DNA of 64,000 nt from Paragordius varius (taxonomy: Eukaryota; Animalia; Nematomorpha): contig OZ176055.1 in the NCBI GenBank assembly GCA_964247055.1, forward strand, positions 9,486,001 to 9,550,000, in the 5' to 3' direction. The translations under genes and the position numbers were made by a program. Every line of letters begins with the position of its first letter. The stretch's first letter is position 1. The notes beneath the pieces were generated by a model, which worked only from the letters and a program-made list of their open reading frames with translations, did not search any database and was not told the origin of the DNA. Of the stretch, positions 1 through 64,000 are shown in pieces.

Positions 1-1110
1 AAGGTGATCTAGCCACCAAATCCTACTCTAAGATTTAAAACCGGAAATATGTGTATTTCATCAGAATATTTTTATTTTCAATTGCGCAACCACATTTGAA
101 GCTTTTTTTGCTGATAACAAGTTTATTCAATAAATTCATTATAATAATTAGAAAACGATGTGTAAAACTGTTAAAGGTATGCTATATAAACCTAATGTCA
201 ACATTTACATGTTTATATTAGCGTGTTCGGTATCAAGAACTCGTAAAAAAGCATTAAACATATTTTGGCATTAAAAAAGATAATTTTTAAGCCCACTATA
301 CAATGTTTCGATAAAACAGTATAATACAGTATGTACATTAGTTTTAGTCAACTCATATTATTGTTGGCCCACTGCTAATAGAATTGCATATGATATAAAA
401 CAAATTTTGTCCATAATTACATAAAACTTACGGTTGTAAGATGGGAATGTCAACCATTCGTTTTTTTTACCCACATGCTATTGCATTACCAATTGTCTAA
501 AATAACCGCAAATTGACCAGGCATACTGTAAATTATTTTAATTGCGTATTAAAAATCAGCTTTTTCTCATCATTCGAAACGTTATAAAAAAAATTTTTTA
601 GTCGATAAATGCGCTTTTTTTAAATATCCAATAACAAAATGACTTAAGGGGGAATATTTAACACATAAAATATATATTACTATAAATACTTAAAATTGAC
701 CATGGATGGAATGGCTAAAACTAATCGACTAAAATTTTTAACTCAACATTCTGCTTTTTTAAAGTTACTGTGAAAATTCAACATTTTATAACGCTTTTAG
801 AATTATATATATATATATATATATATAAAATTTGCTTTTCCTAAACGGTCGTCATAAACCAAAAGCTTTCAAACCAATTCTGCTTAATTTAGTAATGTAT
901 ACTTAGTCATACTGTAAAACGCTTTTTAAAATTATATGCATATTATCACCTTTCAAAAAATTGCTTTTCCAAAATTTTTAACATTCTTCCAACATCCACA
1001 TTGTTTTTTATATTACTTATTACTTACTATCTGATAATTTTTAAAACATTTTCGATAACGAATGCGTACAAGTTTTGGCCGTTAAAAAAACCGTTTCTCT
1101 GATTTTAAAA

Positions 1111-1530
1111 TACCATTTACGGTTTAAATTCACCCTCGAAACGATTCGAATTCACTCTTGAACAATTCAAATTCACCCTTAAACAATTCAAAGTCACCCT
1201 CGAACGAATTCACCTTGAACAATTCAAAATCACCCTCGAACGATTCAAAATTCACTCTTGAACAATCCAAATTCACCCTAAAATAAATTGTTTTTTAAAC
1301 TTTAAAAATTACTTATATTTTTTTATATTTTTAAAAAATAAAATTTTGTATAAAATTAAAATAATACTAAAAAAATAATAAACTATGGCATTATGATATT
1401 AATAATGAGTTATATTAGCCCGAAAACATATAAAATATTTTAGGGTGAATTTGAATTGTAAGAGGGTGAATTTCAATTGTTCTAGGGTTAATTTGAAGTG
1501 TTTAAGGGTGAATTTGAATTGAAAATGGTA
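1111..1530. mobile_element. MITE family B copy with expanded 21-bp subterminal repeats
   Basis: Starts TACCATTTAC..AAATTCACCCT and ends AGGGTGAATTTGAATTGAAAATGGTA, which are inverted termini. The unit AATTCAAATTCACCCTTGAAC repeats about 7 times on the left and 3-4 times inverted on the right. The core (GGCATAGTTTATTATTTTTTCAGTATT / TAATGAGTTATATTAGCCCGAAAAC) is shared with the other copies. Confidence 0.8.
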
Positions 1531-1794
1531 ATCTTTTCATACCATTCACTAATAAATTTATTATTATTTTGGTGATGTTTACATCTAATTATGTAATACT
1601 AATATAAAATCATGTTAAATATTACCTTTTTTACTTTTATGCTGAAAGGAATATAAAACTCTTATTTGGAAACGGTTAAATATACATTAGAGAAATATTT
1701 TTGAATTTTTAAAGCCACACTATTTATTTATGCATAAAATATTAATTTATTCTCCATCCATATATTTTGAACGCGTTTTAAAATACTACTATTA

Positions 1795-2235
1795 TTATGG
1801 TGGTTTATTGAATGATACATGTTGAGATTTACGTGCATTAATGGTGCTTGGTCTTTGCATTAAATATAATTTCTGTTGTTTTTGCAGTTCCTTGTTCATG
1901 AGCTGTTCCGTTTGTGATTTGCCATGAATCCAACCCAGGTACCATCCAATGTACACAATAACCCCAAAGAAAATTATAGATAGGACAATGGTCCATATTT
2001 CACCTGTGTTAACTTTGGCATAAGCATAACAATCTATCAGCTCTTGTTCGATTTGATAACAATAAAATGATTTTTTAGTTATTCGACTCTGTTTAGTTGA
2101 TGAAAATTTTGAAAGGGCCACTGATGAAAGGACAGTACTTGGTGATGATATTTTTTCAATTGGGGTTGTCAACGCGCTGTAATTCGTACTGTCATTATTA
2201 AAATTAAAGCGTGTTGTAAAATTTTGTGTGTCCAT
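1795..2235 (-). CDS. Intronless single-pass membrane protein of unknown function (146 aa)
   Basis: Open ATG-to-stop frame, richer in GC than its flanks. Ser/Thr-rich N-terminus with N-x-S sequons, two Cys, one hydrophobic helix (IWTIVLSIIFFGVIVYIGWYLGWI) and a basic cytoplasmic tail. No family recognised. Confidence 0.65.
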   Translation of the reverse strand: MDTQNFTTRFNFNNDSTNYSALTTPIEKISSPSTVLSSVALSKFSSTKQSRITKKSFYCYQIEQELIDCYAYAKVNTGEIWTIVLSIIFFGVIVYIGWYLGWIHGKSQTEQLMNKELQKQQKLYLMQRPSTINARKSQHVSFNKPP

Positions 2236-3058
2236 TATTATTTTAATGTTGTTCCATTATAAAAAATAGAATGTTGATTATTCTTAACATATTTACATTA
2301 ATTATTAGATATTTAGTGGTCGCAATTCTAATTTATTTTTCATCTTGTAAAAAAAATGATTTGAGTTTATGAGACCGAATTCTTTAAATTATCCGAATAC
2401 GGCTCATATATAAAATTCTTTTATGGTAAATCAACTATGAATTTGTCAAATAATTTTCTAATTTGTCCATCATACTGCTGACGTATTATAAAAGAATGTT
2501 AATGTTAACATTTGACTAAAGTAATGCAACATAAATTGAAAAATAGGAGAGATTGGCATAAAATAAAAATAATTTTATAGTTTAAAACACTATTCCGATC
2601 ATAGATTAGTTTTTAAAGGTGAACTAACTTTTTTAAAAAAATTAACTGTATATGCAACTTTAAACTAATCTCGGGAACAAATTTCCATCGTGGAGGAACG
2701 TCTATCCAAGAAAAACTAATCAATTTAAAGATGGGTAGATAAATAAATAAGTTGTGTGATCATCTTTCCTTAGTCTTTCCTTAGTCTTTTCCTACTCTTT
2801 ACAAGAGTCAGCATAAAAAAATCTACGTTTTTTTTTGAAAATGGGATAATTCAATTAACTTAGTTTTCTTTTGGATCATGCTTGGACTAATGGCTAATTC
2901 AGGATTGATAAAATATAATTCATTTAAAGTTTTATCTGTCATCATTTTTTGTTTAGCAGTGTGTGCCAGCAAAATTGTTCAAGAGCTTGTAATGGTTTTG
3001 AATCATACATAAAATATATGATACATAAAATAAAGGCTAACTCAAGACATTACGACAT

Positions 3059-4540
3059 TTAGGCATTGGGAGTGAGATCGTTAACTGCAGGCGACGATAT
3101 CAAATCCAATTTGATGAGGATTGATCTTAAATCTGTTATAAACTCTCGTCTGTATATGGGATTGAAGGCCAGGTTAATGTAAAACGTAGTGGTTATCTGT
3201 ATGCATTCCAACAAAAACAGGCAATTATACACGAATAAAAGTCGATTACTATTGTTTCCATTGTAAAAGTAATCCATAAACATCTCTAGTATAGTAACGG
3301 GCATGATAAGAATCAAAAATTGAACAGTTATAATGGATAGCATAATTTTTTGACTCTTTTGAATACGTTGAATTTTGTTAGGTCCTTTCGGGTGACATAT
3401 ACTACTCATTCTCACATTTGGATTCTTGGATTCATTTTGAACATTCTTATTGTCAAGGATTAAAGGTTTATTTCTTGTAGGTCTATGACCTAAAATTACC
3501 GTTGAAATTTTATGATTATTGGGAGGATGAGTTCGATCTGTGCTAGTTATTTTGGCAAATGTACTTATATAACCAAAAAGTACAATGGCAAACGGAATAA
3601 CTTTAAGAAATAAACCGCGTAAAATTTGATACGCCTTCCACAGCGTTTTTTGATGGCGCCAACCATTACGAATATTTATGACATAATAATAAAAATAAAA
3701 CGGTTCGTGAAAACTCGTTTTCAGAAGGGTTGAGTTAGCGAACGATAATGGGCATATTAATTTTCTTACAACTGTATTCCATCGAAACATGGGTAAACAC
3801 CATAGGAAAGAAAAGACAAAAGCACCCAATAAGCCATACCTTACGTTACGCCTAGTAAATATAAGCTTATATTTGTAAGGATACGTTATAGCGACATATT
3901 GGGATGCAAACAGCATGAGATAAACGAAAAAAGCGGTTGAAATTAACGGCTTAAATAGGGGATTGTGAAAGTTGGCTCGATAATATATCCAGCTTTTTTG
4001 GGCAAACCATATGCTCGCCTTAAAGTGTGCAATTGAATGTTCATCATTCACTACAGTTATAACTTCTCTAAACAATTCCAAAACTGGTACAATCAAGATA
4101 CCAAAGGTATTTACAAGGTTTAACGTGTAAAAATAAAAAATGAATTGAGAGTTTACAATATTTTCATTCAACTTGATATTAGGAGTAGCCTTTGCATTAG
4201 TTCGGAATGGTGAATTAATATAAGTATTATTGTTAGGATGGTTTTGGTTCCGACCAAATTTGTGTTCACAACACATATGATTATTGCGTCGTCCAACAAC
4301 CACATTATATTTAATCATGAGGTCCGTTATAACTGTATATCTTCGGGTAGGATTTATTTTACGCATAAAACCAACGGCTTTTTGTGCCATATAAGCTCCA
4401 AAACTATTTCCTAGGAATCCGAGTAAGCAAACGCCTAAACCAACATACCTGGCCCAAGAGGTATAATTCCTTTGGATCTGGACTAATTTGCCTATATCCT
4501 TTAAATCAACACAGTGAGAAGAGGATTGATTCATTATCAA
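3059..4540 (-). CDS. Intronless rhodopsin-class (class A) GPCR, peptide-receptor/orphan-like, with atypical motifs (493 aa)
   Basis: Seven hydrophobic segments in class A order: TM1 GLGVCLLGFLGNS, TM3 end ASQYVAITYP (DRY position), TM4 VFSFLWCLPMF, TM5 LKVIPFAIVLFGY, TM6 IITVQFLILIMP, TM7 CIQITTTFYINLAF, then helix 8 NPIYRREF. Confidence 0.85.
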   Translation of the reverse strand: MIMNQSSSHCVDLKDIGKLVQIQRNYTSWARYVGLGVCLLGFLGNSFGAYMAQKAVGFMRKINPTRRYTVITDLMIKYNVVVGRRNNHMCCEHKFGRNQNHPNNNTYINSPFRTNAKATPNIKLNENIVNSQFIFYFYTLNLVNTFGILIVPVLELFREVITVVNDEHSIAHFKASIWFAQKSWIYYRANFHNPLFKPLISTAFFVYLMLFASQYVAITYPYKYKLIFTRRNVRYGLLGAFVFSFLWCLPMFRWNTVVRKLICPLSFANSTLLKTSFHEPFYFYYYVINIRNGWRHQKTLWKAYQILRGLFLKVIPFAIVLFGYISTFAKITSTDRTHPPNNHKISTVILGHRPTRNKPLILDNKNVQNESKNPNVRMSSICHPKGPNKIQRIQKSQKIMLSIITVQFLILIMPVTILEMFMDYFYNGNNSNRLLFVYNCLFLLECIQITTTFYINLAFNPIYRREFITDLRSILIKLDLISSPAVNDLTPNA

Positions 4541-7489
4541 AATAAAAGTAGTTTTGGTTTAAAAAATATATAAAAATCTTAGATTTATTTTTGTATATTT
4601 ACTTAATTAATTATTATTATTATTAATATAATATATGTGCCATTTTGATTTTTATTAATTAAATTTAATATTGCTACATAATATTTTATTCAAACAAAGT
4701 TGAATAGAAATTGGCGCATTTTTAACAACTGAATTAAAATATTTTTTGGCCACAAGTCATAAAAATGATGGTACTTTAAATAAAAGGCTAAAGGTAAAAT
4801 AATTTGTTAAAAAATATAATTATGTAATATAAAATACGTAAAAACCGAGAATTTTTCGGACCAATTTTCAGCAGCCTTGCTATTTTTTAGGTTTAATTGT
4901 ATAATTTCTTTGATTAAACTTTTTATTTAAATATTGCAAATAAAATATTGCAAAAATTGAAAATTACCAAAAAAATTATATATGCTAAAAATCAATGATA
5001 TAATCATATAATTTACCACATTCAAATAATGACATCATCGTATTTTCAGTAACATGACAAAATTTTTTAGGTTATAGTATTTTAATTATGGAAACATACA
5101 TCCTATTAAATTTTATATTAATCAGTTAATTATTATCACGTAAAAAATATCTTAAATTCAAATTAAAAATTCTATCTTTTTGAGAATAATGTTTAAAAAT
5201 CTAGTATATGATGATAATAATAAATAATAATTATATAAGTTAAAGCTTAATTTGTTTATTAACTGGTTAGAATTAGATTTTATTTGTATTACAAAGAGTA
5301 AAAAATCTTAAATAGTTTGTTATATTTTTGTGGTCTGAATAAAAAAATATATTGTTACTTCACACTTCATTACCTTATCACTTTTGTTATAGTTTAAATT
5401 TTGGGGTAGTTTTAAGAGCTCAATATTTTGTAAATATACATTTTTGGAAGTTATTTTAGTTAAATTAATTTATTAACCATTGCTCTCACGTGTTTAGATG
5501 CTAAAGAGCCTCACACGATTAAAACTAACAACTGATATTAAAATCAAAATATTTCAAGTTTTTTTTTGGTAAAATGTAGACTGAAATCTTTTTAAAGTTA
5601 ATTATTTACATTTTCTAACCATAATCATTTTTTGCCTGTTCCAATAACGATTTAATAAAATTTATATAAAAAAATGGCATTGAGATGAGGAATTTTTTTA
5701 CAATTTTACAGTATAAAGAATTATGTATAATGCGCATAGAAGACTAGAGAAGCATATTTTTATATACAACTTTTTTAAGATATCTAAATCCTAAATAGCT
5801 ATGGGGTTCAAATCTGACCCAAAAGGTAATGGGATGTAAATAATATAATGAACCCGGTATTTCGATCCTTAACCATGTCCTTAAAAATTTTGCTGTCCAG
5901 TTTAATTGTTGCTTAACCATAATATATCTTTAACAGCTTTAATACGAAAATATAATCACATTTTTTTGTTAAGCATCATATTATTATCATTAAACACCTG
6001 TATTGTATAAAATATTTTGAAACAAAGCAAACTTTGTATAGACATCGTTTGCAAACCCAAAATGTATTTTCTTAAGAGAACTCGCAATAAATTTTATGTG
6101 ATAATGATTTTAATAACAAATTATATAACAATCACAGAGGATTGTAAATTTCAATGAATGCATTGGCCTTTTTTTACTCATTGAATGTTTATAGGCTTTT
6201 TCTTTGCAACACCAATAATTTAATATGTATACACAAGAGGCCTAGCGACGTTTTTCCTTAATTTATAATTCGAATTTATTTCTTTGAATATCTTTTTATC
6301 CCAATTTGATCCTTTTTATCGAAACGATTCGACTGATATCTTATTGGTAATATCAATATTCTCTTAAATTTTTCAATTGTTTACTACAAAATTTTATGAC
6401 GCCAATACCAAAGTATCGGCTGATTTTTTTATATCCATAGAGAATGATATCTTACTAGTCTGAAATGTATTTTACAATCTTTGAGAGATTTGATAGTGGT
6501 ATTGTTGCAACTTATTTATCAAGTTTTAAAGGAAAAATTCTCCAAACTTTACATTGGTATGTCAGTGTAAACCAGTAATAGCGAACCGCGGTCCTAAAAG
6601 TTTTTTATGGTCACCAAGTACTTATTTAAATTAATCTGCAAAATGTGTTAAACGGCATTTTTATCAGTATAATGGCCCTTAACACTCCATTACCTTTTGG
6701 GGTAGTTTTTATCTCAAAGCGATTTAAAATTTAAATATCTTAAAATTTAAGGTAAGTTGAATTTAAAAATAAGCTTTCTTTAGCCTTTTAGGGCCAGTAG
6801 ACAAACATTTTTTAAATGATGTAAAATTGTGAAAAAATCATCATTTTAAACTTTTGCCGCCTTTTCTATAAATTTTTATAATTCGCCAATGCAAAGGAGA
6901 ATAAATGTAATGGTGAAAAAATGAAAAAAAATAAATTTAAGAAGCTTTCAGGCTGTATTTTACCAGCAAAAACTTTATACATTTTAATATCAGTTGTTTG
7001 TTTCTATCGTGTTTTGAAGCTGTCCCAATTTTAGCCTCTGGAAATAACAAAACTCTGATGAATATAAGAATACTTAACTTGTAACTAAAATAACTTTCAA
7101 ATACAAAATTTTGCTCTACGCTATAAAATTACCACAAAAGGTAAACTGTAAAAAACAAAAAATTTTTTGGCCTCTGAAAATTTTGGTCACCACTTAAATG
7201 CATCCTCATCAAAAGAGAAATCAATCTTCACTATTAAAATAAACAAAATTAATTTTTTTAGCAAAGCTATACATAGTTAAATATTAATTGCATGCTCTAG
7301 CTACGAAATCAGCACGCGGTTCCTCAAAATATTTTTGCAGCCGCAATAATACAAAATTTTACGCAATCTATTCTAAACACTTTAGTTTTTCCGAATTTCG
7401 GCAAAGAGTTATCAAAAATTGTTTAAACAAATCGATGTTTTTACAGGCTTATGTTTAAAATCGGTTAAAATATTTAATAAGCTCATATA

Positions 7490-7566
7490 TTCTGCGAATG
7501 CGGCCCATCGAATTTTTCTATCAAAAAATGCGGCCTTGGGAGCCATTTGTGTTGGACACCCTCTAG
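7490..7566. mobile_element. hAT-like MITE end; the reverse-complement end of another copy is at about 9024-9060
   Basis: GGGAGCCATTTGTGTTGGACACCCT here is the reverse complement of GGGTGTCCAACACAAATGGCT at about 9027. A GGGTGTCCAA terminus followed by GCGGCCC boxes is typical of hAT non-autonomous elements. The partner ends were not found. Confidence 0.45.
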
Positions 7567-8337
7567 CAGAATCTATGAACTAAATCAGTGCTGCTCACTT
7601 AAATTTATTTTTTGCATTCAAGAGCCGTAAATAATACATAGAGCTAATTGACTCATATGCGAGTAAATATATTCTAAAATAGCAAGCCGCGATTTTTTCC
7701 GGGTAGCCTAAATATGGGAGCTAAAGTGCTTGTGCCTAGTCGTTTAATAAATAATAATTTACTATTAACATTTGTTTACAATAATATACATAAACAAATT
7801 TCAATATTAATCAATAATTTTGAATAATATGGTTAAAGATTAAGACAGGATTTACATACGTCGCCAATATGGGCATCTGTCAAGCAATTTGTATAAATTC
7901 TTTTTAAGCTTTCAGTTAAATAATAAAATATTCGACTATTCTTAATTTGCTATATCAAATTTTTAGTATAAAATGGATTAAGAGCCATTAGGCACTTTTA
8001 GGGAGACACGCGTCCGAGGGCCGCCGTTAAAGTACCTGGAACTATATTTTTTACTAATTTACCAACAAACCGTCGAAACCTAAGGGCAATGCGAGTCTTA
8101 ATCATACAAATGCTTAACTTGTTTAAAACCGTGGTAACTACAGGTTTCAAAACGGGGTGAATAGCATGATATTTTGCAAAATAATAATTTCGAATAAATT
8201 TTAATAATTGAATGGAAAAACATCGCAATTATTTTCATTTACGTAATACTATTTAGGGATTGAAAAAATAATTTAATGCAATTTTACTATTATTTTCTAC
8301 ACTTTTGCATTCATAGGCTTAATCATTTGAAAAATAT

Positions 8338-11300
8338 ATGGCTACTTCGACAACCTGTTATAAAGTAGGAGGTACCTTTTTCTTTCTTTAATAATTAGAT
8401 TATGCCTACTTTGAGACCAATAATAATTTACCGTTTGCTATAAGGCGAATCGAAGAATTAATTAAGGTTTTTTTTACTTTTTTTAAGAGAAGGGTGCTAA
8501 TGGTATTGATGCACGTGTCATGTGCTTTTATAGGCGTAGAGAAATTCCTACTACACTCTTACAACTCGCAGACAAACATCAAAGTTAGCATTTCATAAAA
8601 ATTTAAAGGTATTTTTGACGAGGATGAGGCCGATGGTTCAGAATTTTCTTTTCAAAATAAATATCAGTTAAAACTTAAAGAACTTTTTTTATCGCGTCAA
8701 TATGAAACCTTATCAGTATCTAAGATTCGTGGCCGATGTACTGTTTATTTGTTACATGAGACAGAAGATTTGACCTCCTATCTCCAAAAAGAGGTTTGCC
8801 CTATTTTACCAAATTAATATCCCCTGATTTTGTAGAGAGAGATTTTATTTTATGCCTAACATACTAGAAAAAGTATTTGAAAAAAATTAAATTTCCATGC
8901 TAAAAGCATATCTACTTTTTAAGCAGTACCTTATAATTTTAAGACAGCATCTTTAAATAGGATGGTTAGGTCTAACACTCTAAATTATAATGGTCATATT
9001 TGGCTTTTTATATATATTTACCTCACGGGTGTCCAACACAAATGGCTTTACGGCCCACATTTTTGATCCAAAAAATACGGCGACATTCTTAAATAATTTA
9101 ATAAATTTTAACCATAAGACTATAAAATGCAAAAGAATAATGACTCACCTTTTCTTTCTTAATATTTTTTAAAGTTCTTTATAGTTAATCGGTTTTCTTA
9201 AGTTTGAATATTAAAAATTTATTTTTCATTTCCATTCTTATTTGTTCACCCGCTAAATTTTGGGTTTAACTTAATAAATCCGGTTTTGCTTCTTGTTACC
9301 AAACTATCAAAAAATTTTGATATCAACCTTATGTTACTAATAGGGTTCAAAGAGCAAAACACTCTTTTTCTCTCACCTTAGCTCTTTTTTACACATATTT
9401 CATTTGCTTTTTTGTCTAGGATACCTTTTTCTATTCGTTGGTGTATGAACCACATCAAAAAACGCTGTTGGCAGATCGAGGGGAAATCCGTGTAGGCCCG
9501 AGATTTCAAGCTGAAACTAACACGATCCCCTTGTTAACGACGACGACGGATTTAACAAGTTATGAACTACCATCATCATCATGCATAATAAATGATGGCC
9601 GTAACATGGCAGATCTTGAAACACTGATTTGGGATCCCTACCAATCCTCATCCCTTCTGACTGATGCACAAATTGATCAATTCCTCCTGATTGCTAGGTC
9701 TGTGGGTACATTTGCACGTGCCCTTGATACAGCGCACGCTGTCCTTAAACAACCAAGCTTGCATTTGAGTGTGGCATGCGCCTCACGTGACATAACTACC
9801 CTTTGGGCCATGGATACCCTCCATGAAGCTGGTTATAATATCGCTCGAGCGGTTGAAAGCTTAGTTCCCTCCACAGGTCCTGTCCTATGCCGAGATGAAA
9901 TGGAGAGTTGGTCAACGGCTGAAGCCAACATGTTTGAGGAGAGTTTGGAGAAGTATGGCAAAGATTTTGTCGACATTCGACGCGATTTTGTAAGTCCCTC
10001 CTAGAATTTTTAAACTTGGTTTGGTTGTTTAAATGATTGTAATGTATGAATGGTAGATATTTAGAGTTTATGAAAGTGGTAAGTTTTATGCAAGTATAAG
10101 TATTTTACATAAGTTTTTACGATAAGTATATGTGTTCAGTTATGGAAGGAGGCATGGGTGGGATGTTTATGTGTTTTTCGTATTTTTTTTACAATTTGAT
10201 ATATTTCTGCAGTTGATAAATGGTTATTCAGCGTAAAAAATGCAGGAGTCGTACAATCATATACTTACCATTTATGCTGCAATTTTACCCTTTAAATTAA
10301 ATATGCGGTTTTGGGCTAATTTTATTTAATATTGATATGAATTTTTGTGGCATAATTAATCATTTTTATTATATTAGTACATAATATATTTTAAGGGAGC
10401 TTAAGAATGAATATGTAATATTTGTGGGTGAATTTGAAATTTTTAAGAAATAGTTTATTTATAAATTTAACAGTTTATTTATTTACAAAAAGTAATAATT
10501 TATGGTAACATTTTTATTTTATTCATAACCCAATCTCATTTTTTGATTTTAACATACTTTTTAATTTTATATAAAAACTCCCCATTAAAATTTATATGAT
10601 ATAGTTTCCATGGAAATCCCTGAAAAGTATAGTTGAATACTATTACATGTGGAAAACGACAGATAGATATGTTCAACAACGCCGCCTCAAAGTCCTCGAG
10701 GAAGAAAAACGGTTAAAACAAATAACTTTACCAAAGTAAATACTTAATCTAAATTATTGCTTGAACTATTATTATGCATTCACTTATCCGTAGTACCTTA
10801 AAATAATATTTGATAAAAAGTGTTAAGTTTTTTTTCAAAATGCCATAAAATAATTTTTGGATAAATATTGTAATTAAAGTCATAATATAGAAATAAGTTA
10901 ATATAAATCCTCCATATATAAACCTTATTATAAATGCTGCTTTTTTATAAAGTAAAAATTATAACTATATTAGGGCTAATTTAAAAGAAATTTCACTTTT
11001 ATTTTATCTTTTTTGCCTCAAATCATTTTTATGACATAGCTAAAATAAGCCATCGTAATTTTAATTTTCAACAAATTCCAACTAAAAAACTTTTATATTT
11101 ATTATTCACTAGTAAAATCACATCAGCTCAGCCCATAGATGCTAACCTTATAGCGAAACCGTGTGAAAGTTGTCAATGTATGTTTCTAATCTTATATTCA
11201 TAATATATATCATTTACAATTAAAATTCACCCTTGAACAGTTCAAATTCACCCTAAAAAGAAATTGTGTGTTTTCGGGCTAATATAACTCATTATTGATA

Positions 11301-11448
11301 TAAAATATATCTTTAAGTCTCTTATTATTTTTTCAGCATAATTTTAATTACAAACAAAATTTCATTTTTTTAAAATATAAAAAAATACAGGTAATATTTA
11401 ATCTTAAATAACACATAAATTATTTTAGGGTGAAATCGAATTGTTTAA

Positions 11449-11487
<39 letters not shown>

Positions 11488-11663
11488 AGGTATTCAATCT
11501 GATTTGTGGTATTTGTGGGGCATGAATGCAAATAACCCTGCACGTATTTGTGAATCTTGTTGGATCTTTTGGAAGAAACATGGTGGATTAAGGCAACCGA
11601 TAGGTATATATACTAAATTTTGGATTCTAAATTATATAGAAAAGCTTATTTTTTAATTGTTAT

Positions 11664-11713
<50 letters not shown>

Positions 11714-11859
11714 CTGAAATCATCATGATTATAAAATCTATAATTGAGTCTAATATCATATTTTTATAACTTTATACCTTATTTTGCAAACAAATGTAAT
11801 AAATATACTTAATTTTGATTGTCGTTTTCAAATGAAATTAGTTCTCAATTTTTATAGTT

Positions 11860-11902
<43 letters not shown>

Positions 11903-14900
11903 TTGTCCTTTTAAATTTTACTATGCTTTTTATAAAAACTCAATTCTTTACTTTTGTGAATGCCATTATTTTTTTCTAGAGGGCGAAAGACAAGGTCTAG
12001 CAACTCAACTAACCTCGGATCTCCAATATCCTTGCACGGAATGTAATAAAGTTTTTCACCGACAAGGTATTTTTTTAACATAAAAAGTTGAATTTAAAAT
12101 TAAAAAAAACGTTTAAAAGAGGAATTTAAAAAAATTTAAGGAATATTTTTACTGTTTCTTTCTGTTTTTAACAGTTTATTTTAAGCGAATTGATTATATA
12201 ATTCTGCTATTTTTTGCATTTCTTGTATGAACGCTATTTTTGCATACTATATATATGTATATTCAACAATAATATTTAGAACGATTATTTGCACATATGT
12301 CAGCACACAGACCTTATAAATGTAACGTCCCTGGATGCGATAAAGTAAACTAATTTATTATTGCATAATCTTTTTAAAATATACCACCATTTACAATTTA
12401 AATTCGCCCACCCTTGAAAAATTCAATTTCACCCTAAGGATATATGTCTTTTTGGGATAATATAATTCGTCATTAATATGAAATATATATCTTTATGGCA
12501 TAGTTTATTATTCTCTTCTGTATTAGTTTTTATTTTCAACAAAATTTCGTTGTTTAAAAATGTATAAAATAGCTAAAGTAAAAACTGAAATTATACGGAC
12601 AAAACGTTTAAATAAAAAGACAAATACATTTTTTTAAAAGACAACCATACTTTTTTAAATTTACATTTATCTTGTAAAATAATTTATTTACAATTATAAA
12701 ATATATAATTAATTGTGTCACCAATATACATATCTATTTTATACTTTGTTGTTTAAAACAATGAGTTATATTTAAAAAAATCAAGATATAAAAAGATGTC
12801 TTTTAGTAAAAAAAATTTTTCCTTTTTATTATTTTTACTTTTGTCCGTATAATTTCAAGTTTATTAGGAAATAATTAATTTGAGAAAACGCACAATATAT
12901 TTTATGGATTTGAATCGTTCGAAGATAATTTTTTAAGAGGTAATTTGAATTATATAAAAACGCCAGTTTCGTTTTTATCATAAAAATTGTGCTTTATTTG
13001 CCTTTTATTTTTCACGTTGTAGGAGTTTAAATTGAAAAATATGTTAGCCCGCCATATTGCAACATCTCACACCTCACCAACAGGGTTAGCCGCTCTTGCT
13101 GGCCTACATGGTATATAATCAATCGTTTAGGGCAAAAAAAAAATTTTTATTTTTTTCATTTATTTATAGAAAATTTGAAAAACTTTTTTTAAAAGTTTTG
13201 TTTTACATTTATATTTATAAACTTTTTCTAAATACTTGAGAATTGGTGGTATCTGGTGAGTATTTTATTATCTTTATGTTTACTCGTTTTTTTAATTTTA
13301 AATTTAAAACCAAATTTTCCAACAAAATCAATTTTATTTATATATACCATTTACAGTTCAAATACCCTTGAACAATTCAAATTTACCCTTAAAGGAATAC
13401 TGTTTTTAAACTAATATAACTCATTATTAATATGAAATATATTATGGCATAGTTCATTATTTTTTCAGTATTATCTTAATTTAAAAAAAAAATTTTATTT
13501 TTTGAAATTTATAAAAATTAGGTAAATTTTAAAATTATAAAACATATATTTTTTTTGAGGGTGAACTTGAATTGTAAATCGTATATATAAGCTATTAAAA
13601 TTAAAATATAAGGCGTTTATATGTTAAGTAAAACGTTAACTATTATATTTTTAGATTTATGTGTATTATTAACCATTACGTGTATTATGAACTTAATATC
13701 ATAAAATCTTCATTATATTAGTATAATTTAATCATACTATGCATTTTATTGGTTCCTTATTTCACACTATAGTTGGGAATTTGCATGAAACACAACAGTA
13801 ATGTATGAAAACAAAAAAATGTAAAATAAATAATCATTTCTTTACTTTTTTCCATACACTACTGTTGTGTGAAATAAGAGCAACCAGATTAAAATGCATA
13901 TTTGTATTATAATAAGCATCATATCTATAATTGTGTAATATGTATAGGTAATGGGACCAGTTCACCCCCTTACCCCCGAATAATTCTTAAAACGAAAGCG
14001 GCATTTTACCTTAAAACGACACCCCTAACCAAAATGTCCCGTAAACTTTGTAAGAAAAATTTGAAATTGCGACATTTGGCCAGGCACCCCTTTTCACTCA
14101 TAAACACACAAGCAGTTAAACATGAATGTAAGTTTCTTTTGTAATTATGGTTAGGGTTAAATTCTAATGGCAAATATATGTACTTTTATAAACATAATAA
14201 CTAATTGGATTGGCTTTTTATAAAACGTCAGAAATTGTGATTTTTACCACTTTTTACTATTTTAGTTGTCAGAAATTACTTGGGTTAATAAAACCATTTT
14301 CACCATTATAACTTGTCACCTACAGGTATTTGAAAAATAAAAGTATAGCTTAATAGAGATTAGATTAGATTTTTATTTTTTTGCTGAAAATTTTTACACA
14401 TCTTTTTTTTCAAAGTAATTCTGGTATTAGATCATCTTGCCAGTTGTTATTATAACAACCATGATTGAATTTGTTCGTTTTTAAACTGTCGCAGATTGTT
14501 TATTTTACTTTCTATTTTTTAAAACGAAAAAAAAAACTAATATCATAAATTTTTGTGGCTTTTTTGAATGAAAACCCCTTATATACTTATTCTGAAAAAA
14601 CTACTTTTTTTTAACTTTTTTATACTTTTTATACGTAATAAAATTAATTAGGCATAAAAACGCCTTAATACTTATTTTGAAAAAACTACTTTTAAACTTT
14701 TTATACGATATAAAATTAACCAGGCATAGAGAAATTGAATGAGTTAAATGCTCATCATCAAAGTATGAATCAACGATTATACAGCAAATTATTGCAAAAT
14801 AGTGGCAGTTCCATCGTTCCAGGAACTAATATAATTCCTTCAAACACGTCTTCATCTATACACGATGCCACACTCACCCTTAATAATCGATCTAAATTGT

Positions 14901-16972
14901 TGGCTGCCAATGATCTTTTAACCAATAATAATAGTAATAGTAGGAATTATTTTAATTTTGATTTTTTTTAAAAAAATCTTCAAAAGTTTTGAAAAAATAA
15001 TTTTTTTTAATTATTTAGCTAACTAGTTTTTACTTGTTTTAGCTTCCACGTTTAAAATATAATGTGTCGTTTCTTAAACAAGAGTCATTTTAAATTTGTT
15101 ACATATATTAACGGAATTTTTTAGAATTTTATTTAGGTAGTTGGTTTTTTACTGTTGTTTGCTAATATTATATACCATTTACAGTTCAAATTCACCCTTG
15201 AACAATTCAAAGTCATCCTAAAAATAAATTATGTGTTTTCGGGCTAATATAACTCATCATTAATATATGAAATATATGTTTATGGCATAATTTATTATTT
15301 TTTCAGTATTATATTAATTTTTAACAAAATTTTATTTATTTAAAAAAAATATAAAACAATATAGGTGTAATTTTTAATTTTATAAAACACATAATTCATT
15401 TTAGGGTAAATTTCAATTGTAAATGGTATATAATGAAATTTTTGGACTAAAAATTTTAAACAATATAGGTGTAATTTTTAATCTTAAAAAACACATTATT
15501 CATTTTAGAGTGAATTTGAAATTTAAATGGTATATAATTGATTTTTTTACTAGAAATTTTAAACAATATAGGTGTAATTTTCAATTTTGAAGAATTTAAA
15601 TTTATTTTAGGGTGAATTTGAACTGTAAATGGTATATTATTAATTTTCCTACTTAAAATCCTTTGAGGACAGTTATAGTTTAAAAAAACACATTATTCAT
15701 TTTAGGGTGAATTTGAACTGTAAATGGTATATGATTAATTTTTTTACTAAAAATTTCAAACAATATTGGTGTAATTTTTAATTTTAAAAAACACATTATT
15801 CATTTTAGGGTGAATTTGAACTGTAAATGGTATATAATGAAATTTTTAGAGGACAAATATAGTTTAAAAAACACATAATTCATTTTAAGGTGAATTTGAA
15901 CTGGAAATTGTGTATACTAAAAATCAGGACACAAATATAGTTTAAAAAAAGTTCACATTATTCATTTTAGGGTAAATTTGAACTGTAAATGGTAAAATAA
16001 TATTTTTTTTACTAAAAATTTTTGGAGGACAGATAAAGTTTTAAAAAAAGTTTTATCTTTTTAGACGGAAATCAACAAGGTATGGTTGGACATGTGATTC
16101 ATCACAAACCTGGAACTGTTCACCATTTGGCTGATGGAAAGACGGATGGTCTTATTACCACAACAACCAAAGGTATAAAATATACTTACTTATAAAAAAA
16201 TTTTTCCTTCCACCTTTTAATTTTTTTTTCAATAAAATAATTGGCGTCTAACTTATTAGCTTATGATATTATCACATATTTTTCCGATTTAAATGTAAGG
16301 CTCTAGTTTTTAAAGTATATGATTGTTTAATAATAATGTGTTTTTCAGATGCCTCTAAGCCAAAAAATTTAATATTTTTCTAAAAGTTTAATATTTTAAA
16401 AAAAAATTGAACACCAATTTTTTAAATTTTATTAAAAAAACATTTTAAAATTCAGAAAAAAGGGTTATAACGCATATCATGAGTTAATTATAACGACGAT
16501 ACGGAATCCTTGTTTCAATATGATTAAACTCAATTTGTACTACTTTATGATAATTTAGGGTTGTTTTCATAAAAAAAGATATAGTATCAATGCAATTTTT
16601 ATTTTTTTGATTGATTATTTAATTAGAATCAAACAATTCACGAAAACAGGATCAACCCTTCCAATTTTTGGCGGACACTGCGGATAATTGTAAGTCCAAA
16701 ATAATTCCATTAGTTTTATATAAACTTGGTGTTTTAAGATTCAATTTTCCTTTTATTTTGCTATATATATGTTTCATAATTTTTACTTGCTCTTGATTAT
16801 AGTTAAACAACATAGCCTAAGTATCAATAATCGTAACAACAAACGAATGTTTGATGAAAACATTATTAATGCTTCGGATGAAATTACATTGGCGGAAGCT
16901 AAAAAAGCTAGAATACAGCAAGTTAATACAAATTCTACAATACCATTTTATCAAGTATATATACCATCATAA
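8338..16972 (+). CDS. MTA1: Metastasis-associated protein (MTA family, NuRD subunit): BAH, ELM2, SANT, GATA finger, two C2H2 fingers, RBBP-binding motif
   Basis: Exons about 8338-8371, 8399-8466, 8490-8583, 8609-8793, 9420-9989, 10605-10735, 11113-11177, 11490-11603, 11980-12066, 12280-12344, 13023-13110, (13241-13255?), 13948-14127, 14724-14933/14939, 16065-16172, 16627-16689, 16803-16972. Diagnostic peptides: [98 protein letters not shown]. Splice phases agree throughout. The last three exons are less certain. The symbol is family-level. Confidence 0.92.
11206..11455. mobile_element. MITE family B copy filling most of MTA intron 7
   Basis: Runs from CATTTACAATTAAAATTCACCCTTGAAC to TTTAGGGTGAAATCGAATTGTTTAAGGG and merges into (TA)n. 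Other family B copies: about 12381-12560 (partial), 13341-13586, 23061-23340, 25361-25625, 27002-27245, 60663-60700 (end only), 62128-62400, 63050-63342. Confidence 0.8.
11666..11708. repeat. (TA)n microsatellite, one of many
   Basis: Pure AT run. Similar runs at about 806, 11456, 11863, 19436, 28517, 39134, 50975, 51371, 55193, 55432-55503 (compound), 59299 and 60628. Confidence 0.95.
13733..13906. mobile_element. MITE family D (long-TIR foldback), degenerate copy in an MTA intron
   Basis: ATGCATTTTATTGGTTCCTTATTTCACACTATAG ... TTTCCATACACTACTG ... GAAATAAGAGCAACCAGATTAAAATGCAT, homologous to the intact copy at 49955-50144. Confidence 0.75.
15170..15997. repeat. MITE-B copy whose right end is tandemly amplified about 7 times (80-105-bp units)
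   Basis: One left end at 15170. The right-end motif TTTTAGGGTGAATTTGAACTGTAAATGGTATA recurs near 15405, 15508, 15610, 15704, 15808, 15887 and 15970. Confidence 0.85.
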
Positions 16973-17420
16973 TATACAGTCGTTTTAGAATAATTTTTGC
17001 TTTCATGCTAAAAAATCGCTAATTTGTAGGCAATTATAAGAGGATATTTATATAAGCCAAAAAATAATTCATTTTTTTTTTATTAGAATAGTCAATAACG
17101 AGTGTCTGATGTATTTATCTTTTATGTTTTGCGGTTGATAGTATCAGTTTTTTGTTTTTTTAAAATTTTCTGTGATATTTTTAAATTTGTAAATATTAGT
17201 GAATATTTTATTGAGTTTAATTATAGAAAAAACTAGTAATTTTTTCATTCATAATTTCAAGGTTAATTTTTGTTTTTTTATTAACTAAATGGTCATGCAG
17301 ATATAGAATCATGTATTTGTTATACGGGTTATCTATTTTTTTAATTTACTTCACATACATATTATATTATTATCGAGGAAATATTGTATATATAATCTTT
17401 TTTTGTAGAGTAAAAATAGC

Positions 17421-18089
17421 ATGAATATTCCGCAAAAAAGGATTGTGGTACTTGGGGGTACGGAGGCTCCTGATGATTTGTTTTACAAATCGAATACCCT
17501 TATCAGGTACATTTTAAATTCACAAAGAGTTTATGAGTTAAAGCCAAAATTTTTTAACGGAACAACCTAATTGGTTCATTTAATTTTGATTTTCTCTGTT
17601 ATATCGAATTAAATATATGATGCCATATGGAGCATTTTTATATAATTTTTAACCATTTTTTTTAAACGTAGGAGACAAAAACTTGGGCACTTTGTGTTAG
17701 CTCGCTTTATACAGTAAAAATTTAAATTATATACGGACAAAGCGTAAAAATGTAAACACAATTTTTTTTAAAAGACAACCATACATTTTTAAACCTTAAT
17801 TTATCTTGTAAAAACATTTAATTACAATCGTAAAATACATGATTGAATGTGTTACCAATTTGTATTTCTAGATAATACTTTGTATAAAAGAATGATATTT
17901 AAAAAAATCAAGATTATAAAAGCATGGTTGTTGTCTTTTAGAAAAATATATTTGTCTTTATATTTCCACGTTTTGTCCGTAAAATTTCAATTTTTACTGT
18001 AAAACAGTTTATCATCATGTAGATTTGGTATTGTTGTCTTTTTATACATTTGCTCGGATAGTTTTTGTCAACGATATTTGTTTGGATAA
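17421..18089 (+). CDS. Candidate small single-pass membrane protein (about 58 aa, 3 exons)
   Basis: Exons 17421-17506, 17672-17695 and 18023-18089 join in phase to give MNIPQKRIVVLGGTEAPDDLFYKSNTLIRRQKLGHFVFGIVVFLYICSDSFCQRYLFG. Splice sites are GT-AG and exon 1 is GC-enriched. No homologue recognised. Confidence 0.35.
17712..17999. mobile_element. MITE family A (Tc1/mariner-type, about 290 bp), intact copy with TA target duplication
   Basis: TA|CAGTAAAAATTTAAATTAT..ACGGACAAA ... TTTTGTCCGTAAAATTTCAATTTTTACTG|TA. Other copies: about 12576-12865, 19910-20187, 21915-22135, 22598-22855, 40563-40868, 41031-41317, 41479-41761, 42662-42878, 47706-48001, 48184-48480, 49031-49305, 54356-54637, 56520-56790, plus fragments at about 59218 and 61223. 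Confidence 0.9.
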
Positions 18090-18720
18090 AATGTTTTTTG
18101 CACGATTAAATTTATTTAAAATTATAAACGTGAATATTCTATGCATTTATTTACTCATTATTTTAAACAGTTAAAGTTTAACTTATGATCATTTAATGCG
18201 ATCATATCGACAAGGGGATTGAAATAAATATATTTTTATTCATATCCTTATTATATATATAAACCCCTAAAAAATGATTTTTTATAATATAATTTTTTAT
18301 ATGATAGAAAAATGCGCAAAAACATCAATCCGTATGTGATCAAAAAAGCTACCCGTAGTATAAAAACTCTCATTGCATTACCATAATATAATAATATCTA
18401 AAATTTATACATTGTTTTAAACATTAAAAATTTAATTTATTGTTGAATATATATTTATAATTTATACACGTATATATGTGTGAATATTAAAAAAACCATA
18501 AAAATATACATCTCATAAACGATTGATTGATATTGTCAATGAATTTAGTAGTAAAGTACTATTTTTTGATCGCAAACATACATATCATTAATGTAAACAC
18601 TGAACATACAGACATATACACATTTTACATATTTCCATGATTAAAATAAAAATCATTGATTAAAAAGAAATTTCACCAAAAAAAATTGTTTTAAAAAATG
18701 AGATTTTCAGTTCAGTTTTT

Positions 18721-21700
18721 TTATCCACTACACATTAGGCATTCATCTTTATTGTTTAGAGAGCATAGGAGTTTAGCAGCCATATCCTCGTTTGTACTTT
18801 TTGTTTGATGATTATTTTCCTTGTTCGATTCCTTATCTTCGATGTCAGTGTTAGAGGAGGCATTATTAAGATTATCGGATTCAGTTAAAGGAGCTGGTCG
18901 TTTAATCCCTTTGTTGCCAAGTTTCGTTTTATCAACCGTAAATTGTATGGCATTTGCGGCCGGTTTTGTTCGTAAATAGTACATGCCAGTTTTTAGACCC
19001 TAGAAAGTTATAAAATTGAGAAATCAATTTTATATGCTTTTTGGTTGTTGAAAAATAGAATAACCCCTACTTAATTTTAATATTACGATGAAATAAACAG
19101 GTTTCACTAGAATTAAATCATTTTCTTATCTAATTTACTATACAGCATGTACAATTGATAAGGGTTGTTATGGGGAACATTATTTTACTTTGCTGTAATA
19201 CGACCTTACTCCAATTAACCATATATAAAAAATTAGGCATGTTAACAAGCGGATGATTGATTACGTTATAAATCTTACAGAGTGTTTATTAAACATTAGT
19301 AAATATTATTTTTCAGTTTTAAATGATAATTTTTTAAAGCTTAATTTATTTTTTCATATTCCTTTAAGATTAATTAATTTTATTAAATTACTAAACGTTA
19401 CATATATTCCATATATAAAATCAAAAAAATAAATTATATATATATATATATATATAAACTTTGCTCCAGGCATAAAAATGCATGCTAGTAAGTTTTGAAT
19501 AATTTGGTTGTGCAATATGTATGTTTAATGATTGGCTTTGATCAATGTAAGGGGAACGGTCAGCAGCCATATCAATTATAACGCGTTGAGAAATTTCCCA
19601 AACCGTTTTGTACAGGGCTTTTATATCATCGGGGATGCAGTCTATCCGCTAAATTTTAAAACATAATTCGAAAAGGTAAAATATTAGAAAAAAAACTTAT
19701 AATAACGGTTAAAAAGAAAGCAAAATCAAATCATTTAACCATAAACGTTAATAAGGTATAAAATTGTATAATATGTAGAGTTAGTTCGACTCTCTTATAA
19801 CTCTAATCATAAAGTTTTGTAAAAAATTAAGTTGAAAAAAAATATATGGTTGATTTAAAACCTAATATTGCGGCTCTGTACTAAATAAAACTTTCATATT
19901 TACGAGAAACAGTAAAAACTAAAATTATACGGACAAAACGGAAAAATATATGGACAAATATTTTTTCATAAAAGACAACCATAATTTTGTAATCATGATT
20001 TATTTTAGTATAACTCATTGATTTAAATCGCAAAGTCTGAAATAGAGATATATATTTCTAACACATCCTTATTTTACAATTGTAACTCTAAATGAGAAAA
20101 ATTAAGGTTTTAAAAAGGTTGTCTTTTCGAAAAAAATATTTGTCTTTATATTTTTACGTTTTGTCCGTATAATATTATTTTTTACTGTATCTTTTTAAAA
20201 TTTTACAATTATTAGTTAAAAAAACTGTAAACCTGAACAGAACCTAGATTAGCTATGAGTTGATTTTTGATTTCATCGCTCCAAAGGCCCAAATCAGTTA
20301 AATCTTTCAACAAATGATGATTCACAATCTTAAAATATGTTGACAAGAAAAAAATTAAAATTTATATTAAACTTAAAAATTAAATAATATTTTTTACAAT
20401 AGGGAAATAATATTTTTGATGCTTGATCTTTTCAATATAAGCTATTAAATAAGTAATACAGATGAAGTGGTAAGGAACACATCATTGTTAAATCAAAAAC
20501 TTTAAAAAATTAAATTTTAATATATCTTTACAAAAAAAATCTTTTATTGATTTTTTTGTATTTCAATCGTTGTTTAAGTATAAAATGCAGCATTTTTACA
20601 CAAACAACATATTTTCATCAACTTACCTTCACAAGTGTATTTTTTAAAAACGTTTTATTAGACAAGCTTAATTGATTGATTCAAAAAATATTCTTGGAAT
20701 CAAAAAAGGACATACTTGAAATTCACCACTCAAAACTCGACGGGTGTAAATGTTAGTTGTGTAAGGTTCAATACTTTCATTATTTCCCAAAATTTGAGCA
20801 GTTGAAGCCGTAGGCATGGGGGCAATGAGAAGGGAATTACGAATTCCATACTTTACAATTTTAGCCTTCAGTTCATCCCAATTCCAATATTCGGTATTTT
20901 CTGGTTTCACGTTCCACATGTCATACTGAAGGATCTTTTATTGATTAAGAAAAAAAAATGTTATTAAAAGTTAAAATGCAAAAAATAGGGGAAGACGTAA
21001 CTAGGATCTGTTTTATAACGGATTTCATGTATATTTCACGGTTTTATTATTTGAAAATTTAAAAATTTAGAGTTGTTAAATGTTAAGTTACCTCAACCAT
21101 ATGTTTCAGAACTTGGAAAAAGCTGTAAAAATATATTTTTTATGGAAAAAGATGAAATTTTAGTAAGTAGACTGTAGTATGGAAAATAATTTTAGATTAT
21201 TACTTTTTGTGTTTTATATACCACATGCAAATAATTAAAGCGAAAATAAGTTTAATTTAAAAACAGTCACGTTTTTTGTTCAATATACTTTTCTTAAACT
21301 CAAACTCCAAAAAACCTAAAACCATACCCCCTTGGAAACTGGACTCCCTTGGTATGAACTATAAGTTTCACCCAACTGTTGTGCCAATTCACACGATGCC
21401 TCAAGTGCCGAATGGTAAATGCATTGAAATATTTTGATGTTTAGTTCCTTGGCCTGGGTGCTATCGAATGGGAATCGCATTTTAATGAAGGCGTCAGCTA
21501 AACCCTGAACCCCAATCCCAAGGGGTCTATGTCGTTTATTGGATCTTTCGGCCTGTCGTTTATAAAGAATTGAGAAATTAGTTATTAAGGACAAATTAAA
21601 ACTATTGGTGACCAAAAAATTATAAGATAAGTTTTATATAAAAATGATATATAAAAAGGAAAAAGGTACCTATTAGAGAGGAGGGCGCAATAATCTTAAA

Positions 21701-24700
21701 TAATCAAATAATAAAACTATTGGTGACCAAAAAATTTAGATAAGTTTAGATAAAAATGATAACTAAAATGGAAAAATGCAAAAAACTATTAATAGAGGAT
21801 ACCGTGATAATTTAAATAATCAAATAATATAGATGATTGATTTTTTTCAAAAACTAAACAAAATTTAAAACTAAATTAATTGAAAAAACATTAATGATTC
21901 GATTTATACAGACAAAACTGAACAAAAATACGTAAAAACAACTACATTTTTATAATGATATATTTTTAATATAAATCATTGTTTTGAGCAAAATGGGGAT
22001 TAAAGATATAAATTGGTAATACACTCATTAATATAATTAAAATTGTCATTATATCATTTATTTAGGTAAAATCATGGTTTTAAAGAGTGTGATTTTATTT
22101 TTTTACAATTTTTGCCCGTATAATTTCAATTTTTAGCATAGCTACTTAATAAAACATCAAGTAATCAATCAAATGGTTTCATCATTATTAAAGTATGCCC
22201 ATTCAATCAAATTCACTACGCTTTTTCTTTTTTTCATTTGTGCTTTATTCTTACCACAGTAAAATGCCATAATATTGGTTATATCAGTCATTTATTAGGT
22301 TTTATAGAGTAATAAATTCATTTTTTGTACTAACAAATAAAATTCTCCATCAGATCAATAATTTGATAATTTCTTTCCAAAATAACCCATTTTTAAAAAG
22401 ATAATTATTTCGTAAAAATAAGTAATTACCTCAGGAACGGGATAAAAATTGACATCAATTATGGTGTCCAAATTTTTGGTGACATGTTTCGTAACTTCTT
22501 GTAGTTTAGGAAAATTAAAGAAAGGTTTTTGAGTTTGGGTATCCAGTTCAACGTATTGATTCAAAGCCAGAGAAGCCAAATTACATACAGCGACCTACAG
22601 ATAAAACGAAAAAAAAATACTAAAGGACAATTATTTTTTTAAAAGACAACCATAATTTCTTAAAAGCCTGATTTTTTGCAATTTTATATAATTTTTTGGG
22701 TTAAAAAATAGGAATAGCGATAAATTGGTAGCTAATTCAATTATATTAGTTCAAAATTGTATTATATATAGGAAATCAAGGATCGAAATTGAATTTATAT
22801 AAGTGTTTTTTAATTTTTTTTAATGTTTTCATCCGTATATATTCAATTTTTACTGTAAAAGCTATAACAAATACCTCATCAGGTGAAGAGTATTCAACTA
22901 TTTCGGTACAAAGATTTGAACATTTGATAGTGCCTAAATAATAATAATAAAAAATTTTTCATTTGTGGAAATAAATAATAATTGTTTCGTGTATAGATAA
23001 GAACGAAATATGTTTTATCAGAGCGGAGCGCATAATATATAGATAAAGCTGGTGTATAATATACCATTTAAAATTAAAATTCACCTATAAACAATCCGAT
23101 TTCACCCTTGACCACAAATTGACCCTCGAACAATGCAAAATCACCCAAATAAAATATATGTTTTTTAAGATTAAAAATAAACTTGGTTAAAATTTAATAA
23201 TACTGTAAAAATAATAAACTATGCCATAAAAATATATTTCATATTAATAATGAGTTATATTAGTTCAAAAACATATAATCAATTTTTAGGGTGAATTTGA
23301 ATTGTTAGAGGGTGAATTAGCATTGTTCAAGGGTAACAGTAAAAAAATTATATATCATTGGTTGGTTTTAATAATCCTTTTTTGTTGTATCGAAAGTAAT
23401 ACAAAGTATAAGACCAAAAAGCACCAAAAGAAAATATTAAATCTTGCATACTATTATAAAAAATTTTATCCAAACACCAATTAAAAACCTCTATAACAAT
23501 AAACAGTTTCTAATGTTTTTTTTAATCCATATATATATATTTACAAAATATATATATGTATATACCAATATTTTGTTGATTTGATTTAGCATTACACGCA
23601 TCTTTATAAAGCATATAAGGCGTCCCCGTTTCAGTTTGACTTTCCATTATGGCATACCATAACTCTTGAGCTTTCACTACACGTTTACGTCTACCTTCAT
23701 TTTCATACCTGAATCGTAGAATAAAATTTCATATTTTTCAATAAAGTTTAATAAGCTAGTTAACTTATTAAATCAAAGCTTTAATAAAACAACCCTTATT
23801 ACGTACAAACATTATGCATATATATATTATTCATAAGGTAAAAAATTTAACCTATATAGGATAAAATATATAGCGATTAATATTTTATATTGGGTAATTG
23901 TTGCTACTACAGCCAAAATATAATAAAAGCCAATTTTTTTTAATAAAATAAATGCTTTACATTATTTAAATATTATTATACCTTACAAAGATTGATAATA
24001 TAAATTATAAATTCACTCCCATCATCAGAGCGTATATTTTATGCTTGTAATAATTTAAACTCAGTCTAAATTACTCTTCACCAAAAAATCATACTCTTAA
24101 AAAGAGTTTTCAAATTTTTAGTAAAAATATGACAAAATTCTATTCAAAAAAATTACTTCTAACAAATGTTACACACCCCCCCAAAAAAAGTATTAAAATG
24201 TTTGACAAATATTTTCATTACATTAGTGAATATATAAAAATCACTTTTAAACTCTGCCTAAAATGACTAAAAACCAACTCCTAAGAAAAGTTTTTTTACA
24301 TAAAAACAAAGCACCTAATATATTAACACAAAAAACTAGCCCCTACCCCAAAAAAAGAGTTTTTTTAGTAAAAACTAAAAATATAAAAAGGAGGTAACCG
24401 AATATATAGCTCTTCAAAAGCCTGACCCCATACATCAGCAAGTCCAGGACTTTCCTGTGGACACATTAAACTCCAATCGCCATCTTCTTTAACGCGACGC
24501 ATAAATAGGTCTGGAATCCATAAAGCATAAAACAGGTCACGTGCTCTTTGTTCCTCTTTCCCAGTGTTCTTTTTGCATGACAAGAAATCAAAAACATCGG
24601 CATGCCATGGCTCTAAATATATGGCAAAAGCTCCTGGACGCTAAATTAATTGACGCATATATGTGTTAGAAATTGCAAATTTTTTTTATGGATTTTTCAA

Positions 24701-27700
24701 AGCAAATGTGATTTTAGTTGATTATTTTTATAATGATTTATGAGAGCAAAAAAAAACTATCCATTTAGCAGATGTAATAAAATTTAAATTATAAAAGTGG
24801 TTGTACGGAAGTATTTATCGTAGTTTTTTTACAAATTTGACTATTGATGTAAAAATATTCATAAAATTTTAAGAATTTAAAAAAAAGTGTGGTTTTATTA
24901 TGGTTTTAATTTAATATATTAATATTATAGGAGCGAAAAAACTATCCATTTAGTAGTTATAATAAAATTAGAAAGAGTGGACAATCGGGGTGATTGTAGT
25001 TTTTAAACAAAAAGTAATATATTCATAGATACAAAAATATTATTAAAGGGGTATATATTTATAATAATATGGCACTTTTTTAAAGTTTATTAAATATTTT
25101 AACTAAACTTACTATAGTAATAATTTTATTAGAGCAAAAATAATTATAAATTGCGTTAGTGGTCAAAATTTTGAAAGGATGGTATCCATTAAAAACGTTA
25201 GAGAAAAGTTTAATATTTTCAAAAAAAAATGTGTTGTCTAAGAAAAGTATGAATTTCAAGCGACATAAGTATATAGATTTAATAGATTTGTTTGAATATT
25301 GATATTAAATTCAAACAAGGAAAAAGCTATTTATGGAATTTAATTAATTTCGAATAATATATACCATTTACATATCAACTTAATCCTTGAACAATTCAAA
25401 TTCACCCTAAAATAAATTATCCTTTTAGAAATCGCCGATTATTTATATTTTTATAAAAAATAAAATATTGTTTAAAATTAAAATAATAGTGAAAAAATAA
25501 TAAACTATGCCATAAAGATATATTTCATGTTAATGATGAGTTATATAAGCCGAAAAACACATTATTTATTTTTAAGGTGAATCATTTGAATTGTTCAAGG
25601 GTGAAATTAAATTATAAATGGTATATAAATTATAGAGCTATATATAAATTTTTGAAGACCATAGTATGAAAGCGAATTAGTATATAAAAAATAACCGCAA
25701 TTAAAAATTTTGGCATAAATATTCCAATTTATGACTATAGACGTGTATGGCAAACACGACAAACATATTAAATTTGAACTTAATTAAAAGTTGGACAAAA
25801 AAGTTATTATAAGGCCTAATTAAAACATCATTAAGTCATATAAACACTAAAATTGTTGTATCAAAAAACCATATTTCCGCAGATATGCGCAGCATTGTTG
25901 ATAAATAAAAAAAATTAAAATCTCAAAAATATTTAAGAAAAAAACATTTTTTAGAGAAAAAAACTATAAATTAAACCGTGTGAAATTCCTAATGCCAATT
26001 GTAATAACAATTTCCATTTTGTAACCCAAAACAATGAATTAAGTTTAAAAAAAATAGGGTTTAAAAAGTATGTTTGTGCTTTTTCAAAAAATTTGTTTAA
26101 GAATTTTTATAAGATAAATTATTTCACTTTTTTTTTATTAAAAAGTTGAAATTACCTTATTTCCACCCTGATCCACATACCGTGCTGTGTTATTATAAAC
26201 TCTCAACATGGGTAATAAACCGTTAGAAACTCCATTGGTCCCTGCAATATAACTCCCTGAAGCACGTATGCAATGCACATTAAGGCCTATAAAAAATTTA
26301 ATATATAGGAAAAAAATTAGCAAAATTATAATAAAAAAGATATATATAGTAACTTTTTACTGGATCTTGACGAGAAAAAAGAGTAAATTATAAAATACAG
26401 ATTATAAAATAGGGATTGAATGTCTTTTTTTTAAAAAAAACTCTGAGAGATAGATAACAGCCCAAAGTTTGATAGACTTGAAATTATATTAAAGTACAAC
26501 TTTAATATGGTCTAAAATTGCAGTCCTCCCGTTTAAGTTTTTAATTTAATTTTAAAACAAAATTATAACAATCTTTTATAAATTAACATGGATAAAAAAA
26601 TGAAAAATATAAAAAACTCAAATTTTGCGCACAGGAAACGTCAGGAGTTATTTAAAAAATTACTAAATATAAAAGAAAAATGAAGTAAATATATAGTAAT
26701 ATGTAAATTAATAATAAAACAGTATAAATACCTATTCCACCCGCAGATTTGCTAATAAGGGCACATTGTTTAAGCGTATCGTAAATGCCTTCGATTGAAT
26801 CCTCTCTCATAGTGAGCAAAAAACAACTATAGCAATAAGGTAGAAATTTAAATTATAAAGACAAAATCCTAAAACTAAAAGACCAATATTTTTACAAAGA
26901 AAACAGTATTTATTAATTCTATAAAACCGATGAATTATAATCTTGAGTATGTTGCCAATTTACACCGTTATTCCTTATTGTGCTAATTTAAGGCAATAGA
27001 ATATACCATTTACAGTTTTTAAATCTTCCTTTCACAATTCAAATTCATCCTAAAATATTTATGTGTTTAAAAAAAACACCTATATTTTTTTATATTTTTA
27101 AAATATAAAATTTTGTTTAAAATTAATATAATACAGAAAAAATAATTAACTATGCCATTAAAATATATTTCGTTTTAATGATGAGTTATATTAGCCCGAA
27201 AACACATAATTTATTTTTAGGGTGAATTAAATTATAAATGGTAATTATAAGAATAAATTAGGGTTTTAATAATATCTTAAAAAGTTTTAGTTGTTTCTTT
27301 TAGTTGTTTCTTTTTAACTGTAATATCAATAAATAGATTTGGGAATAAAAAAATTTATCTAAAGGTATAATCGAATCAAATTGTTTTATAAAAATATACA
27401 AAAAAATAACCTTGATAATTGGGGCCTACATGTGCCCGAATTAAAGAGGGTAGGTGATGCGTGAGTAAAATATTTTCGAGACATAAGTTCATAAGTTTTT
27501 AACGCTGATTTAACATCAGAACCGTGGATGCCTATACTAACTCGCATAAGCATATGCTGAGGTCTTTCCACAACTTTCCCATTAATTTTAAGGAGGTAAG
27601 ATCGTTCTAATGTCTAAATAAAAAGGGTTTTTTTTATAAAAGTAATAAAAAAATATATTACATATTTATCTAAAAAACATACCTTAAAGCCAAAATAATT

Positions 27701-28311
27701 GTAACTATAATCACGGTCATAAACAATAGCTGAATCCAATGTTTCAGCATTGGCCTGAATAATTTGATATACAGAATGAGAGATCATAGGAGAAGGTAAA
27801 TTGTTTTTCGGATTTACATAATTGTACAAATCTGACATTGTTTCTACAAAGATATGAAAAAATATATAATAAACAACAAAGTTAATATAGCTTTTAAATC
27901 TAAATAATCGCTCAATTAAAAAGTAGTTTCAAAAAAATATTCGAAATTGTGGTATATAAAGTGGTTAAAATGCAATAAAATGAGTATGTTTTACGAGTAA
28001 AGCTTTTGTTAGTTTCCTTATGCAGATTTGATATGGCAATTCTCGCCGCTAAAATAGCATAATCTGGATGTTTGGTTGTCATGGTAGCGGCCGTTTCTGC
28101 AGCTAAATTATCCAATTCCATAGTTGTGACGCCTGGGTACAACCCATTAACCACTTTTTGGGTTATAAGGGAAGGAAAAAGATAATCCAAATCCAAACCA
28201 TAGCATAGCTTTGTTATCCGTGAGGTAATTTTATCAAACATGATGTCTTGTTGCAATCCATCTAAAAATCGGTTAAAAAATAGACAAAATACTTCGCTTG
28301 ATAACAAACAT
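18721..28311 (-). CDS. RRM1: Ribonucleoside-diphosphate reductase large subunit (class Ia), complete, 15 exons
   Basis: Exons (minus strand): 28311-28293, 28261-27995, 27843-27683, 27613-27411, 26826-26732, 26286-26156, 24640-24399, 23708-23566, 22933-22875, 22594-22430, 21552-21328, 20934-20716, 20328-20233, 19648-19460, 18999-18721. ATP cone [25 protein letters not shown], catalytic SNLCTEI and [28 protein letters not shown]-terminal CLMC shuttle cysteines. Confidence 0.96.
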
Positions 28312-28312
28312 A

Positions 28313-30139
28313 CAAGTAAACAAGTAAACAAGTAAAGGGTGTAGCGTCGGAAGATCGTCGGCCACCTGCCGTCAAGGCAATCCCTACCCACCCGTAATGC
28401 ATTGAGCTTCAGAGCGGGGAAACACATCGGAGGTTGGGGTTGACGTTAGTATCTACATACATAAATAAATGCCTTCATGTTAGATGTGTTAATGGGAGTT
28501 AGTATAGTTAATAAGCTATATATATATATATATATTTTAAAAGAAATGTTAATATCGCCTGGTTAGGTAGGTAAAAGCAATATTTAAGTTTAAATAACCG
28601 TACAAACAGGGTTTGATTATTCCAGAAAGTAATGTCAAAGGTCTATGTCGGGTCAAATGTAGAGTTAATTTTAAGCTCTTATCTTTGGTGTGGAAGAGGA
28701 TCTTCTTTTGCTTCTAAATGAGTGTGGCCTTTAGGTAAACCAATTTTGGAGATCTTAGACATTACAAGCGTCAACGTTACCCCTTCGTGCGACCATGTTT
28801 CAGTTGTACCTTCAACTGGGACGCTAACCCGGGATAAGTGGTCGTTGAGCTTGGTCTGAGCTAAGTCTCAACTCCGACCAACAGAGATGTCGGAGATTGG
28901 TAACCAGCCCTGCTCAAATATCAGCGGCTCCAACATTGCTTCCCAGGACGTCGTCCCACAATAATTGGCTAATAGTCTACTCAGAGTCGCGTCTTGCATG
29001 CTTTATACATTCAGTGGTACATTTTGTTCGTGGGATATCTGTGGGAAGCAGTCTATATTCTTAACTAACTGTATAGGTGTTTACCATTCACAGAGGGTGT
29101 TGTAAATATTACATGAATACTAACTGACTTTAACAGAGCGTTGTAAAATAAAAATTTATACCTTAAATACATGAATACTAACTGACATTAACAGAGCGTT
29201 GTAAAATAAAATTTATACCTTAATTACATATATACTAACTGACATTAACACAGCGTTGTAAAATAAAAATTTATAACTTAATTACATCAATACAGACATT
29301 AACAAAGCGTTGTAAAATAAAATTTATACCTTAATTACACCAATACTAACTGACATTAACAGAGCGTTGTAAAATAAAAATTTATAACTTAATTACATCA
29401 ATACAGACATTAACAAAGCGTTGTAAAATAAAAATTTATACCTTAATTACACCAATACTAACTGACATTAACAGAGCGTTGTAAAATAAAAATTTATACC
29501 TTAATTACACCAATACTAACTGACATTAACAGAGCGTTGTAAAATAAAAATTTATACCTTAATTACATCAATACTAACTGACATTAACAGAGCGTTGTAA
29601 AATAAAAATTTATACCTTAATTACACCAATACTAACTGACATTAACAGAGCGTTGTAAAATAAAAATTTATACCTTAATTACATCAATACTAACTGACAT
29701 TAACAGAGCGTTGTAAAATAAAATTTATACCTTATCCAGCAGTGGGAATTAACCTTAAAATACTACCGACTTCGCAATAGTACCATCCAATCTGGAGGAG
29801 CAAAGTATCCGGTTCAAAGAGAGTTGAATATTGGTAATCAGTCCTCAAATATCAGCGGTTCCGATGTCATCGTCATATAGCTGGGAAGTTTTGCGTGGGT
29901 TTCCAACGAGATAGGATTAGTAACTCCGGCGCGTTTTCTCGTTGAGCTTAAAAGTGATCGAGGTTTTCGGGGTATAATCGTAATCGCGTTCATCAGCGCA
30001 GCTTCAAAAGCTCAGTTGGCCACAGTTATTGAAGTTTCGGTAAATTTTAAAGATCGGAGTCATTAAATATTTACAGTCATTGTTCGATTCTAGCCTGGGG
30101 AGGATGTTGCGTCAGCCGGTGCCATACATCAAAAAGTCC
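28313..30139 (-). mobile_element. 1.83-kb GC-richer non-autonomous element with a central tandem array, directly against the RRM1 start codon
   Basis: Base composition shifts abruptly. (CAAGTAAA)3 at 28313-28336. TAACAAACATA occurs at both 28302-28312 and 30140-30150. Central 58-bp array. The class (retroposed element versus Helentron/DINE-1-like) and the right boundary are uncertain. Confidence 0.6.
29105..29733. repeat. Tandem array, 58-bp unit, 11 copies
   Basis: Unit TTAATTACATCAATACTAACTGACATTAACAGAGCGTTGTAAAATAAAAATTTATACC; GCGTTGTAAAA counted 11 times. Two shortened variant units (TACAGACATTAACAAAGCG) occur in a duplicated dimer. Confidence 0.97.
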
Positions 30140-30879
30140 TAACAAACATATCGGAGCTTGCCGCCTTTATAAGCGAATGAACCAAAGATGTATGATAATA
30201 TAAAAAGTGAGTGATAAATCACCATTATAATTTATTGGTATAAGAGTTTTAGTCAAGAAATAGCAAGAAAATAAATTAGGGTTTAATTGATTATATAGAA
30301 AAAAATTAGGGGACTAGATATAGCTGGTTTTGTGGATCTCAGTATACTGTAAAAAAAAACATTTTTTTTATTTATTTTATTTTTTTTATTTTGCAAAACA
30401 GCGTCTCACATCACCCACCATTGTAAGTTAGACAAAAATTGAAAATGAAGTTTCGCAGTGATTTGATTATAAAAAAACATTTTTATATAGCTTGAAGCCA
30501 AATTTAGGAAAGAGTAGATAGATATATCAGGATTATCATTGTGCTTTTGATTTTGGCCCTTACGAGTAAAGAAAAATTATTATCACATTTGTGGTAACTG
30601 CTCCAAATCGGAAAATGGCCAATATCCCGATATTTTATTTAAAAAATTTATTTAGTGAAAGCCAAATGCTTATTTCCAAAAAAATAGAGTAAAAGTAAAA
30701 CAGATTTTATAAAAATTTGGTTTTTTGTGAGCTCAGGAATTCTCGATTTTTTGCCAATTTAAAATAAATTAGTTTTGTAAAGCGCAAATATACTCAAACT
30801 GCCTAAATAAATTAAATTATATGCATTTAAATATCAATCAAAAATATTTTAAAAATAACATATTTTTAAATTAATTTTT

Positions 30880-32470
30880 AGCAAAATTTTGTTCCTACTT
30901 TATACGAAAAAGGGACAATAAAATGATCCATTTATGTGGATTATTTCGAAACATTTACGAATTTACCTTTTTATGGGTAATATTTAAAGCCTTTATTGAA
31001 CTCGTATGACTTCTTAAGTTTTTTAAAAATTAGCTCCAAAGCCACGCCATTTTTGTATGGCCCCTACCCATAGGCCTTTATAGAAAAGCGCTAAGTTAAA
31101 TTTTTGCCTTTTAGGGAAGTTTGGAATCATCAAGAGACTATCGTCTCATGAGTTATTCGAAAAAATACCTCAATACTAAATAATTGTTATATAGTGGCGT
31201 ATTTTTAGGGCCTAAAGGCCCCAAATTAACAGCTAATAAAAAAAGACCTGACCCTATATTTTTCCTAGTTACCGGTAATATTTCGAACTTTAAAGCCAAT
31301 GGCATAAGTTTTAAATTGTTCCAAAACAACGCAAGTTCTATATAGTGGCACAGTTTTCGGCGGGTAGCTTCTTACCCAGAGGCAGGGTTAAAAAAGCCTC
31401 GGGAAATATTTTTGTCTTTATGTGGGGAATATCTAGAATTATCATGGATTCCATATGTTATTATAAGTTCCTAGAATTATTGTTTCAAAACCAAAAAATT
31501 ATTCTATGGCGGTGAATATTTCAGGGCGTAAAACTTTTCTTAGCGACTCATTGATATAACCACCTATACTAAAATATTTTTTAGGGGTAATAAATATTTT
31601 AGGCCCTTATTGAACCCACATAGTCTCATAAGTTTTCTGAAATTTGGCTCCAAAGGCATGCTGTATCGATATAGTGACGCATTTTTACGCGGTTAGCCCC
31701 CTACCCAGAACCTATTTAACCGCTAATTTAAAAAAACCGCTCGACTTAAATTTTTGTCTTTTTACGGGTAATATTTCAAGCCCTTATAAAACTTATATGT
31801 CTTGATCTGAATTAACTCCTAAACAACGCAATTTTGGTATGGTGGCACAGTTTAAGGCGGGTAGCTCCCTACCAGAGGCCAATATAAAAACGACTTTTGA
31901 TAATATTTTTTTTCTTTATATGGGAATACCTGGAATCATCATTCAGTCCATATGCTCTAATAGTTTATGGAAGAATTGCTTCATAATTAAATAATAATTC
32001 AATGATACCGGATTTTTTAGGGCTGAAATGGCCTATCTAACCGCTAATTTAAAAAAACCGCTTGGCTAAATTTTTGCCTGTTAAAGGGAATACCTGAAAT
32101 CATGATTGATTCCATATGCTCTAATTAGTTTTTGGAAAATTGCCTCGAAATTTAAAAATTATTCTATGGCGGCGCATTTTTCAGGGCGTAAAGGGCCTAA
32201 TTAACGGCTAATTATAAAACATCGCATGATCCAAATTTTTGCCTTGTTGCGGGTAACATTTAAACAGCCATCGAACACATATGGCCTGCCCCAAAGGCAC
32301 GCTATTTCGATATGACGGGTCAGTTTTCAGCGCCTATATCCTTACCCAGCAGCTATAATCAAGGAAACGCTTAACTAAAATGTTTGCCTTTTAACAGGGA
32401 TTACCTGGAATCAATATTGAATTTTTACGGTCTCAACCTTGGGCGAAAAATAGTTTCAAAAATTTTTTTT
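30880..32470. repeat. Diverged satellite, units of about 150-170 bp, two interleaved subfamilies
   Basis: About 10 units, each starting AAATTTTTG(C/T)CTT..GGG.AAT. Type A carries TCCATATG..ATTCTATGGCGG..TTTCAGGGCGTAAA. Type B carries GCTCCAAA..GTGGCACAGTTT..GGGTAGC..CTACCCAGA. Confidence 0.7.
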
Positions 32471-34326
32471 GCACTTAATTTTTTGAAAAAAATGGCATTT
32501 TACGGGGGGGGGGGGGCGGTAAAAGGAGGGCCTAAATTAAAAAAGCGAGCCGATCATGTTCGGCACAATCGAAAATAAGTTTCAAAAATCATATTTGAAA
32601 TCGAAAGGTCGAACACGTTTTCCGGAAAATTGTCTCAAAAACACGATTTTTGTAGATTTTTTCTTTAAAAAAAACCGTTTTTTACACGGGGTGGACCCGA
32701 ACAGGGGGCCTAATTTAGAAAAGGATCGAAGCTATTGTCGACACATTCATTAATGATTATATTTTTGTGATATTTGAATTTGAATGGGTCTACCGGTTTT
32801 GCGGAAACAGATCACAAGTCACCACTTTCCATTTTTATAAATATATAGATTCCGATAATGCTAAACATTTTTGTCGCTTTAAATTTTAAATTTAAAGTTC
32901 GGTTTTAGGAGAATTTTGGTAAATACTATTATTTGATAAATTTAAGACAAACAAATCAAATTATAATTTTATTATATCATAAAGTGTTCTTATACCGTTC
33001 TCATCATGCCTGCAAATACTAGGAAGCACGCAATAAAATATCGCTAAATATTAAATTTAGATAAGTTTACATTTTTTATAAATATTTTTAGTCGATATAA
33101 AAATTTACCATTTTCGAATTTATCGCAATGTCGGCATATAAACGTAGCTTATTTTGGAAGAACAAAAAATTTTTTAGCTGAGCCCACATCTCAATATCAT
33201 ATTGAGTTTTTTGTATACAGTTTTTTAGTGATATTTTTTGGAATAAAGTAGGTTTTCAAGTATTTAAAAAATGTGTGCGAATTTGCTATACTTTAATATG
33301 GAGCACTTAGCACAAAAACATAAATGACTTTCTTATATTTCATGTAAGGGTCATCCAAAAGCAAAATGAAATTCATGATTCATTTAGCTATAGAATGTAC
33401 ATTGTGGTATTCTCAGTGCATTGGTGAAATATTTAAAAAAAATTTTTATACTCCAATAGAGTTATATGATCCAAAAACCTGTTTCAGATCCATTAATTTT
33501 ATATTTTTAGGCGAGGCGTGCTTAGCTGCCGAGCTTCAGAAAAATAGTTGAACTATTCGTATAAAATTTAAATCCATATATGAAAATGAAATCCCCGACT
33601 TTCGGACACATGCCTTACATTCAGAACTTTTAATTTTAAAATCGTATGTTTAAATGGCTTGGGGCTGAGTCAGGGTATTCAAACAATGGCTAAAACACCC
33701 TCGGAGCCTCTGCATCAAATTTTTTTATATTTTTGAATTGCGTATCCGTTGTTCGGAATATTGCTTCAAATAATATTCAAAAATCACTATATTTACTCGA
33801 GAGTGGACTAAACTGATAAATTTTAAAACGATTCGTCCTACAGAACATTTAATAAATAAAAATTTACTATTAAGCAATATGCCTACATTTTTTCCGGATA
33901 GTCCTGCAGAAAATTCTTAAGACACCTCCTAATTTCAAAAGCAATTGAAAAAATATCTCATTCACCTTGTCGCACTTATTAAAATTCAAAAAATGGATTA
34001 TTAATATTAGATGATTTCCAAAATATTTCTTAAAGACATTAATAAAACATTATTATTTAAAAAGTGGATTAATGAGCTTAGTCCAATCGGCATCACGAAA
34101 AAAGAAATTGTTTTACATATCATTAAAATATAATATAAACTACAATATAGAAATTAAAACTAAATTTTTAATTTTAGATGTGGGTTCCAAAGGTCTTTCC
34201 CCCTGTCTTAATAAAAAAATGCAAAAATGCCTTGCTTGCGCTATCAGAATTATGAATATATGCTAAATATTACACTGTGTGCAAAAATATTTTTAACACT
34301 ATGTACAATACAACCATTTTAGTCCT

Positions 34327-34860
34327 TCGATTCAAATTGGGGTAGTTAAATACCCCAGGCATGTTTAAAATTAAATTCCTCAAAAAATATGGAAGGAATC
34401 GCAACCATGGCAAAATCTTGCACTTATATAACATTAATAAACCGAAATATATAAAAAAATTTATTCAAAAATACGTGATATTACTTATTTTAAGCTAAAA
34501 CCGAAAAGTTAATTACAACCAGACATGCGTGCAATGGAAAAATTGAAAAATAATACAAAATAAACAGCTTTTTCTATTTCTATCAATGTTAGATGTAATT
34601 TAAAAAAATACCTTTAATTATACCCTTAAAATAAATTAAGACGAGATTTTGCAAAAATTTTCTAAAATAAAAACATCGAAGTAGTTTAACATGGAACTTT
34701 TTTTTCAAAACAAAATTTTATTTAAATATTTTAGCATATTCATATAATTTTTATTAGAATAAAAGCATAAATTTAAATTTGGACCGTTTCCTTTAGTAGT
34801 TTTTTAAAAATCCTAACTTAAATTTAGTCTGGGGTATTTAGATACCCCAATTTGAATCGA
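34327..34860. mobile_element. About 534-bp element bounded by 32-bp terminal inverted repeats (possibly piggyBac-type)
   Basis: Left end TCGATTCAAATTGGGGTAGTTAAATACCCCAG (34327-34358) matches the reverse complement of right end CTGGGGTATTTAGATACCCCAATTTGAATCGA (34829-34860) at 30 of 32 positions. TTAA lies a few bases beyond the right end; the left side is degenerate. Confidence 0.75.
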
Positions 34861-36993
34861 ACTGTTAACAAAATAATTTTTTTTCATAGCTTATCCTCAG
34901 CGTATTTTTAAATTTTTTTATTTGTTTACGACCTATTTTTTAAATATTAAGAGAAAATCGAAAGCAGACAAAATGATATAATAATGGATAATTAGGGATT
35001 TTAAAAAAATAATGATAAAAGTTGAGGTATCATGGTTTATTAATAGAGAGATAATTTTAATATATAAATGGCCTAAAATTATATAGTTTAGGGTCTATAA
35101 AATGTCAGTTTAAAATATGGCGTTTTTAAAAAAAATTTTTTACATCACCATAAATTATTATTTTTAATTATTTACTAGAACTCACTATTAAAATCTTAAC
35201 ATTCATATTTTATTCAGTAAAAAAATTGGTATATCAAAATAAAATTAAAAATATAGGAGAAAGAATATATCTTTGTAAATTCTGCCAACGGAATAAACAA
35301 ATTAAAACATATAGTAAATATATTGTTGTAGTAATTTTACAATCATATGATTGAAATGTAATAAAAATATGTTAAATTTTAATATTATTAATGTGGCACG
35401 CCGATTCTTGGACTAATTAATGCGGATCGAGAAGCAATTTTTGCTGGACAGCTCTGATCTAATATTGTATAAACATCTTCCCATTATATTTGCAACTGAA
35501 CTCCAAACAAAATAAGTAGTGTGGTAAAATAATGGACAGTGTTTAAGTTTCATCATTCCAAAAATTATTACCAGGTTCACAATTTAGAACTCTATATATT
35601 AAATAAGATACGTGCCAGTGAGTTAGAAAAATTCAATAAATGCATATTGTATTTATTGTTTATCATTTTGTGCCTTATTTCATAAATTTTGCTGAAAATG
35701 ATCAAAATGTTTCCATAAAATTTGAATTGGGTGGCAAAAAACTGTTACATTCATAAGCAAAAGACTTGACTTAAGTGTTTTATTTATCACCGATCTTCAA
35801 GTGTACACTTGCTGGCTTAAGTAATCTTGCTCAACTTGCCACGCTTGGCTTACAAGTCAAGTGCGACTTTTTTATCACCCCACCCTATAAATAATACAAA
35901 TTTTTTAATATCTAAGTTGTATGAGGTAATTTTCAACAAATTGCGATATAAATTTTTAAGTAAATATTCGTTTTTTCGATAAATTTTTTTATTGCTTTCA
36001 TCATTTATCAATATTAAAATTTATTTATACATGATTTTTTATTACTTAAAATAATCTTTGTCAAATGAAATCAAAATTTAGCATATACGTAAATTTTAAA
36101 TGCGCAATCTCAGCATTTTGAGTTTTCAGAGAAGCCCCTATGACTTAATGAGCCCACGTGTATCTAAATTTCATAAAAAGATTTTTATGTTTAAATATAA
36201 TTTATGATATATAATAAATGAAACATTTAGTTTTCGCCAAAAAATTTTTTTTACTAAAATGCTCGCTATTTTGCGATTTTCTCGACTAAAGTGTAACCTT
36301 TTTAAATCAGTCGTAAAGCCTAAAACCAAAATGACTTTGAGGATTCTGAGACATTCGTTTCTAAGAATATATATTTCATCATGTCATATATTTGTATGTA
36401 CTTGCATATATATAAATATTTTCGGTGTAAAAAAAGCATTTGATATTTAATGGCGCGACTCGGATTAATGCATAAAATTAGCATATAAGCGCAAAATTTT
36501 GCAATGGTTTGAATTTATTCTATCTTATATTACTTTGAAAAGTTAATTAAAAGGTCTAAAAATTTAGAGGCATTACATATAAAATTGAACCAAAAATTTT
36601 TAAAAAATAAAAAAATATTTGCCAACATCTCCAAATGTGTGGCTATTTGTTTTAACTTTAAATGTTCCCAATTTAAATTATTTAATTACTTTACAATACC
36701 AGGATAGTCCAACAAAAAAAACTTCTCGGGCCGCATTTAATAAAAATCCGACGGGTCGCATTTGCAGAATATATATGGATATTTTAGTTTCAACCATAAT
36801 AATACCAAACCCACTGTTCTTTTAAAAAATTATGCTAGTTCATTGCCGAAATTTGAAAAAATTTGTCCAAAAAATATATTTAACATATATAAAAATCTAT
36901 ACTCGAAAATTAATTTTACCTAATGATTATATGACACTATTAAATGATCTTATGGAGAATATTTTTCATCCCTGGATTTAAAATGAATTTGTA

Positions 36994-39900
36994 ATGAATC
37001 AGACAGCAAACGGTGATGCTTCTAAGCCACCGCCAATAAGTATTTCAGTCGAAGAAATAAATCCCAATTTTAATACTTATGATATCGACAAAGGTTGGCA
37101 TTACTTACAAATTATAATAAAGTTCAATATAAATATGCAAACGGGAATATTAAAGGTGCTTATAGCCCTTCCACTCCATGTTTGGATTACACCTTCCCAG
37201 AAAAGTTTTTTAAAGCCGATCCGGCTGACGCTCAAAACCCATTAGACTTGGAACTTTTTCTTTCTAAGCGAAAAGGTTCACAGGTTCAAAAAGATAAACA
37301 TGTTTCCAGAAAAATTAAGTAATACATTAATTTTGTTTACGACCATTTTAGGTCATTTTACAAGAAACAAGATCATTTAATCAAAGAATTTGAAGAACAC
37401 ATCAATTACAATCCTTTGGATAACCTTGCACAAATCGAAGCAAATAAAGAACCTGGTGATTCCAACCTTGCCAAAATCACATTTGCCATAAATTTAGTAT
37501 TTTAATAATATTTATAATATAACTATGTTTTACTTAAAATCTATTAGTCTTAAAATTCATAAAATTTAATTATGTCTTCGGAGGGTAAACATAATTTGTT
37601 TTTAATATTAATGTATATACATAAATTATTGAAAATTCATAATTTAAATTTCAAAAACAAAACAATTGAAATTAAATTTAGTAATATATGATCCCTTTGT
37701 CAATAGTAATTGTCACCACATTAGGGCACTATCATTCAACTTTTCATCCATTCACAAATATTTCGTTTATATATCTATTGCAATTTTGGTTTGAAGTAAT
37801 CGGTAATTTAAACTAAATAAAATAAATACCTAAATGTAATTTAATTTCCGAACAAATCAAGCTCCATACCCTAAATTGATTATTTTAGTTTAAAATATAT
37901 TAAAAAAATGTTTCCATGTTTTGTGGAAGCTCTTTGCAATGGATCAAATAAAAGAATATTTTTAATAAAGAAATTAAAGTAAAAAATGAATATTAGTATG
38001 AAAATAAAAAAGAAACAAAGGGCATACCCATTACTAATAATTTTGTTTTACTATTAGTGAAAAAATAAGGAAAGGATGTAATATCATACCATACTACTAC
38101 GTAATATTCTTTCCCTTAATTAGTAAATAGTAAAAAATACTGATTATTTAATTAATGGGTATGGTAATGCTTACTCGTGCACCATGGCCCTTTGTTTCTT
38201 TTTTATTATCATCACTAATAATATTCATTTTTTTTATACTCCTAATATTAATTTCTTTCGTAATAACGATTGTTAAAATCCATAATATAACGATAAAGGA
38301 TAAATAATTGAATAGAATTATATGAAAGTATAAATAGAAATTATAAACGATATTACAAATATTCTTTAGTTTTTATGCAATACTTTTTTCTAAATGCATA
38401 AACTTTTTTTTTCTAAATTTTTTTTGTTTTGTCTCTCTTTAAAAAAAGTGTCTGATGATTATGAAAGCAGTGGCCGCTGCTCTTTCCGATTCGCTTTCTA
38501 TTATCTCAAGTTTGGTGGATTCATGCGTTGATCTCGTTTCCGGCATTATAATTTGGTACAGTAATAAAGCTAGTCGAAAACCTAATCTATACCATTATCC
38601 ACAAGGTAGGAACAATTAAGTATTCGTTTTTTAATATTTTATAGCGGATAGTTTGTTTATTAAAGTTAAATATTTTATTTGTTTGTTTGTTTCATGCATT
38701 TTAGTTAGATTTTATAATAAAAAAACTATATTTCATGTTTATGTAAAAATTATTAGGTTATATTTGTTTTTTGCATTTTATTTAATCGTTGGCACAGTTT
38801 GCAATGAATATTCATTTTTTTATATTTTTACCATTTTCAAAGGTAATTACATAAAAATATTTAAAATTTTTGTTTGTCATATACATTTTATATTAATTTA
38901 AATTTCTGGGTATTTAACGATTTTAATAGTTTAATGAAAAAATTTGCTAATGTCTTACATTGAAATATTTAAAAGTTTTTATTTTTGATTGTGTACGGAT
39001 TTAGTATATTAATTTTTTGCATGATTATTACTTGGAGAAACATTAGAATAGCTTTGTTTTTTACTTGTTAAATATATTTTTTGTAAACTTATATCAATTA
39101 AAACATGCATATTTATAATCATAGTAAAAGACATATATATATATATATATATATAATATCTAATTGTGTTTACTTATAAAAAATTGCTAATTTAAATTTA
39201 TACCTTTTTGTGAATTATTTTTGCGATAACGTTTTTACGGGGGGGAGGGGGGGGGGATTAAATTTGTTTAATATGAAAAATAGAATTATTCATGCATGAA
39301 ATTCCTCTTTATCTTTGAAATAAAAAATTAATCAATTATATCTTCCACAATGTATGGAAAGATGAATAAATATCATTTCGTTTATCACTATCTGTCATAA
39401 TTAGTGTTTAATCATTTACATATGTAAAATATTTTATCATAAATTATTTATATAGCCATTTTCTGAAGTTTTTCATATTTTTTTGGTACTTTTAAAATTT
39501 TAATCATTATTCCCACCCAAACCACTAGTTTTTTGCAAATTTTTTAATACAACACAAAAATAATATTTTTTTATATTTTTATTAAAATATTTGAAGATTA
39601 TAAAATTTTATATCCATTATTATCTTAAAAATTATATTAATTTTTTTCTAAATTTGGGTTTTTTTACGGATGATATATGTCCATTTACACAAGAAATGAT
39701 ATAAACATTGAATAAAATTATATTTTACTGATGGAAATATTATGGATTTATTTCAAAAAAACTCTTAGAAGCTTTTTCATTTCTAGGGAATCCAAAATAA
39801 ATTAAATATAAGAAATCATGACTTATATTGCATTTTATTTTCTAGGTCGAACGAGGTTAGAACCTATTGGTCTTATCATACTCTCCTCTATAATGGCAAT

Positions 39901-42603
39901 CGCTTCATTTCAAATCATTTTCACTTCCATTGGGCAAATGATAAAGGGTGATATGCATCCCAAAGTTGATACCGCTACCCTAGTTATAACTGTAACTACG
40001 ATAGGTTAACACAATTTACAGAGATTTTTAGATTAGAAATTAAAAATGTGGTCTTTTAAACTTATTTTGAACATTTTTTACTGATACATTTTGAGTACAT
40101 TAATATAAAAATTTATAAATGTAGGTTTTAAGTTTTTAAGCAAAGAGCTATCAATTTAATGGTAGAAAAGTGTCTTTAAAGTCAATTATAATGACAAGTT
40201 TCTAGTTTTTTCAACATAAAAGGTATTTAGTATATGTTAAAGAATAGAATATAACCCTATATCTAATGATTTTATCTTTTTTAAATTATATCGATTGAAT
40301 AAATTTAATATGGTTGACAAAAAAAAAAGAAAAACCTTTTTTTTACAAAAATTGACCTTTTTCCTCTCAATAAATAAAATAATTATTTTATGCCTTATAT
40401 TTTCAAAATAATTATATAACTAGTTGTTAAACTAATACTTTGGATTGCTATGAGACGTTACACTACGCCAGGAGCTAAAGTTCTTACTATGGATCAGCGA
40501 AATGATTTTTTCTCAAATACGGTCGCTCTAATATGCGCCTACATTGGTAATTTTTTTATAAATGAAGATAATTGGAATTACACAGACAAAACTTACGTAA
40601 AAATATAAAAACAAAATTTATTTTTTAAATGATACCCATATACTGTTTCAAACCTTAATTTATGGTATAAGCCTCATTTAAATACAATGGTAAAATACAT
40701 GATTGATTTTGTTACCAATTTAGATTAATATATCTTACGTTGCAGTTTAAAACAATAAGTTTTATGTCAAAAAAATTAAAGAATTAAAAAGTATAGTTTG
40801 TTGTCTTTTAGAGAAAAATATATGTCTTTTATTTTTGCGTTTTGTCCGTATAATGTCAATTTTTACTGTAATTTCTAAAAGAGGAAGCATATGTTTCTAC
40901 TGTTTTATGCACCAAACTATTTAATTAGATTCTAACCTAACGCGGAATGCAAATTCCGAAATTTTTAATATGGTTTTATGATTCGTTAAAATAATGTAAA
41001 ATAATAAATTATTAATATGTTTTTAAATTACAGTAAAAATTGAAATTATACGGGCAAAACATAAAAAATAAATACAATTTTTTTTGAAAAGACAACCATA
41101 CTTTTTTAAACCTTAATTTATCTTATACAAAACATTTAATTACAATCGTAAAATACACAATTGATTGTGTTACCAATTTGCATTAATATATTATATTTTG
41201 TAGTTTAAAACAATAAGTTATATGTAAAAAATTAAAGATTTTATAAGTATAGTTTGTTGTCTTTTAGAGAAAAATATGTCTTTTAATAGTTATGTTTTGT
41301 CCGTATAATTTTTACTGTAATTTACAAAAGAGGAAGCAAATGTATTACTGTTGCATCAAACTATTTAATTTGATTCTAACCTAACGCGGAATGTTTTGAA
41401 AATTCTGAAAAATATGGTTTAATGATTTCTTAAAATAATGTAAAATAATAAATTATTAATATTGTTTGTTCTAAAATACAGTAAAATTGAAATTATACGG
41501 ATAAAATATATAAATATATAGACAAATTTTTAAAAACAACCATACTTTTTTAAACCTAAATTTATCTTGTAACATTTAATTACAATGGTAAAATACATAA
41601 TTTTGTTACCATTACATTTCTATATTTTATACTTTTCATTTTAAAACAATAAGTTTTATGTAAAAAAATTAAAGAATTAAAAAGTATAGTTTGTATTTCA
41701 AAAGTAAATTTGTTTTTATATTTTCACGTTTTGTCCGTCCGTATAATTTCAATTTTTACTGCAATATATATTCAGGTTTTCTTTACTGGAGGTATGCGGA
41801 TCCGATTGGTGCACTCTTAATCGCCATTTATATTGCAATGAGTTGGTGGTTAACTGGATATAGTATGAAACTTATTATTTTTTATTTAGTTTATAAAATT
41901 TTGTAGTTTAAGCAATCCACTATAAAGTTATTTTAAATTTAAAGAAAAACTTATCTTACATGGATGTATAAAAAAATTTGTGGTTGATATAACCCTAACC
42001 AACGATTTTGTAATTATGACTGAGTTTAATTTTGATTTTGCGACTTCTCTAATAGGCAGCCGTTTAGTTTAATTTAATGGATAATTTTATCAGAAATAAA
42101 AAAATAATCTATTTCAACACTAAAAAGAATATTTTCATGGAGCAAAATATCACTAAAAATTGTTTTTTCTTTTTTCGCGTTGAATAGAACAAATCCAATT
42201 CCTTACGGGCCATACAGCACAATCACGTTTTTTGCAACTCATCACATGGATTTGTTTGAATCATAACGAAAAAATACTCAAAATCGATACTGTCCGTGCT
42301 TTCCATTTTGGGAACAATTTTTTGGTTGCTATAATTCCCTATTTTTTTATTTTTGAATTGTACAGCATATCTTGCAAATATTTAATAAAATAATTATTTG
42401 GACAAATATTCCAAATTTTGATAAACTTTCTTTAGGTTGAAGTGGACATTATGTTGCCCGAAACTATGGCGCTAAAGGAGGCACATGATATTGGCGAAGA
42501 GTTACAAAGAAAATTGGAAAGTTTACCACAAATAGAGCGCGCATTTGTCCATCTTGATTATGAAACTGAACATAGACCCATTGAAGAACATAAAATACCT
42601 TAG
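36994..42603 (+). CDS. Cation diffusion facilitator of the Mn-CDF (MTP8/MTP11-like) group, 9 exons
   Basis: Exons 36994-37093, 37123-37318, 37352-37496, 38449-38605, 39846-40004, 40424-40546, 41776-41862, 42188-42324, 42436-42603. Peptides: [104 protein letters not shown]. Confidence 0.92.
37966..38257. repeat. Foldback (inverted-arm) element in CDF intron 3
   Basis: AAAAAATGAATATTAGTATGAAAATAAAAAAGAAACAAAGGGCATACCCATTA is matched by the reverse complement of about 38155-38257 (ATGGGTATGG...CCCTTTGTTTCTTTTTTATTATCATCACTAATAATATTCATTTTTT). Confidence 0.65.
40563..41761. repeat. Three MITE-A copies separated by two homologous spacers of about 160 bp
   Basis: Both spacers (40871-41028 and 41320-41476) contain AAAAGAGGAAGCA..CAAACTATTTAATT.GATTCTAACCTAACGCGGAATG..AAAATAATGTAAAATAATAAATTATTAATAT. 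Confidence 0.85.
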
Positions 42604-43163
42604 AGTTAAATCTTAGTAAAAAAAAACGCACAAAAAATCCATGATAAACTGCCAATATATACAGTAAAAATTGAAAATATAAAGACAAATATTTTATTCA
42701 AGACACCTAATATAATTTATTGTTTTGAATTGCAAAGTATAAAAAAGAGATGTAGATTGGTAACACAATTTAAATTATTATATTGAAAGGTTAATAAAAA
42801 TATAGTTTGTATTTTTGAAAAAAAATATTTGTCTTTATATTTTTTTACGTTTTGCCTGTATAATTTCAATTTTCACTGTATTAGTAAATTTAGCAAAAAT
42901 TTAATATTTATACAGTATGCATAAATATATATTGCTATTTTTTCATTATTAATTGTTACCAAATAGCATATATGTATATATATGAAAGGAAAAATAATTT
43001 TGGTTTATAGTTAATTTTTCATGCTATTCACCAATAGAAAAGCTCTTTGCTGTATATGCTATTTTGGCAATATTTAATCAAAAAAACGAGCAGTTTCTAG
43101 TTACACTGTAATATATATATATGTCTGTCTGTATATAATCTTTATTAAATTTTATTTAATTTA

Positions 43164-43346
43164 CAGTATGCCATTTAATGGTTGCTTATATCTCTCTCTA
43201 TAGTAAGGCAATTTGCAACACAGGAGTTGTGTATGAAAAAAAAAAGGTTTGTTTAACCTTTTGTTGTTTTTTTCCATACACTACTGTGTGTTGCAAATTG
43301 ACCGACTATAGTGTTGTGAAATAAGCAACCATTAAAATGCATAATG
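43164..43346. mobile_element. MITE family D copy downstream of the rhodanese gene
   Basis: TA|CAGTATGCCATTTAATGGTTGCTTAT ... ATAAGCAACCATTAAAATGCATAATG|TA. Confidence 0.8.
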
Positions 43347-43480
43347 TAAAATCCATCATCTCGTCTCTAAAAAATTGTGAATTATTACAACATAAAATTG
43401 TGAATAATTATACTACACCAAATGCAAGAATCTGTAAATAATTTTATTTTTATAACCATAAATAAGTAATTAAATGCATA

Positions 43481-43901
43481 TTATTTTTTCCATTGACTGA
43501 AACCACCATCCAGATTTATTGCACTGCAAAAATTAAAAAAGCTTGATACTTTGTTATGCCATTTTGTCTAGCCAATTGTGTGGCTAATAAACCCCTTCGC
43601 CCAAGTTGACAATAAAATACGACATTACAATCGGGATCATGAAATAATTTCTTTTGATTCTCATCCAAAGATTCTTCTAACAAAGCAAAATTTTCTTTAA
43701 ATTTAGTTACTGCGTATGTTTTAGATATCAAAAGATTACTAGGGACATTTATAGAGTTTTCAATTTTTCCACAAGAGCCCTCTTCTGGATTCCTGACATC
43801 AATTAATAAACATTTTTTATTTTTATCTTCCAAAATATCTGCTAAATTTGAGCCGGAGATTGATTCAGCCTTTTAAAATTAATCCAAAGAAAAAATACCA
43901 T
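43481..43901 (-). CDS. Single-domain rhodanese / thiosulfate sulfurtransferase (TSTD1/TSTD3-like), 4 exons
   Basis: ATG at 43901-43899; introns 43898-43870 (29 nt), 43739-43710 (30 nt) and 43549-43524 (26 nt). Spliced peptide: MAESISGSNL..LLIDVRNPEE..G.IENSINVP..VVFYCQLGRRGLLATQLARQNGITNAINLDGGFSQWKK. The active-site loop CQLGRRG resembles TSTD1 CQMGKRG. Confidence 0.88.
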
Positions 43902-43942
43902 AATACTGACGCCTATCTGTACTCATACATTCGTTTTGGCAA

Positions 43943-46900
43943 ATGGAATCCGAGTCGGCAAAAGCTTTGCGAAAATCGCTAGAAACTCCTGAAGAGAAGC
44001 GAGCTAGGAGATTGGCTAAAAAACTGCTTAAGGAGAAGAAAAAGAAAGAAAAGCTTGGTTGGGATGACGAACATTTATCTTATACGAATGTGGATAATCC
44101 ATTTGGTGATCCAAATTTGCATAGACCATTCATATGGAAGAAAAAGTTTGAGAAGGAAGGTTTTAAATTTTTACTTAAAGGCCATATAGGTATCGATAAT
44201 GTTAGTCAATCCAAGCTGCTTGAAATAAATTATCAAAAACAGGAACAGAATAAACTGGAATTAGATAAAGTTAAGAAAAGGCGATGGCTTTATGAAAAAG
44301 AAAAGGAAGATAGACAGTATCAAGTAAATCAGTATTTTATAAATATTTTATATCCAAATTGTTTATTTCATTAATTATAAACGGTATTTAGGTTTCTTCA
44401 ATTCTTATATTTGGATATTTTTTTAGCGTGTGTATTATAAATATTTGAATCTTTTTGTAGTTATTTTGTTGTAAATTTTTTAAATTACTTAATTAATTTT
44501 GGGTTATATACAATTTTGCCAATTCTCGTTTTTTTAATTCAAAAGTAAATAAAAACTCTTTTATACAGTAGATTAAGAAATGTATAATATAAAGTTTTAT
44601 TAAAATTAAACCGTTATAGCATAGCTAGCTGGTATCAAATGCTGCGGTTTAAAATATTTTGACTTTAACCACATATTCAATAGAGAAATTTTAAAGAATT
44701 AAAAATTTAATTGTCCGAAAAATTGACAATTCCTACTTTAATACGGCTTTATATTTTAAAAAATGAAACTTATTAATTAAATATTTTTCTATAAAATTAT
44801 TTTTTGGAAAAATTATAACCATATTATTTTGAAAAAAAATATAATTTAGGTTGAAATGATGCAACGTGAGAAAGAGGCTCAACAGTTTCGGGAATGGGAA
44901 CAGCAAGAAGATAAATTCCATTTGGAACAAGCCTTACTTAGGTTCGTTTTTTTAAATATTTCAAAATTTGAATTTTATAATTTTTTGGGCAAATAAAATT
45001 ATTATTGTTTTTTTATTCTGAAACACTAGATTTAAATTTGTGTTATCTAGAGACATATTATAATATCAAAAATGAAATTAGCATGCACTTTTTTGTATAT
45101 AAAATAAAATTTTACTTTTTAGTTTTGACCATATTTTTTTACAACTTTAGTAAGACTGTACATAGTTCTCACAATGAGTTTTAGGCAATAAAAAATGAAA
45201 TGTAATTATATTATTTTGAAAAAAATACGAACATATTATATATTAATGGAGCAAAAAATTATGATTCGGATATATACATATATATATAATAATTTCATTT
45301 TTCTAAATTAATGTCATTCTTTAGAGGGACGGATTCATTTTCTTTTATAATCTAAATTAATTTATATTTAAATGTAAATTTATTTTGTTTCTTCTATGTC
45401 ATCAGATCTGAAATCCGTATTAAAGATAATCGTGCAAAACCGATCGATTTATTAGCCAAATACATTAATAGTAAGGGCGAGGATATATCCGTTGAAATTA
45501 ATGAACCTTACACTTACCTTAACGGTTTAACCATTCCTGATCTCGAAGACTTGTTGGAGGATATTAAAGTAGTACTTTTTTAATAACTTTTTTATCTAAA
45601 AAAAAGAGATTTATTCATAAAATTTTTCTTATTTTGGTCATATGGGTTTTTATTTTAATCATCTTTTTTTAACCGTTAGATACTCACACCTTTTTTTGAT
45701 ATGAATGTGTATAGATATATATAAATATATATTGATTGAATATTTTTGGTTTAGTGTCTTCATAAATTAAGATCACACATTGAAAAGAAAAGCTCAAGTT
45801 GTGTTAAAATGTAAAAGTTAATCCTTTTTGTTTTAAAAGAAAGTTTTTTTTTTAATTTTACTGAAAATTCATTTGATTATACCGAAACTTATTCTCCATT
45901 GAAGAGAGTTGTATTTATCACAATTTATATTTAATAACATTTACCCAATTATCAAACGAAAAAGTTATTAGTATCAATAAAAAATTTAATCTAATTCTTT
46001 TATAATAATTAAATTTGAGAAATACAAAACCTATTTTCTTTTGAAATAAAAAAGCAAAAATTTATACACATATTCTTATTTAGGTGTATATGGAATTGGA
46101 ACAAGGCAAAAATGTTGAATATTGGAAAGATATAACCACTATCGTAGCGGATGAGTTGGAAAAATTGAAACAAATTGTGGCTGCTGAAAAAGATGGTTTT
46201 TTATTTATAATTTTTTTTTTATATGCTTTTAATTTTTATTTTGAAAAACCTTAAATTATGAAAAAAAATATATATGTGGACTTAAATTAATCTAATATTA
46301 AATCAAAAATTTAAACTTTTACAAAGTATATTAATATATTACATTAGCATATTTTTGTTTTAAATATCGAGATGTAATCAATAATATATAATTCAATATT
46401 TGATTTCACTCTTGAATAATTCAAATTCACCCTAAAATTTTAATATGTGTTTTCGGGCAGCTAATATAACTCATCATTAATAAGAAATATATTCTTATGG
46501 CATAGTTTATTATTATTTCAGTATTGTCTAAATTTTAAACGAAATTTAATTTTTAAAAATATATAATAATTCAAATTCACCTTAAAAAATATATTATGTG
46601 TTTTTGGGCAGCTAATATAACTCATCATTAATAAGAAATATATTCTTATGACATTTATCTTATTCAGTATTGTCTCAATATTTTAAACGAAATTTTATTT
46701 TTTTAAATATAAAATAATTCAAATTCACCCTAAACATAAATTATGTGTTTTCGGCTAATATAATTCATCATTAATTAATAAGAAATATATTTTTATGGCA
46801 TAGTTTATTATTTTTTCAGTATTGTATTAACAATGTACGAAATATCATTTTTTTAAATATAGGTAATTCAAATTCACCCTAAAAATAAATTATGTGTTTC

Positions 46901-49900
46901 GGGCAGCTAATATAACTTATCATTTAAGAAATATATTTTTATGGCACAGTTAATCATTTTTCAGTATTGTCTTAAATTTAAACGAAATTTCATTTTTTTC
47001 AAATATAGGTAATTCAATTTTACACTAAACATAAATTATGTGTTCTAATATAATTCATTTTTATAAGAAATATATTTTTATGGCATAGTTTATTATTTTT
47101 TCAGTATTGTATTAACAATAAACGAAATATCATTTTTTAATAATATAAAATAATTTAAATTCACCCTAAACATAAATTATGTGTTTTCGGACTAATATAA
47201 TTCATCATTAATAAGAAATATATTTTTATAAATGGCATAGTTTATTATTTTTTCAGTATTGTATTACAATAAACGAAATTTATTTTTAAAAATAAAAAAT
47301 AATTCAATATACACTAAAAATAAATTATGTGTTTTCGGTCAGCTAATATAACTTATCATTAATAAGAAATATATTCTTATGACATTTATTATTTTTCAGT
47401 ATTGTCTTAAACAAAATTTTATTTTTTTTAAATATAGGTAATTTTCTAAAAAGCACACATTATAATTTTATTTTAGGGTGAATTCGAATTGTTCAAATCT
47501 GTAATCAATCTAATTTATATGGATTTTTTTTATTCATAGAATATTATTCACATCGTAGAGAAGGGATTAATCAAAGCGTTCGTGAAGATGTCTTTAAAAT
47601 GTTCCAAGGTAAAACTTATAAACAACTTGAAATTCTGTCTGCTCAAATTACACGTAAAATCCAAGTAAGTTTAATAATTTACTTATTTTTTTTTCGTTAA
47701 ATTACATAGTAAAAATTGAAATTATATTACGGACAAAATGTAATAATATAATTTTTTTCTAAAAGACAGCTAATTATATTACTTAAATTTTGAGATTATT
47801 TTATAGTAAACTTATTGTTTTAACCCTGAAAAGTATAAATAGAGATATAAATTGGAAACAAAATTTATTATTATATATGATTGTAATTATATGTTTGAAG
47901 GATAAATTAAGGTTTAATAAAGTATGGTCATATCTTTTGAAAGAAAGATATTTGTCTTTATATTATTACGTTTTGTCCGTATATAATTTCAATTTTTACT
48001 GTAATTTGTATTATCTGAAAAAATATGTTATTTTTATAATTACTGTATGAATGATAAAACATTGTTATTAAATATTTTGTTTTAAACAATTTTTATAAAA
48101 AAAACTTTACCATATAAGCATATTTTTTGATTTAATAATTATTATTAGGTTATTAATTAATATATATTACATTGTTAATTATACAGTAAAAATTGAAATT
48201 ATACGGACAAAACGTAAAAATATAAAAATAATATTTTTTTTTCAAAAGACAACCATACTTTTTAAACCTTAGTATGTATTACATATATAAAATATTTACC
48301 TGCCTACTGTAAAATAGAAAATTGATAGGGTTACCTATTTACATCTCTATTTGATACAATTTTCGATTAAAATAATAAGTTATATCGAAAATAATCAAAA
48401 TTTAAAAAGTAGCGTTGTCTTTTAAAAAAAATATTTGTCTGTATATTTTTACGTTTTGTCCGTATAATTCCAACCTACTATACAATTTAAAAATATTTGC
48501 ATGTAAAATATTCTTGACAGTATAATAAATTTACATATTTTTGCTTTAATTTAGCTGTTCATATTCATTACACTTTTTTTTAATCATAATAATGTGAAAT
48601 AGACGCAAGAGAATATCGATATTGGTTATTGGGAATCGTTGCTTAAACAACTCCACGCCTATATGGCGAAAGCGAGATTACGTGAAAAACATTCGGAATA
48701 TCTGAAAAATCAATTGTTTAGAATTAAGCTAGAACAGGCTAATAATTTGACCCAAGAAAATAATGCTGATATTAGTAGCAAAACGAAAAATAATAATTAT
48801 ACTGATAATCCACCTAGTACTAATAAAGCTGAGCAGCCTTTATTTCCTGGCATAATGTTGAAAGATGGTGCCAAAAAAGATAAAATATCTAACATAAGCC
48901 ATGAACCCAATGTTACTTATGCTGATAAGAAGTGTGAATTGGAAAATGATATACCTACTACTTCATCGAAGTAGGAATTTAGTTTCATCTTTATAAAGCT
49001 ACTTTAGCGTTTTTAATTTTTTAAAATTTACAGTAAAAACTGAAAATATACGAACAAAACATAAAAATAAAGATTTTTCTAAAATACAACCATACTTTTT
49101 TTAAACCTTAATTTTTCTTATATAAATTATATAACTACAATTGTAAAATATATAATTGATTGTTATATCGATATACATATCAATTTCATACTTTGAAGTT
49201 TAAAACCATTAGTTTTATTTAAAAAAACAAGATTCCAAAATCTTTTGAAAAATAATATTTGACGTTATATTTTACGTTTTGTATCTATTGTTTCAATTTT
49301 TACTGTATCGAATTTATTAAGTATAAAAATGGTTTCAAAAATTTAATTTTCTTATAACTTTGTTTAAAGTTAAACCAATCGATCCATAAATGAAATTTAA
49401 ATAACTAGAAAACAAAATTACCAATAATTTTTTTAATGATTGTTATAAAATTGGTTAATATATAATAATCTCTATTTATTGCATTCGAAGATTTATAAAA
49501 ATTTTGGATAATAAATAATTAAGGAAATTATTTTTTTTGTAATCAAAAACCGTTTATAACAAATTTAATTAAGATTCATCCTAATTTTATCGCACTAACA
49601 CATACATATTTTATAGTACCAGAATGCCACAATCTAAAATCAACACCAATACCAATACACGCGATATAAATCATCCTATGGAAAAAATGGGGAATCAAAA
49701 TGCATCAGCTGATTTTGAGGAAGGATCTGACGACACCGAAGAAAACGACGACAACACTTTAGATGAAACTGAATCAGCTGTTCGAGCTTACGAAAGGGGT
49801 AATTATTCGCCCCCACCCCTGATTTCGGAAAAATTGGTTGATAAAGACGCCCTCATCTCCGAACAAGACGAGGAATTGAGGCGAGAAGAAGCCCTAAGGA

Positions 49901-52152
49901 TGTGTTTCCTTAAAACGGGTTCTATAAAGGTTTGAAAGTTTTTTACAATTTTTACAGTATGCATTTTATTGATTGCTTATTTCACAACACTATAGTAGGG
50001 CGATTCGCAACACAGTAAGTAGTGTATGGAAAAAACAACGAAATGTTGAATAAACAATTATTTCGTCTGCTTTTTTCCATACACACTTGTTTTGCAAATC
50101 GCTCTACTATAGTGTGAAATAAACAACCATTAAAATGCATACTGTATTTAAATTTTGTGGGTTTTTACATTGTGTTTCACAACTATATCGATACAATTAT
50201 TATGTATTATACATTTTGTGTAAAATATGTAGTATTCACCCGAAGATTTAATGATCAAAGAAGTTTGTAACGGTATGGCATTGGCTGATCAAATTGATGC
50301 CGAAGTCATTGGTGAGGACCCACAAAAGTAAAATTAAATAATAACCGTTTTAAACAAAATACTATATGGGTTTTTGATATCAAAACCATTTTATATACCC
50401 AAAAAACTAAAACTGAAACCAAAAATTTGTTTAGATTTAAGACTATGTTTAAAAACATTTTTTCAAAGCTTTTACAAAATATTTATGTATGTGTTGCATT
50501 TTAGATTAGCCGCATCCTCAATGTTTAGTGTACAAGTTCCGCTTGAAGAAGTTTACCTCTGGAGCGATAAATATAAACCGAGAAAACCGCGGTTTTTTAA
50601 TCGAGTCCACACCGGTTTTGAATGGAATAAATATAATCAAACACATTACGATTTTGAAAATCCGCCGCCCAAAGTCGTACAAGGCTATAAATTTAACATT
50701 TTTTATCCGGACTTGATTGATAAAAATTTGACACCACAATACATTATAACTCCATGTTATGAACCGGGGGAGAATCATTACACTGGTAAATATTATTTTC
50801 TAACACAGAAATTAAGTTTCATTGGGATAAGATTAATCAGTAAAAATTAAGTTTTTCAAAAATGGGAAATTGTAACATAATTTTGTAGTTTTTATTTTTC
50901 TAAACAGTTTTTGAGATTAGAGTTGGGTTAAAGCTTTTTTTACCACCCTTATTTATATAGGCTCAATCTAATAAATATATATATATATATATATGAGGAT
51001 TATATTTATAAGAGTGATAAAAATACAAATGCATCCACCGTATTATAATTATTGTTATGTTTAAATTAAAAGTTACATACCAATAATTATTATTTTTAAA
51101 CACAAAAGTATTACTTTTTACAACTTTAAATAATTTGTAAATAATTTTTCGGAATGTTCTTTTTTTATTTTAAATTGTTCATTGAAGAGTTTGTCCCAAA
51201 AGAAACGTCTCTTGTAGTTTTTTTATCCATAACGTTCTATTATTTGAGCTAAGTTTATATCTAATTTGTGTTAAGCTAGATCCTCTTGAATTGTTTGCAG
51301 GAGGTATGTTTAATGTGGTCTCCCAGCTTTAGAATGAAACATGGTTTAGTATTTGGGACGGATCTCTGCTATATATATATATATATATATATATACCCGC
51401 TCATCTTAACGTACCCATTTGGATGATATCGGCTATTGATATTATTTTTAGCACACTGTGGGGTCATGGTTCGTTGTGTGTGTTTAATTTGCTTGGGATC
51501 TGCAAATATAAGTTTGTATTTTAAATTTAACGTTCTGATTGAAGTAATTTAGCGTTGAGCGTGTTTGTCAGTGCCAATGTTTGCATCGCTTTGGTGTAGA
51601 ATTGCTATTGTTGCAAGGTTAATATATCTGTTTGATAGAATAGTTTCCCACGAGTTGAATTTTTCAGAATTGAGTTATGCTAGGCTTGACAATTTCTTCA
51701 AGTCTTCCACCTGTCTATATTTTATCTCCCAGATAAACAAAGCTCTCAACTGTCTCAATCTCAAACTTGTTGATGATTTAGCTTTTTTGCCATATAAAAT
51801 TTAGGTAATTTACTTGGAAGGGTTGAAAGATTAGTAGTACATTTTTTCTGTAACCAGCATTTGCATTGTGGGCATTGGATGGAATTGCTTTTAACATCTT
51901 TTTGCCGCATTTTCGGCATGGGTATTCAATTTTTTTTGATTGCATTCATCATTACATAAAATATATTTTTTAGCGCTCACCCCTGATTTTGCCATCTTGC
52001 GGTTTACGGCCGGACCTCCTTACGAAGATATCGCCTTCAAAATTGTCAATCGTGAATGGGAAATATCTTATCGCCGCGGGTTTCGATGTCAATTCTACAA
52101 CAATATTTTCCAACTTTGGTTCCACTTTAAACGCTTCCGATACAGGAGATAG
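43943..52152 (+). CDS. CACTIN: Cactin (spliceosome C-complex factor), 11 exons
   Basis: Exons 43943-44159, 44190-44323, 44850-44941, 45406-45568, 46084-46195, 47540-47664, 48603-48970, 49617-49929, 50233-50327, 50505-50785, 51974-52152. Peptides: ETPEEKRARRLAKK, YTNVDNPFGD, EWEQQEDKFHLEQA, RAKPIDLLAKYI, KYKPRKPRFFNRVHTGFEWNKYNQTHYD, AGPPYEDIAFKIVNREWE, FQLWFHFKRFRYRR. Confidence 0.95.
46395..47500. repeat. MITE-B whose left/internal part is tandemly amplified about 7 times (about 148-bp unit) in cactin intron 5
   Basis: ATTCAAATTCACCCTAAA..TTATGTGTTTTCGG..CTAATATAA.TCATCATTAATAAGAAATATAT..ATGGCATAGTTTATTATT recurs near 46421, 46570, 46718, 46868, 47015, 47155 and 47303. One right end closes the array at about 47475-47500. 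Confidence 0.88.
49955..50144. mobile_element. MITE family D, best-preserved copy (190 bp, arms about 80 bp, TA target duplication)
   Basis: TA|CAGTATGCATTTTATTGATTGCTTATTTCACAACACTATAGTAGGGCGATTCGCAACACAG..GTGTATGGAAAAAA / TTTTTTCCATACAC..TTTGCAAATCGCTCTACTATAGTGTGAAATAAACAACCATTAAAATGCATACTG|TA. A fourth copy lies at about 61845-62015. Confidence 0.9.
51200..51920 (-). mobile_element. Decayed 3' fragment of an RTE-type LINE, antisense in the last cactin intron
   Basis: Broken minus-strand frames give VKSNSIQCPQCKCWLQKKC, EIETVESFVYLGDKI, GTLR*AG and GRPH*TYLLQTIQEDL. These match the Cys-rich insert, xCYLG box, RLRWAG and GRP..W motifs of RTE-like ORFs. A (TA)n run interrupts it at about 51371. 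Confidence 0.7.
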
Positions 52153-52379
52153 AAAATTGATATTTTTTGATTTACAAATTTTACATACATACATACATAT
52201 ATATATATATGGCAAATAAATTTTCTTTCCTTTTGTTTAAATATGATTTTAGGTTTATGAAGCATTACAATTATCCTTAAGTTTTTACAATATATATAGG
52301 GTAAGTAAATTATTATTTAGATAAAATATGTTATAAGTATCTTTCATTAATGAATAGATGAGGTGCTTATGCTTTGCTG

Positions 52380-55152
52380 ATATCATTGGTTGGTTATTCC
52401 CAAGTCGTAAACGACTTTTTGGATATAGTTTTCATTATTGATTTCCACTTTTTTCTATCTTATATTGTTACATTCATCTTAATCTCTTCTTTTATCATGT
52501 CCAATTACCTCATCGGTGTTCGGCCTCGTTTCCTTAGTCTTTTTACCTTCCCAAACCCAAACATTGTGTCTTTCTCTAGAGAATTTAATCGCATGACATG
52601 ACGAAAATATATTAACGTACTTTTTAATATTATCTCCAAGATGTTTCCTTTAGGATTTATTTCTATAGTTATATTTTGATCTTAATTTTATCTTTCCAGG
52701 ACCTAGCATACAGCAGCTCCTTTCAAAAGCCATGACACTTTCTTTGTCTCTTTTTCTGAGAGTCCAGCTCTCAGAACCATACGTGGTGACCTGGAGAAAA
52801 CAATAAAATAATCTTTTATCAACCCTTACGCTTTTGTTTTTCCAAATCTTTATTAATTTGGTGATCGCTTCTCTACCCAATCCTATTTCTGATGTCAGGA
52901 GTTAAAGGGCCATCCTCGGAAATTATAGCACCTAAAAACGTTACTACTTTTATTTTCAATTTGATAATTGTAGGCTTTTCCAGCACATAATATTTTGGTT
53001 TTGTTAGGGTTAAGCATACGATCATTACTCAAACTTTCTTTCCGAATCTTTTCAATCAATTCCATTAAATCATTTACACTTTCAGACATAAGGTGGTGAT
53101 ATCGTTTGCAAACCTCAAATTATTGATTGTTCTCCCTCCTATTCTTTCTCCAATATTTTTACCATCTAACTTTCATATCATTTCTGTGCACATATTGAGC
53201 AGATAAGGGGATAAGCAACACCTTTGTCTTGTGAGTCCCCTGCTGATGATCTTATAATCGCTCTTTGTTTTACATACCCAATGATGTTTTACTGATGGCT
53301 CTTTGTTTTACATAGAGAGAACTAATTTTTTAAGTGGGAGTATACCCCTATCTTTAATGTTTCCCACAAGGAGTCATAATTTATTGAATCAAAAGCTTGT
53401 TTGTAATCGATAAAACACATGTATAATTCTGTCTGAAACTCCCTTTAGCGTGACCTTACTAGCGTGGCTAATAAGAACTATGTTTTGGTAGTTTTCGCAC
53501 TAGATTACATCACTTTTTTGTATATTGGGAGATATACTGATGATATCCAGTCTTTTGGTCACTCACATGTTTCCCTCACCTTTTGGTATAACAACGTTTC
53601 TACAGTAATAGCCATGAACTATATTGGGATATGGTCTAATACCTCGCTTTGTTGTTAGGAACCTGTTTTAAGTCTAAATCAACCTCCTCTCTTAGTATAT
53701 CTGGATCTCCTCTTTTAATTGTAACCCTTTTGCTTGAGGGGCATATAGAGATTTTGGGTGTATTCCATCCATCTTTCTCGAGCTTCTGTTTGATTGCACA
53801 ATATGGTGCCATTCTCTTTTTCAATCTTTAGGGATGATATATAGGATTTGTAAATCATTTGCTTCAGTTTTTGAAACATTGGCTGCAATAATCTTTTTTT
53901 ATTAATTATTTCCACTTCCAGACATTGTTTATTAAGAAAATCTTCATAATCCTTCCCTGTTTGTCGTTAAAATTCTTTCTTATATATTTAACCATATTAT
54001 TATCCCCCTTAATTTAGCTTTTCTTCTGCTATTTCTAAGCTCTTTTCTGACATCCATTCATTATCTTTCCTCTTTACCATTTGCACTTTTTCTTTTGCCA
54101 CTTTATAATTAACTTTTATCGCTCCCCATAGTTGTTCGGAACTACATTCATTGCCTAATCTATCTAATCCATCTTTTATTTTTGATCTAAAACTATTTGG
54201 AATGTTCCGGTTGTCATATCTGTATGTCTGTTTAACATTATTTCTAATGATTTTAAGTTTAAGTTTTGTTAAAAGCTTATGATCGCTAGAGCAATCACTG
54301 CTTTTGCTTGTTTTTGTATTGAGTATAGAGTTTTTCCATTTTTGTGGACATATTACGGTAAAAATTGAAATTATACGGACAAAATGTAAAAATATAAAGA
54401 CATTTTTTTCAAAAGACAACCATACTATATTAAACCCTAATAATTTTATATATAACTCATTGTTTTAACAAAGTGTAATATAGAATATATATTGGCAACA
54501 CAATCAATGACATATTTTACGATTGTTATTAAATGCTTTTAATAGGATAAATCAAGGTTTAAAAAGTATAATTGTCTTTTGAAAAACAATTTTTGTCTTT
54601 ATATTACATTTTGTCCGTATAATTTCAGAATTTACTTTATCTAATCGATTTGATTTTTGTATTTGCCGCAAGGAGAGGTCCTTGTGTATAGTATTGTGTT
54701 GTGGAAGCGTATTGGTTATCATCATATCGTTTTCCTGGCAAAAATTGATCAATTGCCCAGCGTTTCGTTCTCCCAATCCATATGGCCTCAGCTTTTCATT
54801 AAAATCCTCTATGTCTTCTTTAGGAGCATTTGACGTAGGAACATAGACTGCTATATATGTAAATTCAAGTGGTTTAGCAATCAGCCCAATTCTTTGTGTA
54901 TAATGAGACAATTATTCAATTTGTTTTTTATTAATACCGCAACGCCTTCTGATTTTTGGTCATCTCTCACCGATCTTAACGATGTATATTTTTCGTTTTG
55001 TGCTTTGGCGTTACCTTTTTGCTTAGTCTACGTTAAACCCAGTATATCCAAGTTCAATCTTTCCACATTTCTCTTTCAATTCTAACCTGTTTAATTTCTG
55101 TTAATGAACGCACATTCCAGCATCCGATTTTAAACGGGTGCGTCTGTTGCAT
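52380..55152 (-). mobile_element. Near full-length, frameshifted RTE-clade LINE (APE endonuclease and reverse transcriptase) with a MITE-A inserted at 54356-54637
   Basis: From ATG 55152: KIGCWNVRSL, RLNLDILG, VYVPTSNAPKEDIEDF, YGLGERN..INFCQENDMMITNT, SDCSSDHKLL, LYMCFIDYKQAFDS, CCLSPYLLN, INNLRFANDITT (YADD position), TYGSESWTL, FRHVMRLNSLEK, RKRGRTP. Many stops and frameshifts. Confidence 0.9.
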
Positions 55153-55428
55153 AGTGTATACAAAAAAATAAATAGCCAGGATAGTGAAATAATATATATA
55201 TATATATATATATAAGAATTAAACTTTATAAGTGTTGTCAATTTTTGATAAAAATTTGAATTTTTCGATTAATATTACTCTTAATGATAATTAAGTAAAT
55301 TAAATGATTTTTAATAAAGAAAAAAAGATAAGATGTTAAATATTGTGTATAAACATTTTAGTTTATCAATTTATTAGTATTTTATTTCGAAAAATCGGAT
55401 TTTTTTTCTGTATTATGGTCAACATTTA

Positions 55429-55504
<76 letters not shown>

Positions 55505-55883
55505 AGTAAGATATGATTATTATATATGGCATCATCAGGCATTAATATATTTCTTCATTCAACAATCTTTCATACACAGGAAAAAAAGTAAAAATTAGGC
55601 AATATATTGATCACATTAAAAATGTAAGGGATATCATTTCATTGAAGGTCAATTATATTTTCAATATTGATCTAAATTTATTTATGGAATTAGGGAAAAT
55701 ATATATTTAAATATATAGGTTGAGTATAATATTGAGACGACTCTTTCAAGTAACAAGAATGTTTTTCTATTATTTTGACTTCATATTTTGTGCGGAAAAA
55801 AGAGGATTGGTATATGGTAAGGCATATTGAATAACACTAATAATTGCCATTTTTGTCTAAAGATTTTTATTTAAAAATAATAA

Positions 55884-58800
55884 TTATAATTCTTCGGGCG
55901 GGTGTTTGGATTTCTTTTGTTGGTTCGGAGTTTTAGGGCTTTCGCTATCCTCAGAAGGTAAAATTGGTATTTCGTTTTCTTGGCTAGATTCTGAGTCTAA
56001 ATATCAATGGTTATATATTATGATTGATTGTATTCGACTAAAAAGTTAATAATACTTTAAGGAAATAACTAATAATTAAATTAAAAGTCAGAAATAGATA
56101 AAACTTATATTGCAATCATATAGGTCCTAAGTAACAGATTACTTCACATAATAAAAAACTTTTTACACATATATTAAACTGTTCTAAATGATTCAACAAA
56201 TTCAACTTCTTATACAACTATAGTAACCTTGAGCGTTGGATTCTGTCTTTTCACTCTGTTCCCCTTGTTCCTCTTTTTGTGCCGCTTTTTTACTTTTATC
56301 CATGAATTCTTTAACTTTGTCTTTGAGTTTAAGGTTTTCAGTCAAAATTTTGGCTTGATTCATTGCTTCGGCCCGTCCTTTATTGCGAAGGTAGGTTAGT
56401 TCTTTCGATAATTCGTCTCGTTTTTCTTTGATAACTTTGGCGAGTATAGGTGGATTTTGATGATAAGATATGCTTTTAAACGTATCAACCGTTTGATTAA
56501 ACCATAACTATAAAACAATGTTAAAATTATAAAATTAAAATTAGACAAAACGTAAAAAGTAAACGACAAATATATATCTATTCTTATACAGACAACCCTG
56601 ATTTTTAGTAAGTAGGAATTATCGTTTTAGGTTGCAAAGTAGAAATAGAGATATAACCTAATTACCAACTCAATTATATATTTCACAATTGTAATAATTT
56701 GGGTTATATAGAAATCAAAGTTTAAAAAGGGCTTTTTTAACATTTATCTTTTAGAATTTATGTTTTGTGTTTAATTTTGATTACATACTGCATTTGCATT
56801 GAATTCTTACCTGAGTTGCATTGTAGAGCGTTTCAATTTTCTCAATTTCAACCGGAGTAAAAATGGGTTTTTCCGTCAACCAAGTCATATTTTTAACCGT
56901 GACCAAAAATTCTTTGGTTTCATTAAGGACTCGAAACATTTTATCGAGTCCCTTGAACGCTTTATCAAACATAACTATCCGATCATCGATTGGTTTAAGG
57001 GCCAATTTCAAGTCTGACAACATTTGACTAAGTTCCTAAAATGATAATAAATATAATATTCTATTGAATCTTTAATAAATCTTTCTTTTTCATAAATATC
57101 CATTTATATTTAATTTTATTTTAATGATTGGAGTTTCCGAAAACATTCTAAGATCTCTAGTATTAATAAAATTAATCGTGTTTTAGGATAATGCCAGAAA
57201 TAAATGAATATATGTAAGATATATTATCTACATTTTTTAGAGAGTACATTATATAAATTTATTGTTGGTTATTAGAAACCAATTTAATTGAAAACAATTA
57301 TGCCAAATTTTAAACCTATTGATCGTAAAAAGATATTATTTTAGGCATATCCAAAGCGAAAATTGATATCTAGTTAATTAATCCTTTATAAAAAAAATTT
57401 CAAAATTTGCAATTAAAAAACGCCAAAAATGTAATTTAATATACTTTTTTAAGTTTTAATTTATTTAAAAACCATATAATTACATAGAAAAATACCTCTT
57501 TACCAGCTTTAAAACCATGGTCATCATACCAAGCTGAAAGCTTGGTAAGTTTTGACAATATAGCATCCCGCTCTTGAGTTGAACTAAAATTTCGGAAAAT
57601 CTCATCATGTTCAAACTTATCTCTCGTGTTAAATATGGCCGCTTCCAAGGAGTTTCTGCGTTCGGCTAAATCGTTTCTTTCACTTTCTTTGCGTTTGAAT
57701 TCGGCAAGTCTTATATTTCGATTGTGTAAAATATATGAAAAAAGAAGAGATATTTGATAGTTGGAAATTACGACATTATCGGACAATTTCATGAGAACCA
57801 TAAACTCATTTTATATGAAAAATCGAATTTAAAGCTTGGAAAACATTTAAATTCCATTTACGGTTTCTAGCCAAGTTTATTTATATAAACTTAATATTTA
57901 ATTAATAGGGACAAAGTATTTTTTATCCATATGTTCAAACACTAATTTTAGTTAAAAAATAAATTTTTCGTTTTGATTTGTGATATAGATAAGGATTTAC
58001 TTTCAACGTTAAATTTTATATGTCACATTTAAATAATGTAAGTATCCGAAATATAGAGTCCAAATTTTTTATAAAAAATTCACTTATAATGTTTCATCTT
58101 AATTATGTATAATAACATAAGAGTTATTACTTTGATTGTGCATCCGCAATTTCTTGATCATCGAGTTGGGGGAAATCCAAATTTGTAATTTCAAATTTTA
58201 GCGTTTCAACCAAAGCGTAATTACTAATGTTGGCCATATTGGTGTCATTTTGATTAACATTCATTTCTTGCATCTAAAACAATGAATGGATAAAATATTT
58301 ACACCTTAACAATTTCATTATAAATATGTAATTCAATAATTATGGTTTGATAATATATCAATATAATGATAAATATATTGATCATCTCAATAAATTATGG
58401 TCAAAAATACCCCTTAAACAATTAAAACATATTATCTTTCTTAAATGAAATAATCACTGCCAAAAATTAATAAAAACCCAATCATTTCTCCGTTTGTATA
58501 GTTAAATATTAACTTAAACTTTAAAAAATTTATGCAAAATCTAATGATTTTGGCACAATTATTTCCACTAAAACATAAAATCACATACATTGTTGTTAGT
58601 TTTATTGGTATCACCCCGATCTTGATTGCTATTGGTTGTTTTATCCATATTGCTATTATTATTGAAAGTTTCATCTTCTTTCCCATCTAGTTTAGTTCTA
58701 TCATTTAAATAATCTTCATTCTTGAGTGTATCATCTCGAGAATTGGTTTCGGACTCAATTTGTCCATCGCCTTCTCCTTTGAGACCAGTAAAGAATTTTT

Positions 58801-60624
58801 TAATAGAGGAACCAATTTCTAAATCGAAGCGAAATATATATGTAAAAAATCCACAAAAAAGGTATAATTAAATTAAATTTATTATTCCATCCCCATATTT
58901 TATAGAGATTGTAATTATTTTCCTTTTATATGCAAGACTATAGTTTTTAACATTAAGTTAAATAAAAAAATCATTTTATAAAACCACTTACAACATACCA
59001 TTATACCATGCGGCTAAAAAGTACAAATGAAATAAAAAAAGTTAAAACCTTTCTCTTTTTAAAACAAAATAAGAAGTTTAGCAAAAAAACTTACTCGATA
59101 AAGTTGATTCTTCACTTGATTTATTTCGGTAAAAATGAGCATCTACCTAACAATTAAACATGAAAAGTATATTAAAATGCGTATAATAAACTATAATATA
59201 AATTGTATTATTTAAATTACAGAAAAAAGTTAAAACAAAACGTAAAAATTAATATGTTTTTTATAAAAACAACCATATGTATAAAATTTTAGTTTTACTA
59301 TATATATATATATATATATCTTATGGGTTTCAAAAAAAAATATGTACATTCACAATCGATTACGTTTTAAATTATTTAGATTAGAAAAAATCAAGATTCT
59401 TTGAGTTTCTACGTTTTATTTTAACAATTCAAATTATATTAAAACTAATTTACTTGTTTTTTTAAATAAAAAAAGATATATTAAACAAAAATAAAATTAC
59501 TTTTAAAAAATTATAAATTTCTTACTCTATCGACCTTTAGGAGACAACTTTCATCAAAGACGAAATGAACCTTAATCCCTTTAAATAGGATGTAAGGGTC
59601 ACTGGCATATTGTTGTATTATATCGGTGACGCCTTTAACATGGATTTGAGAAATGTTGAAAGATGCGAAATTTCTAGTCGAAAAAATATTCCATTTTATT
59701 AAAAATAGTTTTATCCATCATTCATTTATGAGTAAAAAATAGAAATATACGGATCAAGACCTAACTAAAAAATGAAAACTAAGTTTGTTAAATAAAATTA
59801 CATAATGTAAATTGCCTGTTTTTTGAAACTATATTTTAAAAAAAACCCGATGGGGTATAATAAAATATAGTTTTAAGGTATAAATAAGTTACCCTTGATT
59901 TTATAGTCAAAAAACCCGTAATTATATAAGAAATCAATAAAAAAATGGCTGAAAAAACATGAAACTCTTTATAAAATCGATAAGTTTATAAATAAATTTC
60001 AATTTTACTATAACTGTATCGAAAAAAAAGTTTCAGTAGTTATCTCAAAAAAAACGTATCTTAAAAAAACGTATAAACATAGTATGTACTTTAATTCGGG
60101 CTCAGATAAAAACGGCATTTCATCATAACTTATATTGAATGAAAAATCATGCATGTTTCGATTGAAAGTAACCACACGTTTTTGGCCACAAAAAGACATT
60201 CTAAAACAAAAAAATGCATATACTTTTTTAACAATTTATGAAAAATTATAAAATCTTATTTTCATAAATATGTAAAATCAATATAAAAGTAAATATTTTA
60301 TCAAAATATTTCACATATAAATCAAAAAAAAAAAAACCTTGGTATTAAAACTTTCTTAACAATTTCTCGTTCACTACCATCGTGGTTTTCATGCGAAACT
60401 TGTTCAATTTTAACCTCATTTTCAAACGTATTTTCTTTTAACACTGGTTCCTTGAAATATTCAATCTAGAAAAAAAAGGTGGAAAATTAAAAATAATTCT
60501 ATTTTAAGGTTAATTTATTAAGCAAAAGCGTAATTACCTTTATGGGGTATGGGAAGGCATCTTTTACAATGAATCGCTTTGCGACGAAACTTTGACTAAC
60601 ATAAGCAGCTTGATATGCGGCCCC

Positions 60625-60667
<43 letters not shown>

Positions 60668-63514
60668 CATTTACAATTCAAATTTACCCTTGAACAATTC
60701 AAGAGGCAAAGGATTAAAAAGTAAAAGGCTATCATTCATTTCATATGGAAAAGCATATTTTTAGGCCCCTAATTTTTTTTACTATATGGCCTGTGGGAAA
60801 ACAGTTTTTATAACTGAAAAATTGCATATAATCTTTATTAATAATCATAAGAATTGGAAAAAAACAAGGATCAAAAAACGATTTTCATTAAAATAATAGG
60901 AGTATCCTAAAAAATATTTAAATTGAATGTGATCTATATTGAATAATTTTCATAATTAAAAAAGCATATTTTTTTAACGAACTCTTACCCAAAGCGGCAT
61001 CTTCATCTGTGTTAAGTAATTTTCCTAGATCATTCCTATATTATGGAAAGACAAATTAAATAATTTTTATGTAATATAATTCAAACACAATTATTGTGTT
61101 AATAAAAATGCGCTAAAAAAATAAACTTTTTAGTATATTTAGCCAATTTTTCTTGTAAAATGGGTATCCGAGTAGGTGCACCAAATAGCAAAATTTGGGA
61201 AATATCATCCTGTATAAAATCGTACAGTAAAAAATAAAATTATTAAGATAAAATTTTACTTTGAAAAAGAAAACCATACTTTCAAAAATTTCCTTAATTA
61301 CAAATGTAAATAGTTAGTGGAGTGTGTTATTAGTAAATTATATATTTATTCCTTATTTAGCAATCCAAAACGATAGTTTATATTAAAATTTAAAGTTAAA
61401 AAAGTATGGATGATTATATGAAAAAATACTATTTCTCTTACTTTAAACTTTCTATAATTTCAATTTCAATGTACAAATTATTAATAAAAAAAAGAAAAGG
61501 CAAAAATTTTACTAAAGAGATTTCTGCAGATTTAACAGCCGTTTCTATAGGTTCTGTCGCCCGATCAAACAAATCCTGACAAAGCGTTTCAAAATCTTTA
61601 CGAGTAACTTCGATATCCAAATTTAACTCATCCACAATGTGTTCAACCTAAACATATATATAAATTTTTAGAATTATATAAAATTAGTTTTTTTTGACAT
61701 TTTGATTTATGTTAATTTTTGAAATAATATAGGCGTAAAAACATATAGCGAAAAAGTATAATGCAAACTATATAAATATACTCTTAAATTTCCCCTAAAA
61801 ACCCGTTCGAGGGATATTTTGAGAAATATTAAAAAATTTTAATAGGAAATATTGCTTATTTCACACTTTAATAGGGAAATTTGCAAAACAATAGTGTATG
61901 GAAAAAACCAAAAAATTTTGAAAAAACAATTATATCTTTTCTTTTTTCCATACACTCCTGTGCTGCAAATTGTCCAACTATAGTGCAAAATAAGCGCCCA
62001 TAAAAATGTACTCTATATGCAGGATATGAAGAAAAAAAATCGACAGCTTTATACTGTTTATATTGAGCTGCAAAATTTGGCCATTTATTTTATGGTTATT
62101 TGCGCCTTATTTTTGAAAATTTATTCATACCATTTACAACTCATATTCACCCTCAAGCAATTGAAATTTATCCTTGAAATAACTCAAATTCACCCTTGAA
62201 CGGGTGTTTTCGGACTAATAAAACTCATCATTAATATAAATTATTATTTTTTGGGCATAGTTATTTATTTTTTTCAAAATTATGTTGACATTAAACGTAA
62301 TTTAGACGTATAAGAATAAATAGGCTATTTTTAATAGTAACTTACAAATAATTTATTTTAGGGTGAATTGGAATTGGGGGGAGGGGAATTATAAATGGTT
62401 TATATATCCAATAAATCATATAGACTTGGTTATATTAGACATACACAATCATTGATAAATGTGATCCGGTCAACACTGAAAACAATCAAGTTAATAAAAA
62501 CTAGTTATATTAAATTTGAGTTAAGTTTTACATCTAGTAATTTGATTATTAAGTGCTTAATTAAAATTTATAGTATATTCGTTAAAAATGATTACCTTGG
62601 CCCTTGTATAAGTGTTGGCTGATAGTATTTTCATAACCTTACCTGCCTCAATATAAAGTTTCATCATAGCTTTTGCGTTTTGAGTTACGTCAATTAATTT
62701 ATTTTTTTCAGTTTGGGTGGATGATATGGTTTGTTCATTAAATTTTGTAGCTAAGTAATCACGTAGTCTAAGTTGAAAATTTCGACCCCCAATAGATCGA
62801 TCAAATCTAAAGTAAGTATTTTGCAAAAATATCATATAACTAAACATATTATACTGTAATATTTGAAAACCAAAAAAATCAATGTTTTTTAGTAAAGCGG
62901 CGTAATTTAAAAAGCAGTAGTTGCAATAATATTTATTAAATTTTAACCTTAAGGAAATACGATTCAAAAAATAGTATCTTTTTGGTTTATAATTAGAATT
63001 TAAGATTATGGTTTTAGCTTAGGGACAATCTTTTACATTTCACAAATATATACCATTTACAATTCAAATCAAAAACAATTCAAATTCACCCATAAACAAT
63101 TCTCACCCTTACCTTCAAATAAATTACATGTTTTAAGATTAAAAATTACCTATATTTAAATATATTTTTTTTAAAAAATTTTGTTTTGAATTAAAATAAT
63201 ACTGAAAAAATAATATAAGCCACAAAGAATATTTTATATTAATAATGATTTATTTTAGTTCGAAAACATATTTAATTTTAGGGTGAATTACGAGGGTGAA
63301 TTTGAATTGTACAAGGGTGAATTTGAACTGTAAATGGTATATTATTATATCTTTTATAATTTAACTTTCCATATCGTACTGTAAAAATTTATTATTTTTT
63401 TTAACATATAAAAATCATTTAAAACAAAAAACTTATACCCTAGACCCTTGACTGTTAATTGAGGTTGTAATCCGGTTAATGAACTGGAAGAATTCGCTTG
63501 AACCATTTGAAATG
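55884..63514 (-). CDS. HYOU1: Hypoxia up-regulated protein 1 (GRP170/ORP150, ER Hsp70-family chaperone); 5' part lies beyond the window
   Basis: 16 exons: 63514-63439, 62806-62596, 61647-61513, 61209-61127, 61035-60989, 60623-60538, 60465-60338, 60200-60090, 59673-59526, 59146-59095, 58818-58589, 58273-58131, 57709-57496, 57035-56811, 56507-56228, 55996-55884. Peptides: FDRSIGG..LRLRDYLA, EAGKVMKILSAN, TRKDFETLCQDLFDR, NTDEDAALGAAYQAA, KRFIVKDAFPYPI, GIKVHFVFDES, RNSLEAAIF, C-terminal PEEL. Confidence 0.93.
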
Positions 63515-64000
63515 CTAAAATAAGATATAAATAAAAATATTTTTAACGATATACACAAAAAACTTGCAATATATGAATATCTAAAATACGGCATAACATA
63601 AAGAGGTTAAAAAAAATTTTTTTTATTGAACAAAAAAACGATATTTTGTAAACCGTATCGATATAATCGATTGTTTTTGGATATGAAATAAGGAATATTG
63701 AAGCACTTAAATTTATATTTTACTAAAAGGAAGAATTAGAAAAAACGTAACTGGGATCAAATATGGGTTTCTTTGTGAGATTTTTTTCAGACTTTTCCTT
63801 TTTATTCCCGTTTTTTTACTAAATCTGTTATACAGCTTCATAATGCAAAAACACAATTTCAGTAAAAATTTTATTTTGGCCCCAATTCCAAACAATTATG
63901 GATAGCGTAAAAAATGTTAAAACATTTGAAATAAATGGTTATAAAAGTATAATTTTAATGCTTGCTTTTTTTGTATGCAAAATAAATATACATAAATTTA

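Follow-up and report, generated by a model that had tools for sequence, protein, structure and literature searches.

RRM1 and the element at its start codon

The minus strand of the window (the whole 64-kb stretch of DNA that was analysed) carries the ribonucleotide reductase large-subunit gene RRM1. Exon 1 (28293-28311, minus strand) is 19 nt long and encodes MFVIKR plus the first base of an N codon. It is followed by a 31-nt GT..AG intron (28262-28292, minus strand) that is needed for the in-frame joining of exon 1 to exon 2 (27995-28261, minus strand, with an approximate 3′ boundary). Exon 2 encodes the ATP-cone (PF03477, E = 6.6e-10), covering positions 13-88 of the profile, and aligns with residues 8-95 of the human RRM1 structure 3hnc (E = 2e-38). 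By this alignment, the ATG at 28311-28309 on the minus strand is the true RRM1 start, because exon 2 aligns from human residue 8 and exon 1 supplies the 7 residues that precede it.

When the exons were examined separately, the locus was found to have the order expected of a class Ia large subunit, an ATP-cone and then the Ribonuc_red_lgC barrel, with a start of the form M-x-V-I-K-R. The barrel profile PF02867 matched at the RRM1 locus alone, over profile positions 2-516 in eight pieces, with short gaps at 204-224 and 422-450. The gene looks intact and, as judged by these profile searches, RRM1 is single-copy and the only ribonucleotide reductase large-subunit gene of the genome. A second RRM1 copy or an empty haplotig was considered and rejected, since PF02867 is found at one locus only and the upstream flank is unique; no empty allele was found in the assembly.

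An insertion abuts the coding sequence. The 11-mer TAACAAACATA occurs only twice in the 64-kb window, at 28302-28312 and at 30140-30150, where 0.25 matches would be expected by chance; by our own calculation from the base composition, the probability of an exact 11/11 match at two fixed positions is about 3e-6. Between the two lies an element of 1,827 bp (28313-30139), on the minus strand and thus in the orientation of RRM1. Its ends were set independently, by means of 29 further near-full-length copies of this genome, and fall exactly at 28313 and 30139; therefore, the element abuts both 11-mers. The original prediction of a 1.83-kb element on the RRM1 start codon, with an 11-bp target duplication that regenerates the ATG, is in this way confirmed from copies elsewhere in the genome.

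The two copies of the target duplication are identical. On the minus strand, the upstream copy (30140-30150) reads TATGTTTGTTA, and the downstream copy (28302-28312) holds the RRM1 start codon. The ATG of the upstream copy (30149-30147) opens a 6-codon upstream open reading frame, MFVRTF*, which spans 30149-30129 on the minus strand and ends within the element. At 11 bp, the RRM1-site duplication lies at the short end of the family range.

The element itself consists of four parts, all on the minus strand. The 5′ part (29735-30139, sense positions 1-405) begins with GGACTTTTTGAT, which is the most frequent of the full-length 5′ ends known from the family. It is followed by an internal tandem array of 11 units of 58 bp (29108-29734; TRF score 1072, 92% matches), each unit containing TATAAAT and AAG|GTATAA in the sense orientation; this array is the longest in the family. 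The 3′ part (28337-29107, sense positions 1033-1803) differs by 1.3% from the family majority; its conserved terminal module, about 95 nt long, spans 28337 to about 28422. The tail (28313-28336) is (TTTACTTG)3 in the sense orientation, or three copies of CAAGTAAA on the plus strand, and stands directly beside the gene-side 11-mer. There are no direct terminal repeats besides the target duplication. The central array, the ungapped run of three octamers, a CGGC-CACCT-GCCG stem and the MFVRTF* frame had all been described beforehand, and each was recovered as described.

On the far side of the element, a GC-richer patch (30151-30190, minus strand) is host DNA that stood directly upstream of the RRM1 ATG before the insertion. 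It contains a minus-strand TATAAAG (30171-30165) that precedes the upstream copy of the ATG by 22 nt. Inspection of the patch by eye for E2F-type and other promoter motifs was otherwise unconvincing, and only TATAAAG stands out. The patch is probably a remnant of the native RRM1 core promoter or 5′UTR. Owing to the insertion, RRM1 lost all sequence upstream of position -1, and its initiation context at -3 was changed from G to T.

A young family of non-coding copies

The search for other copies and their ends, which had been proposed as a check, was carried out, and the 29 near-full-length copies that it gave fixed both ends of the element. At least 70 matches with 78-95% identity are spread over the chromosomes, and a census of the family gave 72 or more 3′ ends that can be recognised, along with about 35 copies of nearly full length. 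A 25-mer across the tail and the element end had 72 matches at no more than 2 mismatches, in contrast to 0 for the reversed control. All copies share a common 3′ end, consisting of the same module and (TTTACTTG)1-3. In the other copies, the tail has 1-3 octamers and often runs into the target through microhomology of 2-10 nt. No exact double-octamer tail was found outside the family.

The 5′ ends are variable. Among near-full-length copies, 11 begin at sense position 1 and 5 at position 10, with the rest within positions 2-30, and the truncated copies begin at sense positions 1056-1761. Several copies have an extra G or 14-45 nt of filler at the 5′ junction. Of the 29 other near-full-length copies, 22 are flanked by target duplications, which are 11-16 bp in length (median 14); with the window copy included, 24 copies with duplications are counted. 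The target has W at -1 in 21/24 and T at +1 in 19/24, and the RRM1 site fits this pattern. The other copies contain about 0-8 array units and are 1202-1663 nt in total length.

It was found that none of the 29 copies has an open frame above 110 aa, a conserved frame, or a remnant of a reverse transcriptase (RT) or endonuclease (EN), and older subfamilies (L037, L038 and L044) are likewise non-coding. The sense strand of the element at RRM1 contains 37 ATGs, no AATAAA and 28 runs of at least four T. Folding of the 3′ module was no better than that of shuffled sequence (z = -0.17), and a structured stem for stringent recognition by a LINE was therefore rejected.

In the window copy, 5 of 1157 nt (0.43%) are private substitutions, and over its last 225 nt or so ahead of the tail (sense 1580-1803) it does not differ from the family majority. 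Measured by this 0.43% and by the identical duplications, the RRM1-site insertion is young. No sign of adaptation after the insertion was seen near the RRM1 ATG, as the comparison of those last 225 nt or so with the family majority revealed no private change. The host genome is extremely AT-rich and poorly studied. An empty allele or a sister species was sought through the junction-spanning open reading frame (27912-28427, minus strand), but its best match in the protein collection was just 80% identical, so this collection holds no close relative. Metagenome scans with exon 1 plus intron 1 and with the element 3′ module each gave zero matches.

Origin of the insertion

Taken together, these results lead us to interpret the element as a non-coding, non-autonomous non-LTR retroposon of a young family that arrived by target-primed reverse transcription, a reading to which, mechanism included, we assign a probability of roughly 0.88. 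The family shows target-site duplications of variable length, a fixed 3′ end with a repeat tail combined with variable 5′ truncation, and neither LTRs nor terminal inverted repeats. Non-LTR retroposition had been suggested from the tail and duplication at RRM1, and the 11-16-bp duplications, the variable octamer tail, the 5′ truncation and the untemplated nucleotides at 5′ junctions of the family bear this out.

In the mechanism we propose, an endonuclease borrowed from a LINE would have cut the bottom strand at GA|TATG, with a single base between the nick and the ATG of RRM1, and the nicked DNA would have primed cDNA synthesis on the (UUUACUUG)n tail of the RNA. A second nick 11 nt downstream would then have given rise to the duplication, as a result of which an intact ATG-TTT-GTT-A stays joined to the RRM1 coding sequence. 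Because several 5′ junctions have an extra G and the many T4-5 runs would stop pol III, we infer that pol II transcribes the element from an internal 5′ promoter and that the RNA is capped. The tail architecture would point to a CR1/L2-like partner. An autonomous LINE with the same 3′ module or tail was not found in a tail search and among 150 of 1,712 RT candidates; these 150, the ones scored, included no RVT_1 match near any of the 72 tails, and no RT open reading frame adjoined the tail in 20 additional tail-bearing loci that were inspected (L031-L050).

A different origin, as a Helentron-associated rolling-circle element of the DINE-1 or HINE type, had been raised in the original prediction on the basis of the stem and the array; the 11-mer match would then be incidental. 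Indeed, the central tandem array and the CGGC-CACCT-GCCG stem, which lies about 22 nt inside the tail-side end, or about 46 nt from the element boundary, resemble the HINE layout (PMC4067079). However, elements of the Helentron and HINE type integrate into T-rich or TT sites without duplicating the target, and their subterminal inverted repeats are 13 bp long (PMC4067079). By contrast, 11-16-bp duplications were seen at 22 of the 29 other copies described here, and filler nucleotides occur at the ragged 5′ ends. A search for inverted repeats gave none in a terminal or subterminal position, and no inverted pair joins the two termini; the stem is just 4 bp long, in a region that folds no better than shuffles. 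We therefore reject this origin as highly improbable. A classical pol III SINE with a tRNA, 5S or 7SL head, or a truncated autonomous LINE, would account for the LINE-like tail and duplications, and a B-box-like motif, GTTCGATTC, is present near 30085 on the plus strand. That motif, however, is on the strand antisense to the tail; pol III would be terminated by TTTTT at sense positions 5-9 and by the 28 T4-5 runs; and a length of 1.2-1.8 kb far exceeds that of a SINE. ARAGORN found no tRNA head and Rfam no family match at E <= 1, and a tRNA, 5S or other RNA head was rejected on these grounds. A truncated LINE is opposed by the lack of coding remnants in the 29 copies and in the older subfamilies, and we regard both the SINE and the LINE origin as very unlikely.

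It could also be argued that there was no precise insertion at the ATG, and that the 11-mers match by chance, the repeat runs past 30150, or the region is misassembled. The genome is very AT-rich and the 11-mer A-rich, and GC-richer sequence continues for 40 bp beyond 30150, which had been given as a reason for caution. Against this, position 30139 corresponds to the modal full-length end, shared by 11 other copies, and no copy continues into 30140 or beyond, enters 30151-30190 or carries the 11-mer internally, the last two being outcomes that the original prediction had named as fatal to it. The sequence from 30140 to about 30906 is found just once in the assembly, so the GC-richer patch is unique host DNA and the caution is not upheld. 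The 11-mer is confined to the two junctions within the window, and more than 20 other loci show the same architecture, duplications included. A chance match, a longer repeat or a misassembly is thus scarcely credible.

Consequences for RRM1 and comparison with known elements

RRM1 is an essential, cell-cycle-regulated gene. It had been pointed out that its promoter must now be sought within the element, within the gene or at a distance of 1.8 kb, and this conclusion stands. What the retroposon does to RRM1 is inferred. The native promoter patch would now fire into the 5′ end of the element, and a leader made by read-through would contain 38 upstream ATGs, of which 37 belong to the element and one to the upstream duplication copy. 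As the last of these ATGs stands at sense position 1738, the element has no ATG in its final 89 nt. The 5′ end of a functional mRNA may lie within these 89 nt, either at a cryptic start site or at a splice acceptor by which most of the element would be spliced out as a leader intron; we consider this a serious possibility, somewhat short of even odds. It may also be, with a probability nearer to one-third than to one-half, that the long leader with its 38 upstream ATGs makes this a weak allele that is possibly still segregating. It is rather unlikely that the assembler picked a null allele from a heterozygous animal, and quite unlikely that something else is at work, such as initiation at Met14.

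A more specific proposal, which we regard as doubtful, is that the insertion is fixed and tolerated, with the retroposon supplying the RRM1 5′ end, as a start site or a splice acceptor, in its last 89 ATG-free nt and perhaps being mostly spliced out in the form of a new leader intron. In turn, the RRM1 promoter, now displaced, would drive a full-length copy of the element, which might be a strongly expressed source copy. If the element does supply the 5′ end, an essential S-phase gene would have exchanged its core promoter or 5′UTR for a young mobile element. The insertion is a clean natural experiment, in which RRM1 has been cut off from its native core promoter with its coding sequence untouched. 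If the allele is fixed and functional, it would indicate that a housekeeping gene can quickly rebuild its 5′ end from transposon sequence; if it is segregating and weak or null, it would point to a retroposon family that is active at present and to a deleterious insertion of recent date.

The family would be a tidy case of a non-coding LINE parasite of the pol II type, with a CR1-like octamer tail and a variable internal array. Instead of poly(A), CR1 elements carry 2-4 copies of an 8-bp unit at the end, which in chicken is ATTCTRTG (PMC2734521). Like CR1/L2-type elements, the family described here has no poly(A) and has 1-3 copies of an 8-bp unit right after a conserved 3′ module, along with 5′ truncation and variable target duplications. 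It differs in that the octamer is TTTACTTG and in that the element encodes nothing; a CR1-like RT partner was not found among the 150 RT candidates scored.

The SIDEs (Persaeus/Zenon, Ag-Sponge and TbRIME) are non-autonomous non-LTR elements without a pol III RNA-gene head, and, similarly to what we propose here, they are presumed to be transcribed in the manner of a LINE and mobilised in trans via a shared 3′ end (PMC6740152). SIDEs are defined by both ends being collinear with a parent LINE, whereas no parent was found for the present family at the loci and RT candidates covered; the family is also longer and has an internal 58-bp array of variable length. The SVA and LAVA elements of hominoids are non-coding VNTR-composites mobilised in trans by a LINE (PMC7353768). 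They resemble the family in being 1-2 kb or more in length, non-coding and equipped with a central tandem-repeat domain that varies in length between copies. SVA differs in its poly(A) end, in being built of SINE-R and Alu pieces and in its type of LINE partner, with no sequence relationship. An extra G at 5′ junctions has also been reported for SVA and L1. The resemblance to SVA and LAVA is one of functional analogy only. With DINE-1 and other Helentron-associated elements, the family has in common the central tandem array and a short stem close to one terminus, but it fails all three of their distinguishing features (no duplication, TT targets and 13-bp subterminal inverted repeats).

Insertion at the RRM1 start codon

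The 11-mer TAACAAACATA (plus strand) occurs at 28302-28312 and again at 30140-30150, with no third site in the 64-kb window (0.25 chance matches expected). Between the two lies a 1,827-bp element (28313-30139) whose sense strand is the minus strand, as is that of RRM1, the ribonucleotide reductase large-subunit gene; its GC content exceeds that of the flanking DNA, in a very AT-rich genome (110.6 Mb, about 25% GC). An octamer tail, (CAAGTAAA)3 in plus-strand reading at 28313-28336, adjoins the gene-side 11-mer, and a tandem array of 11 units of 58 bp occupies 29108-29734. The 3' part of the element also contains, at 28487-28505, an inverted partial copy of the unit core (19-22 nt, 89-91% complementary).

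Read on the minus strand, the gene-side copy of the 11-mer is T-ATG-TTT-GTT-A. RRM1 exon 1 (28311-28293, minus strand) codes for MFVIKR and ends one base into the following codon, and intron 1 (28292-28262, minus strand; 31 nt, GT..AG) joins it in frame to exon 2. When exon 2 was queried alone, apart from the other exons, its match to the ATP-cone profile began at profile position 13 and that to human RRM1 structures at residue 8 (E 2e-38), so exon 1 accounts exactly for the seven residues that are missing, in the conserved pattern M-x-V-I-K-R. The duplicated ATG is, as judged from this alignment, the true RRM1 start codon. Just 31 nt long, intron 1 is nonetheless needed for the conserved N-terminus. 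In the assembly PF02867 matched this locus only, its eight pieces together spanning profile positions 2-516 except for short gaps (204-224 and 422-450); RRM1 is therefore, by profile search, single-copy and, matched exon by exon, looks intact.

The repeat family and its mode of insertion

A genome search with 28250-30250 returned 70 matches, spread over all large contigs and 78-95% identical. Among 29 other near-full-length copies, the tail-side terminus is an invariant module followed by 1-3 octamers, and a 25-mer across the tail and element end had 72 genomic matches at ≤2 mismatches (reversed control, 0). The commonest form of the opposite (5') end, in 11 copies, is GGACTTTTTGAT, which corresponds to window 30139; in the remainder this end lies 1-29 nt further in, and none of the 29 runs into 30140 or past it. 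The ends set by these copies thus abut both 11-mers, which bears out the original prediction of a 1.83-kb element on the RRM1 start codon, and the identical 11-mers, together with duplications at other copies, uphold the proposed target duplication that regenerates the ATG. It had been cautioned that GC-rich sequence continues for about 40 bp past 30150, so that the 11-mer match could be fortuitous; since no copy enters 30140 and a genome search gave no second match for the flank from there to about 30906, this sequence is host DNA. Further upstream, about 750 bp from the insertion, 30907-31132 is a different, very abundant short repeat (2,186 candidates at first look; all contigs have matches, at 77-98% identity), the stretch from 31 to 33 kb is also GC-richer and repeat-derived in appearance, and the nearest convincing gene upstream begins only around 36.9 kb.

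Direct repeats of 11-16 bp (median 14) flank 22 of the 29 other near-full-length copies and one truncated copy; four other copies share the 11-bp length seen at RRM1. The duplications frequently run into the tail through microhomology of 2-10 nt, and the reconstructed targets have A/T at -1 (21/24) and T at +1 (19/24), a preference with which the RRM1 target GA|TATG agrees. Many 5' junctions carry extra nucleotides, a single G in about eight copies at differing 5' end positions and filler of 14-45 nt in a few, and heavily truncated copies (59-790 nt) are present. From these duplications, microhomology, target bias, extra nucleotides and truncations, the family is, on sequence grounds, inserted by target-primed reverse transcription. 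The non-LTR retroposition offered originally is borne out by the duplications, the fixed tail end, and the truncated and extended 5' ends. Five truncated loci (L034, L035, L040, L041 and L043, each about 7906-8012) are independent insertions, some with their own 9-11-bp duplications, with a shared internal start (TTCCCCGCTCTGAAG...) about 95 nt from the tail. Truncation or processing may recur at this point, or the five may represent a separate mini-element of ~100 nt derived from the 3' module. One tail-plus-module signature recurs unchanged three times, about 50 kb apart and in one orientation (G000:C5:11201375, 11253745 and 11302307), which suggests a segmental tandem duplication holding a truncated copy.

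Age of the insertion and consequences for RRM1

The RRM1 copy differs from the family majority by 1.3% in its 3' part and 4.6% in its 5' part, most variants being common to other copies, chiefly that at locus L026. Private substitutions number 5 in 1157 sites (0.43%), and its two duplication copies are identical. Because the youngest family copies have only 0.2-0.7% private divergence, the family is, by this measure, recently active and the RRM1 insertion young. Its 5' part is nearest L026 (2.3% different) and its 3' part nearest locus L002 (2.0%), a mosaic that may reflect gene conversion or template switching between source copies. When its private changes were mapped, none fell within the final ~750 nt of unique sequence ahead of the tail, and nothing at the new 5' end of RRM1 pointed to adaptation.

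One nucleotide of host sequence (-1) is left before the RRM1 ATG, and the -3 position has changed from G to T. The old upstream patch, whose TATAAAG had stood 22 nt ahead of the start codon, is now directed at the 5' end of the element. We consider it most probable, at about 40%, that the element supplies the RRM1 5' end. The ATG-free part of the element is its final 89 nt only, which contains two AG dinucleotides (GGGTAG|G and GGCAG|G); given these and the donor-like AAG|GTATAA in every array unit, it is conceivable that most of the element would be spliced out as a leader intron. An allele weakened by uORFs is a serious though tentative candidate: a predicted read-through transcript opens with the uORF MFVRTF*, followed by 37 further ATGs. 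A null allele carried heterozygously is less likely, and some other outcome very improbable. In searches for an empty site, the assembly showed no second copy of the flank, the best protein-collection match to the junction-spanning ORF was 80% identical, and two metagenome scans gave zero matches. The insertion is a commonplace kind of mutation at an unusually delicate position, and its weight depends on RNA and population data.

Class of the retroposon

No open frame >110 aa, and no conserved frame, was found in any copy examined; the older relatives at L037, L038 and L044 (75-81% identical) are likewise non-coding. Read in the sense direction, the element contains 37 ATGs and no AATAAA, and T4-5 runs occur 28 times, one of them the TTTTT at positions 5-9. 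A pol III SINE was ruled out by these T runs and by searches of the element that found no tRNA and no Rfam family, and a MITE by the absence of terminal inverted repeats. In L1 and SVA, an extra G at the 5' junction is taken as the reverse-transcribed cap; this reading, with the T runs, argues for a capped pol II transcript from an internal 5' promoter as the probable element RNA. The Helentron/DINE-1 alternative is rejected, since Helentron derivatives carry subterminal inverted repeats and insert without a duplication (PMC4067079), whereas this family makes duplications and lacks terminal inverted repeats.

An autonomous partner was not found among the tail-bearing loci inspected and the 150 of 1,712 RT candidates scored, and the 3' module folded no better than shuffled sequence. 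Separately, G000:C2:1.86-3.16 Mb holds >30 copies of an intact RT-containing open frame (1,148-1,236 aa), spaced roughly 14-30 kb apart and grouped into blocks of one or the other orientation, an arrangement suggestive of a large array whose composite unit carries a retroelement.

The family is apparently undescribed, though of a known kind. Its octamer tail mirrors the 3' end of CR1, which terminates in 2-4 copies of an 8-bp repeat without poly(A) (PMC2734521). It is conceptually like the short, internally deleted LINE derivatives (PMC6740152), and its internal array, longest at 11 units in the RRM1 copy against about 0 to 8 elsewhere in the family, resembles in its variable length the SVA/LAVA VNTR-composite elements (PMC7353768).
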